In this document: positions 1-64,000 of the stretch, in pieces
Layout of the letters: each line of letters starts with the position of its first letter
Position numbering within the stretch: position 1 is the first letter of the stretch
Source of the DNA: Guillardia theta CCMP2712
Lineage: Eukaryota; Protista; Cryptophyta
Reading direction: 5' to 3'
Assembly (NCBI RefSeq): GCF_000315625.1
Contig: NW_005434663.1
Span: 649,882 to 713,881 of the forward strand
Length of the DNA: 64,000 nucleotides
Notes under the pieces: generated by a model
What the model was told of the DNA's origin: nothing
What the model saw: the letters and a program-made list of their open reading frames with translations, nothing else
Databases searched by the model: none
Translations under genes and position numbers: made by a program

Positions 1-467
1 TTACCGACCTACCCCCATGACCAACCCCCTACCCCCACCCTTGGGTCTTCCAAGGCTGGCCTGCCTCAGAGGGCCGGATCGATGACCCGGACCCGCCGAC
101 GGACCGGGCCCATGAAGACTCGAACATCCCTGAGGCGAGCCTGACCAAATGGCTTGAGTGAAGTTCGGGTGGACCGAGTGCTTTAACCCCACCCCCTCGT
201 AAACGATGCAAGAGCAGGGAAGAAGGGGTAGGGGTGGCCACTCCATGTCAAGAGCCTCCGCCGAAAAATGGCGATGATCTGAGAGGAGTCGCATGGACGA
301 GGAGCGGTCGACCTCGAGCAGACGCGCAGCAGAATCCGCTGAGATTGGGAACTCTCTCCCCCTCCTCCTGGATCACTGACTCACAGGGTTGTACAAGACG
401 GTGGAACTGTAAGGCTTCCGGAGGAGATTCAATGAGTGGGTGAGCTACAGTGTGGAGGTAATTGAGA

Positions 468-3400
468 ATGAGACGCGGTGCTGTCAAGCTGCTCGCCCTG
501 CAGTTTGCCCTTCTGTCATGTCGGATCTGTGCAGCCATCCTCATGCCAGGCACTCAACTGATTCTTGCCTACGATCCGTCGATTGCGAACCTGTCAACCA
601 ACATCAACTTGCTGTTTCAAGTTCAAACTGCGGGCCCTGCGACGAAGCTGCAGGGTTTTCTGATGAATTTCTCGGACTCCTCGACCTCTGTGAGCAGAGA
701 CCTGCATTTCACGGAGGCTTGGAGCTCTCGGAATGCGGCGCCAGCGGGCAACGACACGCTCGCTTCAGTGGACCGCGTCTCCTGGAACAAGCTGACGTAC
801 GCAATTGAGATTTCTTTCAAGAGGGAGCTTCCTAGTGGGTTCTGGGTGGACATCACCATCTCTTCCTCCAACGGGATCCGCCTCCCCGAGCGAGGGCTGT
901 TGCAACAGGACTCGAGACTGGTGAACGAAGAAGTGCTTTCCTCTTCCTCGTGCTCGTAACCTTCTTGTGTCAGACGTTCAGCGGCGCCACGTGCATTTCC
1001 CCCGCCGTAGGAAGTTTTCTTGATATCGCCAACCCGACAGAGCTCCGGTAGGGAAGGGAAGGAGGGATGGAGTATCTATGGGAGAGGAAGGAGGGAAGAA
1101 GGAGATGAGGACGAGGAAAAATCGGGCAGGGGAGGAAGAAAAGTTCGACTGCGATGTGTGTCAAGGTATGACGGCATTCTGTTGCCTGCAGGGTGTCTGG
1201 AGATAAACTTGGGCAAATCATCTTCCGTCCTCATTTCCGTATTTTCCCTCAAGACAAGGTTCAGGATTGAGATGGTCTCAATCCTGAAACGAGACTAACA
1301 CCTCTTCTTCTTTCCTTCCCCTTCCCCTTCCCAACCTCCTCCTCTTTCTCCTCCTTCCAGGTCATCATCGACTTGCCGGATTTCTACACAACATCGGAGA
1401 CAAGCGTAGTCACCATAGGGGGCACCACGGAGAGTTGGAGTCTGAGCAAGAGGACACTGACAATACAGTTCAGCTCTACACAGGAGAAGGACGTGCTGCA
1501 GTCCATCTCCGTATGGCCGACCATCTCCATTCCTGTCAACGGGCTGCTATCATCGTCTACTGCCTTGACAATCTCCTGCGATTGTGCGGAAGGACCGGTA
1601 TGAGAACGAGGAGAACGAGGAGGAGGAGGAGGAGGAGGAGGAAGAAGAGTGCAAGGTGGAGGAGGAGTGGAGGGGGAGGACGAGGGGGACGAGGAGGACT
1701 GCAAGGAGGAGGAAGAGGAGGAGTGGAAACCCATCAGGGAACGAACACTTGTGCGAGCCAGCGGGTGATGAGAGATCGGAAATGGAAGAGGAGGAAGTAG
1801 CGTAGAGCTTATGCGCTTGCCCAGGTCACTCCTACCCCCTTCGTGAAGATCCCCGATGTTGTCGGATACATCGCACAGTCAAGCTTGAAGCTCAGCAAGA
1901 GCTCCTGCTTGTTCGACGGTTTCAGGTAGGGCATGTGCGAGAGAGCAGACGAGGGAGTGGGAGGGAGGAAGAGGATGAAGTGGGAGGGATGTAGAAGTGT
2001 TCGAAGAAGTTCAAGAGCTGGAAGCAACTAAGGTAGAGCCTGAAGGGAAAGGCAGACGGTGGGGGGGGAGGAGGGAAATGTTGGGAACAGAAGAGATGAA
2101 ACGAGGACGAGCGTAGCCCTGAGATGCTGCGGATCAGGTGGCAGTGCGAGTGGAAAGCTCCGAGGGTCGACGAGGCAAGCGAGCTCGTCTTTGCGTTCAA
2201 GTTCTCCTCTTGGAGCTTCCTCAAGGGCGACCCGCTGCGGGTCAAGCTGGAAGGGTTCGGAGGGGAGAGGAGGGAGGGCTTCCCAGTCTCCCAGACGCCC
2301 ATTCTTGCCGAGTTGAGCCCTCCCTCTACCCTCGCTCGCCATCCCTACGGCTGCCCCTCCAACGCGGGCTGTGCCAGCATGCAGTACGCAGGAGACTCGC
2401 TCTTCTCCTCTGCCTCCTGGGACCCGCAGGCCTCTCTGCTGGTGTTCACAGCCTCCAAGGACGTCCCTGCTCAGACCAGCATCGTGCTGGTCGTCTCCTC
2501 CTCGGCTGGGCTGCGGGTCCCAACGGTCGGGCTGTGGAGCAAGTCACCGGTGTCCATCCCCCTTGACTTCCCGCTGAACCTCTCGACCTCTGTGCTGCAG
2601 AACCTCTACCCTGTGATGGCGTACAGGACTGTGTCCCTGTCCTTCTCTCCTCTCCTCCCGAACAGGAGGGTCGAGCTGGTCTTCAGGATGCAGCCATGGG
2701 TGCAGATGCAGGCGGGAGAGAACATCACGCTCCTTCTCCCTGGCTTCGTTGCCCAGCAGAACGCGAGCTGCCGAGGAGGACGGGAGTTCTTGGCGAGTTT
2801 CAACTCCACTAGCAGCGGGCAGCTGCTAGTCTTGTTCACGCTCCTGCAAGGCGTGCTTCCCCTGGGGGAGAGGAACGTCAGCTGTTCCGGCCTCCTCTCC
2901 CCTCCCCTCGGGACGTCGGGCCTCGTCGCCATGAGCTCCTTCCTCCCCTTGAGCAGGAGGCCGTCGGAGCAGAGGGCAGACCTGCAGTTCATCCTCCCTC
3001 CCCTCCTCAACGTCAGCCTGACCTTCAGCAACGACACCAGCTCTGACGCAGTCGCTCTGCTCCTCTCCTTCAACCTCTCCATCCCCCTCGTCGCCGGCGA
3101 CCGCATCGAGCTCCTCCTTCCGGGCTTCAAGTCACAGCGCACATCCTCCGTCTCCACGGACACCGGGAGGGTGCAGTACGACGGCTCCTCCCAGACCCTC
3201 TCAGTTACGCTGACGGTGGACCTGCCGGAAGGAGGACCCAGGAGTCTCCTCGTCCCCCAGAGCGCGAATATGTTCCTGCCCCTCCGCGGCCTCGAGCAGA
3301 ACGATCCTTCTCTGCGCTGGAGGGTGAGCATGAGCAAGCAGGAGCAGGAGTGGCTTCCCTTGTACTACTCTCAGAGGATCACGCAGAGGCTGGACAACAG

Positions 3401-6400
3401 CTCCGTCTCCTTCCTCACCCCTCGCGCCGGGCAGCTCACCGACCTCCTCCTCACTGTCCGCTCCTTCGAGCCCTACTTCAAGGACGGCACCTCCATCCTC
3501 CTCCTTCTCCCAGGCTTCCCTCCCACCTCCGGCCTGACCGTCACAGGAGCTGACAAGGTCTCCCTGGTATGGAACGCGAGCTCCCAGCAGCTCACCGTCA
3601 CCATCCTTCAGCTCGGAGCCGCCGCAGACAGCAGGAGCATCTCCCTTCTCTTCCGCAAGGTTCAGTTGCCCCCAGCTGGAGTCGACCTTCTCGCCTCCTC
3701 CTCCCTGGCCTTTAGCCTGCTCTCCGACGGTCGCATGCTGTTTCCCCCACAGCCCTTCACCTCCGTCGGGCTCGTCGGCGCGCTCCTCGACTCGCGGATC
3801 GACTTCTTCCCCCGCAACCCGCCCGGCTCGCTGCTTGGCCTCAACCTCGCCTTCACCCCTGGCATGCAGCTGCTGATCGGAGAAACCTTGGTAAGAGATT
3901 ACGATGATGATGATGATGATGATGGAGATGATACTGGTGGTGGTGGTGGTGGTGGTGGTGGTGGTGATGATGATGATGATGATGATGGTAGTGTCATGGG
4001 TTGAACAAGGACGAGCGTTCGTTTGATATTCAGTTATGCGTCATACAATCAAAGTCACTGACAGGTTTTCTCAGGTCCTCAACTTGACAGGTTTTACAGG
4101 GGCAGACAACAATCTCATTCTCCTCTCTTCTCATTCCTCCACTACCTACTTCCAGGTGCCTCCTCCTCCTCCTCCTCCTCCTCCTCCTCCTCCTCCTCCT
4201 CCTCCTCCTCCTCCTCCTCCTCCTCCTCCTCCTCCTCCTTCCTTCCTCCTTCTAACTCCTCCTCCTCCTTCTAACTCCTCCTCCTCCTCTTCTCCTTCTA
4301 CCTCCTTCTACCTTCTCCTTCTACCTCCTTGCTCTCTTCTTCTCTCGTCTCACCCGCGTCTTTCATCCCGTTCTGACACATTCCTTGTCCTCCTTCTTCC
4401 TCCCCTTGCTACCTCTTCTCCTCATTTCCTCCTTCATCCTCTCCCTCCACGCACACGCTCACCTCTCGCATCCCCTTACAGGAGGCGAGCTGGAAGCAAT
4501 CATCGCAGCAGCTCATCCTCACCGCCTCCTCGCTGCTCCCTCGCTTCACCCCGGTCGACGTCGTCGTCCCCTCCTCCTCCGGCATCCGGTCGCCGTCGGC
4601 CGGCATTGCCAGCTGTGCAGCAGCAGCAGCCTGCCCCCTCCGTCTCTCCTCCTCTGCTCGCAGCGGGCCTGTCCTCTCCTCCGACCTCGTGGACTATCAA
4701 CCCCTGGGGTACGTCAAGAGGATCAGCGTTGCCTTCTCCTCCTACGTCATCGACACGCCCGTCTCCCTCTCCCTCTCCCTCTCCCTCTCCCTCCAGCTGG
4801 CCGCCGGCGACCAGATCCTTCTCTACCTCCCCTCCTTCTCCTCCTCCCTGGTCGGCCAGGACGTCTCCGGCTCCTTCTCCCACCCCCTGCTCTTCCTCGG
4901 GCCGCTGGCGATGGAGGGAGGAGCGCTGGTGGTGACCTTCATCGCCCGGGGCGTCGTTGCCATCGATCAGGACGTCTCCTTCCTCCTCTCCTCCTCTCTC
5001 CGCATCTTCCTCCCTCCCCGTGGCATCAGGCGATCGGCGAACCAGCTCGACCTGCTGGTGAGGAGGACGGTCCTCTCCGGCCCTGTGGACATCCTCCCCC
5101 GCAACTCCCTCTTCGCCCTTCCCCTCCTCTTCTCCTTCGACCAGGCTCGCGTCTCCTTCGACCCTCCTCGCGCCGGCCCCGTCTCGATCTCCTTCCTCCT
5201 CAACCCTGCCGTACCCTTGGCGGAGGGCGATACGATTCACCTCCTCCTCCCTCAGTTCCGGCAGACCGTGCTGGTCCCAACGCCCCACGATCTCCTGCTG
5301 GGGTCGACGAGGGTGGCAAGCTGGCGGGTCGAGGTTGGGGGGATAGCAGTCCAGCTGCTACAGAACGTGACGGCAAACTCAAGCATGCAGTTCTTGGTCA
5401 ACAGCAGCGAAGGTTTCCTGGTACCCCTTGAAGGCATCTTGGCAGACTCGCTCCCCCAGCTCAAGTTCCAGGGACAGGAAGGGAAACTTGACCGTCTCCT
5501 CCTCTCCTTCGACCCTGTGCAGGCAGCCCTGCTGAACATGCGGATGACCTTCCTTCCCGCCATCGCCAACACCGTCGCCTCGGTCACCATCTCCTTCGTC
5601 GGAACTTCCGAGCTCATGAAAGACGATGTGATCAGGTGCCCTGCAGTCTCCTCTCCTTCCTTCTCCTCTCCTCTCCTCCTTCTCCTCCTCCTCCTCCTCC
5701 TCCTCCTCCTCCTCCTCCTCCTCCTCCTCCTCCTCCTCTTCCTGCTCTTTCTCTGTTCTTTCTCTCCCTTCTCCTTGCTCATTCACCTCACTATCATCCA
5801 CCAGCTTTTCACTTGCAGGCTTCACGAGGCAGTTCGACTGCTGGGACCAGCAGAGCTCGTATCCCCAGCGCTGCATCTACTCAGTCATCGCCTCCTCCAA
5901 ATTCTGCCTCCCTTGCGGCGACGGCTGCCTCCTCCAATCCGGCACTCGAGGGTGCTTGTTCACCGTCCTCACCAGCCTTGGGCAGCAGCAGCAGCGGCGG
6001 CAGCAGCAGCAGCCTAGCGATCCTACCGTCTTCAACGGAGCATGGCTCCCCAGCACCTCAGTCCTGCTCATCAACACCAACAGCAGTGTCGCAGCTCGAA
6101 TCCCCGTCTCCGTCCTCCTCCCAGCTGCCCTCCAGCTCGTCCTCCCCGCAGCTGGAGTCAGCGCTTCCTCCCCCCTCCTCTACTCCCTCTCCAACAGGTG
6201 GGGTGACATGAAGCAGCAGAACGTTCCTAGCAGGACCATCGTCGCCGCGTTCCTGCAGCTCCCGACCGTACAGTTCGGGTCGCACCGCGCCGGTCTGTCC
6301 GACTCCCTTCTCCTCTCCTTCACCCTGGCCGTCCCCCTCCTCCGGGGAGATCTCCTTATCCTCCAGCTCCTCGATTTCCTCCCCGCTCCTGCCCTTGCGC

Positions 6401-6618
6401 GGTCTCCGACGGTCAGCGTCTCCTCGACGCCCGCTGGCCTCTCCCTCTCGGGCAGCTGGAACGCTTCCTCCCGCCAGCTAACGTTCTCCGTGGAGCTCGA
6501 TCGGGTGGAAGGAGGAACTCCGATCTCGCTGCTGATGGCGCAGGGAACCTTCATCCTCCCCTATCAGGGTGAGGCGAAGCAGCCGCCTTCCTCTTCTCCT
6601 CCTCCTCAACCTCCTCCC

Positions 6619-6672
<54 letters not shown>

Positions 6673-9600
6673 GTCCCTCCTGTTCGTCTCGTGCAATCTT
6701 TCTGCCCTTCTCCCCTGCTCGCCTTCTCATCCTGATCCTCTCCTTTCCTCCTCCTCTCTCTTCTCCTCTTCTCCTCTTCTTTTGCCCTCCTGCTCCTCCT
6801 CTTGGCTGCTGCTCCTCCTCTTGGCTGCTGCTGCTGCTGCTGCTGCTGTCTTCTCCTAACCCTCTGCTTCTACTTGTGATTTCGTTTCCTCAGGCCTCCG
6901 AGGGGATGAAAACAAAATCTTCTTGCAGATCATTGGAAGCATCGGGGTCGTCGATCCCTCCCCTGTCTCTTACAAGGGTGAGGGGGGGAGGACAGAAGAT
7001 GGAGGAGGAGAGCGAGAAGAAGAGCGATCGACCAGCTCGTATCCTTCCTTCGATACTCTTCCACTTTCCTCACACTTACTCGATCACTGCTGGCTCTTTC
7101 TCTCTCTCCGATTCCCCTCCTTTCCTTCCTGTTCTCCTCTTCATCTCCTGACTACCCCGAAAGCTTCAGATACCTCTCAAGACTCACAGCAGGATCGTTC
7201 TGCAGAAGTCCTGCCCGTTCGCTCTCGACCCGTGAGGACTTGACCTGACCTCCTTCCCTTCCCCTCCCCTCCCTTCTCCTCTCCTCCCCTCCCCTTCTTT
7301 CCATTCCCTTCCCTTCCGCCTTCACTAAACTGCGTTCATGACTTCCTTGCAGTTGTAATGATGCAAACTCAATTTCAATCGTCTCAGTCGGTGAGATTTT
7401 CTTGCTCTTTCCCTCCTCCTCCCTGACACCAAACAGCCGACCCCTCGCTCTTCACCATCGAGACTGAGAACCCGTTGGGAATCGTCTCGCCGATTCCTGT
7501 TTGCCGCCATTGAGAGGAGGTGAGGTGATGACGTGGCACGCAGGTCCGGCTGGTGACAGCCGTTGGCTCCGACGATCTCAGGTAGTCTCATGCAGCGTGT
7601 GAGAGGAAGTGACGGGTGGGAACAGCGGGGACTGGCGAGGAGAGACGGTCTCAAGTGCAGGATACGTGGATGTGAGAAATAATCAGTGAAGACTGTTCTA
7701 CCCTCGTCTTGTTACCTTGCTTGTTGTCTTTGCTGACATTGTTCTCCGTTGCAGTACATTACAACTCTCAAACTTGGTTGTATCTCAATCTCAACGACAT
7801 GTCCCGCCATCGCCAACTACGACTGCAACTACATCCAAACTCCGACACATGTGCAGGTTTGAGATTTGAAAATGAATGAAAATGATGATGACAATGACAA
7901 GTATTGGGGAATGTAACAAAGAGTTTGAGGGCGATATGGGGATGACGATGACGATGACGATGATAATGGTGGTGCTGGTGGTGATGGTGGTGATGATGAC
8001 GATGACATGATGGCAACCTATGTTTGCACATTGTTGTGTTTTGCTGCCAACATGTTGACAACCCTCAAAAGGTTGCTGGGGAAAACATGCAGGTATCAAC
8101 GCAGACTTCAAGGTTTCACTCTGTCACTGACGACATGACGTACCTGCTGTCGGGGTAAAACAGCATCCGTTGCACTTTACATGTCAAGTTTTGAACCTCT
8201 TTGCTGTCGCCAGGAGCTCCAGCGTTTTGACCATCAAGAGCAAAGACAACGGTCAAGTCAATGTTTACAACTCCTCGAACAACAAGGTGAGACAAACTCA
8301 AAGCTCACCATGACATCAGAACACAACACAACACAACACAACACAACACAACACATTGAGTCTCTCACCTGTTAGAACGCTTGCCTCCGATATCGTGCAC
8401 TCCGTCGGGTGAATCTTGAAGGCGATTGGGATACAATACTGGAGATGCAATGGCCGAGTACCTTCCTTGCTATTGGTCGACTCTCTTCCCGACTGTTCTC
8501 CTTTCCCCTCCTTTCCCCCTGTCTTGCTTCTGCAGCGTCTTCCTCCTCTTCCCGGTCATCCTCCTTCTCCCCCTCCCCCTCCCCTTCTCTGCTTCTGCTC
8601 TCCTCTCATCTCCTCTCACTGTCCTGTTTGCCCATCTCTCCCTCCACCTTCGCCATCCCCCCGCCCTCCTCACTTGTATGACCTCGTGCGATCCCAGTGA
8701 GAGGGACTGGCGACCTGGCAGTGAGGCTTAGGTTCAAGCTCACGGCGATCAAACAGTTCAGCCCGTTCGGGCTTGAGCTGGCGACGTCATACGAGAACGA
8801 GGTCAGCGAGAGGAGAGGAGAGGAGAGGAGGGGAGATCAGAGTGGTTGTGTGGAGAGATCAGTAGGGAACAGCCCGAGGGGAGGAGGGAGGAGGGAGGAG
8901 GGAGGAGGGAGGAGGGAGGAGGGGAGAGGGAGAGGTAGCCGTCGCCATTGCTGACGATCTTGTTTGCAGTACCTCAAGCTGGCACTGGCAGACATCGCAG
9001 GTGAAGTTTGCGGTGCGAGTGTGTCAGAGGAGTGAGGGACGAGCAGGAGTGTCTTCTACCAGCGTCTCCTTCACCAGCGACAAGTATCCTCCGGTCCCTT
9101 CTCCTTTCTCCCTCCCCAGCCCGCAAGCTCACACAGAACAACAGATAGAGCAATGCAACCAGCTCGACTCCTGCAACATAGAAGCATGGGTGAGGAGCAA
9201 GAGAGGCAGAGACAGGCAGAGCGAGAGGGAGGGGGGGAAGAGAGGGAGGGAGGGACGCTGGGGAGAGTCTCATGCTGGTGACCTGCAGTTGTCTGCTGAG
9301 ACGGTCGATCAGAAGACTATCGTCTCAAACTGGATCGCTCAGATCAGCAAGGCGGTGAGCCGTGCTGTCACTCCTGCCTCTTCCCTTCCTACCCCTTCTC
9401 CTCCTTCCCTACCTCCATCTCTTCCCCTGTTCCTCCTTCCTCCTCCTCTTTTCCTCCCCACACATGTCTTCCTCCTCTTCCTCCTCTTCCTCTTTTCCTC
9501 CCCCTCCCCATCTCTTCCTCCTCTTCCTCTGTTTCTCCCCCCCATTGCTCGTCTCTGCTCCTCGTCATCCAGAACTTGATCTTCCCTCAACCTACACCCT

Positions 9601-10839
9601 TGCAGTTTGATTCTGGCGATTTCAACAAGCGGCTCAGCGTGAGGGATTTGTTTGCTACAGCTACGCTCAACGAAAATCCATTTGTAAGCCTCCCTCCTCC
9701 CTCAACTCGTTCTCCTCTCTTTCCCATCTACACCTTTCTTCCTATCCACGATCACCACCACGAGCCCCTCCTTCCCTCTCTTCCTCCATCCTGATGCATG
9801 CCCACCCCTCACACTTGGCCAACCTGCTCACCTCCGTTGCCTCTCCTCTCCTCCTCCTCCCTCGTCCCTCTCAACGTCTCTTCTCTCCCTCCCTCCCTCA
9901 TCTTCCCCTGACATTCTTTCAGCCCTCCAAACAACTGGACAAGGACACGACTTGCCCTCCGGTCACCTCCCGATTTTACAGCTTCCCCAACTACGGCAAA
10001 TGGACGGACCCTGTCGAGGAAAGTGCTGTGCAAAGGAGGCAGTGTATAGCGAAACTTGGACGAGGGAAGGGAGAAGCTTGGAGGAGGAGAACAAGGAGGA
10101 GAGGGGAGCGGGGGGAGGGGAGTGCGGAAGGAGGAGAAGGTCCTGACGCCTTCTTCAGGGAATGGATCTCATCAAGTCAACGGACGTGAACGAGGCAGGC
10201 ATGCTGAACCGCAAGTCCGCCGACTGCCTCACAAAGGTTCCCATCCTCCGACTATCCTTCTCCTATCCGACCCTCTTCTCCTCCGCTTCTCCTCCCCATC
10301 CCCTCCCCTTCTCCTCCCCTTCTCCTCCCCTTCTCCTCCCCCTCTCCTCCCCCTCTCCTCCCCTTCTTGGGGCCTCACATGCTCATAGAACGGAGCGCTC
10401 GACGGGGACAATGTGCAGTACGATCAATCCTACACTGTGACCTTCACGCCCACGACGGTGAGGGGGCTAAAGAGGGAAGGGGATAGAGGGCAGGAGAACA
10501 GGAGGGAGAAGGGGCGGAGGTTATGGACGGTTGAAGTAGATTAGGAAAGGAGTCAGTTCGTGAGAGGGGAGGCGACAAGGAGCATGAGCTGATATCTCAA
10601 ACTCAGATCCTGCTGCGCAATGGCAACCCTCCCAGCAGTCTGGCGTCTGCTACGAGCCCCCCCGCGCAGGTGAGTAGGAGCTTCCATACGTGGAGGGAAC
10701 AGGACATGACGATCAAGTTCAGACCAACGTCACCACGACATTCAGCGCAGGGCCACGGAGGGAGCCAGGTATGCTGGCAGCGCTGGTGGTGGCGATGCTG
10801 CTGTTCGTGGCAGTGGGGGTCAGGGGAGCGACTGAGTGA
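468..10839 (+). CDS. Giant multi-exon secreted/surface protein with at least 11 tandem ~120-130 aa beta-rich repeats and a C-terminal hydrophobic anchor
   Basis: N-terminal signal peptide (MRRGAVKLLALQFALLSCRICAA). Repeated motif S-x-x-F...G[DE]-x-I-x-L-x-L-P-x-F in ORFs 462-959, 2124-4004, 4689-6017 and 5956-6735, joined by GT-AG introns. Last exon reads TNVTTTFSAGPRREPGMLAALVVAMLLFVAVGVRGATE*. Continuity through 7000-8400 is not fully resolved, so this could be two genes. Confidence 0.65.
3902..3988. repeat. Compound (GAT)n/(GGT)n microsatellite in intron
   Basis: Directly visible just after the donor at ~3891. Confidence 0.9.
4159..4239. repeat. (CCT)~27 microsatellite in intron
   Basis: Perfect run immediately after a CAG|GT donor. 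Confidence 0.95.
5684..5737. repeat. (CCT)n microsatellite in intron
   Basis: Directly visible. Confidence 0.9.
6619..6672. repeat. (CAT)18 microsatellite in intron
   Basis: Directly visible; produces spurious poly-His/Met/Ile ORFs. Confidence 0.95.
8322..8354. repeat. (ACACA)n pentanucleotide repeat in intron
   Basis: Directly visible. Confidence 0.85.
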
Positions 10840-10948
10840 GAAGGAAACAAGATGTATTTTATTACATGAGGGGGACAAGCTTCTTTCACACACCCACTTG
10901 AGCCCCGGGAGTGGACAAACGGACGGGGAAACTGATGCTGGAAACCCT

Positions 10949-12194
10949 CTACATGCCGACGATGGGGAGGCTGACAGGAGAGATCATCATGGACTTGAAT
11001 CGCTCCATGTTGTGCTGGGTCTCGCACTTCACAACCTGCCATGGCGTCAAGCGCTGACGAGGATGCAAACACACTCTCACCTCCTCGTATGTTCCCTTGA
11101 CACCGCACGAGCAGGTGTATTCGATGCCCTTGCAAGAGGTTTCGTGCTCAGCAACATCCTCATAAATTCCAGAGTATCCGCAGTTCTTCTGGCAGACGAA
11201 GGCCTGGGGGATCATGCAGGGGCAGGTAGGAGAAGAGATGAGTCTGATGATACAAGGCGTTCAGATGCATCGTGGAAGAGCGCTCGAGGTGTCATACCTG
11301 AGCTGCTCCATCTTCTGGGCACGATGCTGGGTGATACACTGAGCCCTGGCGAGGATGAGCTTGTTCTCAAGGAACTTCTCGTCGGCGGCAGCGAGGGCAG
11401 CCTTGGTAGTATCGTAGTTCTCGCGGCAATCCTGGAGGACCTTGTCGTTCTCGGTCTGGCGAGCAGTGATCTGCTGAACGAGCTGCAGGTCCCGACGTCA
11501 CTACCGAGTGAACAACAGCACGTGTCCAGTACCTGAGGGTTGGCCTCGAAGGTCTTGAGGTCTCTCTCGATCTGATCGGCCAGGACCTCGGCGCTGTACA
11601 TCTGCTGGTGGAGGGTGTCGAACTTGAACTGCGCCTCGATGTACTCCCTCATCTCAGCGTCGACCTGGGGGTATCCTTGTGAGTTTCGAAATCGCGCAAG
11701 GCACTAACTCGCACCTTCTGACCGCACTTGATGAGCTCTCTGTTGCTCTCCTCGTAGTCAGCCATGGCTATTCTAGTCCTGAGAGGTCGTTAGCTTGCAT
11801 AGCTGCACTCACAACGAGAAACTCACTCGAGGCAGGTTCTGTTCTGGCATTCTCCAGCGCGGATGCCGCCCTCGAACATGTTGAGGGACGCTACTTCTTC
11901 GATCTTTTCGTCGCTGAGAATGTCCTCGACCTTGTTCTCCGGGTGGTGAGGGATGATGACTTCGACGACCAAGCAGTTCTGGCCGACAATGATCTGTCCA
12001 ACCTTGAAAGGGGCACACTGCTCGTGCATACCGAGCTTGATGAGGGGACCACGAAGCTTCTCCTTGAGCGAGGTTCTGAGCGCCTCTTCGCCCTCGGGCT
12101 TGAGAACCTCTTCGTCCTTGTTGAGGCGAACGCGGAGGGCGATGGGTCCACCATCGCGGGGCTTGGGAGCAGGGCAGGAGGCCAAAGACGCCAT
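10949..12194 (-). CDS. Coiled-coil protein with a C-terminal TRAF/SIAH-like Zn-finger
   Basis: Spliced exons: MASLASCPAP...; helical middle (LVQQITARQTENDKVLQDCRENY...); CQKNCGYSGIYEDVAEHETSC followed by a degenerate second unit CSCGVKGTYEEVVKCETQH. Confidence 0.7.
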
Positions 12195-12849
12195 GGAAGC
12201 TGGTGAGAGCGATTGAGGGTCACCCGGTTATAAACCTTCTAAAAGGGAATGGGGGGTGGGGGTTTGATGTTGAGGGGTCCCCAGAGCTGAAAAGGGGGTG
12301 AAAAGAGGCAAAATCGAGAGGAATGGGGGGTGGGATTCGAAACGGGTAGTTCGTGTGGAGATTCAGTGATGACTGGTGGGTCATACGTAGGTTCTAGGAA
12401 GCATATCATCAGTCTCGGATCTCCTAGCGGGAGTCCATTCAGGTCCTAGGAAAGTGTCCTATCATCAGTCTACCACGCCTAACAACCGTTTTTTTCCTGG
12501 GTGCAGATGTTGCCTACCCTACAGTATATTTTTGGAGTACCCACCCTGGATTCATAGTGATAACATGTCTTGAAATAAGGGGTAGTAATGAATCCCCTAC
12601 CCCCCGATCAACATAACAAAAACCTCCTCGAGCACCAAGGGAAATAGAGCCGTTACACACGAGTGTGCGAGGGGCACAATTAGAAATATTTCCAAAAATA
12701 GAAGCAGATTTAAAAATCTCGGTACAAAGATCAAGAATCAGTAGAAACTTTCTGTACGTCCCCTCGAGGCTGTTAAAAGTGATCTCTTACAACCAACTCG
12801 TGGCCCTTGTACCATGTCAAGTTGACTTTTCTTACAATTCATTATTATA

Positions 12850-12970
12850 CCAGCCGGGCGTGAGGGGCTCGGAGTCCGGCGGCCGGGCCGGTCGGCGGCG
12901 GGCACTGGGTGACGCCGGGCCCCGGGCCCGGGGCCCAGGAGTACTGTTAGTGCCGCGCTCAGTCACTAAA
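12850..12970. promoter_or_regulatory. GC/CpG-rich palindromic core of a divergent spacer
   Basis: CCGG/GGGCCC/CCCGGG cluster between head-to-head genes. The regulatory role is inferred from position only. Confidence 0.4.
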
Positions 12971-13435
12971 AAATGATAGGGAAGCCTCGGAGTTTGGTGG
13001 GGTGATCTAGATAGGGGTAGGGGTAATAGATACACCGGTACATTTGTCTGTTGTGTGTGTCAAAATTTGAGGTAGGGTGATCAATTGTGTACTAATGATG
13101 TGGGGTGGGTGAGAGGACTCTGGAGGGTAGTGATCAGGCGCATCCCTAGAGGGCTTCAAGAACTTTGCGTGCATGTAAATCGATGCGTAGGAGAGGAGGG
13201 AAAGTGGAAGAGAGGCTGGGGATAGAAGAGAAGAGAGAGGGACAAGGAACAAGATCCGTACATGCTCAGCACCTGAAAGAACAAAGCTGAAGAAAGATGA
13301 AGAATGAGAACCGGTAGTTGTCGACGCGAAGTCGATCGGAAAAGAGGCGGGGCTGACTATTCTGCAAGGGCTGCAATGAACAATCACTCTCACAGCATCC
13401 TGCTAACGCCTGTAACTTTGTCAGGATCGAATGAT

Positions 13436-16400
13436 ATGAGCAAGGTGGAGACCGAGTTGAAACAAAGACTATTGCCCTCTCCTCAAGATCCTCCCGGTGA
13501 AGGTCCACCTACCTACTGCTAAGTGGATTGCTCTAAGATCTCTTGCCTTCAGATCCAAACGCACAGAGGAGGGTGTTGAGTGCCGAGGCCGCAACCGACC
13601 TAGAGGAAGGATGTGGGACGAGGAGGATCGCTCTCCAGATCACCGGGATGACCTGCGCGAGCTGCGTCTCCAAGGTCGAGAGGACTATCTCCTCGCTGAG
13701 AGGAGTGAGCAACGTGTCCGTCAACCTCCTCACCGAGACTGCCGGTCTGAGATCGATCTCCAACACTTGTCAACTTGACTGATGTGACCGCACGCAAGGC
13801 CTTGAGATCTCGGCAGACATCGCGGTTGACGATGTCGTCCGAACGGTGGAGAACCTCGGCTATGGAGCTAAAGAGAAAGTGTCTGGATCGAAGGTGAACC
13901 TAGGGAGGCAAGGATTGTTCTCTGCTGATCTGAACAAGCAGGCTCTGTACTTTACCTTGTGGGCCGCTGGGACGTCCCTCTTGCATACCAAGGAAACGGT
14001 TGAGAGGTCTTTGAACCAACTGGGACTCAACAAGTACAAAGTCGTTCCTTTCGAGTCATCAGAGCCCGAGATTCAGCATCGCTTGCAAGCTATGTATCAC
14101 AATGACGGGGGGCCGACGTTCGATGCGATGTCGACGGTGGTTGTGCAGGGGTCGTTCTCCACAGCGGACATCACTGTAAGGGACCTGTTGGATCTGCTGT
14201 GGGACAAACAGTTGAAAGCTGGGAGCATTACGATGCCCAACCAGGTCAATCAGAATGGCGCGCTCCTCAAACGGAGGCAGCTCCAAAGGCTCCTGCTGGC
14301 CAGCTGCATCTTCACGGTCCCGTGCTTTCTGATTGCCATGGTGTTTCCTATGATACCGTCCCTGAATGTTGTGCTTTCGCAACGAATTTGGGGTGCAGTG
14401 AGTCTGGGAACGATTCTCACGTGGATCCTGTCGACGCCAGTTCAGTTTGTGATTGCCGCAAAGATGTACTACAAGGCCTACCGCACGATCCTCACAGGGA
14501 CGCCTGGAATGGAAGTGTTGATCATGACCGGCACCTCGGCCTCGTACATCTATTCCGTCATTGCGGTCATCATCTCCTCGGGAGCGGATTTCGAGCTGCA
14601 TTCCTTCTTCGAGACCGGGTCCATGCTCATCACCTTCGTCTACTTAGGCAAACTCCTGGAAGCGATAGCGACGGGACGGACCTCCATGGCGCTCGAGAAG
14701 CTGATGAACTTGCAGCCGGCCACTGCACTGATCGTGTATAACTTCGAGATGGACGATGATGGGGGCGGTGGGCGGCCGGGGGCATCAAGCCTGGAGAGGG
14801 AAGTTGATGTCGACCTCCTCAAAGTCGGAGACGTAGTCAAGGTTCTGCCTGGAGGCAAAATCCCCGCGGACGGGACCGTGATGCGGGGGAAGGGGTCAGT
14901 GAACGAGAGCATGATCACAGGCGAGTCTCTCCCGGTTGACAAGCAGCCCGGATCGAAGGTGATCTGCGGCACCATCAACCTGAACGGGTTCATCTACATG
15001 AGAGTTGAACAGACTGGCGATTCTACGATCCTCGCACAGATCGTCAACCTCGTCCAGGAGGCGCAGGCCTCCAAGACTGAGATCCAGCGGATCGCCGACG
15101 TCATCGCCGGAGTCTTCGTCAAGGTTGTCATAGTCATCGCACTCCTGACATGGATGACTTGGGTCTTGCTCGTGACCAACGGGTTCGCTCAGCCCGAATA
15201 TGAAGGCAACTTGCTCCATCCGACCGTCTTTGCGCTCATCTTTGCCATGTCGGTGTTGGTTATCGCATGCCCCTGTGCGCTCGGACTGGCGACTCCGACG
15301 GCCGTCATGGTGGGCACTGGAGTGGGAGCGAGGGAAGGGATCCTGATTAAGGGAGGGCGAGCGCTGGAGACGGCTCATCGCATCAGTGCGATCATCTTTG
15401 ACAAGACAGGTACTGTAACTCAGGGCAAACCGCAAGTCACAGGGCACTGGTGTGTCACTGCTGAGGGCTCTAGGAAGGAGGCGATCAGCACAATGATGTG
15501 GAGCTTGCTGGAGAGTGCAGAAGCAAACTCGGAACATCCACTGGGGCAGGCGATCCATCAGAAGGCTCGGACGATGTTGGAGAGCAGCGGGAGGGAGGAG
15601 GAGTCGTTGATGGGGCAAGTCGGCGGTCCCGAGGATGGAGGAGCAACAGACTTTGAGACCGTCGCTGGTCGTGGACTCAAGTGCAAGGTGAGCAGAGAGT
15701 CTGAGGGATCGATGGCGTGAGGCACCTGACAACAGGTGCGGGACATCGACGTGTGCATCGGAAATGCTGCCTTCATGCACGATGTTGGTGCTGTGTGGGC
15801 CAAAGACGTCGAAGGGGGAAGGGCAGGAGATCGGGCCAACGAGATCATTGCCGAATGGGAGTCGCAGGCAAGTACAAGCCTGCATGTAAGCGAGCGAGCC
15901 TGAGCTTGTCGCTACAGGGCTGTACCGTCGTCCTCGTCTCCATCCAAGGCATGATTATAGGGTGCTTGGCTCTGTCCGATCCCATTAAGGTCGAGGGCGT
16001 GTGCTGGTCTCGCCTTGCTGACGTCAGCGGCCTCTTCAGCCCGAGGCTAAGGATGTCGTCAACTGGTTGACGCAAAAGAAGATGGAGGTCTGGTTGGTCA
16101 CAGGCGACAACTCGCACGCAGGTCTTACGAGCATCTTCTAGTGACTCGCTGACTCTGCAGCATCAGCCATGCATGCTGCAAGAAGCATCGGCATCAGCAA
16201 CGTGCAAGCAGAGGTACTCAAGTCTCTCATCGACCTCCTGCTTGACCCCTCATGCTCAGACGTTCCCAGCCGACAAGGTTGCGCGCGTGAAGGCGCTGCA
16301 GGTTGAGGGTCGACTTGTGTGCATGAGCTAAAGGCGGAGGAGCAGGCGGAGGGCCATGTGGTCGCCATGGTAGGAGACGGGATCAACGACTCTCCTGCGC

Positions 16401-18143
16401 TCGCTCAGGTTCGTTGACTGACCGTCGAAACATGTGACTCGCTTCCAGGCTGATCTGGGGATCGCGATCGGAAGCGGCACAGACATCGCGATCGAGGCTG
16501 CGGACATTGTGAGGGGTCAAGATGCTTCGTCGTTCTTGTGACGGAGATTGCAGGTGCTGATGCATGCGAGCCTGCAGGACGTGGCCGTCGCCGTTCATCT
16601 CTCCATGGTGGAGCCCCTGCCGCTCCTCGTGCTCTGCCTTATCCTCCTTGCAGGCGACTTATCGTCGGATCATCATCAACTTCATCTGGGCCTTCTTCTT
16701 CAACATCATCGGCATCCCTCTTGCCGCCGGGCTGTTCCATCCTCTGGGTGTGCTGCTGCCCCCTGGGCGGCAGGACTTGCCATGGCACGGCAGTTCCCTT
16801 GCAGCCGGGTTGTCGACTGACGAGTCGACAGGCCTGCTCGTCAGTGTTGGTAGTGATGTCTTCCTTGCTCTTGAACCGATACAGGAGACCTGCCTTCAGC
16901 CGGGGGCAAGGTGACTCGTTTCCACATCCTCCTGCTATCGAGCACTGAACATGGCTGCTGACGCTACAGGAGCAAGGAGTCAGGCAACAGGAGCCCCCGT
17001 CCTCCACTCTCAGGGCATCCAGGCTGCCAATACGTCTTCCATGGTGGTCGGTTGCAGCTGTGGGAACACGGGTCCTTGACTGATCCCTCGTCCCTCCTCC
17101 CTTCTCACGTTGGAGTCCAGGGTGTCGCTGCCCCCCCATCCGCTACCTCTATCAGCCCTCGAGCGGCGGGTACGTTCCCGAGGAGCATCGCTGCGCGGAC
17201 TTTGGGTGCGAGGTGAGCGGGAAGGAGAAGGAGCGGCGGGGATGGTGGTGACGTGCTGCTGCCGCTGGCAGTCCTGCTCCAAGTGCAACGAGATCATCGA
17301 GAAGTCCAAGGAAGTTCGTTCAGTGCATGTGAAGAGCGCGGGCGATGGTCATGCCCTGCTCCTCAAGGTTCAGGGCATGTCGTGCGGAAAGTGCTCGAGC
17401 CGAGTGAACAAGTGCCTCTCGAAGCAGGTTGCCCGCCTCCTGCCGCCTGCCCTGCATTTCTGACCGCATGCTGTCAGGAGGGAGTGACGAGGGTTGAGGT
17501 CGACTTGGAGAGGGGGGAAGCGCGAGTATGGGGAGACGTTGTCAGCGCCGATGCAGTGCCTTGCGATCTTCGAGTCGAAGGGATGACCTGCTCCAAGTGC
17601 GAAAACCGGGTGAAGAAGATGATTCAGAAGATAACCAAGGAAGCTGTCATCAAGGTCAACCTCTCCAATGGGCTCGTTCAGGTCCACAAGGGCGCCAAGT
17701 TCATCGACCAGGTCGTGTCGGAGTTGTCCTCCAACGGGTATATGGCTCACAAGCTCCCTGGCAAGACCAGCGACGTGGATCTTTGCGCTTCCCTCGTGGA
17801 ACTGGGATACAATGCAACCACCATGGAGGGCTCCGGGCATGGCGGAGCAGCACAAGACGGCAGGAAGGTGGTCTACGTGTTTGGAGAGGCAGAACTGCGC
17901 GCTGGCTCTGAGATCAAGGCTTTGCTTCTTCAAGCTCTTGGAGCTGCGTACGACGACCGGGACCTTACCTTCATACCCATAGCCGTTCGTGACGAGCAAC
18001 GAGGAGCGCAAGAGGAGGAGCTGGCCGATCGCCAGCTCAAGCTCGTGTACATGGCATGGATGAAAGTGAATCCTGACGGGGATGATGAGAGGAGAGTGCT
18101 CGAAAGGCTCGTGACAAGAGGGTGGCAAGCATTTGTTGTCTGA
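13436..18143 (+). CDS. ATP7: P1B-type (Cu+-class) heavy-metal ATPase with an N-terminal HMA domain and a C-terminal Cys-rich/HMA extension
   Basis: [52 protein letters not shown] and MACSS. In-frame splicing continues into the GMSCGKC and GMTCSKC domains, ending at 18143. One apparent -1 frameshift at the C-run 16759-16763. Confidence 0.9.
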
Positions 18144-18230
18144 AAGGTATAACGATGTAGGACTGTCAGACACTTGAGTGAAGGCAATCGGGATGTTTTA
18201 TGACAAAACGCTCTCAAACGCTAAATACTC

Positions 18231-19280
18231 TTAACATGAAATGGCTTTTGCCAACACGTGTCGGTCACGCGTCAGTCCTGCCTGTTTGAGGAACTCCTTG
18301 AGCGAGAAGTGCCCTTCTTCTATCGCGATCTCTACTACCGTCCTTCCATCTGTACATCGGCAATTCAAGTCGGCTCCCCCCTCCAGCAGCGCTTGGAAGC
18401 TATCCACATCTCCCTTCTGCGCTGCGATGGCCAGTGCAGGAAAACCGTCAGCATCGCACAGTTCAGGGTTTGCGCCAGCGGCAAGCAGGAGCTTGATACT
18501 CTCGGTCTTGCCTTTCTTGGTGGCGCGGATCAAGGCAGTGCACCCGTCCGCATCCAGGGCATTTAGATCTCTGCAGTATTGCAGAAGAGCGGAGAGACAG
18601 CTGGCATAACAGGACGCAAAGTGCAGTGCCTTTTCGCCCTTGTCTGTCTTCGCCTCCGTGTCTGCTCCTGCCTTGACGAGGACCCGGATACACTCCGGCT
18701 CCACGCAGTTGGCTGCGTTCATCAGGGCAGTGCGTCCGTTCCTCATGCTCGCATTTGGATCAGCCTGAGCAGCCAGAAGCAACTCCAAGCACTTTGGGTC
18801 GCCACTGGTCGCCGCGTTCATGAGAGGAGTCCTCCCATTGATGCCGTTGTGAGCACCAGGATTGGCTCCTGAGTCCAACAAGAGCTTCAGGCAGCTGGTC
18901 CTCGCAGCCTTGACGGCAATGCAGCTGCTCGCATAGTGGCTCGAGGCGAAGTGCGCAGCTGTCTCACCGCAGTCGTTGATGGTGTTCGGGTTTGCTCCTG
19001 CTTGAAGGAGTTGCCCAACGATCTCTACATGTGCGAGCTTCGCAGCGGTCAACAGGCAGGCCTCGTTTCTTTGACGACAGATAGCGTTTGCATCCACATT
19101 GGAGTCAAGAAGGAGTTTAGTGAAGTCTGATTTCCCGCATCTCACTGCATGGATCAGTGCTTCCTCTTGCTTCTGCCTTGTTTCGTCAGAGCGCTTCCCG
19201 GACATGAGTCGCTTCAATCGTTCCATGTCATCGGTACTGACTGCTTCAACATAATCGCAAAAGTCATCTTCCCATAGCAT
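18231..19280 (-). CDS. Ankyrin-repeat protein (single exon, ~9 repeats)
   Basis: Repeated G-x-T-[AP]-L-x-x-A...LL-x-A-GA-[ND]-[PL]-N motifs. Confidence 0.92.
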   Translation of the reverse strand: MLWEDDFCDYVEAVSTDDMERLKRLMSGKRSDETRQKQEEALIHAVRCGKSDFTKLLLDSNVDANAICRQRNEACLLTAAKLAHVEIVGQLLQAGANPNTINDCGETAAHFASSHYASSCIAVKAARTSCLKLLLDSGANPGAHNGINGRTPLMNAATSGDPKCLELLLAAQADPNASMRNGRTALMNAANCVEPECIRVLVKAGADTEAKTDKGEKALHFASCYASCLSALLQYCRDLNALDADGCTALIRATKKGKTESIKLLLAAGANPELCDADGFPALAIAAQKGDVDSFQALLEGGADLNCRCTDGRTVVEIAIEEGHFSLKEFLKQAGLTRDRHVLAKAISC

Positions 19281-19540
19281 ATTTCTTCAAACGATCCTGA
19301 GGCAAATTGAAATGTGGACTTGACCCTCACAGGATGCTCGACAGGATGTATCAAGGTGATTCAACTCGATTTGTAGATGAGTGATGAGCTTTCCCTCCGA
19401 CTCCGCTCTGGTTCCAGGTCCAGGATGAGATTCTTTTGCCAGCTTTGCAGAAACGATCGAAGAGAGATAGGGAGGAGAGGAAAGGGAGCAGCCCTTGGCA
19501 GAACTTGGCGCAAGGCAGCAACAAGCAAGCAACAAGCAGC

Positions 19541-19580
19541 ACGGGGTTGGGGAACGGGTTGGGGAACGGGGTTGGGGAGG
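19541..19580 (+). repeat. G-tract tandem repeat (GGGGTTGGGGAAC-like) x3, potential G-quadruplex
   Basis: acggggttggggaacgggttggggaacggggttgggg, upstream of the ankyrin gene. Confidence 0.75.
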
Positions 19581-20309
19581 AGGCGGAGGAGATTAAAATC
19601 CTTGATGAACTTACAGGAAACCTGCAGGGATTGGGGTGGGGCAGCAGAGAGTTGAGGGTACAAGCTTACCCAAGTTTCATTAGTATCTCTATATAGAGAT
19701 TGCGATAGTCAACCCCTATCCCTTGAAGAAAACCAGTCAATGGCCAAAATTGAGGAATGGGGGGTGGGGTAGTAGAGGTGGGGTTGCTGCGAGATGATGC
19801 GAGATACCTACACCTGGCAGATCAAATTTTGAAAAAGAAATATTTCGTCTTTTGGGTACTATAATTTAAATTGGATGTAAAAGCAAGCACCACCCCCCAC
19901 CCCTGTCTTTCGACCATGAGCTCCTTAGTACCCAACAACTTTACCTCAATTTTACCCCTACTTACAGACCCCGAACCGTCAGGCGCATTCAAGTCCAACG
20001 GCGACCGGACATCTTTCGGAGGCTAATAAAGGTTATTAGCCTGTCTAAAAGGTTATTATAGCAGGTCCGTGGTCATGAAACTCCATTTCTCTTTGTGGTA
20101 CCTAGCGGCTGCTCGCTGTGTGAGGGTAACGTGACGGCGATAGAGATTGAAGGGTCGTAGAGCTCTCGAGATCGCATTCCGCTAGCAGTCTGATGGCATG
20201 TGCTAGTCCCAAGGGTCAGCAAAAGGGTCACGGAGCCTCCGACACTCTGACACGTACTGAGGCCGTGCCACTTGCCGTGCCCTAAGACCTTCACCTTGCC
20301 TTTTTGGAT

Positions 20310-20430
20310 ACGGTAGTACCCCGGGGCCCGCCGGGGGCCCCACCACAGCCACCCGACTGTTTCAGTCGGTGGCGGGTCCCGGGGGCCCGCCCGGGCGGCC
20401 GGGAGCGGCGGCGGGCCCCGGGTCACCGGG
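20310..20430. promoter_or_regulatory. GC/CpG-rich palindromic core of a divergent spacer
   Basis: Same vocabulary; includes a hairpin at 20348-20373. Confidence 0.4.
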
Positions 20431-20907
20431 TTGTCGTCGTACGCCCTGATTTTTCAAAGTTTAACTCAACTTTGAGTGAAGGCCGTTAGTAACCAAGACT
20501 GAGGTGTGATCGGAGTGTGATAAAGCCGTTGCCCAGTCGCAACATGCAACGCGGTGAGGACGAGCCTGGCATGGAGGCTCATCAGATGCAGCCAGCACCG
20601 TCAAGGACAAACCATGCCAGGCTCATCAGATGCAGCCAGCACAAGGACAAACTTGAAAGGGGCCGATGAAAGTTCAATGCCATGATGGCTGGTCTACCTC
20701 ACCTGGCTCCGAAGAGACGATGTCGCCTTGAATCATCGGATCCTCAAAGCTACTAGACAAGCATTTCAATCTCTGCGGAGTCCTTGTGGCCGCCCAAGTA
20801 CCTGAGTCACTGGCCGTTGATTCAGCAACTTGACTTTTCAACTTGAAGAAATTCGAATCAACAACTGCATCTCCTCACTTCACTCGGACTTGTGCACATC
20901 CTTCTAG

Positions 20908-22656
20908 ATGACTTCAAGCAGGGGTTGCGTCGAAATGCTGGAGCTCCTTGCTCAATTTAGCAGGGATCCCAATCAGCATACCATAGTTGGTCGCATGTTG
21001 AACTTAGTCTTGCATCAGTTTCCGTTGATCTCCAGGAACGACGATATCTTTAAGAAGTACCAAACAACAATAAGGCTGTTATGGCAGCAGCCGAATCTTC
21101 TCATGATCCATTCTTGCACTCTGAAGAGGATTGTGGGAATGGACTGCAACAGCGACTCCATTCTGTGCTCTCTTGTAGAAGTTATGATGCTGAAAACAGA
21201 TTTTCAGATAGCGGCATACATTGAAACGGTCTCTAGTTTCATTCTTTCTCGTCACTGTCGCTGCCTTGATCTTCTTGGGAGTTACGCAGTCTGCAAGCAT
21301 TTCTCGTCCAGGAAGACTGCAATGAGATGTCTCACCAAGGCAGCGATGAAGGACATGTCGTTGTTCGAGGCGTGCGTTAAGACCATTCTACAAAAACTGT
21401 CAGATGTCCATGTCAAGACAGATTTCTGTCTGGAGGCTCTCCTAGACCTGGCTCGATCAAGCTGCCTTGCATTCTTGGCTCTTATCGCGGAGCACATGAA
21501 TCGACTTGACCGTGACGGAAGAGTTTTCATTGCGGTCCTACACGTGATCAAAATCATCGCACATGACAGCAACTGGACCTCAAACTGTGTACACACTCTG
21601 AATATGAATTTGCAGCATGAAAGCAACTTGGCTCGCCAGAACGCTATACAAGCAATTGCTTTCGTTTGCAACAAAGAAACTACAAAGAATTACACTAGTG
21701 TGAAGACTACTCTTTACTTTCAGGACAGCGTTTCAACGTCAGAAATTCAACAATCTGTCCTCAAAGAGATGGCAAGGTATTTAGAACATTCCTCGAAAGA
21801 CGTACAGGAATCAGCCATATCTGCTTTCAAAGCCCTGAAAGAAGTGGGAGTCAGCAAAATCTCAATTGTTCAATGCGTTTCGAATTATCTTACCAATCCC
21901 TCAGAACAAATTCGTGATATGGCAGTTTACGGTATTTCGCAGATAATTTCCAACTCGGACACTGATTGTGTACACATCTTATTTGAGACGATGAAAAACT
22001 CTAGCGAGCTTCAAAGAAAATCTATTGTTCGCGCGCTGAGCAGAATTCTTCCAGAAACAAACATACGTGACATGAGCGCTACTTTGCCGAAGATAGAAAG
22101 CATCTACAGGGTGGAAATCGCTTTCACACTTCTTTCTTCACCTTCTACTTTCCTTACTGATGAGAAGGAGACTTTCTTAGGAACTCTGGCTCGGGTGACA
22201 GGAATTGCAGTTGAACGAATCAGTCTACGTGACGTCACTCGTGTCTCTCCATCAATAACACATGAAATATTGGCTAAAAGCGAACATGGACCAAAAACTT
22301 TGGGCTTGAACCAGAGCTATTGGAATTCGACAAAGCCGAATTCCAGAAAGAGGAGGGGAGCGGCTTACGGCGGTGCAATGACGGTGCGTGTCGAGTGTGA
22401 CATCCTTCTCAACAAGAATGAAACATGCGAGTTACTGTTTGATTCTGACAATCTGCAACAAGTTCTTTCCGAACAGGGTTACATTTGGCTGGAAGTAGTT
22501 CGACCCGCCTCGATTGCAAGCACGAACTCAACTCTGATTTCTCAGACAATGATGGATCTTTTGCAGGAGGAGCAGAGCCATCACGTGATACACGATGCCC
22601 TTAAAGTTCTCGAAGCCGTTGTCGAGCAGAAGCATATAGGGCTCAAATATATGTGA
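20908..22656 (+). CDS. HEAT/ARM-like helical repeat protein (5' end uncertain)
   Basis: 582-aa intronless ORF with HEAT-like units (LQHESNLARQNAIQAI, LEHSSKDVQESAISAF, LTNPSEQIRDMAVYGI, MKNSSELQRKSIVRAL). Confidence 0.7.
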   Translation: MTSSRGCVEMLELLAQFSRDPNQHTIVGRMLNLVLHQFPLISRNDDIFKKYQTTIRLLWQQPNLLMIHSCTLKRIVGMDCNSDSILCSLVEVMMLKTDFQIAAYIETVSSFILSRHCRCLDLLGSYAVCKHFSSRKTAMRCLTKAAMKDMSLFEACVKTILQKLSDVHVKTDFCLEALLDLARSSCLAFLALIAEHMNRLDRDGRVFIAVLHVIKIIAHDSNWTSNCVHTLNMNLQHESNLARQNAIQAIAFVCNKETTKNYTSVKTTLYFQDSVSTSEIQQSVLKEMARYLEHSSKDVQESAISAFKALKEVGVSKISIVQCVSNYLTNPSEQIRDMAVYGISQIISNSDTDCVHILFETMKNSSELQRKSIVRALSRILPETNIRDMSATLPKIESIYRVEIAFTLLSSPSTFLTDEKETFLGTLARVTGIAVERISLRDVTRVSPSITHEILAKSEHGPKTLGLNQSYWNSTKPNSRKRRGAAYGGAMTVRVECDILLNKNETCELLFDSDNLQQVLSEQGYIWLEVVRPASIASTNSTLISQTMMDLLQEEQSHHVIHDALKVLEAVVEQKHIGLKYM

Positions 22657-22765
22657 TCCATGAAATGATCCATGAATTTTCTATTTTTCAAAGGGATGCT
22701 CTATCATGCACAAGAACCATGATCATGATATGTATTCATTACCACACAGCAAGAACAACGAGGCT

Positions 22766-23497
22766 TTAACCCCTGCTCTTGAGGAAAGCGATGAGATCTG
22801 CACGATCCTCGGCCTTCTTCAGACCAGCAAACACCATCTTAGTACCGGGCATGTACTATCGAGCGCTGTCAGTTGCATCACAATAGCCCAGTCAAGCTTA
22901 CCTTCTTGGGATCCTGCAAGTAGACCTCAAGGTGCTTGTCACTCCAGATGATTCCAGAGTTCTTGTTGGCAGCCGAGTACGCAAACCCGGCTACCTGGCC
23001 TGACTCACGTCCAATGATACCCCACAAATTGGGTCCCTGTCCGTTCTTTCCACCCTGAACCATTCTTTAGCAAACAAGGCGCACTAAATGTCTAGCAGTT
23101 TGAAAACAAGACATAAACAAAACAAAATCGAAGAAAGTCGAAGAGCACTGTCAACAGATGCATTGCCGTGGAATAGATTGGGAGAAAGCGACACAACTCA
23201 TGACATCAGATTCAGTCATAAGCTTGAGTAAACATAAAGGAACTCTAACACACTTTCGACGGCATCTATAATGTCTACAAGGAGCCTGGTCAGGCCAACA
23301 ATCAACATCACAGGACACATCGTGTCTGGCAAATCCCCACGCTGTCACGAGACCATAGATTCCAGACATCCCTCGCAACAAGTAAGGGTTCTAACCTGGT
23401 CGGCATTGTGGCACTGGGCGCACTTGGTCTTGAAGATCTTCGCACCCTTCTCGACATTTCCGTCGGCTACAGTCACATCCGGCTCAGGGATACCCAT
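22766..23497 (-). CDS. CYC1: Mitochondrial cytochrome c (3 exons)
   Basis: [34 protein letters not shown] | [51 protein letters not shown] | [29 protein letters not shown]. The CxxCH motif and the PGTKM Met ligand are intact. Confidence 0.97.
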
Positions 23498-24676
23498 GGT
23501 GTTCGCTGCTTCTCGCTGCTTGCTTGAGGTTGCTCAGAATGTGGGGGTAGGGTCTGGTTGGGGTGCATATCCCACGGCCTCGGGGTAAGTTGATGGTAGA
23601 TAAGGGGGGTAGTCGTGCAAGGACACTGTACGACGATGGGAAATAAGGGGGTATGTCACGGGCTCAGTACGGGTCCTGCGAGATGATTTCTTATTCTGCA
23701 AGGTAGGGGTGTGCAATGAGTCCACTGACCGGTGGATGGCGATGAGGGGGTGGGGTGGAGGAGGGGTGATGAATGTGGTACGAGGCGTAGAATGGGGATC
23801 TGGATGGGTGGGTCCCATGTACCCCCCTTGCCCTGAGACCCTTGAGGATCTTGGGGGATCTGTGACTGAGGTGGAAGGGGGTAGAGACAGGGGGGTGGTG
23901 GAATGCGTAGGGTGGTAGGGGGTAGGGGAGGAGCGGGAGCTTGGGAGTGTGTCCACGTGCTGATGCGATGGAGCGATCCTATTTCTCAATTTAAAAATCA
24001 GTATATTGAAAAGAAACTCAATTATTCCATAGTACAGATTCAATTCTTATTTCAATTTACAATGGAAATTATTTGTATGTTAAAATTGAAAGGTAATAAT
24101 TTGTTTCCAAATTACATCTATATATATTCCCAACGGTAATGATTTCAGTACCAGTCACTCTCAATAATCGTACCAGTTCCTTTTTTGTCAAGGAGCTCTA
24201 GCGGGAGGGCGTCAAGGGGGGTAGAGGGTCCATAATGAATATTATATGGGTAGGTCATTGTATATCCAAAGGGAGGGTAGGGTCAAACATAAGTGATCAG
24301 ATGGTGGGGTGGGACATAGACATGCTACGTATCAGCTGTCATCCATAAAAAAGAGCTCTGAGGCGAGCCAGTAAAACCAATTTCTGTGGCCCGGCGGCCC
24401 CGGGCCCGGCCCGAGAGTAAAATGCTAGCTGGAGTACTTGGTGTCCGTCCGATAACCGTTACGATCTCCGTTATCCTTGGCCCTTGGTCCCGCAGGCCGC
24501 GAATGAATGGTGGTGTGAAGGTAAGCGGAGGACGAACGCTGATGAGAGAGTTGAGGCCGATAGAGGGGTTAGAGAGGTGAAACGATTCTATTGACCTCTG
24601 TTGTGTATCATAGTGACTATCCCCAACCTGTTCTCTGGTGCTTCTTCTTGTCTTAACCTGATTTCAATGCATACAG

Positions 24677-26221
24677 ATGTTAGTTCAGTTTCAATTGGCA
24701 AGCTTCTTTGCCGTTGCCTTCACGCTTGTGCTGCAAACTCCACATGTCGGAGCTACATGTGCGAACTTTGCAGCTTGGCTGAAACCTGTCAACCAGAGCC
24801 ATGTAAGTCCAAATCCGCAAGTGCTATCCATTAATACAACGTTTTCAGCAAGCGTTTGGGTTTGTGGCTTTCAGGCCTTTGCCTGATGGACAGTCCATCG
24901 TAATAGATTGGCAAATTCAGTACCCTTCGAATGCAAACCCGAACATTCAGACGAGGCTGGCCGGGGTTTTCGGTCCTTCGACGAACCCTCCGGCAAGTGC
25001 ATCGGCCTGTTTTCGCTTTTTGACGTCATTCATTTCAGTATAAGCCATCGAATTCGGGTCCTTTGTTGGATTTGGGATCCATTGTCAGCTCTCCTGGGAA
25101 CGTAGTCTCGTCCCGAATAATGAGAGCATCCAACCACATGTCTCAAATCTTGTCGTTTATGCGTGAGGGGTCGCTTTTCGTCGATGTGAGCAGTACCGCT
25201 GTATGCTCGCTTTCCTCCTGATTTGCACTTGCAAAGGTCATATTGGACCCCACAACAAAAGAAGAGCTTTACGGAAAGATTGTCATTCCAAGCTGTATGG
25301 AGGCTTCGCTACAAAATACTTTCGCATCGGGATTTGCAAATCTTCTCTACACGGCAGAATACTATGCACTTCGGTTCATTTTTCGACAGGATGTAACAGG
25401 TGTAACTGCTTCATTGGGATTTGCGGTATCCATGCGCATTATCTTTTACCTTGTTATTGATGATGCTCAAAACTCCAGAACGTCAGCCAAACAAGTAGTG
25501 TGAAACTGAACAACGAAATTCGAACCAGTGGGCAAAGCTACATGTACGTATTCAGATAATTTTGGTTGTGTATTGACGTATTGCAATCGAAAGTTACACT
25601 GTCGGGTGGAAATCTGATTGGCCTGGAGTGAATTTTCAGTCTCCAGCAACTTTAACCACCAGCCAGGGGCAAATTTTGTTTCAGTTTGCAGCTGCCCTAC
25701 ATTGTAGAGTGCTTTCAAATGTACCTACAATCATATGTTTCGATCTCATGACTTAATCTCGTGGCAGGTGGACAGTTCGCTGTTTAGAATAGCTGAGGAT
25801 TACAGAAGTGACTGGATCACAATCTGGTCGATGAACCCTCGCAATCCAGATGTTCGTACTTCTCTGTCACCGATATACTTCGCACACCCGTACTCGGTTT
25901 GTTTGTTTCCTCCTACCCTTGGGTAAGTGCGACTGATGACTTCTTAAAGGTGGAAATGGGGGGATCAGCGCAAGACATTTTTCAACGCTTTGGAATGAGC
26001 ACTGTTGAATTGCAGACAATGAATCAGCATATTGTAGATGTTAACTCTCTGAAGCCCGGAGGTGAGTTTGAACAATGATTGATCTTTTGATAATTTGAGT
26101 CGTGATGATTGATATCACTTATGCATCTGGAATGGTTAATTTTTCTTTTACAGACGTAGTTTGTGTAATCCCACGATGGCACTCGGTCAGAAGTGGGAAT
26201 GGGGCATCGATTTGCGTATGA
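24677..26221 (+). CDS. Secreted protein with two C-terminal LysM domains and a possible CHRD-like N-terminal region
   Basis: Signal peptide MLVQFQLASFFAVAFTLVL. LysM-like SLFRIAEDYRSDWITIWSMNP and SAQDIFQRFGMSTVELQTMNQHIVDVNSLKPG|DVVCVIP. Confidence 0.75.
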
Positions 26222-26310
26222 TAGACTTTTAACTTCTTGTAGAAACTAGTGAATAGAAAGAGAAAAGAAAATCTTTGTAATGTTACTGCTCCAATATACC
26301 TGGCTGAGTA

Positions 26311-27114
26311 TCATGGTTCTTGTTTGGGCAAGACAAGCACTGAAAACAGCTCTGGGGAGATATACTTTGTTTTCTGTCCTTCCTGTTCAAGGCAGCACTT
26401 GTCCTGATAGGAACTGTCAGGGGTGAAGAAATTGTGAGGAGTGAGAAACCTCCATGAGAGCCAAGAATTCATCGACTTCTTCGGGAGGAAGCTTATCACC
26501 ATAGGACGAAAGAATCTTTCTCATCTCATCAACCGAGAGGCCCTTCCCTTGCTTGTCGAATACTGAGAATGCATCCTGGCCGCAGCAATCACTTCACCGA
26601 TTCAGTCAACAACTTTTGAAGACCAACCCTGATCTGGTTCTCAGATATTGGCTTTGCCAGCAGCTTTGCGAGCAGCGGTACCATAGGCGCTAGCCTACCG
26701 TACAGGGAAGTCCGATGGTCAGCAATCGCGCACAGAGGTTCGGCTGGAAAATGATTCATACCTTACCACACCTTCTCCGTTTGGATCACAAACTTGGCAA
26801 ACTTGCTGCATGAATGTAATGAGTGTGGATTTCCTCAGAAAGAACGAAGTTTTGTCAGGTAACTTATGCTCAACAACCTGTATGTCTTTGGTGGAGGGGT
26901 TACAATTTACGGATCTGAGGAACATACCGACATCTTCGCTAGAGATCACCCCCTGCCAACCCGGCATGTCATGGTCATGGTCCCCATCAGTTCTCAGTTT
27001 CAGTCCGAGACTCACCTCTCCTAGTTTCTTGTTGTAGAAGGCCTTGAAATTCTCCTCCACAAGCTCCATAGGCAACTCGACCGCAGTCTTAGCCGCAGCG
27101 TCGGCCTCTGCCAT
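26311..27114 (-). CDS. Calmodulin-like/myosin light chain-like EF-hand protein
   Basis: EENFKAF...ISSEDVGMFLRSVNCNPS...CDPNGEGVVRYESF...DAFSVFDKQGKGLSVDEMRKILSSYGDKLPPEEVDEFL. Confidence 0.85.
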
Positions 27115-27199
27115 TCTCCTCCCCCTCAATTGGTGGATTGACGTTGTCGTTGACTTGTAAATGATGGATGCGTCAAAAAAACTAACCAAAAGTTCAAAC

Positions 27200-27330
27200 G
27201 TCAGTGGCCGGCGGGCGTCACTGATCACCGGGCCGGCCCGGAATGGCTCCGACTGAGTCAGTGCCCGGCGGGCCGGCCGCTTGGCAACGGGTGGACGCCG
27301 GTACCGTCCACTGTCTTTCCTCACTGACTG
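27200..27330. promoter_or_regulatory. GC/CpG-rich palindromic core of a divergent spacer
   Basis: Same vocabulary, with TCAGTG/CACTGA/TGAGTCA words. Confidence 0.4.
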
Positions 27331-27341
27331 ATTTGAGGAAC

Positions 27342-27500
27342 TTTACTCAAAGTTTTAAGTTAAAAATCAGATTTGAGGAAAACGATTCCGTCCCCCTCCA
27401 CTGACTCATACCGTACGGTCCGGACCTCACTGGCGGAAGGAGGGGTAGACTCTCCTGATTGTCCTCGTACTGATTTTCAATAAACTTAACTTTGAGTAAA
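27342..27500. mobile_element. Candidate MITE/foldback element with imperfect ~45-bp terminal inverted repeats
   Basis: TTTACTCAAAGTT (27342-27354) is the exact reverse complement of AACTTTGAGTAAA (27488-27500). The imperfect match extends inward, and the palindrome GGTCCGGACC lies at the centre. A homologous arm occurs at 20431-20480. No clear TSD. Confidence 0.45.
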
Positions 27501-27776
27501 ACAGGTAGTATCTACCTCTGTCCAGCCTATACTCCGGTTCGGAGACTGACCACCACCCCACCCCCTAATATACCTATATTGACCCCCCGATCCCCCAGCT
27601 TCCACCCCTTCGGCATTCCGAATTTGCTTCCCCGTCTGTTGCTACCAGTCCTCGCTCCTCTCGGATCAGCCTCTCTCTTCTGCTCCTTGTGAATCTCAAC
27701 CTCCCCCCCCTCGTCTCCTCCTCCTCCTGCACTTACAGACGGCGTTCCCGAGGTCCCTGCGGTCATAGTAGGAAGA

Positions 27777-30700
27777 ATGGATGTGTGCAAGTTGCTTATG
27801 CTAGACATTGAGGCAGCCGTCAGCGAGCTTTGTCATGATGATTCCGGATACACGATTGGATCCCTCGGAATCGCATTGGATGGATGTACGATCGTTGGAA
27901 TCATAGAAGACGGTCCAGCATTCCAGAGCGAGAAACTGAACCTGGGAGACAAGATCGTAAAAGTGGACGAGGTTCTTGTCACAGAGAGTTCGATCATATC
28001 CGCCATAGCAGGAGGCGAAGAGGAGCAGGTCGTGATCGAGGTTCAAAAGTCTACTGGGAGGAACGTCAAGGTGTGATGGGGGCCGGCATGAAGGGATGGA
28101 AGTGAAGTTGGCATGTGCAGGTGGAGTTAACGCGGGTGAAATCCCTTGACTTGATAGCCCTCCATGAGCTCTCTAGTCAAGTCAATCTAGCCGTTCACAC
28201 ATGTGAGAGAGGAGGAAGATGTGAACCTGCACGTGACGCCAGCTGGTGCAGGTGAACACCTGCAAGAGGAGCCGGAAAGCAGCAACGGGAGAAGAGTCTC
28301 GGACCTGATGGGCATTCTCGGGAATCTGACGGAACTTTTGAAGCGCTCCTACCACAAGGTGAGAGGATGACGACGTGTTCCTATATGCCATGACGCTCGT
28401 AAAGAGACAAAAAGCTAGCTCGAGTTATCTCTATCGTTTGCGACGGTCTCAAGAACGAATGTACGTCATGTTATGTTATGACGGCAACTGACGTATACAA
28501 TGATATGCGTGCAGGTCTTTGAATATCAAAGATCTGCAATTGCAAATGGAGAACATGAACACGTCGAATGAAAGTCAGATGCAAGATGCTATGGACGCCA
28601 GAGATAAGATCAAGCAAGAGTGCATTGATCTGATCAACCAGCTGCAGGTATGGTAGCGCACCTCTCGCTCCATGGCGTGCTGACAAACGGCATTTGCAGA
28701 TCTCTGAATCTGTGCTGAAAGGACTTGAATCTCAACTCAACAATGCTATGGTGATGCGATCGACCATGATTTGATGGATGCTCTTGACGTGTTCCAAAAG
28801 ATATCAATAGAAGAGAGACAGAGACGCCTCGATGAAGCGACGGAGCGGGAGAATTCTCTCAAACGAGAGATTCAAGAGCTTCAAGTGATGTACAAGCAGG
28901 TATTCCCTCTTCACAAGATGTCTTGAGAACATGATGGTGATGATCCAATGCAGGTTGTCGCAGGCCCGTCATCCATGGACAACGTTAGCCCAAATTTGCA
29001 TTGTCAGAAAGACATTGAATCCTTATGAAAACAGGAGGTGCAGCAATTAAAAGCAGAAATCAAAGAGAAGGAGGAAATAATCCAGGGAATGAAAAAGGAC
29101 TTCAGGTATTCTGAGTTTAATCAAGTTCTTGTGGATGTAATTGCGAGTACAGATCAAACTCTTCTCCTACAACTCATGATGGCATTCAAGGATTCAAGCA
29201 ACAACCCATTCACTTCCATCAACCAAACACACCGACACAGAATTCAAGTCACATCAATAAGGTCTTTTGGGATCAGCTGGCGATCCATGTGGATTTGACA
29301 GGAGTTTGGACAGGATGGAACTTGTTGGTGTAAGAACATCACGCCGGAATACGTGCAACATCTGGAGGTAAACCACAGTACCCGCATACTTTGGTGACGG
29401 CTGGTTGGCAGCTTTCAACAAGCACTTTGGAGAAAGCAGTCGAAACCTTGAAGTTTGAGACTGTCCATATGTCGCACGACTACAACAGATGCAAAAGGAA
29501 ATGCAACTCTCTGTTGACTGAGAGAAGCCTGATCCTCAAGGAAGGCGAGGAATGGAAGACCAAGGTAAATCCCAAGACGTGTGTGAACGTTAAAATGTGA
29601 TGAGTTTGCAGAACTCCAGCTTGCAGTCTGAACTTCGGAGATTGAGTTCAATGTCTCGATGATAAGATCGTGCTAATCGGTTTTGACTTGCTGCCAGCAG
29701 ACTTGAATCTCAGAGGGATCTTTTGGAACTCTCGTAACTTCATCTGATCACCGCAATCAAGCCATATGATTCACGCATGAACAGGTCACAAGAGATGAAT
29801 AACATACGTCAGCACATGCATGGAAGAGAAGAGAGCAAGGTAGAGATTATGTTTCAACTCAATTGTTTGATTGCTGTGTTCAGGCCGAAATCATGCACTT
29901 GAATACCACGAGACCTACAGCGAGAGCATCCGCATCTTCACCTTCGCTTGACACTTCTCTCAATCCTACTTCGAAGCGAACAGAGTTGTCCTTCATGGGT
30001 AGACGTTCCTGGCTCCTGTATGCTTGCAAGCCCTGATGTCCACACAGATCACCAGACGAGATCAAACTCAACAGAAACCAAAACTAACGCATGGTCCGCG
30101 AGTCTAAAAGAGCATACTCAGAGAAGCCCTCAGGCACTCCCTCGCTCAACCTGCTGCCTTGTGACTGATCCTTCCAGATCTCTCCCAACCCTCCTCCTGT
30201 TCAATATCTTGCCGGTTCGGGAGATTCTGCGGGAGAGCTGGTCTTTTCCAGCAGCACTGTGACTGTCTCTGTGTTTGCACTCTCAAGTTGATTGTGATGC
30301 AGTCTACCATTTCCTCTCAAACCTCAAAAGTTCCTTCACCCAGCAATCAGCGCGTGCAGACTGTCAAGACCTACTCCTCCATCCCGCATGTTCCACCCTC
30401 ACAACCGTCGGGCTACAACTCCTGGCACGGTGAGTTGAGGGTGGCAAGGTGAGTTCTCTCATGACGGAGATTGCAGCATCGCCATCCCCGTCGTTACATT
30501 CGTCTAATGACGGACGGAACTCGATTCAATCGTCTCCTGGCCCCTTGCATCGATCGTATGACAGGGGCGGGCAAGGCTCGCAGCAGGTTTACGCTAGGAA
30601 CGTTCAAGGTAGACTTTCACTGTCAAGGTTGGAAGAGTCACGCAGACGCTGCAGTGCTGGCAACCAACAACTTTCAAGTCGCCTACCCGCTCGGAGCACC

Positions 30701-30967
30701 GATGGTATGCGAGTTGTTGTGAGCGAGAGAAGATTGACCGGCATCAGGTGCACTATCAGCAACAATATGTGTCTGTGCCAGTCCAGGTCCCATATCAACA
30801 GCAACGTTCTATGCGAGTATCGGCAAGAGACAAGGTGCTGGAGAAGAGGGCTTGCGATCTCCTTCAGATCTCTCACGTCAATGCAGACAACGATGTGGCT
30901 GAGGGTGATGAACTCCGGGTATGTGGAATGATGACATGTGAGGTCATAGTATGGTCTTGTGCGCTGA
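27777..30967 (+). CDS. PDZ-domain plus long coiled-coil protein with a low-complexity tail (many exons; 3' end uncertain)
   Basis: PDZ: SLGIALDGCTIVGIIEDGPAFQSEKLNLGDKIVKVDEV. Heptad-rich exons follow (QQLKAEIKEKEEIIQGMKK; LEKAVETLKFE). Confidence 0.75.
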
Positions 30968-30968
30968 A

Positions 30969-31061
30969 GCTAAATTTCCTTCTTAAAGATATATTTCCTT
31001 GTCAAAGATATTTTTCTTTCTCAAGCTATATTTCCTTCTCAAAGATATAGTTTTCCTTGTC
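30969..31061. repeat. Imperfect ~18-19 bp tandem repeat x5 overlapping the stop codon of the NACHT gene
   Basis: Minus-strand units similar to GAAGGAAATATATCTTTGA. Confidence 0.75.
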
Positions 31062-34000
31062 CTGAACGCGCAAGATGATCACCTTCCCCTCCTGTTTGCA
31101 GTTGGATATCAGTTGAATCTTCTTCATAATGATCTGTTACCTTGGTTCCTAAAACGACTTTCCGTCCATCTGTCGGACAAATCGACCAGCTTGATATTTG
31201 ATAGTTCGGATGAAACGACGCAACCGTCTGACTTTGACGTGTTTCACGCACGATTCTATCGACCGCGTGCTCTTACCTGGCATCAAGATCGACTGCGTCA
31301 TCCTTCCGAAGCTGCCCAGAGCGTCAGGGTTTCAAAACGCCCGAGAGCTTCATGGCAACCTTGACTGAGTTGTCCTCCACAGTCACGAAGAGCCTTTGAC
31401 CGTCTGAAAGATTGATCCTCGGGACCTGATCTTCGATGAATGACACCTTGAGACGCACTTGTCCCAGGTCGTGTCCCTGTAAGAACCACTCTCAGATGCA
31501 TCCAGCACATCACTGCCTTACCACTGCATCGTTCTCGTCACACAGATCGAACCATCTGTCTATCTCCTGCTCATGTTTCAGGTCATTACATTGGGAATCA
31601 TATACAAACGGGCTGCTCCGCCAGTTGAAGGTGAGTTATCTCCAATTGGCCGAGGAAATCGTGATCTCCGACCAAATCATGGTCGAACACCTTAACTTGA
31701 ACATGCGGTGGACTTCTCAGTCCATAAAACGTAAACTTTTCGTTCCAAACCTGAGAGAGTTATTCCCCATCACTTTTCCCGATTGTGTTTCAAGAAACAG
31801 AGAAGATGCTTACAGGATTCAAAGTTTTCGGTCTGACTGACGTCTTCACCTCCAGAACCTCGTCATATCTCGACGTTCTTGAAATCTTTTGCGCTTCTGA
31901 AATCAAGATTTGAATTTTCTGCAAGAAGCATCTTAATTGTAGCAACACATGCTTGATCCTCACGTCAGGATAATCCGACTGCATCTCAGTAAAACGCCTT
32001 CTGGGGAGGGCCAGCAGGCTTGTGGCTCCTTCAGCTACAGCTGAGGCTTTGCTGGGCTGCCGCAGCATCAAGGCGATCTCTCCGATCACGTCGCCCTCCT
32101 CCAGCAAAGCGATCTCTTCCCCGTACGCGTTGAGGTTGGACTCCTGCTCGTCGATGCTCGTACCAACATGCATGTGCAGCTTTAGACTCCCAGACAAGAT
32201 CTGGTGGTCTGTGAGCAACACGACAAGACGGAGGTGACATGTACCATGTACATGGAGCTGTAGTACTCTCCCTGGAGGAACAAATGTTGACGATCGGACA
32301 ACTCGACTATATCCGACTTTGAAACCACATACTCGAGCTGTTCGTCAAACAACTCGAACAGCTTCGCTTTCTTCTTGCGCATGAGCGCCAGTGCCTTGGA
32401 GTACAACGGATGGTCTGCTGACCTGAGATCCTGGAAACTTTGACCAGGTAGGCTACGAAAGAAGGTCAGGCTGGATCACGAGCGAGCGGCTGCCTGACCT
32501 CTCGAGCTCATCGGACTGGTTGGTGAGGTTGATGACGACGAACGGGTCTGAAGTTCCCGACGCGTCCGCGGCCAACAGCTGACGTGCCTGCAGCACTTCT
32601 ATAACCTGCAAGCAGATCAGTAGCAGTTCCTCGAGTAGCGACTGCCACCAGAGTTCTCGGCATCATTGCGCTCCTGCTGTCAGGTCGTCTGTTCTGGATC
32701 TGCTCTTTTCTCTCGACCTTTCTCAGCACTTTGCTGGCCAGCAACCGCACTCGTGGCGAGCTGCTGGAAGCGAGCTGAATGAGCGTCTGAACCACCTACA
32801 AGTCGAGATGGAATCACGAGTACTGCGAGGTGCTGAAGATTGTGAAGGCGACAAGGGTGAGAGTTCGTACCAGTCTCGACGACTTTGTGAGTCTAGAGAG
32901 GACCATCAAAGTTTGACATACTAGAGTCTCATCGTCGCGCTCAAGGAGGGGAAGTAGCACCTGAATAGCCTGCAGATCAAAGAAGACAACCAGTGAGATA
33001 CGAGCTATCATGGTTCAATTCATGTCCCTCTCACCAAAATGTTGATTGACGGGATTCCAAGCATTCCCAGAGCAAGGTGTTTTCTCAGAAGCTTTTGTTT
33101 ACCTATCATGGATAGCAGGCTCCGTTCCATCTGGAAGAATTCGCTCGCAGGATCTTCAGTGCTCTGCAACGCATCTAGAAGGAACAAGGACAAGGGAACC
33201 GATTCATGTGTGACCTAGAAAGAGAACATCCTTCATGTCATTCATACAGACATGCTCAGAAACATCAAGTCAGCTACCTCTCCGTTGTCTGATTGCGACG
33301 TGTCTCCTTCCAGTGCTCCATGATTCGACGTCGCATCTGCCGTGACGTCATCGGGAGTCTTGTTTTCATCATCGTCGAGTGTTCTCTTGCTCTCTGAGGT
33401 CGTCGACTGCTCTGCATTCGCGTCACTCTCAGCATCCTCAGCTCTTGGCTGCTCGAGCTCGCGCAGCAGCATGGTATACTGCCACAAGCCAGCAGCCTCC
33501 TTCCTCAACCCTTCCGATGCTTGGTTGCCCTCAACAGCATGCCCCTGAACTTCAGCAATATCGCCTTGGGACAGCATGTCTGTGAGCTGAGAAACTGAAG
33601 TTTCTTCGGTTGCTTCATCTTCTGCTTCATCTTCTGCTTCATCTTCTGCTTCATCTTCTGCTTCATCTTCTGCTTCATCCTCGGCTACTTCACTTGTTTC
33701 CTCGATGGTATCAGGACCTTTGCGTTGCTCATTGTCTATCTCGGAGTTGATGGCTAACTCCAACTGCTCGTCAGACAGGGCCATGTCGTCGGCATGTTGA
33801 GCTAGGAGGGCGAGGAAGGGCGAGGGATCAGCCTCCTCGTGCACCTCCCAGTCCATCACCTCGGGGAAGATCACATCTGAGATGGAAGCGACGTCAGCAA
33901 TCCGCCCGACGAGTCGACAAGAGGAGGCCTCCCATATCAGGCATCCGAACTTGTGCAACGTAGCGATGTATCCCCCGTCCTGCGAGAACTTGCAAGCAGC

Positions 34001-37000
34001 TGCTGGGTCGCTCGCGTCGCACAGGTGGTGAACTATCAGCGTCTCTGCGTTCCAGTCGAGCACTCGGACATGTACACCCCCGTCCGCGGCTTGCGAGATC
34101 AAGTTGGTCCCGTCGCGCGAGATTTCAACATGAACAACTTCCATTGAGTGGCTGGTGGTCGTTTGCAGGGCGATGCCATGGGCGATGGAGGGGTCGTAGA
34201 GTAGCACGCTTCCTTGCGCTGTCGACACTGAGATCAATCTTCTTGTTGTACAGAAGGTGATGCCGCAGATGGTCGAATCGACTTTCCCGAGATTCAGCGC
34301 CATGTCTTGCGAGTTGAGGTCGAGGTGGAACAGGGTGCCGTCGACAGATCCCATCGCCAGAGTTTCTCCTTGAGCATCAAACTCACAGCAAACGATCGCA
34401 GAGTCATGGAACGCGATCGTCTCTGACTCCACGTACTGATGCATGTCCCAAAGTTTGATGGTGTTGTCACTGGAGCAGGAGACGAGCAATTGTTGACTGG
34501 CAGAGTAAGCAAGGTCGTAGATGATACCTTGATGCTCCTCGAGTTGATGTCTCTGTTCGCCAGACTTGGCAGACCACACCCGAACAGTCTTATCGTAAGA
34601 CCCTGAAACCACCTCGTCCCTTTGCTCCACCAGCACGCAAGCCGTCACCGCAGACTGATGGCCTAGGAAGGTGAGCTCGACTTGCCCTGTGACGATGTTC
34701 CACCTCCGCATGCTGCTGTCCCCCGACGCCGTGATGACTCGATCCTGATGGTAGAAGACTCCGTCCAGCACTTCCCCCTCATGCCCTTCCAGCCTGACGT
34801 CCAGCGCTCCTGACCCTGTGTTCCACACGCAGGCGGTGAGGTCAGCAGAGGTCGTGAGGATCCTCGAGTTGTCCTTGGAGAAGCAGCAGTGCAGTATCGC
34901 CTCCCCGTGGCACTCGATCTCCCGCGCTACCCTCCCGGTCTTGTAGTCGTGCAGTCTGATCAGCCCGTCCGCCCCGCCCATCATGACCAGGTCGTCTCCC
35001 AACGAGTAGGTCACACTGAACACGCCGGAATGGTGGTCGAGTAGAACCCTCAGCAAGGGGTCGACGTTCTCGGTCTTGTTTGCGATCTCAAACCAGACGT
35101 CAGGCACGATGCAATGATCCTTGGCTGTCGGCTCGAGGATGTTGAGAGCGTCTTTCACAAGGCCATTGTCGCCATTTGCAGTGCTATTCACCGCACTTTG
35201 AAAGGTCTGCAAGGGTTCGATTTGCAAAAGAGATTTGTTCTTGAGAACGAATTCAAAATACATCGCAATGCAAGTATTCCTCGGATACAAGATGCTCCCA
35301 ATCATAAGATCGTCGCAAAATTGATTGATCAGGCCAGCAATGCAGGCCGCATGAATGAATGGAATGGTACATACCTCTCGCTCAAACCTCGTTTCCCCCA
35401 TGTCTGCTTTCTTGACGTGTTCATTCGATTTCGCGTACTTGGTTGCTCTTTCAACTGGATCTACCCCTGACCCTTCGAAGCCACCCAGGGCATAGATGTG
35501 ATAAGGCAGCTCGCGCAGCTTCCTGACGTTCACCATGAATCGCTCGCCCACTCGCTGAAAGATGATGGGTTGCGCGTCTTCGACTTTCATGCTCCCCTCG
35601 TGATCCTCTTGTATGGTCGGATGATTTGATTCATCACTTGCTGCTTGTCCGCTGAAGTAGAGGTACTCGATCTCATGAAAGAAGTTCCTCGTCTCGAGAC
35701 TTGTCAAGTTGTATCGCCTGACGACAAACTCAGTAGCCAAGGAGTTGTTGGTCTTGATGCAGGTGTAATTCTCAACCCAGAAGTCTCTCAGGAAGGGTCC
35801 AAGATCTCTGTGCTTCATGTCAGTGTGTGAAGGCAACTCTATCGACATCACCTCTGAAGCAGAAACGTCTGCATGGCGGGGAGGGACTGGACCTCTGGGC
35901 TGAAGCTCCCAAAGAATTCCTCCATGGACTCGCTACAGAGAGACAAGATGTCAGCGAGCTCAGCCCTTGTGAGACCATCTCTAGCAAAGAGGATCGCAGA
36001 GAGAAAGTCAGTGACCAGCCTCTTCCCCCTCTTCTCTTCTACTCTCTCGATCATGTAGTTGTACATCCCATCGAACGAGGTTGGGAGCTTCAATTGAGTG
36101 TCAAAGGAGCGCCATGCAGAAGAAGCTTCAATGCACAGCGAGACGAAGAGGGGGAAGCAGGAGAGCGCTTTCTGCCCGACACTCTCGAAGCTTTGGACGG
36201 CATTCTTGATCGCTTCGTAGTGATCAGGATGAACGTTTCTGTGCTGAACTTCCAGGTGGCGAGAAATCAAAGTCGAGGCATCAGATGATTTCAAAGGCTC
36301 GATCCTCATGAACACTTCTCCGGAATACAAGTCGCTCAGGGCATCCAGACACTCCTTGGACGTGCTCCTGACCGTCACCACCACGCTGCTGTGCTGCGGC
36401 AGCGTCTTGGGCAACCAGGAGAGAGCCTCGGTGAAACCGAGGTAGCTCTCGAGCTCCTCAAGGGCATCGACCAAGACGGCTATCGGCTCCTCGGCAGACG
36501 CGTATTGTAAGAGCTTCAAGAACAGATCCCTCTGCTTCAAGACGTCGCCGGTCAGCCCCGCTAGAGTGTTGTCTTGCATGTAACCTGTGACTGAGCACAG
36601 CTGACGACAGAGGCCATGCAGCAGCTCTGAGGGGTTGAGGCGATGCAAGGAGGAACCAAGGAACCTGTAGATCACGCACGAGCCCTGGACCTGCTGCTTG
36701 AAACGAGAGCCTACCTGACTCAGCAGAGAGGTTTTGCCGACTCCAGGTTGTCCAATCACAAAGAGCGGTTGATTCTTCAGCCCCCACTTGCGCTGGTTTT
36801 CTCCTTTCATGTACTCCAGCAGCGTTTTGAGCTCCTTGGTCCTGCACTCAAAGCCAAGACAATGTTTGACTGCCATCTCCAATTCAACGGAGATGTCTTT
36901 GTAGCGAAGCTCGTTATCTTCAGTTCTCCTTACATCATGAGCGATTCTCTCATGCGTTATCGAAGCAATATCCTCTGCGAACAAGGAGAAGTGCTGATCT

Positions 37001-40000
37001 TCGTCTATCCCGATCTCATGCGGCTTTCGTTTCTTCCACCTGTAGGCGACAACTGCGGGCGACAGCTCCCAGCTCTGCCGGTCTTGTGAAGTCAGCATGG
37101 CAGTGGGGGTGCGCACACGGAGAATGTCCATGCGCTCTTTGACAGAAGGGAAGACGCCTTTCAGCCGCCTCAGCAGCTCCGGTTGGGACATGAAGTAGTC
37201 CCTACAGGCCTCATGAGAGAGCGCAGCGAAGATTCCGAAGGAGCTGAAGGTTGTGACGGTGAAGGTCTTGGGGGTCTGAAACAGAAACGATTGTTCCCCC
37301 ACAGCATCCCCTGCCTTGAGGAACCCGGTGTTTTCATGGCCAGCGCCTGCCTGATGCAACAGGATCTGAAAGTCTCCTCGCAAGACGATGATCATGCAAT
37401 GCTGACCATCTTGCTCGTTGGCGATAATGTCTCCTCTCTTTGACCTCCTGATCCTGCAGCACGAGACCAGGAATTCCAGCTCTTCAGGGGAAAGCATCTT
37501 GAATAGGCTCGACTTCCGTTTGAAGATTGCTCTCCGCAAGCGGAATCGATGAACCTTCTCCTCCATCCCCTTTGTCGCATCACTTGCAGTTTCCTTCGCC
37601 AGCAGACTTTTCAGCAAGGACTTGTCCATCTCAAGGAGCGAACATCGCCTAGTCGCGGTCACGTTGTAGGCTCGTTCCTCATACGGCTGATAGACAGTCA
37701 GCCCGAGCAGTTCGCCTACCCTTTGACTTCTTTCAACCTCCAGCTGCTTGTCTGATTCATCCGAGTCGATCGTGATGCTGATTTCGCCGTCAATCAGCAT
37801 GTAGACGCAGTCTCCGAAAGGTCCCCAGCCCCTGACGTCACTTTGAGACTCCTTCCATACCTCGCAAGATTCCTCCACCGTCACGAGCCATGCTTGCCGC
37901 AGGACCTTGTCAAACGCCTCAGCTCCGAGAGCAGCTGGGTTGAGTTGACTGGCTTCCAGGGCTGAGAACCAAGAGGCTTCGCTGATCTCACTCACTGTAA
38001 GCTTTCTTCGCTTGCAAACGGACTGGAAGGAAACCAGCTCTCTCTTGATCTCCCCACTCCTCCCTAACAACTCGCCGGAATCCTGGCAGTTCACTTGAAA
38101 GAGCATCGCGTCTGAAACCAAATCGACTTGATACTGCAGGTTGGCTTCTCCGAACAAATGCATCTCCCCAAAAGCAGACCCTTCCTCTATCAGGAAAGCT
38201 TGCTGATTGCCTTGAGAGTCGAGGTATGTCACTTTACACTTGCCAGATAGCAAGACGAAGAACGATCTTTCGATCTCAGATTGCAGAGGCAAAATTGAGA
38301 GCTCAGACTCTCGGATACTCGCCTCTATTGACGATTTTTCTATGATATTCTGCACATTGTTCAACCTTCGCTGTAAATTTTCAATTTTCATCAGAGCATC
38401 ATTGAGTAGCTTTGATGTTTCCTCCAAATCAGTCGAGGCTCTATCTAGAATTCGCACTGAATCGGAGGATCCTATTTGAACCTTCTTCTTTGATCCGAGT
38501 TGACAGATTTGATAGAGCTCTGCAAGGCTCATGATCCTCAAGATCGTACTCCGACGAAACTTTAATGTTTGCATGACCCCGGCAACATCCTCATCTGCAG
38601 CCTCTAGTTTCTCTTCCAGTTGCAACAAATCCTCATCGTTCACGTTGCTCTTGTTCGACAAATGATGGAATATCATTGCTTTCAGCTCTGACATGCTATA
38701 CGGCAAATCTCTATTTACCTTCTGGTACACTTCCAAATACTCAGCTAAGCTGCTCTTTCCTAGCGAGATTGCATTGGATTCATCGTGATCCCACAGAAGA
38801 GCAAAACATTTTGATTTTGCTTCCTCCTCTCCCCTTGACAACAAACCTTCGAACGCTTCTACAAACTCCAATGTCTCCGTGAAATATTTACAATGCTGAA
38901 TGTCACCAACCTGACTGCCCGCCCTTGACTTCTTGGCATCAAGGAGGAGTCCTTCAATCATCAGAAGAAACTCCTCAAAGTCAATGGTCCCACTCCCATC
39001 TTCATCGAAGTCTTTCAGGAACTCACTGATCTCATTCTGCCCCAGATGAATTCCAAGCTGCTCGAAGGCAATGATCAGCTCTTCGCTGTCTATCAAACCT
39101 GAATTGTCTGAATCTATCTCATTGAACAATGCTTTCACCCTTCGTTTCATGCTCGAACTATCCAAGACTCCGAGCTTCCCTAGAATAGCATCTCTCATGA
39201 TTTGTTTCTGCTTCCCAATGACCTGCTGCACACAAGCGTCATGAAACCCATCCTGCATCAGGTCGAAAGCCTTGGTCCACGCCTCATTCCCTTTGTCCCG
39301 CAACTGTGAAGATTTGCTTCTTCGGGAAGATCGATTCGAAGGGTCGACGAGGACGTAACAGCTGGGATCACTGTTTGTGTCCAGTCGAAACCATTCCAGC
39401 ATTGCCTTTCTTCTCTTGACATTTTGTCCATGATCTCCCATTGTGAGAAGGATTGATTCGAAGTGCTGCTGATCTATCTTTCTGGGAAAGGCTTTTCCAT
39501 TTGAAGAGCTTCCCAGCAAGCAGATGTAGTCCATGCTGCAAGAGGCATCCTGGCAAAACAGTCGGAGATCAGAGCAATCCTCATGAAGCTCAAGGTTGAA
39601 CTGATAGTTGTGAGATGGCGGCAACAGATGCAGAGGATCAAAGATCTCTAACTCAAACCCCCACGATCGCGCTAGGGTTCTCAGCCCACGTTTCAGATGG
39701 CCGCAGATGAAGTTTCGTTCTTCCTCGTGCTCTTCCAAGGAAGAGCTGACGTATATGCAGATGACATGCTGCTTGACTTGTCTGCGGTACTGAAAGTCTC
39801 CTTTGAGAATAGGGTTAACATGATTTACAAGACGATTCGCATTCTCTTCCTCCTCTTGTGAGATCGCCTGATCGAAGTCAGCTTTTAACTCTTCAGGGTT
39901 AGAGTTTGACTCGGATGCCAAAGACACGAGCTCGTCTCCCACCATTGCAATCTGCTCGTCAATGTATCGAATCCAGTGCTCGTTCCCAGATGCATAGACT

Positions 40001-41667
40001 AACGCCTTTGTTTTCTGAAAATCTTCCTTCGCACGAAGGAAGTGAAAAGAAGCTTTTGAAAGTCTTCCTTGCTGTATCTTTTCTAACGCATCATTGAACA
40101 AAAGAGAAGCCTCTTCCAATTTCATCAGCATCTGTTTCAGAGATGAGACTTCCTGGCATTTTCCAATCTCCGCACAATTTTCATACATCGTAAGACATTG
40201 ATCTGCTGCAGAGAGCAGAGCAGCAACGCTAGTTTGCAATATTTGTATATCTTTCGAATGCACTCTAGCGTATATTGTCTGCAGTTGACTATTCGCATTT
40301 CGGAGAATTACCTCTTTTCTCTGCATGGCAGTCTTTTTGCTCTGCAAGACATTTTGCGTCAAGTTCAAGTCAGATATTATGCTTGCCAATTGCGTTGCAT
40401 CATTGTAATGATCGATGGACTGAGCCACCCTTTCTGAGTCCAACATTCTCTGACCCGACTGCATCACGTCATCTAACCTTGCCACCTTATGCAACCTCAA
40501 AGTTGTTGACACCGTGAACAACAACCTCTCGATTCTCTCCGCCATTGTCTGTTCCCCGAGGCCGCTGATATTCCCTTTGATTGAGCGCAACATGTCAACG
40601 CACTCTTGGATGGATACCGCAGGCAACTCCTTGCACAGCTCAACAATGGCAGCAAGAGCCTTCAAGTACAGCAAGATGGCTTCTAGTCTGCTCAGACTCT
40701 GACTCTGAGTTGTTGCTTCCACTCCAGCTTCAGCAGCAGCCATCGGAGCAGGTACACGATGACTCATTCTGAAGTAAGAGAGTACCTTTACATGTGATCC
40801 GTTCGGACAATCTGAAAACAGGATTGCAACAACTCCAGGGAATTTGATATTTGTGATTTGAAAGGGAATTCTTCGGCTCTGCTTGTAAAAGTACAGGGAT
40901 CCTGCGTTCTCCTCATAGTCGAACTCGAGGCCGAGGGTATCGCCAGTGTCCAGCCTCCAGGAAGAAGCGTCGATAGACATGAGAACAGTCTCGCCGTTGC
41001 AGAGGTCTCCATCACTCGAGAGAAAGAAGGCCCTGTCATTGAAGTCTTCTTCAAACCAGTAGTCCCCTACCTTGACCGATTCCCCGTCCACCACCCCAAA
41101 GAAGAATTCTACCTTGCTGTCCAGGACGAAGTTTCCTACCTGAATCTCGCAGTATACTCGTCCCTCCTCGAGTGGCTTCCCCAGAAAGATGCTACGAACA
41201 GCTGCTGCTTCAGCGCACTGAATCAAGTTCTCCTTCACCGACAGCGATACGTGCTTCGTCTGCTGTGACCAGGGTTGGAGGTTGGCGGGGGCAGGAGCGA
41301 TGGGTGCGCTGCTTCCCCGATACTCCTGCAGGAACAGTTGGACGGAAGAGCTGACCAGTTGAAGCTGTGCGAGGAGAGAGTCAGAATCTATCCCGTGCAG
41401 AGACTTGTCGAACTCTCCTTGAACTCGATCTAAAACCTTGATCGCCTCTGCTTCTTTTGATCCGATCGCTGACTGAAGCTCTGCAGCTTCTTCTTTCAGC
41501 TTCTGCAGCTCCCTCCTCCTGCTCTCTTCCTCCGCGTCTCTCGGCATCTTCTCCTCAGCTTCATCTAGCAGTACCAGCGTCTTGCCGACTTCGCCATCAC
41601 TCAGCAGACCCTTCGCCTTTTGTATGGCCTGATCCCAAGCCTTTCGCTTCGATTGACCGCCCCCCAT
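31026..41667 (-). CDS. Giant NWD/TEP1-like STAND NTPase: SPRY, DUF4062/NWD-N-like, EF-hands, cNMP-binding x4, NACHT, WD40, ARM, C2
   Basis: Walker A GQPGVGKTS and Walker B IAVLVDALEE. EF loops DSDNSGLIDSEE and DEDGSGTIDFEE. GH...WN/WD repeats. ORFs 35848-41667 and 33242-35851 are joined by a 44-nt GT-AG intron (35808-35851). The 3' exons encode ARM, C2, cNMP and a final WD blade ending ...GTKEGKVIILRVQDKENYIFEKEI*. Confidence 0.85.
33611..33682 (-). repeat. Coding 12-bp tandem repeat encoding (EDEA)6
   Basis: TGCTTCATCTTC units on the + strand. Confidence 0.9.
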
Positions 41668-42009
41668 GCTTCTTCAATCGCCTCTTACAGATGCTTTCCT
41701 CTCACCTTCTCCAGTCATCCGGCATGCTCGTCCATGTCGCGTCCTCAGCCTCGCCCGGCATGGCGAATCTCCGTGTGTTCCCATCGTGTCGCACCTGTCG
41801 CTCCTGTTGCTCCTCCTGCCCGACAAAGGAGGGCCGGGCTCTGAGGTGAACTAGCGCATGCTTTACTTTGAGGCGAGCCTGCAATCCGAACGCGACATGC
41901 GGCGATAGATGAGTCGGGCAGGCGAGGGCGGCAGCGGCATGATTGAGAAGAGGAGACGGTCAGAGCATGGTGACTCTCTCACTGCCTTGTCCCTCACTGC
42001 ATAGCCAAC

Positions 42010-44574
42010 ATGGTGCGACGGAAGTTGACAATCGTGGTGCTTGCTTGCTGTCTCCTCGTCCTTCCTGCTCCATGCGTGGGATCGGAAACCGAGGAGGAGT
42101 GCTCGAAGGTGTACATGGACACAGTGGAGGACGAGGCCTCCGGTCTCCCAACATTTGCGACTGCGATGCCGAGCTTTCTGCTTGATGTCACTCGCTGTGT
42201 TGCAGGAGACGAGCATCATGGAGTGAACGAGGCGCTGGCAAGCAGAGGCTCCCTCGCCATCTCCGGCTTTGAGCAGCGAGGATATGAAGCCGTTCAGGCC
42301 ATCGATGGGGTCTCAGGAGCCTCTGACAATGGATGGGCTTACTTGGGTCGGTTGGATGAGGCTTGGTTGATGGTCAAATTTCCGATGGCGACGGTGACGA
42401 GCAAGATGAACTTGTGCTCGGGATATGAAAGAGTTGATCATCACATCACGAGATTCATCCTTCTATTCACTAACATGACCTTCGACAACGTAGAGGAAGC
42501 CAGAGGATCGGACCCGCTGCTTGCTGGATCGCCATGGTACGTGATTCCAGGGTTGAGGGGAATAGGCGAATCAGTGAAAGTGCAGGAGGACGGGTACACA
42601 GTGAAGGTGAAAGGAGGCACAAGTGAACTTGTGCTCACATACCCGCGACTAGAAGCGACCATGTTCTATGTGAAGATCGAAGAGAGCGACACGGCAGATA
42701 CGGAAAATGCTGTCGTCAACGAGATCGAGTTTCTGCTCGAAGAAGAGCTCTTCTCGTGGACTACATGCACCATGGAAGTATACCTGGACAACGAGCTCCT
42801 AGTGAATCACTCACGCACCATCTCGTTGCTGCCCCTCCATAGGGGAGAGACAGCGGGAGAGAGCCCCACAGACAGGGTGCTCCGCGTCTCCCTCCCCAAC
42901 ATCAATGGAGTGCATGAGCTGCGCGTGCAGCTAGGAGTTCCGTTGGAGCATGTGCACTTTCTGGTCTATGACAAGTTGAACCAGGCGCTACAGACGTACG
43001 TGGCGTTTCCCTACCCCAACTTTGTCTTCGGTCGTGACATGCAGCCGTTCGTGACAGTGGGCGCGAGCGGTCGGCAGTGTATCGGAGATGCTCCTCTGGA
43101 CAACTCGACGGGCTTTTGCTGGCACCAGCCCCACCAGACCTATTATGTCAACCTTGACATCATGCCCTTGGCTTTCTCTGGGGAAGCTGATTGTGCTGCC
43201 TGGCTGTGGAGGGCAGGTCACCGTATCTGCACAAAGACTTGCACTCGAGCTTCATCGGAAGGAGGGCATGAGTACTGCTGCGATTTGAAGCACTACGCGG
43301 TAAAAATGCGACAAGGAAGATACGTTGGGTTGAGCTGTCTTCCGGATGGGGAGTATGTCTTGTTCGTTCACTTCTACGACTACTTGCAACAATTCGACTC
43401 TGTGCATGAAGTAAAGATCACGATCGACCGAAGTGATATTGGTAGGTGGTATCACAGAGCGTTGGCGAGCAACGCGTCGTACCTTGACGTCATCGACGAC
43501 TCTCATGTTCTACGAGAGCAGAATGGAAGCTTTGAGTTTCACTTGCACAAATCTGAAGTAGGAGGAACCAGCGGGTCTACTTTGCTGTATGCTCTTGTGA
43601 TCCCTGATGTGGATGTTTTGCTGGCAAAGGAGCGAGAAAAGCTCGCGATCGAGATTGACGGCATTGCTTCTTCTTGTAAGTTGGATTCTTTCAGAAAGTC
43701 AAGACCTGAAAGCCAGTACGAATGTTTCCTTCTCGATGTCGTGCCGGATGAGTATCAAGACAAAATCGAAATCAATCTCTTGCAGTTCGCTGCTACCTAC
43801 CGACGTGTCCTTGCTTGGTGCCTGCACTTCAGAGCGTTCATGGCGCGAGAGTTTCTTGAATCAAGTTTTGCGGGAAGAACATTGAGCGCAGCTCTCATGA
43901 CGTTGCCGCTGACGATGGACAAATCATGCCTCGAAGTTTCACCTCAGAGAATCTCCGTCAACCTCGGGGAGTTCTCGTGGAGCAGCGCCAGTCATTCTCA
44001 GCTGGGCGCGAGACACGCACCAGACGTGAAGATTCATGAAGAGATCCTCAAGATGGTAGGCTGGAGCGACGAGCAAGAAGCAATGACCAACGTTCTTATC
44101 TTCGGGCATCTCTTCAGACCGAATCGCCTCTTCAAATCCCTGATCCTCTCCAAGCGCCTCGAACTAGGTATCTCCGGTGTCACCGTGGGGATTCAACTCT
44201 ACCAGGTGGCTCGTGTTTCTGAAGAAGCTTTCAATGTCTTCTGCCGGCAAGTGACCGATCTCGTACGGCACTATCAAGCTCAGACCGTCATTCTTCTTTC
44301 TGAGGACACGACAATACCACGAATCCGATCGATCGCAAGTTTCGTCCAAGCCATGGAAACGAAATCCGTGCTCCTACAATTTAACGGAATCGTAGAAACA
44401 GGAGATGAAGCAAGTAACGACTTGCAAATTATCTCACTGTTCTTGTTCCTTGAATCTTCTCAGTATATCTTGGCATGCTGTAACGAGATGTCTAGATTGC
44501 TGCTTGAGCTTGTAATTTCAAATGCAAAACATCGCAAGATGAACGTTTCTCTGTATGATTTCAACAATCTTTGA
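42010..44574 (+). CDS. Intronless secreted/signal-anchored protein with a discoidin/F5-8-like N-domain and a degenerate GT23 (FUT8/NodZ)-like C-domain
   Basis: 854-aa ORF with a signal peptide. AVQAIDGVSGASDNGWAY...WLMVKF...HITRF...VNEIEF is discoidin-like. TVGIQLY...VILLSED...LFLFLESSQYILACCNEMSRLLLEL resembles the GT23 C-terminal pattern. Confidence 0.7.
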   Translation: MVRRKLTIVVLACCLLVLPAPCVGSETEEECSKVYMDTVEDEASGLPTFATAMPSFLLDVTRCVAGDEHHGVNEALASRGSLAISGFEQRGYEAVQAIDGVSGASDNGWAYLGRLDEAWLMVKFPMATVTSKMNLCSGYERVDHHITRFILLFTNMTFDNVEEARGSDPLLAGSPWYVIPGLRGIGESVKVQEDGYTVKVKGGTSELVLTYPRLEATMFYVKIEESDTADTENAVVNEIEFLLEEELFSWTTCTMEVYLDNELLVNHSRTISLLPLHRGETAGESPTDRVLRVSLPNINGVHELRVQLGVPLEHVHFLVYDKLNQALQTYVAFPYPNFVFGRDMQPFVTVGASGRQCIGDAPLDNSTGFCWHQPHQTYYVNLDIMPLAFSGEADCAAWLWRAGHRICTKTCTRASSEGGHEYCCDLKHYAVKMRQGRYVGLSCLPDGEYVLFVHFYDYLQQFDSVHEVKITIDRSDIGRWYHRALASNASYLDVIDDSHVLREQNGSFEFHLHKSEVGGTSGSTLLYALVIPDVDVLLAKEREKLAIEIDGIASSCKLDSFRKSRPESQYECFLLDVVPDEYQDKIEINLLQFAATYRRVLAWCLHFRAFMAREFLESSFAGRTLSAALMTLPLTMDKSCLEVSPQRISVNLGEFSWSSASHSQLGARHAPDVKIHEEILKMVGWSDEQEAMTNVLIFGHLFRPNRLFKSLILSKRLELGISGVTVGIQLYQVARVSEEAFNVFCRQVTDLVRHYQAQTVILLSEDTTIPRIRSIASFVQAMETKSVLLQFNGIVETGDEASNDLQIISLFLFLESSQYILACCNEMSRLLLELVISNAKHRKMNVSLYDFNNL

Positions 44575-44715
44575 TCCGTGGATCTTTATTCTTTCAATCG
44601 CAAATAAAGGCAAAAGGAAACATCTTGTTCTGATAAGTATCAGGCACAAGCTTCGGATGTTTCATACACATCTTTGTTTACAACTGTTCAAAATCTTGGC
44701 GATTGATGTGTCGCT

Positions 44716-45791
44716 TCAACGCCTCGATTCAGGTAGGGACGAATAAAGGGAGTTATTCGTGTTACCATAAGTGTAAGCTGGTCTGTAGCTAAAGGAAGAG
44801 GTGGAGGTGTTGTTGTCCATGTTGTATCCACTTGAAGTATAGCTCATGAGGTTTAGACCATACAGCCTGGAAGAGGCATCGCTGGCATCAGAGTACCTGT
44901 AGCTGTAGCTGCCCGGCACGTAGTTGGAAGCATAACTGGTCTGAGTGGCGTCGGGGACATATCCACCAGACGTGTAGCTCGTGTAGTTCATGCCAGACAT
45001 TCTCGTGGAGACATCGCTGGCGTCTGAGTACCTGTAGTTGTAGCCGCTCGGAATCACCGTAGAGGTATACTGTGTAGCATACTGGGTTCTTGGAACGAAG
45101 GTGGTCCTCGTCTCAAATGCTTGTTGGATGGTAACGACATCTTCTTCGATCTCGACGATCTTGGGGCGTCTCACGATGTATCTCTTCTCCTCGAACACTG
45201 GACGGGGGATGCTGATGTACCTTGTGCTTTGCACCATCTCGGTGGATCTCACCACCTTGGGTACCTGAATCTCCACCATCTTTGTCTCCATGATGGTCTT
45301 TGGAACAGGAACGAGAGTAGGGACGACGATCATGCGCGTCTCGTATTCTACCTTTGGGACCTGCTGCTGAACTTCCATGGTCTCTGCAACCTGCTGCAAG
45401 TCGCAAGTCAACCACGCATCGAGTCAAACAAGGACAGTACCATGACTTTCGCTGGCGAGGTAACGCTCCTGACGGAATTATCCAAAGGCTTCAAGCTGTG
45501 GACAAGTGCAGCAGAGGAAGTGCTGACAGGCGAGTAGCTGTAGACCTGCCCGTAGACTCCTGCCCCATACGAGGCCGGGGAGGTTGCGACTCCGGCGAGG
45601 ACGTCAGTCCGAAACTTGCTCGGAGAAGTGTATGAATCAGCGGTCAGAGGGGAGGTATAGGTTGCTCTGGGTTGCTCAGGAGAAAGTACAGCCTGCATAA
45701 GAGGGATGGAAGGAGAGTAGGTGGAGGCGGAGGTGGTGGAGGCCGGGGAGGCGGTCGAGGAGAGCTGAGCAAGAGACACGGGCTGCGGCAT
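44716..45791 (-). CDS. Epiplastin/articulin-like membrane-skeleton protein
   Basis: S/T/P/Y-rich head, one intron (~45395-45440), a V/I/P/E/K-rich core (VPKVEYETRMIVVPTLVPVPKTIMETKMVEIQVPKVV...) and a Tyr/Ser-rich duplicated tail. Confidence 0.7.
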
Positions 45792-46159
45792 GTTGGAACA
45801 CTGTGACAGCTAGAAGCGCTCTTGGTTGAGCTAGGGGGTACAACGAGTCCAGTCCCCCACCCCCTCCACCCCCTGATTTATCCCTACGATGTACCCCTAC
45901 CTGGCAGAGAGAAGCGCCTCTACCGCACTGACCGGGGTTTCCACTTATCGCACCCCTACCCCCACATATGTAGCATGAAATAACCGGTACAGATAGATCC
46001 AGCTAGTACCACCCTACTACCCCATGCCCGACTTGACCTCCCGGCGGTACTCCCCAAGTAAGTGATCCCTCGCATCCGATCCGAGAATGTACCAGGACCC
46101 CCTTCATTCCCCTGATTTGTACCCTACCCTGCTAGTCAGCCATGCGTCATCTAGCCGTT

Positions 46160-46332
46160 ATCGTCACGGTGGCAGGGTCACCTGACGGACGGTGACCCCC
46201 CGGTTTGCGCCCGGCCCGGCGGGTCGGAGCTTGCAGGCCCGGTCCGGGGCGCGGCAGACGGTGGGGGCCGGGCCGGGCCGCGGCACTGCGCCGGCCGCGT
46301 CAGGGCCCGGCGGCCCGCCGGACTCGGGACGG
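46160..46332. promoter_or_regulatory. GC/CpG-rich palindromic core of a divergent spacer
   Basis: Same vocabulary; GGGTCACC/GGTGACCC stem at 46175-46198. Confidence 0.4.
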
Positions 46333-46457
46333 ACAATCCATCCTTGGATCACTACTGAGCGAAAATAGCACCGAAATGGCGTGGGGACGGAGACGAGATG
46401 CGCTCGATGCTGGCGACCTCGAGGGCAAGGTGGCCTGAAAAAGGCGAGGATATAAGG

Positions 46458-46500
46458 GAGAAGCAGGAGAAGCAGGAGAAGCAGGAGAAGCAGGAGCAGG
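46458..46500 (+). repeat. (GAGAAGCAG)~4 tandem repeat just upstream of the ATG
   Basis: Directly visible. Confidence 0.85.
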
Positions 46501-46515
46501 AGCGCTGTGGACAAG

Positions 46516-47474
46516 ATGGAAGATGAAATGATACCTGGTACAAGCGTGTCAGTCGCGGATCATCAAAAGTTGAGGAGGTTAGCTCTGATTGCGTCATCGT
46601 CTGTACTCTGCGTGGTTTGCTTGCTGTTTTTTACCAGGGAAGACAACATGAACTTGGCTTCAAGAAATGTAATGCAGCAGCACATGATTTCGAGTATGGC
46701 GTCGGAAAGAAACGACGAGCTTGCGATCAAGCTAAGCAAGCTTTCTCATGCCTTCGAACTGCAGGAGCTTTCAACCAAAATTGCCATCAAACTCTTGAAG
46801 AGCATAACTACATTGGCTTTCAATCAATCCGTCAATCAGACTAACTTCACTGTGTACAACTCAACTGGAAGACTTGGAATGTATGCAAATGAGTCTTACA
46901 ACAAGACAGAGATCTTTCAAAACCAAGGAAACATCTCTGCAGTTGGGAATGAATCATATGATCCCCAGAGAAACCAGACGGAAGCCCCCAGCTTCTTCCA
47001 CGAGCAAGTCCATTCAGAAGTATCAACAATACCTGTTAATGCTGTTAGTGGGGAGGCGAGAAAGAGAAGCGAGTTGCAAGCCGACATTGCAGCATGGCCG
47101 AAGTCTGATGATGTTTGGCAAGGACCTTTGAAAATAATCGAGCGAGACATGATCACTTGCATTGATGACAGCTCTAACGGTGGGATCGTTGCGAACTATC
47201 GGCCAGCGTCATATTGCCTGAAGAACCCGACATATTGCATGTTATACTGTAGAGGAAACTTCGCAGATAAGAGCTTTGAACCGACACGGGAGGTCAAGAG
47301 TCAATATCTTGCTCAGAAGGTAATCTTTCATCTCTTGTTAGCTCTCCACGATTGAGTTAGTGACGTCTTGTTTCACAGAGACCAAAGGTTCATAGGAGTC
47401 GGGATGGTGACAAACCGAGACGCTACGATTGGACTTCCTGGAAGAAGGAACTCAAGTCGCTCAGTCCCAGATAG
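46516..47474 (+). CDS. Type II membrane glycoprotein of unknown function (2 exons)
   Basis: N-terminal TM (LALIASSSVLCVVCLLFFT), a cluster of ~9 N-x-S/T sequons and a Cys-containing C-domain. Intron at ~47320-47378. Confidence 0.7.
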
Positions 47475-47625
47475 ACAGCAACCTTATGTTGCTGTGGAAT
47501 CTCGATCCTCTTTGTAAATACCGTTCATTCAAAGATTACTTATTTAGTAGAATGCCACAAGGTTATGTACACAAAGATTGCCATGGAATTTGCCCGGCGT
47601 CATGACGCACATAGATAAGCAGAGG

Positions 47626-49144
47626 TTACAAGTGTTCGCTACAAATGTGTGAGTCGAGATGAAACAGTGGAAGAGAGTGTAAACCTGACAACTGCAGCCA
47701 CCGCAATGTCAATTCCTAGGGAAGACGTTAGAGTCCACTTCATATCCTTGAGCTCTTGTAAGCTTGAAACTCCTTGTTTCTATTGCACATGATCAGGTCA
47801 AAAACAATGCAGCTTTGTCAACTGACCCTGAGAGCAAGTGCCAAACCCCGTGACTCAGCTGCAGACAAATTCAACGAAGACACAAATGCCTGAAGAAACG
47901 CTCAGAGGACGGTCAAGAACATCTCCAGATAGTCTGATTATTACCGTCAACTCATCAGAGAGTACTTGACCTTTTCCCGCGCTCGACTTCTCAGGGCTGT
48001 AGGGTTGAGAGCTTGCGTTCAACTTGTTCGACGAGCTCTTTGCGGGTAACCTCTCTTTATCTGATGTGTTTCCTATCTTGCCGTAGCTGACATCTCTTAC
48101 AGCTCTTGATAAAACTTGACTTTGAGTCTGAGGCATCGGCATGTAATGGTTTTCGTCCATCCCCACCGGCATTCCTATTTCACTGTACGGTTGGCTTCCT
48201 GCATATAGACCATCCGGGTAGAACCCTGAAGCCGTGAACGGCATGGCTTGCTGCAAGACAATCAGTAAGTACCAGCACGCAGTCTTAAACGATCTACCAC
48301 TGGCAGATTCCAATTCTCCTGTACAGGGACTGGATATCCATTGTTCAGGTCGTAATTCATAACAGGATAGGAATATTCATCCACGTATGGTTGACTAGCC
48401 ATCGGATCATACTGTGCATCATAAACGTTCCAGCCGACGTTCTGTGGTTGTTCGTAAGGAACATCAGGATAACCGTCTGACAAGTTCCTGCATTGAACAA
48501 ACGAATAAGATCGCTTCTGACGAGTACATCAAGGAATCATTTTTCACACACATTGAGGCCATGTACTGCTCTATCTCAGCCTGGGCGAGATAATCTTGTT
48601 CTGTGAATTCCTGCTCAGGATTTTGCCAAGGATTTTCGTGATCTATGTCCTCCACTCCTGCCAATCCTTGACACGTCACATTCTTGCATACAGCACCGGG
48701 CGGAACCCACCGGCGAGAATGTTATCGGCGTGCTGATCGCTCCACGCAGCATTCATGAGCGGTATTGACTTTCTTGCAAGTACATAGAAATTCTGTCCAT
48801 CGCTCCGATGATATTTCTCATCCAGTCCTCTTGCTGTCCACACATCTAAGGGGAAGGTCAAAGGTAATCGAACAGATAGACTGCAGATATTACCCATAGA
48901 ATCCGGCGTCCACTCCCATGCTCCTGAAAGTGGATCGAAAGGTGGGAGCTCCTGATTTACAAGCAGTAAGGTAGATGCAACCAGCCAGCTTCATGCAGGG
49001 ACTCGACCTCTTTTTCTTCTTCAAGTGGCTTCAACATTGATTCAGCCTCCTGCGACTTCCAAACAGAATGTGAGAAAACCAAACTTCTGCTTCACAACGA
49101 AGTGAATATTGTATCGAATTTCTTACCTGTATCTTTGTTGCCAT
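47626..49144 (-). CDS. Low-complexity (Y/Q/P-rich) protein with a PAM2-like motif and a C-terminal SAM-like domain
   Basis: Many short GT-AG exons starting MATKIQ. KLNASSQPYSP is PAM2-like. FVSSLNLSAAESRGLALALRKQGVSSLQELKDM is SAM-like. Confidence 0.55.
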
Positions 49145-50323
49145 CAAATCTGATGTAATGATGCTCGATTGAGTTTGTATTTTCTGTTCATCCAAGTCAC
49201 AAAAGCGACAGCCGTAACAGGTGCAGCAAAATCATAGATGAATGCGATGGGCAAGAGTCGGACAGACAGGTCACTGAGATGAGATGAGCACAATATCAGA
49301 GGGCAGGTCAGGAGGATTTCATGAATCAAGCACTCTCGTGAACGATAAAGAGGAGGGGTACAGCCTATCTTTCCTGGCGAACATCTAGTGCTTTCATCGT
49401 CTCAACTCAGTCATCAGACGACTCTTCCTACTCTTCCCGCCCTCCCACGTCCTTCTATCTCTCCTCTTCCTCATGTCCCTCTCACCATTGCTCTCCTCCC
49501 CTACGCGCTCCCGTCATCCCCCGCTCTACTCCCTCCTCTTTCTTCAGCCGCCATAACAACGGCACAAACCTCGTTGCAATGCATACCCCTACCCTCACGA
49601 AAATAGGCTACCCCTACCCTCTCGATTATTGCTCTACACCCCTAGAGTAACAAGACCAAAACTCAAGATGTCCATTACTATGCCTCATCAGTAATGATTT
49701 CATATGTATTGGAATAAGAAGAAGAGGCCATCTGTTAATATTGTGTTTCTTTCCTAGCCATGTTTGCTTTACTACCCCCTCCTTTGTGCAAATTATCCCT
49801 ACCCACTTGTGAAAAACCAATCATACCCCTACCTATCCAGGAACTAATTTCCCACCCCTACCCCCTGGCACACCCTGGCCGCCAAGCCCAAAAATCCAGC
49901 AAGACCAATCAAGCATGAAACAGTAAAGGATCCCATGAAACAAGATAGATACCCGTTCTTCTTTATCCTCCTCCCTTCTCCTCCTCCCTTGTCCTCGTCC
50001 TAGCTCCTGCTCTCATCCCTTCGCCAATGTTCTTCTTCCATCTCCTCATATCTGATCGTCCCCTCTACTCCCGTTCAGTTTCCATTTCCTCCCCTGCACA
50101 AGCTATCGAGCGCGTCCAATTCTCCGTGATTCTGCAGTCCGAACCTGAGTCGCAGGTTCCTCTGGCTCACGAGCTGGGGTCGTAGAGGAGGTTGACATTG
50201 TACCTCAGGCACAAGTGCAACCTTACACTTGTCATGCTATGGCTGAGAGAAGTCAAATTGTTACATTTTGCCGAATCTACATTGGGAGAAAAAGTGCAAA
50301 AAAACTAAAGGACAGCTGCCAAG

Positions 50324-52403
50324 TTATCTTTTCTGTCTCTTCGTTGACACTTCGTTGTGCTTGACATCTGACTTGACTCTTTTCTCATTCTCCTCGTTCT
50401 CGTCCCCGCTCTCCTCAAGCTGCTCACGACCAGCCTCATCTTCTTCATTGTCGGAGTGATCAGGAGCCACGAAGTTGAGCCCATGGGGGTTCAGCTCGAG
50501 CTTCGGCTTGAAGGCGTTTCTGCGGGGGTCAGGTCAGGTTAGCTTGCAAGCTCAGGGGAGGAGGCGACTGACCTAAGCTTCAAGAGCTTCTCCTTTGTTG
50601 CCGGCCACTTCTCGCTGCCCGCCTCGTTCTGCTCAACGTCAGAGCACTTGTAGCCTTCGCCTGCACGCCTGGAGACCTGGAGGAAGATGACGCTCGTGTC
50701 AAAAGGAGCGATCCTGTATCGGTTGATCCTGTCGTGCTGTGAGCCTTCGAAGTAGCCATGCTCTGCCTGCTTCACTTTCAAGTGCTGGATCGCCAAGTTC
50801 TGTCAGGGGGGCTGCCAAGTGAAACGGAAGAGAGGCTTACAGCTCTCTTGTACTCGCTGGAATACACCCTTCTCCAGCCGTTTTGATCTGGCAAGTATGG
50901 GATGATGATGATGAAGGACAGTGGCAAGGAGCTCTTGGAAAAGATGTCTTCCATGTGATCGATCTGACCAAAACAGTGACGCGAGGCTCGCTGACATCGA
51001 AGACATACCATCTTCAAGATTGTACCATCATCGAAGGGAGGGTTGGCCTCGAAACTTCCTTCCCTCGGGAAGAATTGAAAGAAAGAGCCTGTCGACAAGG
51101 TTACGACGTTCTTGAAGCAGACGGACAGCAAGGGGCACCAATGCTGCCGAAAATGTAGTCCGTGTCAAAGTGCGCAGAACAAAATCTTGAATAACGGCAG
51201 TTCATGGGCGAGGCAAAGCACTCCAACCAGCACCTTTCGGCATTGTTAAGCCTTCAAACAGACAGATAACCTCCTTTCCCACCCGAACTCCACCATCAGC
51301 GTGTCGAAACAACTTCCATGTATTGCAGCTTGAAAACCGCCAGCTTTGTAATGCCCCCCCTGAAACGACGAGTACCTGTAGAGCCAAGCTCATTCGGTTG
51401 CTGGGAGACTGGTGACTGATTCGATGCATTGGCTACCTTGCGAGCAAGCTGAAGATTGCGCAAGAGATGAAGCTTTCCGTCATATCTGAATGCTTCACGA
51501 ACCTATGCAGTACGAAATCATTTGAAAGAAAGAGAAACAAGATGACGACATTACCCAGAATGCTTCATCAATTCTTGTAACTTGACATAGTGATCGAAAT
51601 TCACTTCCATGGTAACCCCCGAGCATCTCAGCACATACTTGGTCCTCGTCTGCGTTCTCTACTCATGCATGTTTCAGTCCATCAGCAAAGTGTTACCCTT
51701 TCGCCCTCCTGCATGTCGACCCGCTTCACTTTCACTTTCCCACCTTTCCCCACCAGAGTTCTGCCAACTGTAGCCGCAGCCTTTCTCGCCCCTTTCCCTA
51801 TCGTCTCACAAATTTTCTCGGCCTACAACCAGCTCTCAGAAGGACCTCACAGCAGAGCGAGCGTACCTGCTTCGAAGATATGCCAGCTGCTTCCAGCTTC
51901 CTCTTGAGCTCCTCGTCCTTTTCATTCTCCTTGCCCAGTGGAAAAATGCCTGCCGGGCAAGTCGGGCATGCAGCGCGCCTGCTGTACAGCCATTTCTCGA
52001 ACTGCCTGGTCCACTTCGCTCCGAGTTTGTCACCACCCATCAACCGGAATTCCCCCGCCAGCTTGCTCATTTCTCTCCAACGGATCGCTTCTTCCACCGC
52101 CAGGCGCTGAACGTCTTTCAACAGGCTCCTCCTGTCATCTGGGTTTTGTGACAGCCTCGACAGTTGTGAGGACTCCTTGAGGAACTGATCCACCTTCCCC
52201 CCAACTTTGAACTCTTTGTTCCAAAGCACGCCATCGCCCGCTGTACTTGTTATGCTCTGCTCCCACAGTTGATCTCTGATGCGCGAGTTATCCGAGGATG
52301 CTGCTGTACTTGTCTTAACTGAGTTTTTCTTGTTCTTTAGCTGACTTATCGGCTCCTCTCGCATCTCGGCGAGCAGCCTCTCCAGCTCTTTGTCCTTGTT
52401 CAT
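50324..52403 (-). CDS. PCIF1: Cap-specific m6Am methyltransferase PCIF1/CAPAM homolog
   Basis: Spliced motifs [79 protein letters not shown] and HGYFEGSQH. Confidence 0.9.
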
Positions 52404-52889
52404 CGCCTCCTGTCATTCCACCCTTAACTCAACAGGCACCATCCAAGAATGATGAAAACAAAACAATCGAACTCATTCCTCGCATTTGTTCTACCTTCCT
52501 TACCCCGTTCTTTTTCTTTCCTCGTTCTTCTTCTTTCCTCACTCTCTACCTCTCCCTCTTTCTCCTCGCCCTCTCATCCTCTTAAGATGAATCTTTGCAT
52601 CCCTCCTCTGACATCCTTGCCCCTCTCCTTCACTCCATCTGCATGTTGTCCTACTTCAAGCGCGTCCTATTCCTCTCTGCAGCTCTCGCGTTCCTCTAAC
52701 GTTTCTTGCTTGCCCTCGAAGTAGAGATCGCCATAGTTGTCTTCACGTGCATTTCTCATATTCGAGCTCGCCTCAGATATATAATAGTCAATTTAGGAAG
52801 GGCAGATCATCGGATTGCTTTGCCAAAAATACCCTATATTTGGCAGATTGGTCATGAATATCAATCCAACCGGTACTCTCAGAGCAGAG

Positions 52890-53330
52890 CCTGATGAGGC
52901 TGACGGTCCGAGGCTCCGGCGGTGCCGACGGTCTCAGAGTCTGCGGCGGCGGCCAATAAGCTCTGCCCGGCGTCGCAGCGATCGTGACGGTCGCAGGCCG
53001 TCGCGCCTTATTGGTCGGGCCGCCGCTCACTGCCGCTCAGAGCCGGCCCCAGGCTGCTGGGCCGGCACTCAGGGCCCCGGCGGCCATTGATGCGGCGAGG
53101 GGTCCGAGGCCAGTGAAAGTTCCAGTGACATGCCCACGGCTGCGGGCCGGTACCTTGACGGTCGGCCCCGCCGGGCCCGGCCGCACGCGCGCCGGTGCCG
53201 TGACCGGGCCGGGCACCTGACTCCGTGTGCCACTGACGGTGAGGGCCAGTGCGCGGCCGGGCGGCGGCACTCAGGCCCGGGGTAGCGCGCGGCGGCCCTG
53301 CGCGGCGGCTGGCCCGGCCGGTCTGAGCGG
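52890..53330. promoter_or_regulatory. Long GC/CpG-rich core between divergent PCIF1 and NUFIP1 (candidate bidirectional promoter)
   Basis: Longest instance of the CCGG/GGCC/CACTGA island. Confidence 0.45.
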
Positions 53331-53358
53331 GGATGAGATCAAGGGGCGGATCAGAACA

Positions 53359-54606
53359 ATGAGCGAGGTGCCATGGTACTTGCAGCCGACATACACTGGC
53401 GAAGCGACGTCGATGGCAGGGCTGCCGTTCGGCATGTCGACAACGAGAGGTACGAAGCTGATAGCAAAGGCCAGAGAAGTTAGCTAGGGGCATGGCGATC
53501 GATCAGTCTTGATGTAGCAAGGGTTGGCGCGACTAGAAGAGTATACAAACATTCAGAGCTACCCTGCAAGTTGGGCAGGAAGAGAGTGAGGGCTGACTGA
53601 ATGAGTAAAGAGAAGAGGGAATATTTGTTTGTTTTGATGAAGGGAGCATGATAGCAGGGACGTGTTGGTGACGAGTGGCAATGTTTGGAAAGGAATGATG
53701 GTTTTGCGACTGAAGTTTTAAACAGGACCTCCGTCAGAGAAGAAGGAGGAGTACGTGTCCAACGATTACTTCTGCGATGCCTGTGAGAAAGATTTCAAAC
53801 TGTACGCGCACTACGAAGCGCACCTTGCAACGCACGTCCCTTGCTCCTTCCCTGGCTGCGTTTTCTTTGCTTCCCAGCGAATCGTCAAGGAGCATTACGC
53901 CAACACTCATGTAGGAGCCGGAAGTTTGAATGACAAGAAGAGGATGGCAAATTTTGACAGCCCTGAAGAAATCGAGAAGTGGCGCGAGGCAAGACGTCGG
54001 AACTGGCCATCAGCAACCAACATCTCCCGGAAACAGGAGGAGGAGCATGTGCGGAAAGCGCGAGGAGACTGCACGTCCTCGTCGCTGGACAAACGTAGGA
54101 AGGGACCGAACTGGGAGATCCGAGTGCCCAGAGACAGCACGTCCTCTAGGAAGACAGAAACGAAGCGCTCGGCCAACGTGTCGATGCTGCCCGGGGCGAA
54201 GGAGCAGAAATCGGAGGAAGGAGCCTGCGAGAGCCTGACTTCCCTCTTTTCCTATGGCTCGGACGAGTCAGAAGAAGCTCCGCCCGAGCAGGAAGCCATT
54301 GTTCGGGGAGAGGAGAAGTCGTCCTCCAAGGCCCAGGAGAGGGAGAGTGGAAGGGTGTGCAAGTATTTTGCAAGGGGGTATTGCTCCAAGGGAAAAGACT
54401 GTAGGTTTCAGCACGTGAAGCAGGAGCAGAAGCCGAACAGGAAGAAGGAGAGCGACAAGGAAGGGGAGTATGTGCCGCACTCGTGCATCAAGAGGAAGGG
54501 CCCGTCCCTCCTCGACAGGCTCCTGCAGAAGGACAACGAGAGGGATCAGCGGGTCGTCTTGCAGTGTATCCGACATCTCATACAGAGGGGACTGTTGGCC
54601 GCGTGA
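53359..54606 (+). CDS. NUFIP1: NUFIP1/Rsa1-family box C/D snoRNP assembly factor with C2H2 and CCCH zinc fingers
   Basis: Two C2H2 fingers, DSPEEIEKWREARRRNWPS (NUFIP1 core), CKYFARGYCSKGKDCRFQH and SLLDRLLQKDNERDQRVVLQCIRHLI. The 5' exons are uncertain. Confidence 0.88.
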
Positions 54607-54665
54607 CATGCGCTGTTGAAAGTCTTGCGCCTGAATGGAAGAGAAACTCTTTTAATGTACACATA

Positions 54666-57457
54666 TTACCCCAAGATGTTTTCCAGAGACGCCTTGTTGC
54701 CTCCTTTCTTCTTGGCGCTCTCCGGCTCGTAGGCAGGAGGAGGGACGATTGGCTGGGAGAGGTCTGACCGAGAAAGCTGATCCATGAGGTCCTGCGATCC
54801 TCTCACGCTTGCCCTCTCGACTGCCATGATTCTCTCTCACCTTTATGTAGAAACTTCGCTCGCCTGCTGTCTCCTTGTCCCCTGACGAGTCCTGATGCTC
54901 TCCCTTGAGTCCAGAGAGCAACAGGAAAGGGACGAGGAAGGGGGGAGTGGGAGGGAAGACGAGGGAAGTGCAAGAGCAAGGAGGGAAGGAATGATGTGGT
55001 GATCTTAGCGATTCGCATTGAAGGAAGGAAGACGAGGAGCCAGCGGCAGCACCCAGAGGAGAGAGGGGACGAGGAAGGGAAGGGAAGAGAAGAGCAACCA
55101 CCTCCATGACAGCCTTCAAGATTTGGACGGTCGCTTCCCGTATGTTGGGCATCATGTACATCTGGCAGCTTCTTCGCAGTCGCTCGCAGTCCTTGTACAA
55201 GGCTTCCTTCTTGGCTGGAAGCTGCGCAGTGTTCTTGAGGACTTTGGCCAAATCGCTCTGACACGCAAAGAAAGTGAATGACGGGGAGAAAGGAGAGTTG
55301 AACGATAACAAGGACAATGGAGGCGCGAGGAAGGGTAGGAGCAGGAGCCATCACAAAGGAAAAAAGGACAGTGGAATGTTGACGAACAAAACAAAGCTGC
55401 TTTTCTCTCACCTGAAGGGTTTCAGGAGAAGGAATTTGGCTGTCTTCTGCCATCAATCTTTGCTTCTTCTCCTTCTGCTGCTGAACTTTCAGATCCCAAC
55501 CTCCTCAGCTCCATCCAACACCTTCGCATCTCCCTCTGAGCTCCTCGCACTCAGCCCCAAGTTGATGAGTTCCACCATCTTGCAACGAGACTTGTCAACG
55601 ATCGCGGCATCACAGAGCGTCAGCTAAGACACCGGGGAAGTCAAGAGCAGCTTCGGTTGTAGCAGTCCTGCGTCAAGACATGGACGCGGGATGACCAGCA
55701 TGAGCTGAGAACGGAAGATGTTTAGGAGAAAGGAAGCGGGGGAGGGAGACATCAACCTGAAGTTGATTTGTCTTCTTCTCCGAGCTCGAATTTTCACTCG
55801 CAGGCTGGTTCGATGGGAGCAAAAAGCAGCTCCTGGCCTCGTCTCCCGCCTCCTTGCCTACGTTGCATCTCAGGTCAGTCCGTTAGCCAGGTTGGCGCGT
55901 CAAACACGCACCTTGGGCTCCAGGCAGGAGATGGCAGACAGCAACCTGGCGGCATCGTCAAGTTGTCACACGTCTCCTGCAAATCCTCACCAGCTCGTCG
56001 GCCAACAAGCTGTTGAGGAGGAAGTAGAGGAAGGAACAGTTCTGCTGGGGGGTTGCGTTGCTTCTGAGATCAGGAAAGACGATGTGTTTTGAGCTTATCT
56101 ACGCGAAGACTGTCACAAGATAATGGCAGCAGACACCAAGTGGTACGTCACCGGAAACTTGAACTGTGCGTAGTCACTCTTCACTTCAGTCACAAGAACG
56201 CTCTTTTGAATAAAGCTGTAGCACCAGCAAGTATTCAGCACGAACGGTCAGCTCAGCCGCCTGGATCACCCGCGGATGGCGATGAATGGCGGGACAGGGC
56301 CAGAGGATGGAGCATTCGGAACATCTGCACGAAGAACCATTAACAGAGGGAAGAATCACGATGAGCAAGGGACCACGAGAGCCCGTCATGCCATGAGAAC
56401 TTGAGTCCACGGCAAGGTTGGGGTCTGGGTAGAGGGTGATACTTGTCTACACTCAGCAGTGAGAAGGGCACAGGCACCCGAGGTGACATGGATCGAGAAC
56501 CTGGAAGTGACCGCAGACGATCATGCCTTGATACGGCTGGAAGAATCTCTTTGCTAGCATGGTGAAGGCATTCTTGTAGCCTCCAGTGTCCTGCGGCAGA
56601 ATCATGAGCACAGGATGGAGGAGAGGGTGCACGTGCGGAAGGATGACGAGAAGCGATTGAAAAGATAAGATGAAGAGAGAGCATGAGGGAGGGAGGGAGG
56701 GAGGAGATGGAGGGGAGGGAGGGGAGGGAGGGGAGGGGAGGGAGGGGAGGGAGGGGAGACGACAAGAAGATGAGGAGAGGCTAGGAGGACAAGTCGAGCA
56801 GCGAGAAAGAAAGGATGACATGCCTGGGGGACACGAACGCTGACAAACAGTCCCCGAGACCTAAACACAGCGTGTGAGCAAGAGGAATATGGGGAAACCT
56901 CGACCACCTCTCCGCAAGAGTTTGGTAGATCGAGCAGCGATGCAGCTCGTCGTCAGACCCCATGGCGATAATGTGAAAGACTATGGACTTGGGCAAGTGG
57001 TTCACAATGTCTCTCAGCTGCCTGAGCTCGGCAAATGACGGAGCCCCGTCCACGACTATCACCACTTGGCAGCCGACCGCTGAGACGCTGAACTTTTCCC
57101 TGAGCAAGCTGCATGCAGACTTCATCGCCTCTGTGACGTTGGCCGTGTCCTCGAGCTCGATGTCGTACAATGCAGTCCTCAGCTTCTTGTGGTCTGTCCT
57201 GGGATCGTCCTCGAAGGGCACCAAGACTTTGCAGGAGCTGGACATGGTCATGAGGCATACTGGCTCGAAGTCTTGGCTGTTCTCCAGCAGCTGCAGGAAA
57301 TGTAGTATTCCTATCAGTCCAAGTCAGCTGATAGCGCGTGGGCGAGGGGCGTCGTTGTACCTCGTTGTGCTACGTTCTGCCTGGTGGTTGAGTCGTCGGC
57401 AGGATCAGCGGGCCGCAGCAGCGAGGCAGAGCAATCAAGCAGGAGCACAGTGGGCAT
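54666..57457 (-). CDS. INTS14: Integrator complex subunit 14 (VWA9) homolog
   Basis: MPTVLLLDCSASLLRP...QNVAQRGILHFL...VLVPF...LRTALYDIELED...CQVVIVVDG and C-terminal DLAKVLKNTAQLPAKKEALYKDCERLRR are collinear with INTS14 family motifs as I recall them. Confidence 0.8.
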
Positions 57458-58317
57458 GATCAAGTGAGAGCAGCGGTCAGGCCGTTGGCCTCGGTGCTCA
57501 TTCCTGTCAAAAGCAAGTCAAGTCATCATGAAGAGCCCCTTCTTCTTTCATCCTTGAGCATCTACCCTTGGTTGTGTTTCGATCGTCTACCTTCGCTCTC
57601 CAGCTCACCCTCCCTGTCTCTCTCCCTCCTTCTCGTCTTGTCTGGTTCGTTCTCCTCTCTCCCCATCTTCACATGTTTGCATTCCATTCTTCCTCCTAAC
57701 GACCGTCCGGTCCGCTCCCCTCTAGCCTGAGTGCATTCCTCTTCAGATCCTGACCACCCCCTTGGAACAAAGGTCGTTTTGTGTGGGTCCTTGAAATAAA
57801 TGGGTCAAGGGAATAGATGAAGGGTGGGTACAAAAGGTAATTTGACCAGGTAGGTTTGAAAAAGAGGGGGTCCACACAGAATCGATAGGGGTGGTTTATT
57901 GGCGGGTAGGTGCGCGCATGGCAGATTGGCATGAGATGAAGGAGGAAGGGCGAGAGACGGGGAGGAGACGGAGGAGACGGAGGAGAAGGAAGAGGGTCTG
58001 GAGGAGGAGGCAGAGATGATATTAAGTAGACAGAAATCACCATGCATGATTCAAGATCGAGAGATGGTGAGAAGGGGGGTCTTGGAAGACTACTGGCTCC
58101 ATATTGTGTCATCCACATTGGATCCTTGCTGAAGATAGGACAAAGGTAGACAGGAAGATATCAAGAGTGGCTGTATGGATGTGTGAGTAGTGTGATTTTC
58201 ATGCTGTGATCAAGAACAGGAGCACCGTTGAACACAAAGACCGTGTGCACGCTTGAAAAGCGTAGGTGGAGATTTGAAATGAAGATCCCCCAGTAGAGCA
58301 GAGGTTGCTGTCTTTCG

Positions 58318-60662
58318 ATGGCTCCGAGGACACCACTGGATATGTATCATATCTTCGTTAAGACACTGTCGACAGGAGACTCCGATGGATCGTCTATGAT
58401 CATGGCCAGCGTCGAGAACACCCCTACCAAGAAGGCTGGTACCCCCTCCAGGGTGGCTGTGCTGGCGCAGGGGTTTGTCCAGCCCCGGCCGAGCTTCTTC
58501 CTCGATGAGGTGGAGTCAAGGTTCTTGGATCGATCTCCTCCCCCTCTCGTGTCTGACCCTGAGGCACCAGGAAGAAGGAGAGGTTCTGGCTGCCTGCCGA
58601 GGCTGGGAAGGGCTCCAGCCTTAAAGGGATGCGGATCTCGATCAACAACGAGCCGGCGGTGGGCGACTGGCCAAGGATCATCTACGACAGCGGGCCGAGC
58701 ATGCTCACGGGCTGGAGGCTGCGGCAGGTTGAGATCAGCCCTCCCTTCAGCTTCCCCGTGCCCGAGGGTTCCTACTTCGTGATCCTGTCCGAACCCAACT
58801 CGCAGCTCTCGCGCGACCGCCTGTGGCATCTGCACCAGCGGCGCACAGAGAAGTGGCACCGTTCTTCGAGCTTCCTCCTCCTCAGCTTCACGTTGATCAT
58901 CTTCGCCATGTACGTCTACTTCTTCCAAGTGTGGCCGGCTGTCAACAGCCTCTCCTCGCAAGCCCCCCTGAGATTCCCTCAAGTGCAGTGGAACGGGGAG
59001 ATGAGGACCCTGACGATCACCAAGAGTCCTTACCTCTTCTACATCCGCCTCCTCTGGACTGCCCTGGCCTGCTGTGTCTCCACTGTCTGCCTGCTCCGTG
59101 GGATGAGAGGGTTCGGGTTGTGGGGGAGGGCGACCCTTTGGTCCTTAGACGAGCATGAAGACGGGAACCTCCCCCCGTCAACCTTCACGTCGCCAAAGGA
59201 GACGCTGCCAAGTGCGATGGAAGGTGAGCTCTTGCTCTGTCGCTCCCAATGTGACGTCTCTCCTTGACACTCTCCCTGTCAGGCCCTCTGAATCGCTCCT
59301 TCGGATCCAAGAGCATGAACCGAAGCTTTGGAGAGCAAAGCTTGCTTGGGGGTATGGGGGTCCTGGGCTCTCCTCTCCCTGGCCCCAGCACCTCTCCTCT
59401 CGCTGCCATCAGTCGACGTGCAAACAACATCGTAATGTCACCGAGCAGAGGGATGTCCCTCAACCTGAGTGGGGGAAACCTCAGCTTCGGTTCACCCATC
59501 ACCTCAGCCGGCAACGACTTCCTAAGTAACCTGTCGCCGAACGGACGGAACATGTCGATGCAGAGGTGAGGGGGATGAAGCTTCTTCTGCTGGGCGATTG
59601 ACGTTTGCGGGCAGTCCTCCTCGATGCCACGTCACCTTCGGGCAAGTGACTTACGCTTCGCCTCTCTCCAGCCACGATTACCTGCAGGTTTGACAAGTTG
59701 GATTGCTCCGGCCGCACCAACTGATTGCCGTCCGCAGAAGAGCATCTCGCTGATGCAGACTCCCATGCGTGCTTCGGCCCTGGCCAACTCATCAGTGCGG
59801 TGAGAGGAGAAGCAGGTGAAGGAGGAGAAACTCACGACAGCTTCTGTCAGTTCTCCGACCCCCATCCTCCTACAAGAGCAGAGCAAGCCCTTCGACGAAT
59901 GGTGCAGCGCTCGCAGGTCGGACGAGAAGATTTCTCCTTGCTATTCCTGTGCATCACCACGTGATTTTAGGGTGCGCCTGGATGACTCGAGCCTTGCGCA
60001 AGACTTACGTCGGAAGACGAGGATCGCTGGAGGCGCGTCCTACGGCAACATGACTGGGTTCGGTCTTAGCGGAAGCGTAATGAGCCTAGGAGGGAGCCCG
60101 AGCTCCTTCCTCTCTCCCAACAACACCAGCTCTGTGTCAAGGTATCTTCCTTTCCCCCCTTACAACAACTGACGAGAGGCAACAGCGTCCTGGACTCCAC
60201 CAGGAAGCCGGTAGACAAGAACTATGCATGGTGGCTTCAGGTTCAGACGCAAGCTCTTCTTCCCGTCCATGCTAACTGTCTGTCGTCCCGCTCAGCATTC
60301 CAATGGTGTGCTGGAATACTGCTCCCGAGTGATCAACGAGAAACTTCAATGTGGGCAGAACGTCAAAGCTGACCTTAGCCCGCACGAGATCCTCAAAAAG
60401 AGCTCCCGTGGAATCCGCCAGTGGATTGCAGTGCAGGTGCTGGGGCATGTGGTCGAACTGCTCCAGCAAGTCGATCTGGACACCGTGAGGGGATACAACA
60501 AGCCTGCTGCTCAAGCGCAGGCCCCTGCTGCTCCCTCTCCCTCCATGCCAGCACCTTCTCCCTTTGGTGAGTAGGTGGATGGGTAAAGTAGTTCGATGAC
60601 AATCTGAGCAGGAGGTGCCACTGGGTCGCTGTCCTCGCCCTTCGGGTTGGCTTCCAGTCCCT

Positions 60663-60704
<42 letters not shown>

Positions 60705-62698
60705 CCCTGCAGGGCGAAGCTGAAGCCCAGGAGGCCGTTGAGCGTGCAAAGGCGATGGACAGGAAGCAGCAACTTCGGTGAGGAAGCTCTTTCATATCAT
60801 CAGTTGGATCCTCTCGTTGCCCCGCACGTCTCAAGCTCCGCCTCTCTTCCTCCTAGGAATGACCCATGACGTCCTCGCAGGCAATACACTCACATGAAGC
60901 GGTTCCCCTCGCACGCGGTGGAAGCCTATATCAAGAAGAGGATCAAGGAGCTGGCAGGTGCGATGAAGGGCGAAGGGGGCGAAGTTGCTCATCCTTGCGA
61001 GCAGAAGACAAGGAGCTCTTGAGCTACACGTGGGACGGTGGGAGCCACGATCACTATGACGTCCGCCAGGTGCAGACGAGCCGAGTGGGAGGAGTAGATG
61101 CGGGCGACTCGCAATTCTACAGCGTTTACGCCCCCCAGGGGTCCTCCCTGATCCTCGATCCTCCTCTCGTCAACAGGTACCTCGATCTACCCCCCGCCCT
61201 CTGCCTTCCTCCTCCTGACCTGTGTGCAAGGGAGAAGAGGGTCTGGCCGCAGCACTACAACAACCAGCTCAACCACAGGGCGCTGCCGACTGACGCCGAG
61301 CTCCTGATACATGTGAGCTGTGAAGAGGGGGGGAGGAAGCAGCCGTGGGACTGAACGTCTCTGTCAGATCGTCTGCACCTTCTTCGACTTGAGGTCGGAA
61401 GGCCATCTTCCCCTCGCTGTCCCTCCTCCGTCCCCTCCTCTGACACTGCACGACAGGCAGCGGGCTCCGGTCAATCTGAAACCGGCCGCTCCTGCAAACC
61501 CTTCGACCAGCCCGCAGGTCCTCAGGAGATCCCATGCGAGCTGCTACCTGAGCCCTTCTTTCATCCTCCAGGCTCCCATGGGCACGTCGTCCCCTTCGGC
61601 TCGTCCTTCGGCTCGTCCTTCGGAACTAGCACCTTCGGTGCTCCTAAACCCTGTGAGTGCTGATTTCTGTGTGATGAAATCTGCGTCATCTTTCTGCTCT
61701 TGCAACTTCTTCCTTGACCCCCTTCTTCCTCCTTCCTCCCATCCCTTCCCCGCTTGTCTCTTCGGCTCCTCCCCCACTTTGCTGATTGCATTTTCCAGCT
61801 CCATTCGGCTCAATGCCTCAAACTCAAACTCCAGCTGTGCAGTCTACCAATGTACAAACAAGTAGCAGCAAGGTAAGGCTGCGATCCCCTCTCCTCATCT
61901 ATCCCTCCCCCCTGCCCTTCCTTCCCTTCCCTTGGTGCCATCAACTCTTCCCTGCCCCTCCTCTTGCCTCTACTCCTGTTCCTGTACCTTATCGATGGTG
62001 CCAGCAGGACGTCAAGTGGTTTAGCACCGAGCACTTCTTCGCTGCGCCCATGCCAGGTAGCAGGCTCGCTCGTCCTGCAGCCTTGAGCAGCACTGACAGT
62101 GTCCAACAGACTCGGAGGACAACGAGAAGTTCAACCGCGCAAGCATGAGCTCGATCCAGACTACGGTGATGCCCCGCCTTGCCACGTCTCCTGCTCCTGA
62201 CCTGAGACAAGGCCGACATGAAGCGAGAGCTGAAGAGCAAGCCCTTCTTGGAGGAGCGACTGTCTCATGGACGCGACAGGTGGAGGCTGAACTGTTCCAC
62301 TGGCTCCTCATCCTGTTGCTGGCAGTTTACACCCTGAGTCGCACAAGATGTGTCCTCACTACGTGGTCTTCCTGGAGAAGCGACAGGTCAGTGCACGGCC
62401 TGTCCTTGAGTTTCTTCCCAACCTCATGGATGTTGTCAGAGCCTCGGGGCATCGAGCGCGGGGCTCTCGATGCGGAGCGACATGGAACAGGTTGACAGAG
62501 GGCCCGGCGCTTGCAGCCTAACTTACTAAGTTACGACATACTCAGGTGGTCCCTCGGCCCGGGCCAGACAACCTCTTCGACGCCCTGGCGGTGCTGGCGA
62601 TAGAAGTGAAGCTGAGGAACAAGGGGAAGCTCGGGATGCTCGACCTCAACCACCCGAGTCTCAACCTGATGTCATTTGTTCCCGCTGAGCTAGCATGA
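58318..62698 (+). CDS. TMEM209: TMEM209/NET31-family nuclear envelope protein
   Basis: Two N-terminal TM segments, an S/P-rich region, YIKKRIKELA...YTWDGG, LPTDAELLIH|IVCTFFDL and C-terminal HNLFDALAVL...GKLGMLDL. Start codon uncertain. Confidence 0.82.
60666..60703 (+). repeat. (CAG)~12 coding polyglutamine tract
   Basis: Directly visible within a TMEM209 exon (PFQQQQQQQQQQQQTLQ). Confidence 0.85.
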
Positions 62699-64000
62699 AT
62701 GGACTGATTGACATCTCAAGCGAGTCATTCGAGTCATTCCCGTAGCCGGCTCAGCATTAAGGCTTTACTCAACACTGAGTGGCCGCTGCCGGCCCCTGAG
62801 AGCAGTCAGAATCGCTAAAATCCATGAGCTAATTCTGTTTACCCCGAGGCAGCTCAGGTTACAGGTTGTCCGGGGCCCATCATGAGTCATTTCGCCGGTT
62901 GTCATCCTGCCAACATTCCTTGTCTTGTCAATCTTGCTCTGCCTGCTAAGTTTCCCCGGATCGCTCGACCTAACGGTCACTTTCCAACTACCCCACCTAC
63001 CCTTCGAGGCTATGACGTTCCCACCAAAGCACCGCTAGCACGAGCTTTCCAGTCGGTCTCGCTTGAGTCAAATTCATATACAAAACAATATTGACTGATT
63101 TATCATGGTACTCCTTGAACTCTATGCAGTATTCGCACCCCCACCCCTGATCGATGTAGTACTGAGGGGTGGGTGATAATTTTTTGATGATCAAGGGGTC
63201 ACTAATTTTACCGAGGTCATCGAGGTAGGGTCATGAGCCCTAGGGGGTCCTAGAGAGTTCCTAGCATGATAGAAATTCTAGAACAATAACGGCTCAGCCC
63301 TAGTACGGTGGGGGTGGAAAGGCAGTGGTGGGGTAGTGGTATCACTGAGAAATGAACCAGGAAGGAACAATGATTCAACATCGGGGGTAGGGTGGATTTA
63401 AAGATTTGAAGGCACTGGTGGGTCATCGGCACAACTACCCATTGGATTTAGGTGTTATAGACGGGTGAATTCGGGACTAAAAAAAAATGACGCGGTATCC
63501 GATTACGGTAGGAGGGGTGGTATCACACGAATTCAGGGGTCACTGAATTTGGTAGGTAGGGGCCCTCTGAGGGGTCAAGGGGGTTCCTAGAGTTGAACGT
63601 TTTCTCGTGGGGCGTATGTGAACGTGAGAGGTTCCAACGGTGGGGGTGGTTTTGATCGTTACAAGGGTCGTATGCCGTGAAGAGGGGGGTCCACATGAAT
63701 GAGGGTACATATTCCTGTGGATTTCAAGGGGTACAAGCTAGACTTTTTGAGGGTAGGGGTAGTGAGAAAGGGTGTAGTCCCCTGAAGGTGGTGTGTAGGT
63801 TGGTAATTACGAGGATCAGATGAGGTTGGGGGCAAGACACGGGTAGGGTAGTAACAGTTATCTATTAATCTTAGTAATAGGGGGTACGTAGACTGAATCG
63901 GTGGGGTGGAGGACCCTACCTCAATCATCACAAGGTGTTTTACTTTGGAGGGTGGGGTGGGTGGCAAGGAAAGAAATCTTTGATAGGAGGGGGTCCAGGT

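Follow-up and report, generated by a model that had tools for sequence, protein, structure and literature searches.

A single spliced gene of Guillardia theta encodes a 3,307-residue protein of the NWD1/TEP1 class, a proposed membrane-recruited, second-messenger-gated STAND switch

The window, by which we mean the whole stretch of 64,000 nucleotides of Guillardia theta CCMP2712 that was analysed, carries a long run of coding sequence on its minus strand that raises two questions: whether one gene joins an NLR-like STAND NTPase to domains of the Ca2+- and cyclic-nucleotide-sensing kind, and what such a protein might do. A first-pass annotation made from the letters alone had proposed a single spliced gene of ~3,300 aa at 31026-41667. 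The transcript contigs bear this out, giving a coding sequence (minus strand, 31026..41667) of 15 exons and 3,307 aa, which starts at ATG 41667, three codons downstream of an in-frame stop, and stays open to its single stop at 31026-31028. After refinement of the splice sites all 14 introns are GT..AG and 43-75 nt long; the spliced joints (CT..AC on the plus strand) of all 14 were found in contigs of RNA run X1 and mostly also in those of X2, and none was found in DNA run X13. The gene is single-copy in the genome.

Two or three neighbouring genes misread as one, or a chimeric assembly, would be the simplest alternative, and three observations point that way: the RNA contigs break at 33640-33650, the intron density shifts sharply from one intron in the first 8.4 kb to 13 in the last 2.2 kb, and the protein collections returned no full-length protein of the locus. 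The break is the only one in the gene and falls in a perfect tandem repeat (12 nt x 5.8, TRF, 33611-33679) that encodes (EDEA)6, where the evidence for a single transcript has a gap of ~10 nt. Against an artefact, the repeat also interrupts the DNA assembly, the reading frame is open across it and the depth is equal on either side (148.9 vs 151.4). Furthermore, the two places at which separate genes might have ended, ~33240 and ~35850, are both spanned, as evidenced by spliced contigs from two studies that bridge the 33212/33276 and 35807/35852 junctions with 138-255 letters on each side, and a Hanusia phi fragment (P0002, aa 1589-2842) runs through the site of the first intron as well as the repeat. 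Of raw RNA reads (X18) there were seven, too few for placing the transcript ends. We consider an artefact very improbable; G. theta is confirmed to express one spliced gene encoding the whole protein, the features of which are collected in Table 1.

Table 1. Features of the gene and its predicted protein (positions within the window).
Feature	Position	Strand	Basis or remark
MGGGQSK, then RK	41647..41667	-	N-myristoylation-type motif (Gly2, Ser6) and basic patch; translation
SPRY/B30.2-fold domain, aa ~140-305	40753..41250	-	fold
Helical region, aa 306-633	39769..40752	-	65% identical to Hanusia; colinear in environmental orthologues
Degenerate NIR/DUF4062-like (TIR-like) module, aa 634-835	39163..39768	-	phmmer, hhalign
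EF-hand pair	38953..39141	-	Pfam EF-hand_7, E 6.4e-12
Three tandem CNB domains	37153..38370	-	Pfam cNMP_binding, 3 stretches, E 3e-24
CNB1	38023-38370	-	
CNB2	37552-37905	-	
CNB3	37153-37515	-	
NACHT NTPase	36253..36768	-	Pfam NACHT E 2.1e-12; NPHP3_N E 1.9e-10
Walker A, GQPGVGKTS	36727-36753	-	
Walker B, VLVDALEE	36454-36477	-	
Sensor-1-like, TVR	36364-36381	-	
NWD1-type winged helix	35914..36069	-	Pfam HTH_NWD1, 28 bits vs cut-off 27
Helical domain and WD40 region	33914..35806	-	Pfam
Helical domain	35054-35806	-	
WD40 blades, ~nine	33914-35041	-	
Acidic linker with (EDEA)6	33278..33826	-	translation; 31% D+E; 31% identity to Hanusia
HEAT/ARM-like helical repeats (tentative), exons 3-5, aa 2783-2924	32649..33214	-	weak Pfam
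C2 domain, N-terminal part, with DASGTSDPF loop	32501..32605	-	Pfam C2 positions 5-33
CNB4, nested in C2, exons 7-8	31964..32409	-	Pfam cNMP_binding
C2 domain, C-terminal part, end of exon 9 to exon 12, with FDHDLVGDHD	31387..31870	-	
C-terminal tail, one possible WD-like blade (tentative), exons 13-15	31029..31311	-	phmmer
Introns 1-7	35808-35851, 33215-33277, 32970-33034, 32796-32870, 32606-32648, 32453-32498, 32201-32244		plus-strand coordinates
Introns 8-14	31919-31963, 31751-31813, 31567-31609, 31477-31521, 31312-31359, 31232-31276, 31092-31140		plus-strand coordinates

Judged by sequence, the protein belongs with the NLR-like STAND ATPases of the NWD1/TEP1 class. The NACHT domain, with its Walker A expected at ~36730, was recovered with intact Walker A, Walker B and sensor-1-like motifs; its nearest annotated relatives are NWD1-like proteins, and its match to NPHP3_N is limited to the P-loop region. 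The winged-helix family is also on record for an environmental orthologue (L015). The WD40 repeats anticipated after NACHT match Pfam WD40 (E 2.5e-35) together with many propeller families, those of TEP1 included, the blades being counted by eye.

An NWD1/TEP1-type DUF4062-like module had been proposed ahead of these domains, and DUF4062/NIR modules stand N-terminal of NACHT in NWD1, NWD2, TEP1 and NPHP3 (10.64898/2026.05.01.722283; 10.64898/2026.09.04.749371). The Pfam DUF4062 profile itself gave no match to the region; a phmmer search started from an NWD1-like protein with a Pfam-verified DUF4062 did (E 1e-8), and hhalign against 16 NWD1-type modules upheld the assignment with a probability of 99.5% (E 3.8e-23). 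In the Atlas shape search a DUF4062 cluster came out on top (TM 0.37/0.48); the structure model of the NIR-like part is of low confidence (pLDDT 32-70 over the first 110 residues). The module retains an SS-x...ERN strand and a W..D.N..P..Y hairpin, and the RWG, RYG and S-x-T-E-x-E catalytic motifs are absent. In both MAFFT and hhalign alignments the S-x-T-E-x-E position lacks a Glu in the G. theta protein and equally in Hanusia and the environmental orthologues, and a paralogue in the same genome retains all three motifs. Since the catalytic Glu is missing, NAD+ hydrolysis by this module is unlikely.

Between the NIR-like module and NACHT lie the predicted sensor domains. The canonical EF-hand pair had been placed at ~38960-39130; its two 12-residue loops, DSDNSGLIDSEE (39079-39114) and DEDGSGTIDFEE (38971-39006), both fit the D-x-D-x-S-G-x-I-D-x-x-E pattern, and the pair superposes on calcyphosine with a VIA Z of 13.5 (rmsd 1.5 A). 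Three cNMP-binding-fold (CNB) domains, proposed at ~37170-38560, were likewise located by Pfam. Counting CNB4 further downstream, each of the four attains the curated Pfam cut-off in the genome scan, CNB2 only when its neighbours in the frame are added. The earlier caution that cNMP was only "possibly" a ligand was apt. Alignment to PKG revealed a Lys in place of the cassette Arg in CNB3; this Arg is also absent from CNB1 and CNB4, and CNB2 has Arg-Ala within a lengthened loop. The CNB3 Lys is kept in both Guillardia and Hanusia with a flanking P-x-T-F-T, and CNB2 of Hanusia has Arg-Ser. In an environmental orthologue, CNB3 carries a canonical P-R-S cassette and CNB2 carries R-T, hence ligand binding by these domains is plausibly ancestral; binding of cAMP or cGMP in G. 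theta may be weak, altered or lost.

At the N-terminus, the MGGGQSK start previously read as a possible myristoylation site is present, and all seven residues are identical in Hanusia phi (P0001); its modification is an inference. The SPRY-like domain suggested at ~40770-41250 had no Pfam match and was supported by fold: in the Atlas, features scored 0.96 and SPRY accounted for 76 of 100 matches, and an AF2 model (pLDDT 62) returned SPRY/B30.2 structures as all 50 of the top 50 Foldseek PDB matches (E 1.5e-6 to 4e-5). The helical region that follows gave no match in Pfam or the Atlas, and the TPR-like regions of the first-pass annotation found no support in either search.

Beyond the WD40 region, the proposed acidic (EDEA)6 linker is present in the translation. 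The supposed ARM repeats are weakly supported as HEAT/ARM-like (Pfam HEAT/HEAT_2 in exon 5, E 0.016-0.021, below cut-off). A C2 domain and a fourth cNMP domain, previously set in series, are both present in a different arrangement. In the order of the spliced coding sequence, C2 profile positions 5-33 (exon 6 alone, E 3.1e-5, 24.5 bits vs cut-off 22) precede CNB4 (exon 8, profile positions 34-86, E 1.2e-9; 36.9 bits in the genome scan), which is followed by C2 positions 49-90 (exon 10, E 1.5e-7). Pfam matches to separate exons thus indicate that CNB4 is nested inside C2. As for the "final WD blades", at most one WD-like blade is suggested by weak phmmer matches (E 0.003-0.03 in a 168-sequence set), all to WD40 regions of NWD1-like proteins.

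Fragments from Hanusia phi cover aa 1-2842 at 62-66% identity. Conservation is highest in the EF-hand pair (87%), followed by the WD40 (79%), NIR-like (75%) and NACHT (73%) domains; among folded domains it is lowest in the CNBs (56-66%), and the linker stands at 31%. Environmental orthologues are colinear at 22-35% identity; the colinear stretch of their contigs spans aa 139-2217, and Pfam records for them include cNMP, nSTAND1 and WHD_NWD1. The architecture had been called unfamiliar from elsewhere. It was not found described in the literature searched and, Hanusia fragments apart, is absent from the best 150 matches in 1.84 billion representative proteins; it is shared by G. theta, Hanusia and two or more environmental lineages.

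The reading we favour, at a probability of roughly 0.55, is that of a membrane-recruited STAND switch of the NWD1/TEP1 class gated by second messengers. The lineage would have added a myristoylation-type start with a coiled/helical arm and SPRY at the N-terminus, inserted the EF-hand pair and three CNBs between the NIR-like module and NACHT, and appended the linker, the HEAT/ARM-like repeats and C2, with CNB4 nested in one loop, after the propeller. The protein would lie on, or be recruited to, a membrane through its myristoyl group and C2 domain, in line with the conserved start and the acidic loop pattern of C2. The EF-hand pair and C2 would bind Ca2+, as the canonical and highly conserved EF loops suggest, with a cyclic nucleotide, or a ligand related to one, possibly bound to the CNBs as well. 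Ligand binding would relieve NACHT autoinhibition and permit nucleotide exchange and oligomerisation as in Apaf-1, which fits the intact NACHT motifs followed by the winged helix and WD40. The output would probably be scaffolding through the conserved, catalytically dead NIR-like module and the SPRY, WD40 and ARM surfaces.

A variant in which only Ca2+ is sensed, by the EF-hand pair and C2, with four structural or autoinhibitory CNBs that bind no cyclic nucleotide in G. theta, would explain the altered cassettes and the low conservation of the CNBs relative to the EF-hand pair. We consider it unlikely, given that all four CNBs reach the curated score, that the CNB3 Lys and its flank are kept in both genera, and that Hanusia CNB2 and the environmental CNB3 have Arg-Ser and P-R-S. 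Less probable again is an immune or cell-death NLR, in which a pathogen or danger signal would activate NACHT and the NIR module would deplete NAD+ or make a signal molecule, as in NIR-Avs/TEP1. The NIR-NACHT-WD40 core is an NLR-like architecture, the NIR domain of Avs2, Vulcan, Vesta, Swarozyc and TEP1 is an NADase, SPRY domains often act in immune recognition, and NACHT loci in the genome number at least 17 and Pfam-level DUF4062 loci at least six. However, the catalytic motifs are lost here and kept in the paralogue, NADase activity in vitro was not seen for NWD1, NWD2 or NPHP3, and the gene is colinear across divergent taxa. Of the "signalling or immune-like switch" once proposed, the signalling half is therefore the better fit: a conserved single-copy orthologue with no catalytic Glu is more in keeping with a switch in signalling than with an immune receptor that diversifies. 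NPHP3 is myristoylated and targeted to cilia. A static scaffold of that kind, at the flagellum or the cortex, would be brought by myristoylation to a flagellar or membrane compartment to hold partners there, with NACHT as a structural nucleotide-binding domain; it would accommodate the start motif, helical arm, NIR-like module and P-loop, the Pfam NPHP3_N match and the many protein-binding surfaces (SPRY, WD40, HEAT/ARM). The intact nucleotide-binding and sensor motifs, and an NPHP3_N match confined to the P-loop, make such a scaffold a little more doubtful still.

The gated STAND switch that we favour has its closest counterparts in animal NWD1, NWD2 and TEP1, which share the core order of NIR-like module, NACHT, NWD1-type winged helix, helical domain and WD40 propellers; the N-modules are homologous by profile-profile comparison, and TEP1 propeller families match the WD region. 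The G. theta protein differs by ~800 aa (EF-hand pair, linker, three CNBs) between the NIR-like module and NACHT, by a 630-aa upstream extension, by its additions downstream, and by an N-module without the catalytic Glu or a Pfam DUF4062 match. NPHP3, listed with NWD1 and TEP1 among DUF4062-bearing human proteins, resembles it in the myristoylation-type start, helical/coiled region, borderline NIR-like module and STAND P-loop, but ends in TPR repeats rather than WD40 and lacks the EF-hand, CNB, C2 and SPRY domains. The N-terminal module of bacterial NIR-Avs2, Vulcan, Vesta and Swarozyc is homologous, with a STAND ATPase attached in the case of Avs2; these are active NADases that need the catalytic Glu (E108, E98, E103) that the G. 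theta module lacks along with two further conserved motifs.

Apaf-1 likewise places WD40 propellers after a STAND ATPase and is the model, invoked also by the DUF4062 authors, for ligand-relieved autoinhibition and ring assembly; WD40-sensed activation has been proposed by analogy with it (10.64898/2026.05.01.722283; 10.64898/2026.09.04.749371). It has NB-ARC in place of NACHT and a CARD as effector, the propellers are where its ligand, cytochrome c, binds, and it contains no second-messenger domains. The Ca2+-dependent C2 domains of synaptotagmin and PKC are matched by both halves of the G. theta domain, which has similar acidic loop motifs (D-x-x-G-x-S-D-P-F and D-x-D-x-x-x-D-x-D), the aspartates of which are putative Ca2+ ligands by comparison with synaptotagmin, but is broken after the second profile strand by a CNB of ~170 aa. 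By Pfam the CNBs have the fold of those in PKA regulatory subunits, PKG and CRP, with phmmer matches to PKG and PKA-R structures (E 1.4e-6) and the tandem arrangement of PKA-R and PKG. Their Arg-Thr/Ser cassette pair is non-canonical in G. theta, and they are joined to NACHT, whereas the known kinds go with a kinase, channel or DNA-binding domain.

The giant gene encodes an NLR-like STAND ATPase of the NWD1/TEP1 class that carries Ca2+ and cyclic-nucleotide-binding (CNB) sensor domains, and it is conserved and single-copy. Within its minus-strand region two long open frames are followed by many short ones (coordinates are collected in the table below). Comparison of public sequencing runs over positions 30400-36300 identified 14 joints in contigs of two runs, X1 and X2, with plus-strand ends CT..AC, i.e., minus-strand GT..AG. 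Since the DNA run X13 is contiguous through all 14 joints, these are introns and X1 and X2 derive from RNA. Once the cut sites had been refined, the exons gave a single frame of 3,307 codons with one stop, in agreement with the one spliced gene of ~3,300 aa proposed in the first-pass annotation. A stop lies in frame three codons 5' of the ATG, and the 5' UTR measures at least ~100 nt, as calculated from the X1 contig. The raw RNA reads of X18 contributed seven reads over 30400-36300.

The two long frames could be read as separate genes, with transcripts ending near 33240 or 35850; this reading was rejected, as spliced contigs from two studies bridge introns at both places. The sole break in the RNA contigs falls inside a repeat (12 nt x 5.8, perfect) coding for the acidic (EDEA)6 linker noted previously, and the DNA assembly breaks there too. 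Read depth is equal on either side of the repeat (148.9 vs 151.4), the reading frame is open throughout, and P0002, a protein fragment from Hanusia phi, crosses it. The introns are very unevenly spread, with one (44 nt) in the first 8.4 kb of the coding sequence and thirteen (43-75 nt) in the last 2.2 kb; given this distribution, the part comprising the ARM, C2-CNB and tail regions could have been acquired from a separate intron-rich gene.

Positions of the gene, its domains and neighbouring features, with identity to Hanusia phi
Feature	Position (strand)	Residues or length	Identity
Coding sequence, ATG to stop	41667 to 31026-31028 (-)		
First long open frame	41667-35848 (-)	1,939 aa	
Second long open frame	35851-33242 (-)	869 aa	
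Bridged intron	35808-35851 (-)		
Bridged intron	33215-33277 (-)		
SPRY region as modelled		aa 120-330	
Helical region		aa 306-633	
NIR-like module		aa 634-835	75%
EF-hand pair (38953-39141 (-); position and length are those of the segment identical to P0020)	38971-39165 (-)	65 aa	87%
CNB domains			56-66%
NACHT			73%
WD40			79%
Acidic linker	33278-33826 (-); repeat at 33611-33679		31%
Break in RNA contigs	33640-33650		
Hanusia fragment P0001		aa 1-1534	66%
Hanusia fragment P0002		aa 1589-2842	62%
Divergent open frame	42010-44574 (+)	854 aa	
Joint past the giant gene's stop, GT..AG	30429-30475 (+)		

On the plus strand, an open frame begins 343 bp from the ATG of the giant gene, with which it forms a divergent pair; a Pfam search assigned it no family at E <= 0.01. 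Just past the stop of the giant gene, a plus-strand joint in the RNA contigs of X1 and X2 suggests a convergent neighbour gene, the 3' region of which may approach or overlap the 3' UTR of the giant gene. The only database protein of the locus found was P0020, an NCBI-sourced fragment covering the EF-hand pair. No full-length model was present among the protein-search results, and a homologue search with exon 2 (region 725-843) found no database protein matching the spliced C-terminal 525 aa.

The core of the protein is a NACHT domain (Pfam E 2.1e-12, 47.6 bits, cut-off 26.7; NPHP3_N also matches) with the Walker A motif that had been pointed out (GQPGVGKTS), a Walker B VLVDALEE and a sensor-1-like T-V-R. 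A winged helix of the NWD1 type follows directly, with a marginal score (PF25469, 28.0 bits, cut-off 27); the same family is also found on the environmental orthologue contig L015. The WD40 repeats expected after NACHT are matched by Pfam WD40 (E 2.5e-35) together with TEP1 propeller families, and about nine blades were counted by eye. Compared by their NACHT, the closest annotated proteins are NWD1-like, among them a Ptychodera flava protein.

The N-terminus, M-G-G-G-Q-S-K, is shared letter for letter by Hanusia and fits the N-myristoylation consensus of Met-Gly and a small sixth residue; the modification suspected earlier is a prediction. Evidence for the suggested SPRY domain came from fold comparison, in which the top 50 Foldseek PDB matches of the AlphaFold model (pLDDT only 62) were all SPRY/B30.2 (probability 1.00, TM about 0.5), and from language-model (Atlas) features, which gave a score of 0.96 with 76 of 100 matches being SPRY, although the region had no match in Pfam or in a PDB sequence-profile search. 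Pfam likewise returned no SPRY, DUF4062 or TPR match for the N-terminal 640 aa and aa 620-850, leaving the TPR-like repeats of the first-pass annotation unsupported. The helical region was not assignable to a family by Pfam, and Atlas features for aa 311-630 gave no usable match.

The canonical EF-hand pair was recognised by Pfam (EF-hand_7, E 6.4e-12) and folds as a calmodulin lobe (Z 13.5, rmsd 1.5 A). Both 12-residue loops, DSDNSGLIDSEE and DEDGSGTIDFEE, are canonical, with acidic or polar residues at 1, 3, 5, 9 and 12 and Gly at 6. Between this pair and NACHT, Pfam cNMP_binding matched three stretches (E 3e-24), as had been anticipated. Against the PF00027 cut-off of 27.5 bits, CNB1 scored 33.8, CNB2 27.3 (28.5 with its neighbours), CNB3 34.7 and the fourth domain, CNB4, 36.9; hence the three domains before NACHT reach or exceed the curated score, CNB2 with the help of its neighbours. 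The phosphate-binding cassette of CNB domains reads G-E-x-A-L-...-P-R-[ST]-A, and its Arg contacts the ligand. In CNB3 the cassette is P-K-T-F vs P-R-T-A of Plasmodium PKG, the key Arg being replaced by Lys here and in Hanusia. CNB2 keeps an Arg within a lengthened loop (E-R-A-Y here, E-R-S-F in Hanusia), and CNB1 and CNB4 have no cassette Arg. Nucleotide binding is probably ancestral, because in an environmental orthologue the CNB3 cassette is fully canonical (P-R-S-S-T) and CNB2 has R-T; in this species the binding may be weakened or retuned.

The ARM, C2, CNB4 and tail part was analysed exon by exon with Pfam. HEAT/ARM-like repeats are indicated, as claimed, but weakly (E 0.016). Positions 5-33 of the C2 family (PF00168) matched exon 6 with 24.5 bits and positions 49-90 matched exon 10 with 32 bits (cut-off 22), and positions 34-86 of cNMP_binding matched the intervening exon 8. 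Because of this exon order, C2 is interrupted in the spliced protein by a CNB domain of ~170 aa. Both domains of the earlier description are thus present, but not in series as described, CNB4 being placed inside C2; as read from the exon matches, a CNB nested in C2 extends the range of known domain arrangements. The C2 loops carry the acidic motifs D-A-S-G-T-S-D-P-F and F-D-H-D-L-V-G-D-H-D (D-x-x-G-x-S-D-P-F and D-x-D-x-x-x-D-x-D), which may, as a lead only, correspond to the five acidic synaptotagmin Ca2+ ligands of loops 1 and 3 (D172/D178/D230/D232/D238) that mark the Ca2+-dependent subtype. Weak matches over the last ~60 residues all lie within WD40 regions of NWD1-like proteins, which allows for at most one of the final WD blades that had been listed.

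The claim of a DUF4062-like module of NWD1/TEP1 type was borne out by profile and sequence comparison, with Pfam DUF4062 (PF13271) itself giving no match to it. In hhalign, a profile of cryptophyte-type modules aligned over 207 columns with a profile of 16 NWD1-type modules (probability 99.5%, E 3.8e-23), and phmmer with P0067, a Pfam-verified DUF4062-bearing NWD1-like protein, matched aa 634-800 of the giant protein (E 1e-8). In the AF2 model, inspected for the TIR-like three-layer alpha/beta fold, the module began beta-alpha-beta-alpha and had a hairpin, though at a pLDDT of 32-70 over the first 110 residues; the Atlas shape search placed a DUF4062 cluster at the top, at only TM 0.37/0.48. 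Foldseek PDB and VIA-wide searches with a model of the NIR and EF parts were uninformative on the former, EF-hand proteins filling both lists. The module lies ~800 aa from NACHT and does not adjoin it.

DUF4062/NIR has been reported to act as a TIR-like NADase for which a Glu is essential, and is carried N-terminal of NACHT by NWD1, NWD2, TEP1 and NPHP3; in vitro TEP1 was active, and NWD1, NWD2 and NPHP3 were inactive (10.64898/2026.05.01.722283; 10.64898/2026.09.04.749371). The reading of an active NADase effector was rejected for the giant protein, in which the position of the S-x-T-E-x-E motif has no Glu. The motifs D-x-R-W-G, R-Y-G and S-x-T-E-x-E are invariant or nearly so in the NWD1-type alignment, and all three are absent from this protein and from the Hanusia and environmental orthologues. 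No Glu occurs in aa 816-830, which align with S-x-T-E-x-E, and in the catalytic-Glu columns (E1008 in TEP1, E108 in PsAvs2) MAFFT places Gln and hhalign Lys or Ile; the catalytic Glu is likewise missing in the Hanusia and environmental orthologues. The module is therefore read here as probably catalytically dead and not an enzyme, and its 75% identity between the two genera argues for a retained non-catalytic role. Elsewhere in the same genome, a paralogous NIR-NACHT gene (L019, G000:C49:302000-305000, minus strand) has D-L-R-W-G, R-Y-G and S-V-T-E-R-E intact, so the motif loss is specific to the family of the giant gene. This canonical gene is itself a cryptophyte candidate for an NLR with NADase activity.

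The best protein matches were two EukProt fragments from Hanusia phi, P0001, which starts with the same MGGGQSK, and P0002. The identities by domain show that all folded parts are under constraint. A search of the species' own genome (87.1 Mb, 669 contigs, the window being on contig 11) found the giant gene as a single copy, and looking there for paralogues of aa 640-1838 yielded only generic matches to EF-hands and weak ones to NACHT. At least two more versions, divergent at 22-35% identity and colinear over aa 139-2217, occur on metagenome contigs of uncultured eukaryotes (L011-L016; ENA ERZ24794600/615/583, JGI 3300050205 and 3300052917), whose called genes have Pfam EF-hand, cNMP_binding, nSTAND1 and WHD_NWD1 in the order seen here. 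Pfam matches in the own genome comprise at least 17 NACHT, at least 6 DUF4062 (several of them next to a NACHT) and at least 150 cNMP_binding, the last suggesting that cyclic-nucleotide sensors are unusually numerous in this genome. Among the matches listed, which are lower bounds for both families, no NACHT locus apart from the giant gene has a cNMP match within 10 kb. Six cNMP_binding matches are arrayed in one frame on contig C107 (9.7-12.3 kb).

The possibility that the architecture is common and already characterised was weighed against an exhaustive HMMER search with aa 640-1838 over 1.84 billion representative proteins. Among the best 150 matches, a list that could miss a weak protein with one CNB and a NACHT and so does not prove absence of the architecture elsewhere, the same arrangement occurred only in the two Hanusia fragments, the EF/CNB part and the NACHT part separately. 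A few other fragments had the NIR-like and EF-hand modules, and the remainder were EF-hand or NACHT proteins separately. The architecture was not described in the full-text literature searched (NACHT with cryptophyte, Guillardia or EF-hand/cNMP/WD40; protist NLR architectures), and neither cryptophytes nor fusions with EF-hand or cNMP domains come up in the DUF4062 preprints (10.64898/2026.05.01.722283; 10.64898/2026.09.04.749371).

The domain content supports the earlier proposal of a membrane-associated, oligomerising switch that integrates Ca2+ and possibly cNMP, with the qualification that the cNMP cassettes are non-canonical in this species. The protein is probably membrane-associated. 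NLR-like STAND ATPases are usually viewed as receptors that bind proteins or microbial molecules through their repeat domains, and we know of no trigger for human NWD1, NWD2 or NPHP3. The most likely mechanism, to which we give a probability of about 0.55 and of which we infer each functional step, is that second messengers gate NACHT oligomerisation: Ca2+ on the EF-hand pair and C2, and possibly a cyclic nucleotide or similar ligand on the four CNB domains, would license oligomerisation at the membrane. The probably dead, TIR-like NIR domain might then be reused as an assembly or adaptor surface. That all of this holds together, with both messengers acting directly on NACHT, and that the protein is the first NLR-like STAND switch activated by intracellular second messengers and not by a protein or microbial pattern, is a tentative proposal that we consider rather unlikely. 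If true, it would show a way for the NWD1/NWD2/NPHP3 branch, which is poorly understood, to act without NADase activity.

The NWD1/NWD2/TEP1/NPHP3 branch has been linked to an enzymatic module, NIR/DUF4062, only by the 2026 preprints, and the giant protein provides a conserved natural member in which the catalytic residue has been lost. Recognisable Ca2+ and cyclic-nucleotide sensors adjoin its NACHT, which offers a testable idea on gating and on a non-catalytic role of NIR; the cryptophyte host is hard to manipulate genetically. In common with NLR-like STAND proteins of the NWD1/TEP1 class, the protein has the NIR module, NACHT, the winged helix and C-terminal WD40 repeats; it differs from them in its EF-hand pair, its CNB domains, its C2 domain holding a further CNB and the absence of the catalytic Glu from NIR.

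Follow-up and report, generated by a model that had tools for sequence, protein, structure and literature searches.

The gene and its domains

The window (the whole 64,000-nt stretch of Guillardia theta CCMP2712 DNA analyzed here) contains, on its minus strand, a very large gene, with its ATG at 41667 and its stop codon at 31026-31028, whose predicted product has a total of about 3,307 residues. Two large open frames, of 1,939 and 869 codons, are assigned to this one gene through a 44-nt GT-AG intron (35808-35851, minus strand) that joins its two large exons and that was deduced from the collinear alignment of P0003, a protein fragment of Hanusia phi. Large exon 1 (35852..41667, minus strand) codes for an MGGGQSK N-terminus, an EF-hand pair, three cNMP-binding (CNB) domains, a NACHT NTPase and an NWD1-type winged helix, and large exon 2 (33278..35807, minus strand) for a WD40 region, made up of a closed 7-blade propeller (AlphaFold2) and two further blades, followed by an acidic repeat linker. 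All these domains were identified with Pfam in the two open frames, NACHT with 47.6 bits, the winged helix (HTH_NWD1) with 28 bits against a cut-off of 27, and the WD40 families with up to 177 bits. Downstream of these, three helical, HEAT-like exons (33035-33214, 32871-32969 and 32649-32795, minus strand) lie directly upstream of a C2 domain; they are delimited by the junctions of transcript contigs, and their HEAT match is weak (E 0.016). From the N- to the C-terminus, the domain order would thus be EF-hands, three CNB domains, NACHT, WD40, HEAT-like helices, a C2 domain that holds a fourth CNB fold (the nested module) and a short tail. NACHT, NWD1-type winged helix and WD40 propeller follow one another in the order of the NWD1-like STAND NTPases, and, to judge from its sequence, the protein belongs to this group and is probably N-myristoylated.

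With Gly2 and Ser6, the MGGGQSK peptide (41647-41667) agrees with the consensus for N-myristoylation, and the Hanusia phi orthologue (P0001) starts in the same way; once N-myristoylated, it would give the protein a second membrane anchor beside the C2 domain. The linker after the WD40 region contains a perfect 12-nt tandem repeat (5.8 copies, 33611-33679), which codes for an EDEA acidic repeat. Another tandem repeat, of 19 nt (30974-31049, 4.1 copies, 81% matches), covers the end of the coding sequence with its stop codon and extends into the 3' UTR, and at this repeat the BLAST blocks of a metagenomic relative (contig L002, see below) overlap by about 42 nt, suggesting that its copy number differs there. 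A convergent gene is present on the plus strand at 30700-31000, where spliced contigs give a GT..AG intron at about 30833-30884, and its transcript extends to at least 31000, about 26 nt from the stop codon of the gene described here, so that the 3' ends of both genes probably overlap.

Exon structure and expression of the nested module

The initial annotation had proposed, from peptides read after removal of short introns, that a cNMP-fold domain interrupts the C2 domain, and had suggested RNA junctions as a way of checking it. The quoted peptides were all reproduced, at their places on the minus strand, by three-frame translation, and the exon borders were set at GT-AG sites. The module is encoded by a series of short minus-strand exons (A to J) whose introns measure 43-63 nt and are all of the GT-AG type. 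Exon A (32499..32605) encodes the N-terminal part of the C2 (its first strand, the Ca2+ loop 1 with two Asp, and the second strand) and ends in phase 2. It is followed by exon B (32245..32452), which contains a linker, a basic helical N-terminal segment and the first strands of the inserted cNMP-fold domain, and by exon C (31964..32200), which completes the cNMP beta-barrel with its C-terminal half, including the phosphate-binding cassette, and adds the B helix. Exon D (31814..31918) encodes the C helix of the insert and, within a few residues, enters the next C2 strand (KTSVRPKTLNP). The C2 continues with further strands and the Ca2+ loop 3 (three Asp) in exon E (31610..31750), with the strand that carries WFDL in exon F (31522..31566, placed by translation and contig junctions), and with its last strand in exon G (31360..31476), after which comes a first weak WD-like unit. 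The C-terminal tail is encoded by exons H (31277-31311), I (31141-31231) and J (31026-31091, stop codon 31026-31028), all three defined by contig junctions, and a second weak WD-like unit sits in this tail.

Pfam scans of the separate exons, judged against the curated gathering cut-offs, assigned exon A to positions 5-33 of the C2 profile (PF00168; 24.5 bits, cut-off 22), exon E to positions 49-90 of the same profile (32.0 bits) and exon C to positions 34-86 of the cNMP_binding profile (PF00027; 38.5 bits, cut-off 27.5). The matches of exons A and E are therefore complementary, non-overlapping stretches of a single profile, and the KTSVRPKTLNP stretch at the end of exon D was judged by eye to supply the missing positions 34-48. 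Neither exon B nor exon D matched a Pfam profile when scanned singly, although exon B has the length and the hydrophobic pattern expected for the N-terminal half of a CNB barrel. The complementary coordinates of exons A and E speak for one profile rather than for two overlapping, degenerate copies.

Transcript contigs were aligned to 30700-33480, and every modelled junction, including those of all the exons of the module, was found as an exact GT-AG junction in spliced contigs of three independent studies (runs X1, X2 and X6), so that the proposed splicing is borne out by RNA. The 45-nt intron 31919-31963 is spliced out in these contigs, though it could also be read in frame; the 63-nt intron between exons D and E is removed as well, and the weak-looking donor at 31359, after exon G, is confirmed. 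A single contig of 1,927 nt (run X2) connects the exons of the module with the terminal part of the large WD40/acidic exon (upstream of 33278), which places the nested module in the same transcript as the WD40 region. Since exon A ends in phase 2 and exon B alone restores the phase, any transcript without exon B would be frameshifted. Isoforms that skip exon C alone or exon D alone, which would remain in frame, were absent from all the contigs, where rare or minor isoforms could escape detection. A raw RNA run (X17) contributed two reads only. The nested module is expressed.

Conservation and search for relatives

An exhaustive protein search retrieved P0123, a fragment translated from unspliced genomic DNA, which led to two metagenome contigs of ENA project PRJEB17505, L002 (1-3598) and L003 (1-2738), with 91-93% DNA identity to 30340-34349. 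They point to a sister strain or species of the alga in environmental samples. The 13 C-terminal exons are all in frame in this relative, whose sole exonic indel is an in-frame insertion of 6 nt in exon C; the GT-AG sites are conserved, and the five Asp of the C2 and the entire phosphate-binding cassette are unchanged. Exon divergence is lowest in exon B (1.4%) and among the lowest in exon D (2.9%), whereas introns diverge by up to 20%; the inserted cNMP exons B and C are the most conserved and exon F is the most diverged. Over the 13 exons, about 31 synonymous and about 29 non-synonymous codon changes were counted. This pattern fits purifying selection on the arrangement, as seen in the sequence of a very close relative (93% DNA identity).

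The Hanusia phi orthologue is represented by two fragments, P0001 and P0003 (66% and 74% identity), which end just before the C2; P0003 stops at the first HEAT-like exon and is conserved there. No other orthologue was found. Searches for homologous proteins recovered only the Hanusia phi fragments and unspliced genomic ORF fragments (P0123 and P0273), and no database protein with the spliced module. The genome of the alga (87.1 Mb, 669 contigs) has no paralogue of exons B or C, exon B being single-copy. When the read-through of exons C and D was used as query against 1.84 billion representative proteins, 605 CNB relatives were recovered; C2 signature motifs were not found in the best 150 of the 605, and, according to Pfam, the five best contain several CNB domains each and no C2. 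A metagenome scan gave a single, unrelated match (41% identity), and the ESM Atlas gave generic CNB clusters only. A literature search for split or nested C2 domains, or for a CNB inserted in a C2, brought up no report of a C2 that holds a folded insert. In the sequence searches, which used single exons and would miss distant examples, the nested architecture was not found a second time.

The split C2 domain

The alignment of exon A to the C2A domains of synaptotagmin-7 and synaptotagmin-1 starts with the strand that precedes Ca2+ loop 1 and extends through the whole of the strand after this loop, and that of exon E, to synaptotagmin-1 C2A and ferlin C2 domains, spans Ca2+ loop 3. The five Asp that had been read as Ca2+ ligands do coincide, residue for residue, with the ligands of synaptotagmin-1/-7 C2A, two of them in loop 1 and three in loop 3 (spaced i, i+2, i+8). 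By alignment, then, this C2 has the five acidic ligands in loops 1 and 3 that define the Ca2+-dependent subclass, and both of its halves match the Pfam C2 profile, as in the synaptotagmin and ferlin domains.

In the well-established structure of synaptotagmin C2A, the strand 3-4 connection sits at the far end of the sandwich from the Ca2+ loops. Along the synaptotagmin chain 2r83_A, exon A reaches position 48 and exon E sets in at position 68, which puts the break in this connection. The alignment thus places the insert in the bottom loop of the C2 (strands 3-4, synaptotagmin numbering), opposite the Ca2+ loops. Unlike in synaptotagmin, a globular domain of about 180 residues separates strands 3 and 4, a single strand precedes Ca2+ loop 1, and there is an extra C-terminal strand (exon G) after WFDL; these last two features suggest a type II topology. 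From the same alignments, the two pieces are expected to pair into one beta-sandwich. A complex prediction in which exons A, D, E and G were given as separate chains scored 0.19 (mark 0.34), a value that counts neither for nor against pairing.

Taken together, the Pfam matches, the spliced transcripts and the conservation in the relative agree with the original proposal of a cNMP-fold domain inside a single C2. On this evidence, the nesting is a real feature of the protein, is expressed and has been kept in a sister lineage; it is an unusual variant of known domains.

The inserted cNMP-binding fold

Between the two C2 pieces, the insert of about 180 residues has a short linker of acidic character and a basic, helical segment; a beta-barrel follows, encoded by the end of exon B and by exon C, and then come two helices, from the end of exon C and the start of exon D. 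Among solved structures, the closest sequences are the B domains of protein kinase A (PKA) regulatory subunits, with which it shares the C-terminal half of the beta-barrel, the B and C helices that follow it and, within the phosphate-binding cassette, the initial Gly-Glu-Ile-Ala-Leu (with its Gly-Glu) as well as the Pro and the Ala-Ser. In contrast to the PKA regulatory subunit, in which CNB domains stand in tandem, the guest is embedded in a loop of another domain, and the alignment shows Ser, followed by Lys, at the place of the canonical Arg that contacts the cyclic phosphate; the lack of the Arg had already been noted in the first reading of the cassette. This Arg is absent from four of the four CNB domains of the protein (37141-38262 and 31964-32200), among which the guest comes closest to a canonical cassette. 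Binding of a cyclic nucleotide by the guest, of whatever kind, is accordingly best regarded as a tentative proposal, somewhat less probable than its absence to judge from these residues.

The loss of the Arg from all four domains would be expected if the CNB fold served only as a structural or protein-docking module, comparable to the CNB-homology domains of KCNH channels, and the C2 as an ordinary Ca2+-dependent membrane anchor. The strong conservation of the insert, which extends outside the cassette, is also consistent with such a ligand-free pseudo-receptor, whereas the guest cassette being the most canonical of the four argues against it; as the whole explanation of the module, this reading is possible, if rather doubtful.

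The last guest helix enters the next C2 strand within a few residues. This continuity would be the only structural hint of a possible coupling between guest and host.

The WD40 region and the C-terminal tail

Residues 255-700 of the WD40 frame were modelled with AlphaFold2 from an alignment of 63 sequences, giving a mean pLDDT of 79.7. Residues 9-302 of the model superpose on 7-blade propellers (Z 42, rmsd 1.6-1.8 Å), which indicates that WD repeats 1-7 close a propeller without outside help, while two further blades (repeats 8-9; model residues 318-398, window 33890-34140) have no partner in the model. Between the WD40 region and the C2 there are about 330 residues of acidic repeat and HEAT-like helices. 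The claim that the C2 is itself inside the WD40 region was not upheld, since the propeller closes alone with seven blades and this long segment intervenes. The related suggestion that WD-like strands complete the protein stayed weak: aligned with the protein's own WD repeats (hhalign), the tail exons fall in WD register, but the E-values, 0.012 for exon G and 0.14 for the second unit, are weak, and Pfam finds no WD40 in exons G-J. In linear sequence, then, the C2 lies between WD-like elements, and its insertion into a WD40 domain would be hypothetical.

A third level of nesting would require a second, incomplete WD40 propeller, formed by repeats 8-9 before and exons G-J after, into which the acidic linker, the HEAT-like helices and the C2 with its guest had been inserted. 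The two blades left unpartnered once AlphaFold2 has closed repeats 1-7, and the WD register of the C-terminal exons, speak for such a propeller; however, with only four or five blades it would be small for a WD propeller, and the matches in the tail are those just described, so that this arrangement is considered unlikely.

A proposed regulatory or docking module on a putative membrane anchor

The reading favored here, with moderate confidence and from sequence evidence, is that one C2 chain (residues ~2925-3240) is interrupted by a complete CNB fold of about 180 residues that would act as a regulatory lever or as a docking module. In this model, the C2 sandwich would dock on membranes through its top loops upon Ca2+ binding, and the CNB domain would hang from the opposite, bottom loop, between C2 strands 3 and 4. 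Its C helix would run almost directly into a core strand of the C2, a near continuity that makes a regulatory lever or a docking module the most likely role of the insert, which would thereby act on the membrane anchor of the STAND machine.

The initial annotation had raised the possibility that the insertion couples nucleotide binding to Ca2+ and phospholipid binding. In its strongest form, the guest would bind cAMP or cGMP and directly gate the binding of Ca2+ and phospholipid by the C2, the protein being recruited only when both messengers are present. In favor of such a coincidence detector, the five Asp are all present, the cassette keeps its Gly-Glu, Pro and Ala-Ser, has a Lys adjoining the missing Arg and is identical in the relative, the C helix is contiguous with a C2 strand, and the same protein has EF-hands and three more CNB domains. 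Nevertheless, Ser replaces the Arg that contacts the cyclic phosphate, this Arg is lost from every CNB domain of the protein, and the guest is inserted at the end of the sandwich opposite the Ca2+ loops. Given this bottom-loop position and the cassette without Arg, a direct coupling of cNMP binding to Ca2+/lipid binding is not favored by the sequence, and the coincidence detector is regarded as improbable.

An allosteric coupling through the C helix is possible. A full natural switch of this kind, in which a hinge or lid helix of the CNB domain, continuous with a core C2 strand, would be moved by the ligand and would alter Ca2+-dependent membrane binding, so that assembly of a NACHT-WD40 signalosome at membranes would need both Ca2+ and a cyclic nucleotide, appears more doubtful still; if true, it would be a natural counterpart of engineered domain-insertion switches. 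That the C2 pieces are decayed remnants, or that the gene model or the isoform is an artefact, as the two reads of the raw RNA run might be taken to suggest, is hardly credible in view of the same junctions in three independent transcript assemblies, of the frame, splice sites and ligand residues conserved in the relative, and of Pfam scores that exceed curated cut-offs.

Relation to known systems and significance

C2 and CNB domains are among the most studied second-messenger modules and normally stand side by side. Domains split by another one are known in the PH family, where PLC-gamma, syntrophin and ROCK have split PH domains. The PH1N-PH2-PH1C tandem of myosin X (PMC3216653) resembles the module described here in that a membrane-binding beta-sandwich is broken in a loop by another folded signalling domain, around which the host would be expected to reassemble. 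In contrast to the myosin X tandem, the host here is a C2 and the guest a CNB fold. With the NWD1-like STAND NTPases the protein shares the NACHT domain, the NWD1-type winged helix and the WD40 propeller(s), and it differs from them on either side of these domains: the NACHT is preceded by EF-hands and three CNB domains, and the WD40 region is followed by HEAT-like helices and the nested module.

An expressed and conserved, folded CNB in a loop of a C2 would lend itself naturally to testing whether the insertion of one domain into another couples them allosterically, and it would give a route to study how a protist NLR-like STAND machine is recruited to membranes. If the insert were inert, the locus would still show neatly that a C2 sandwich can accommodate a guest of 180 residues in its bottom loop.
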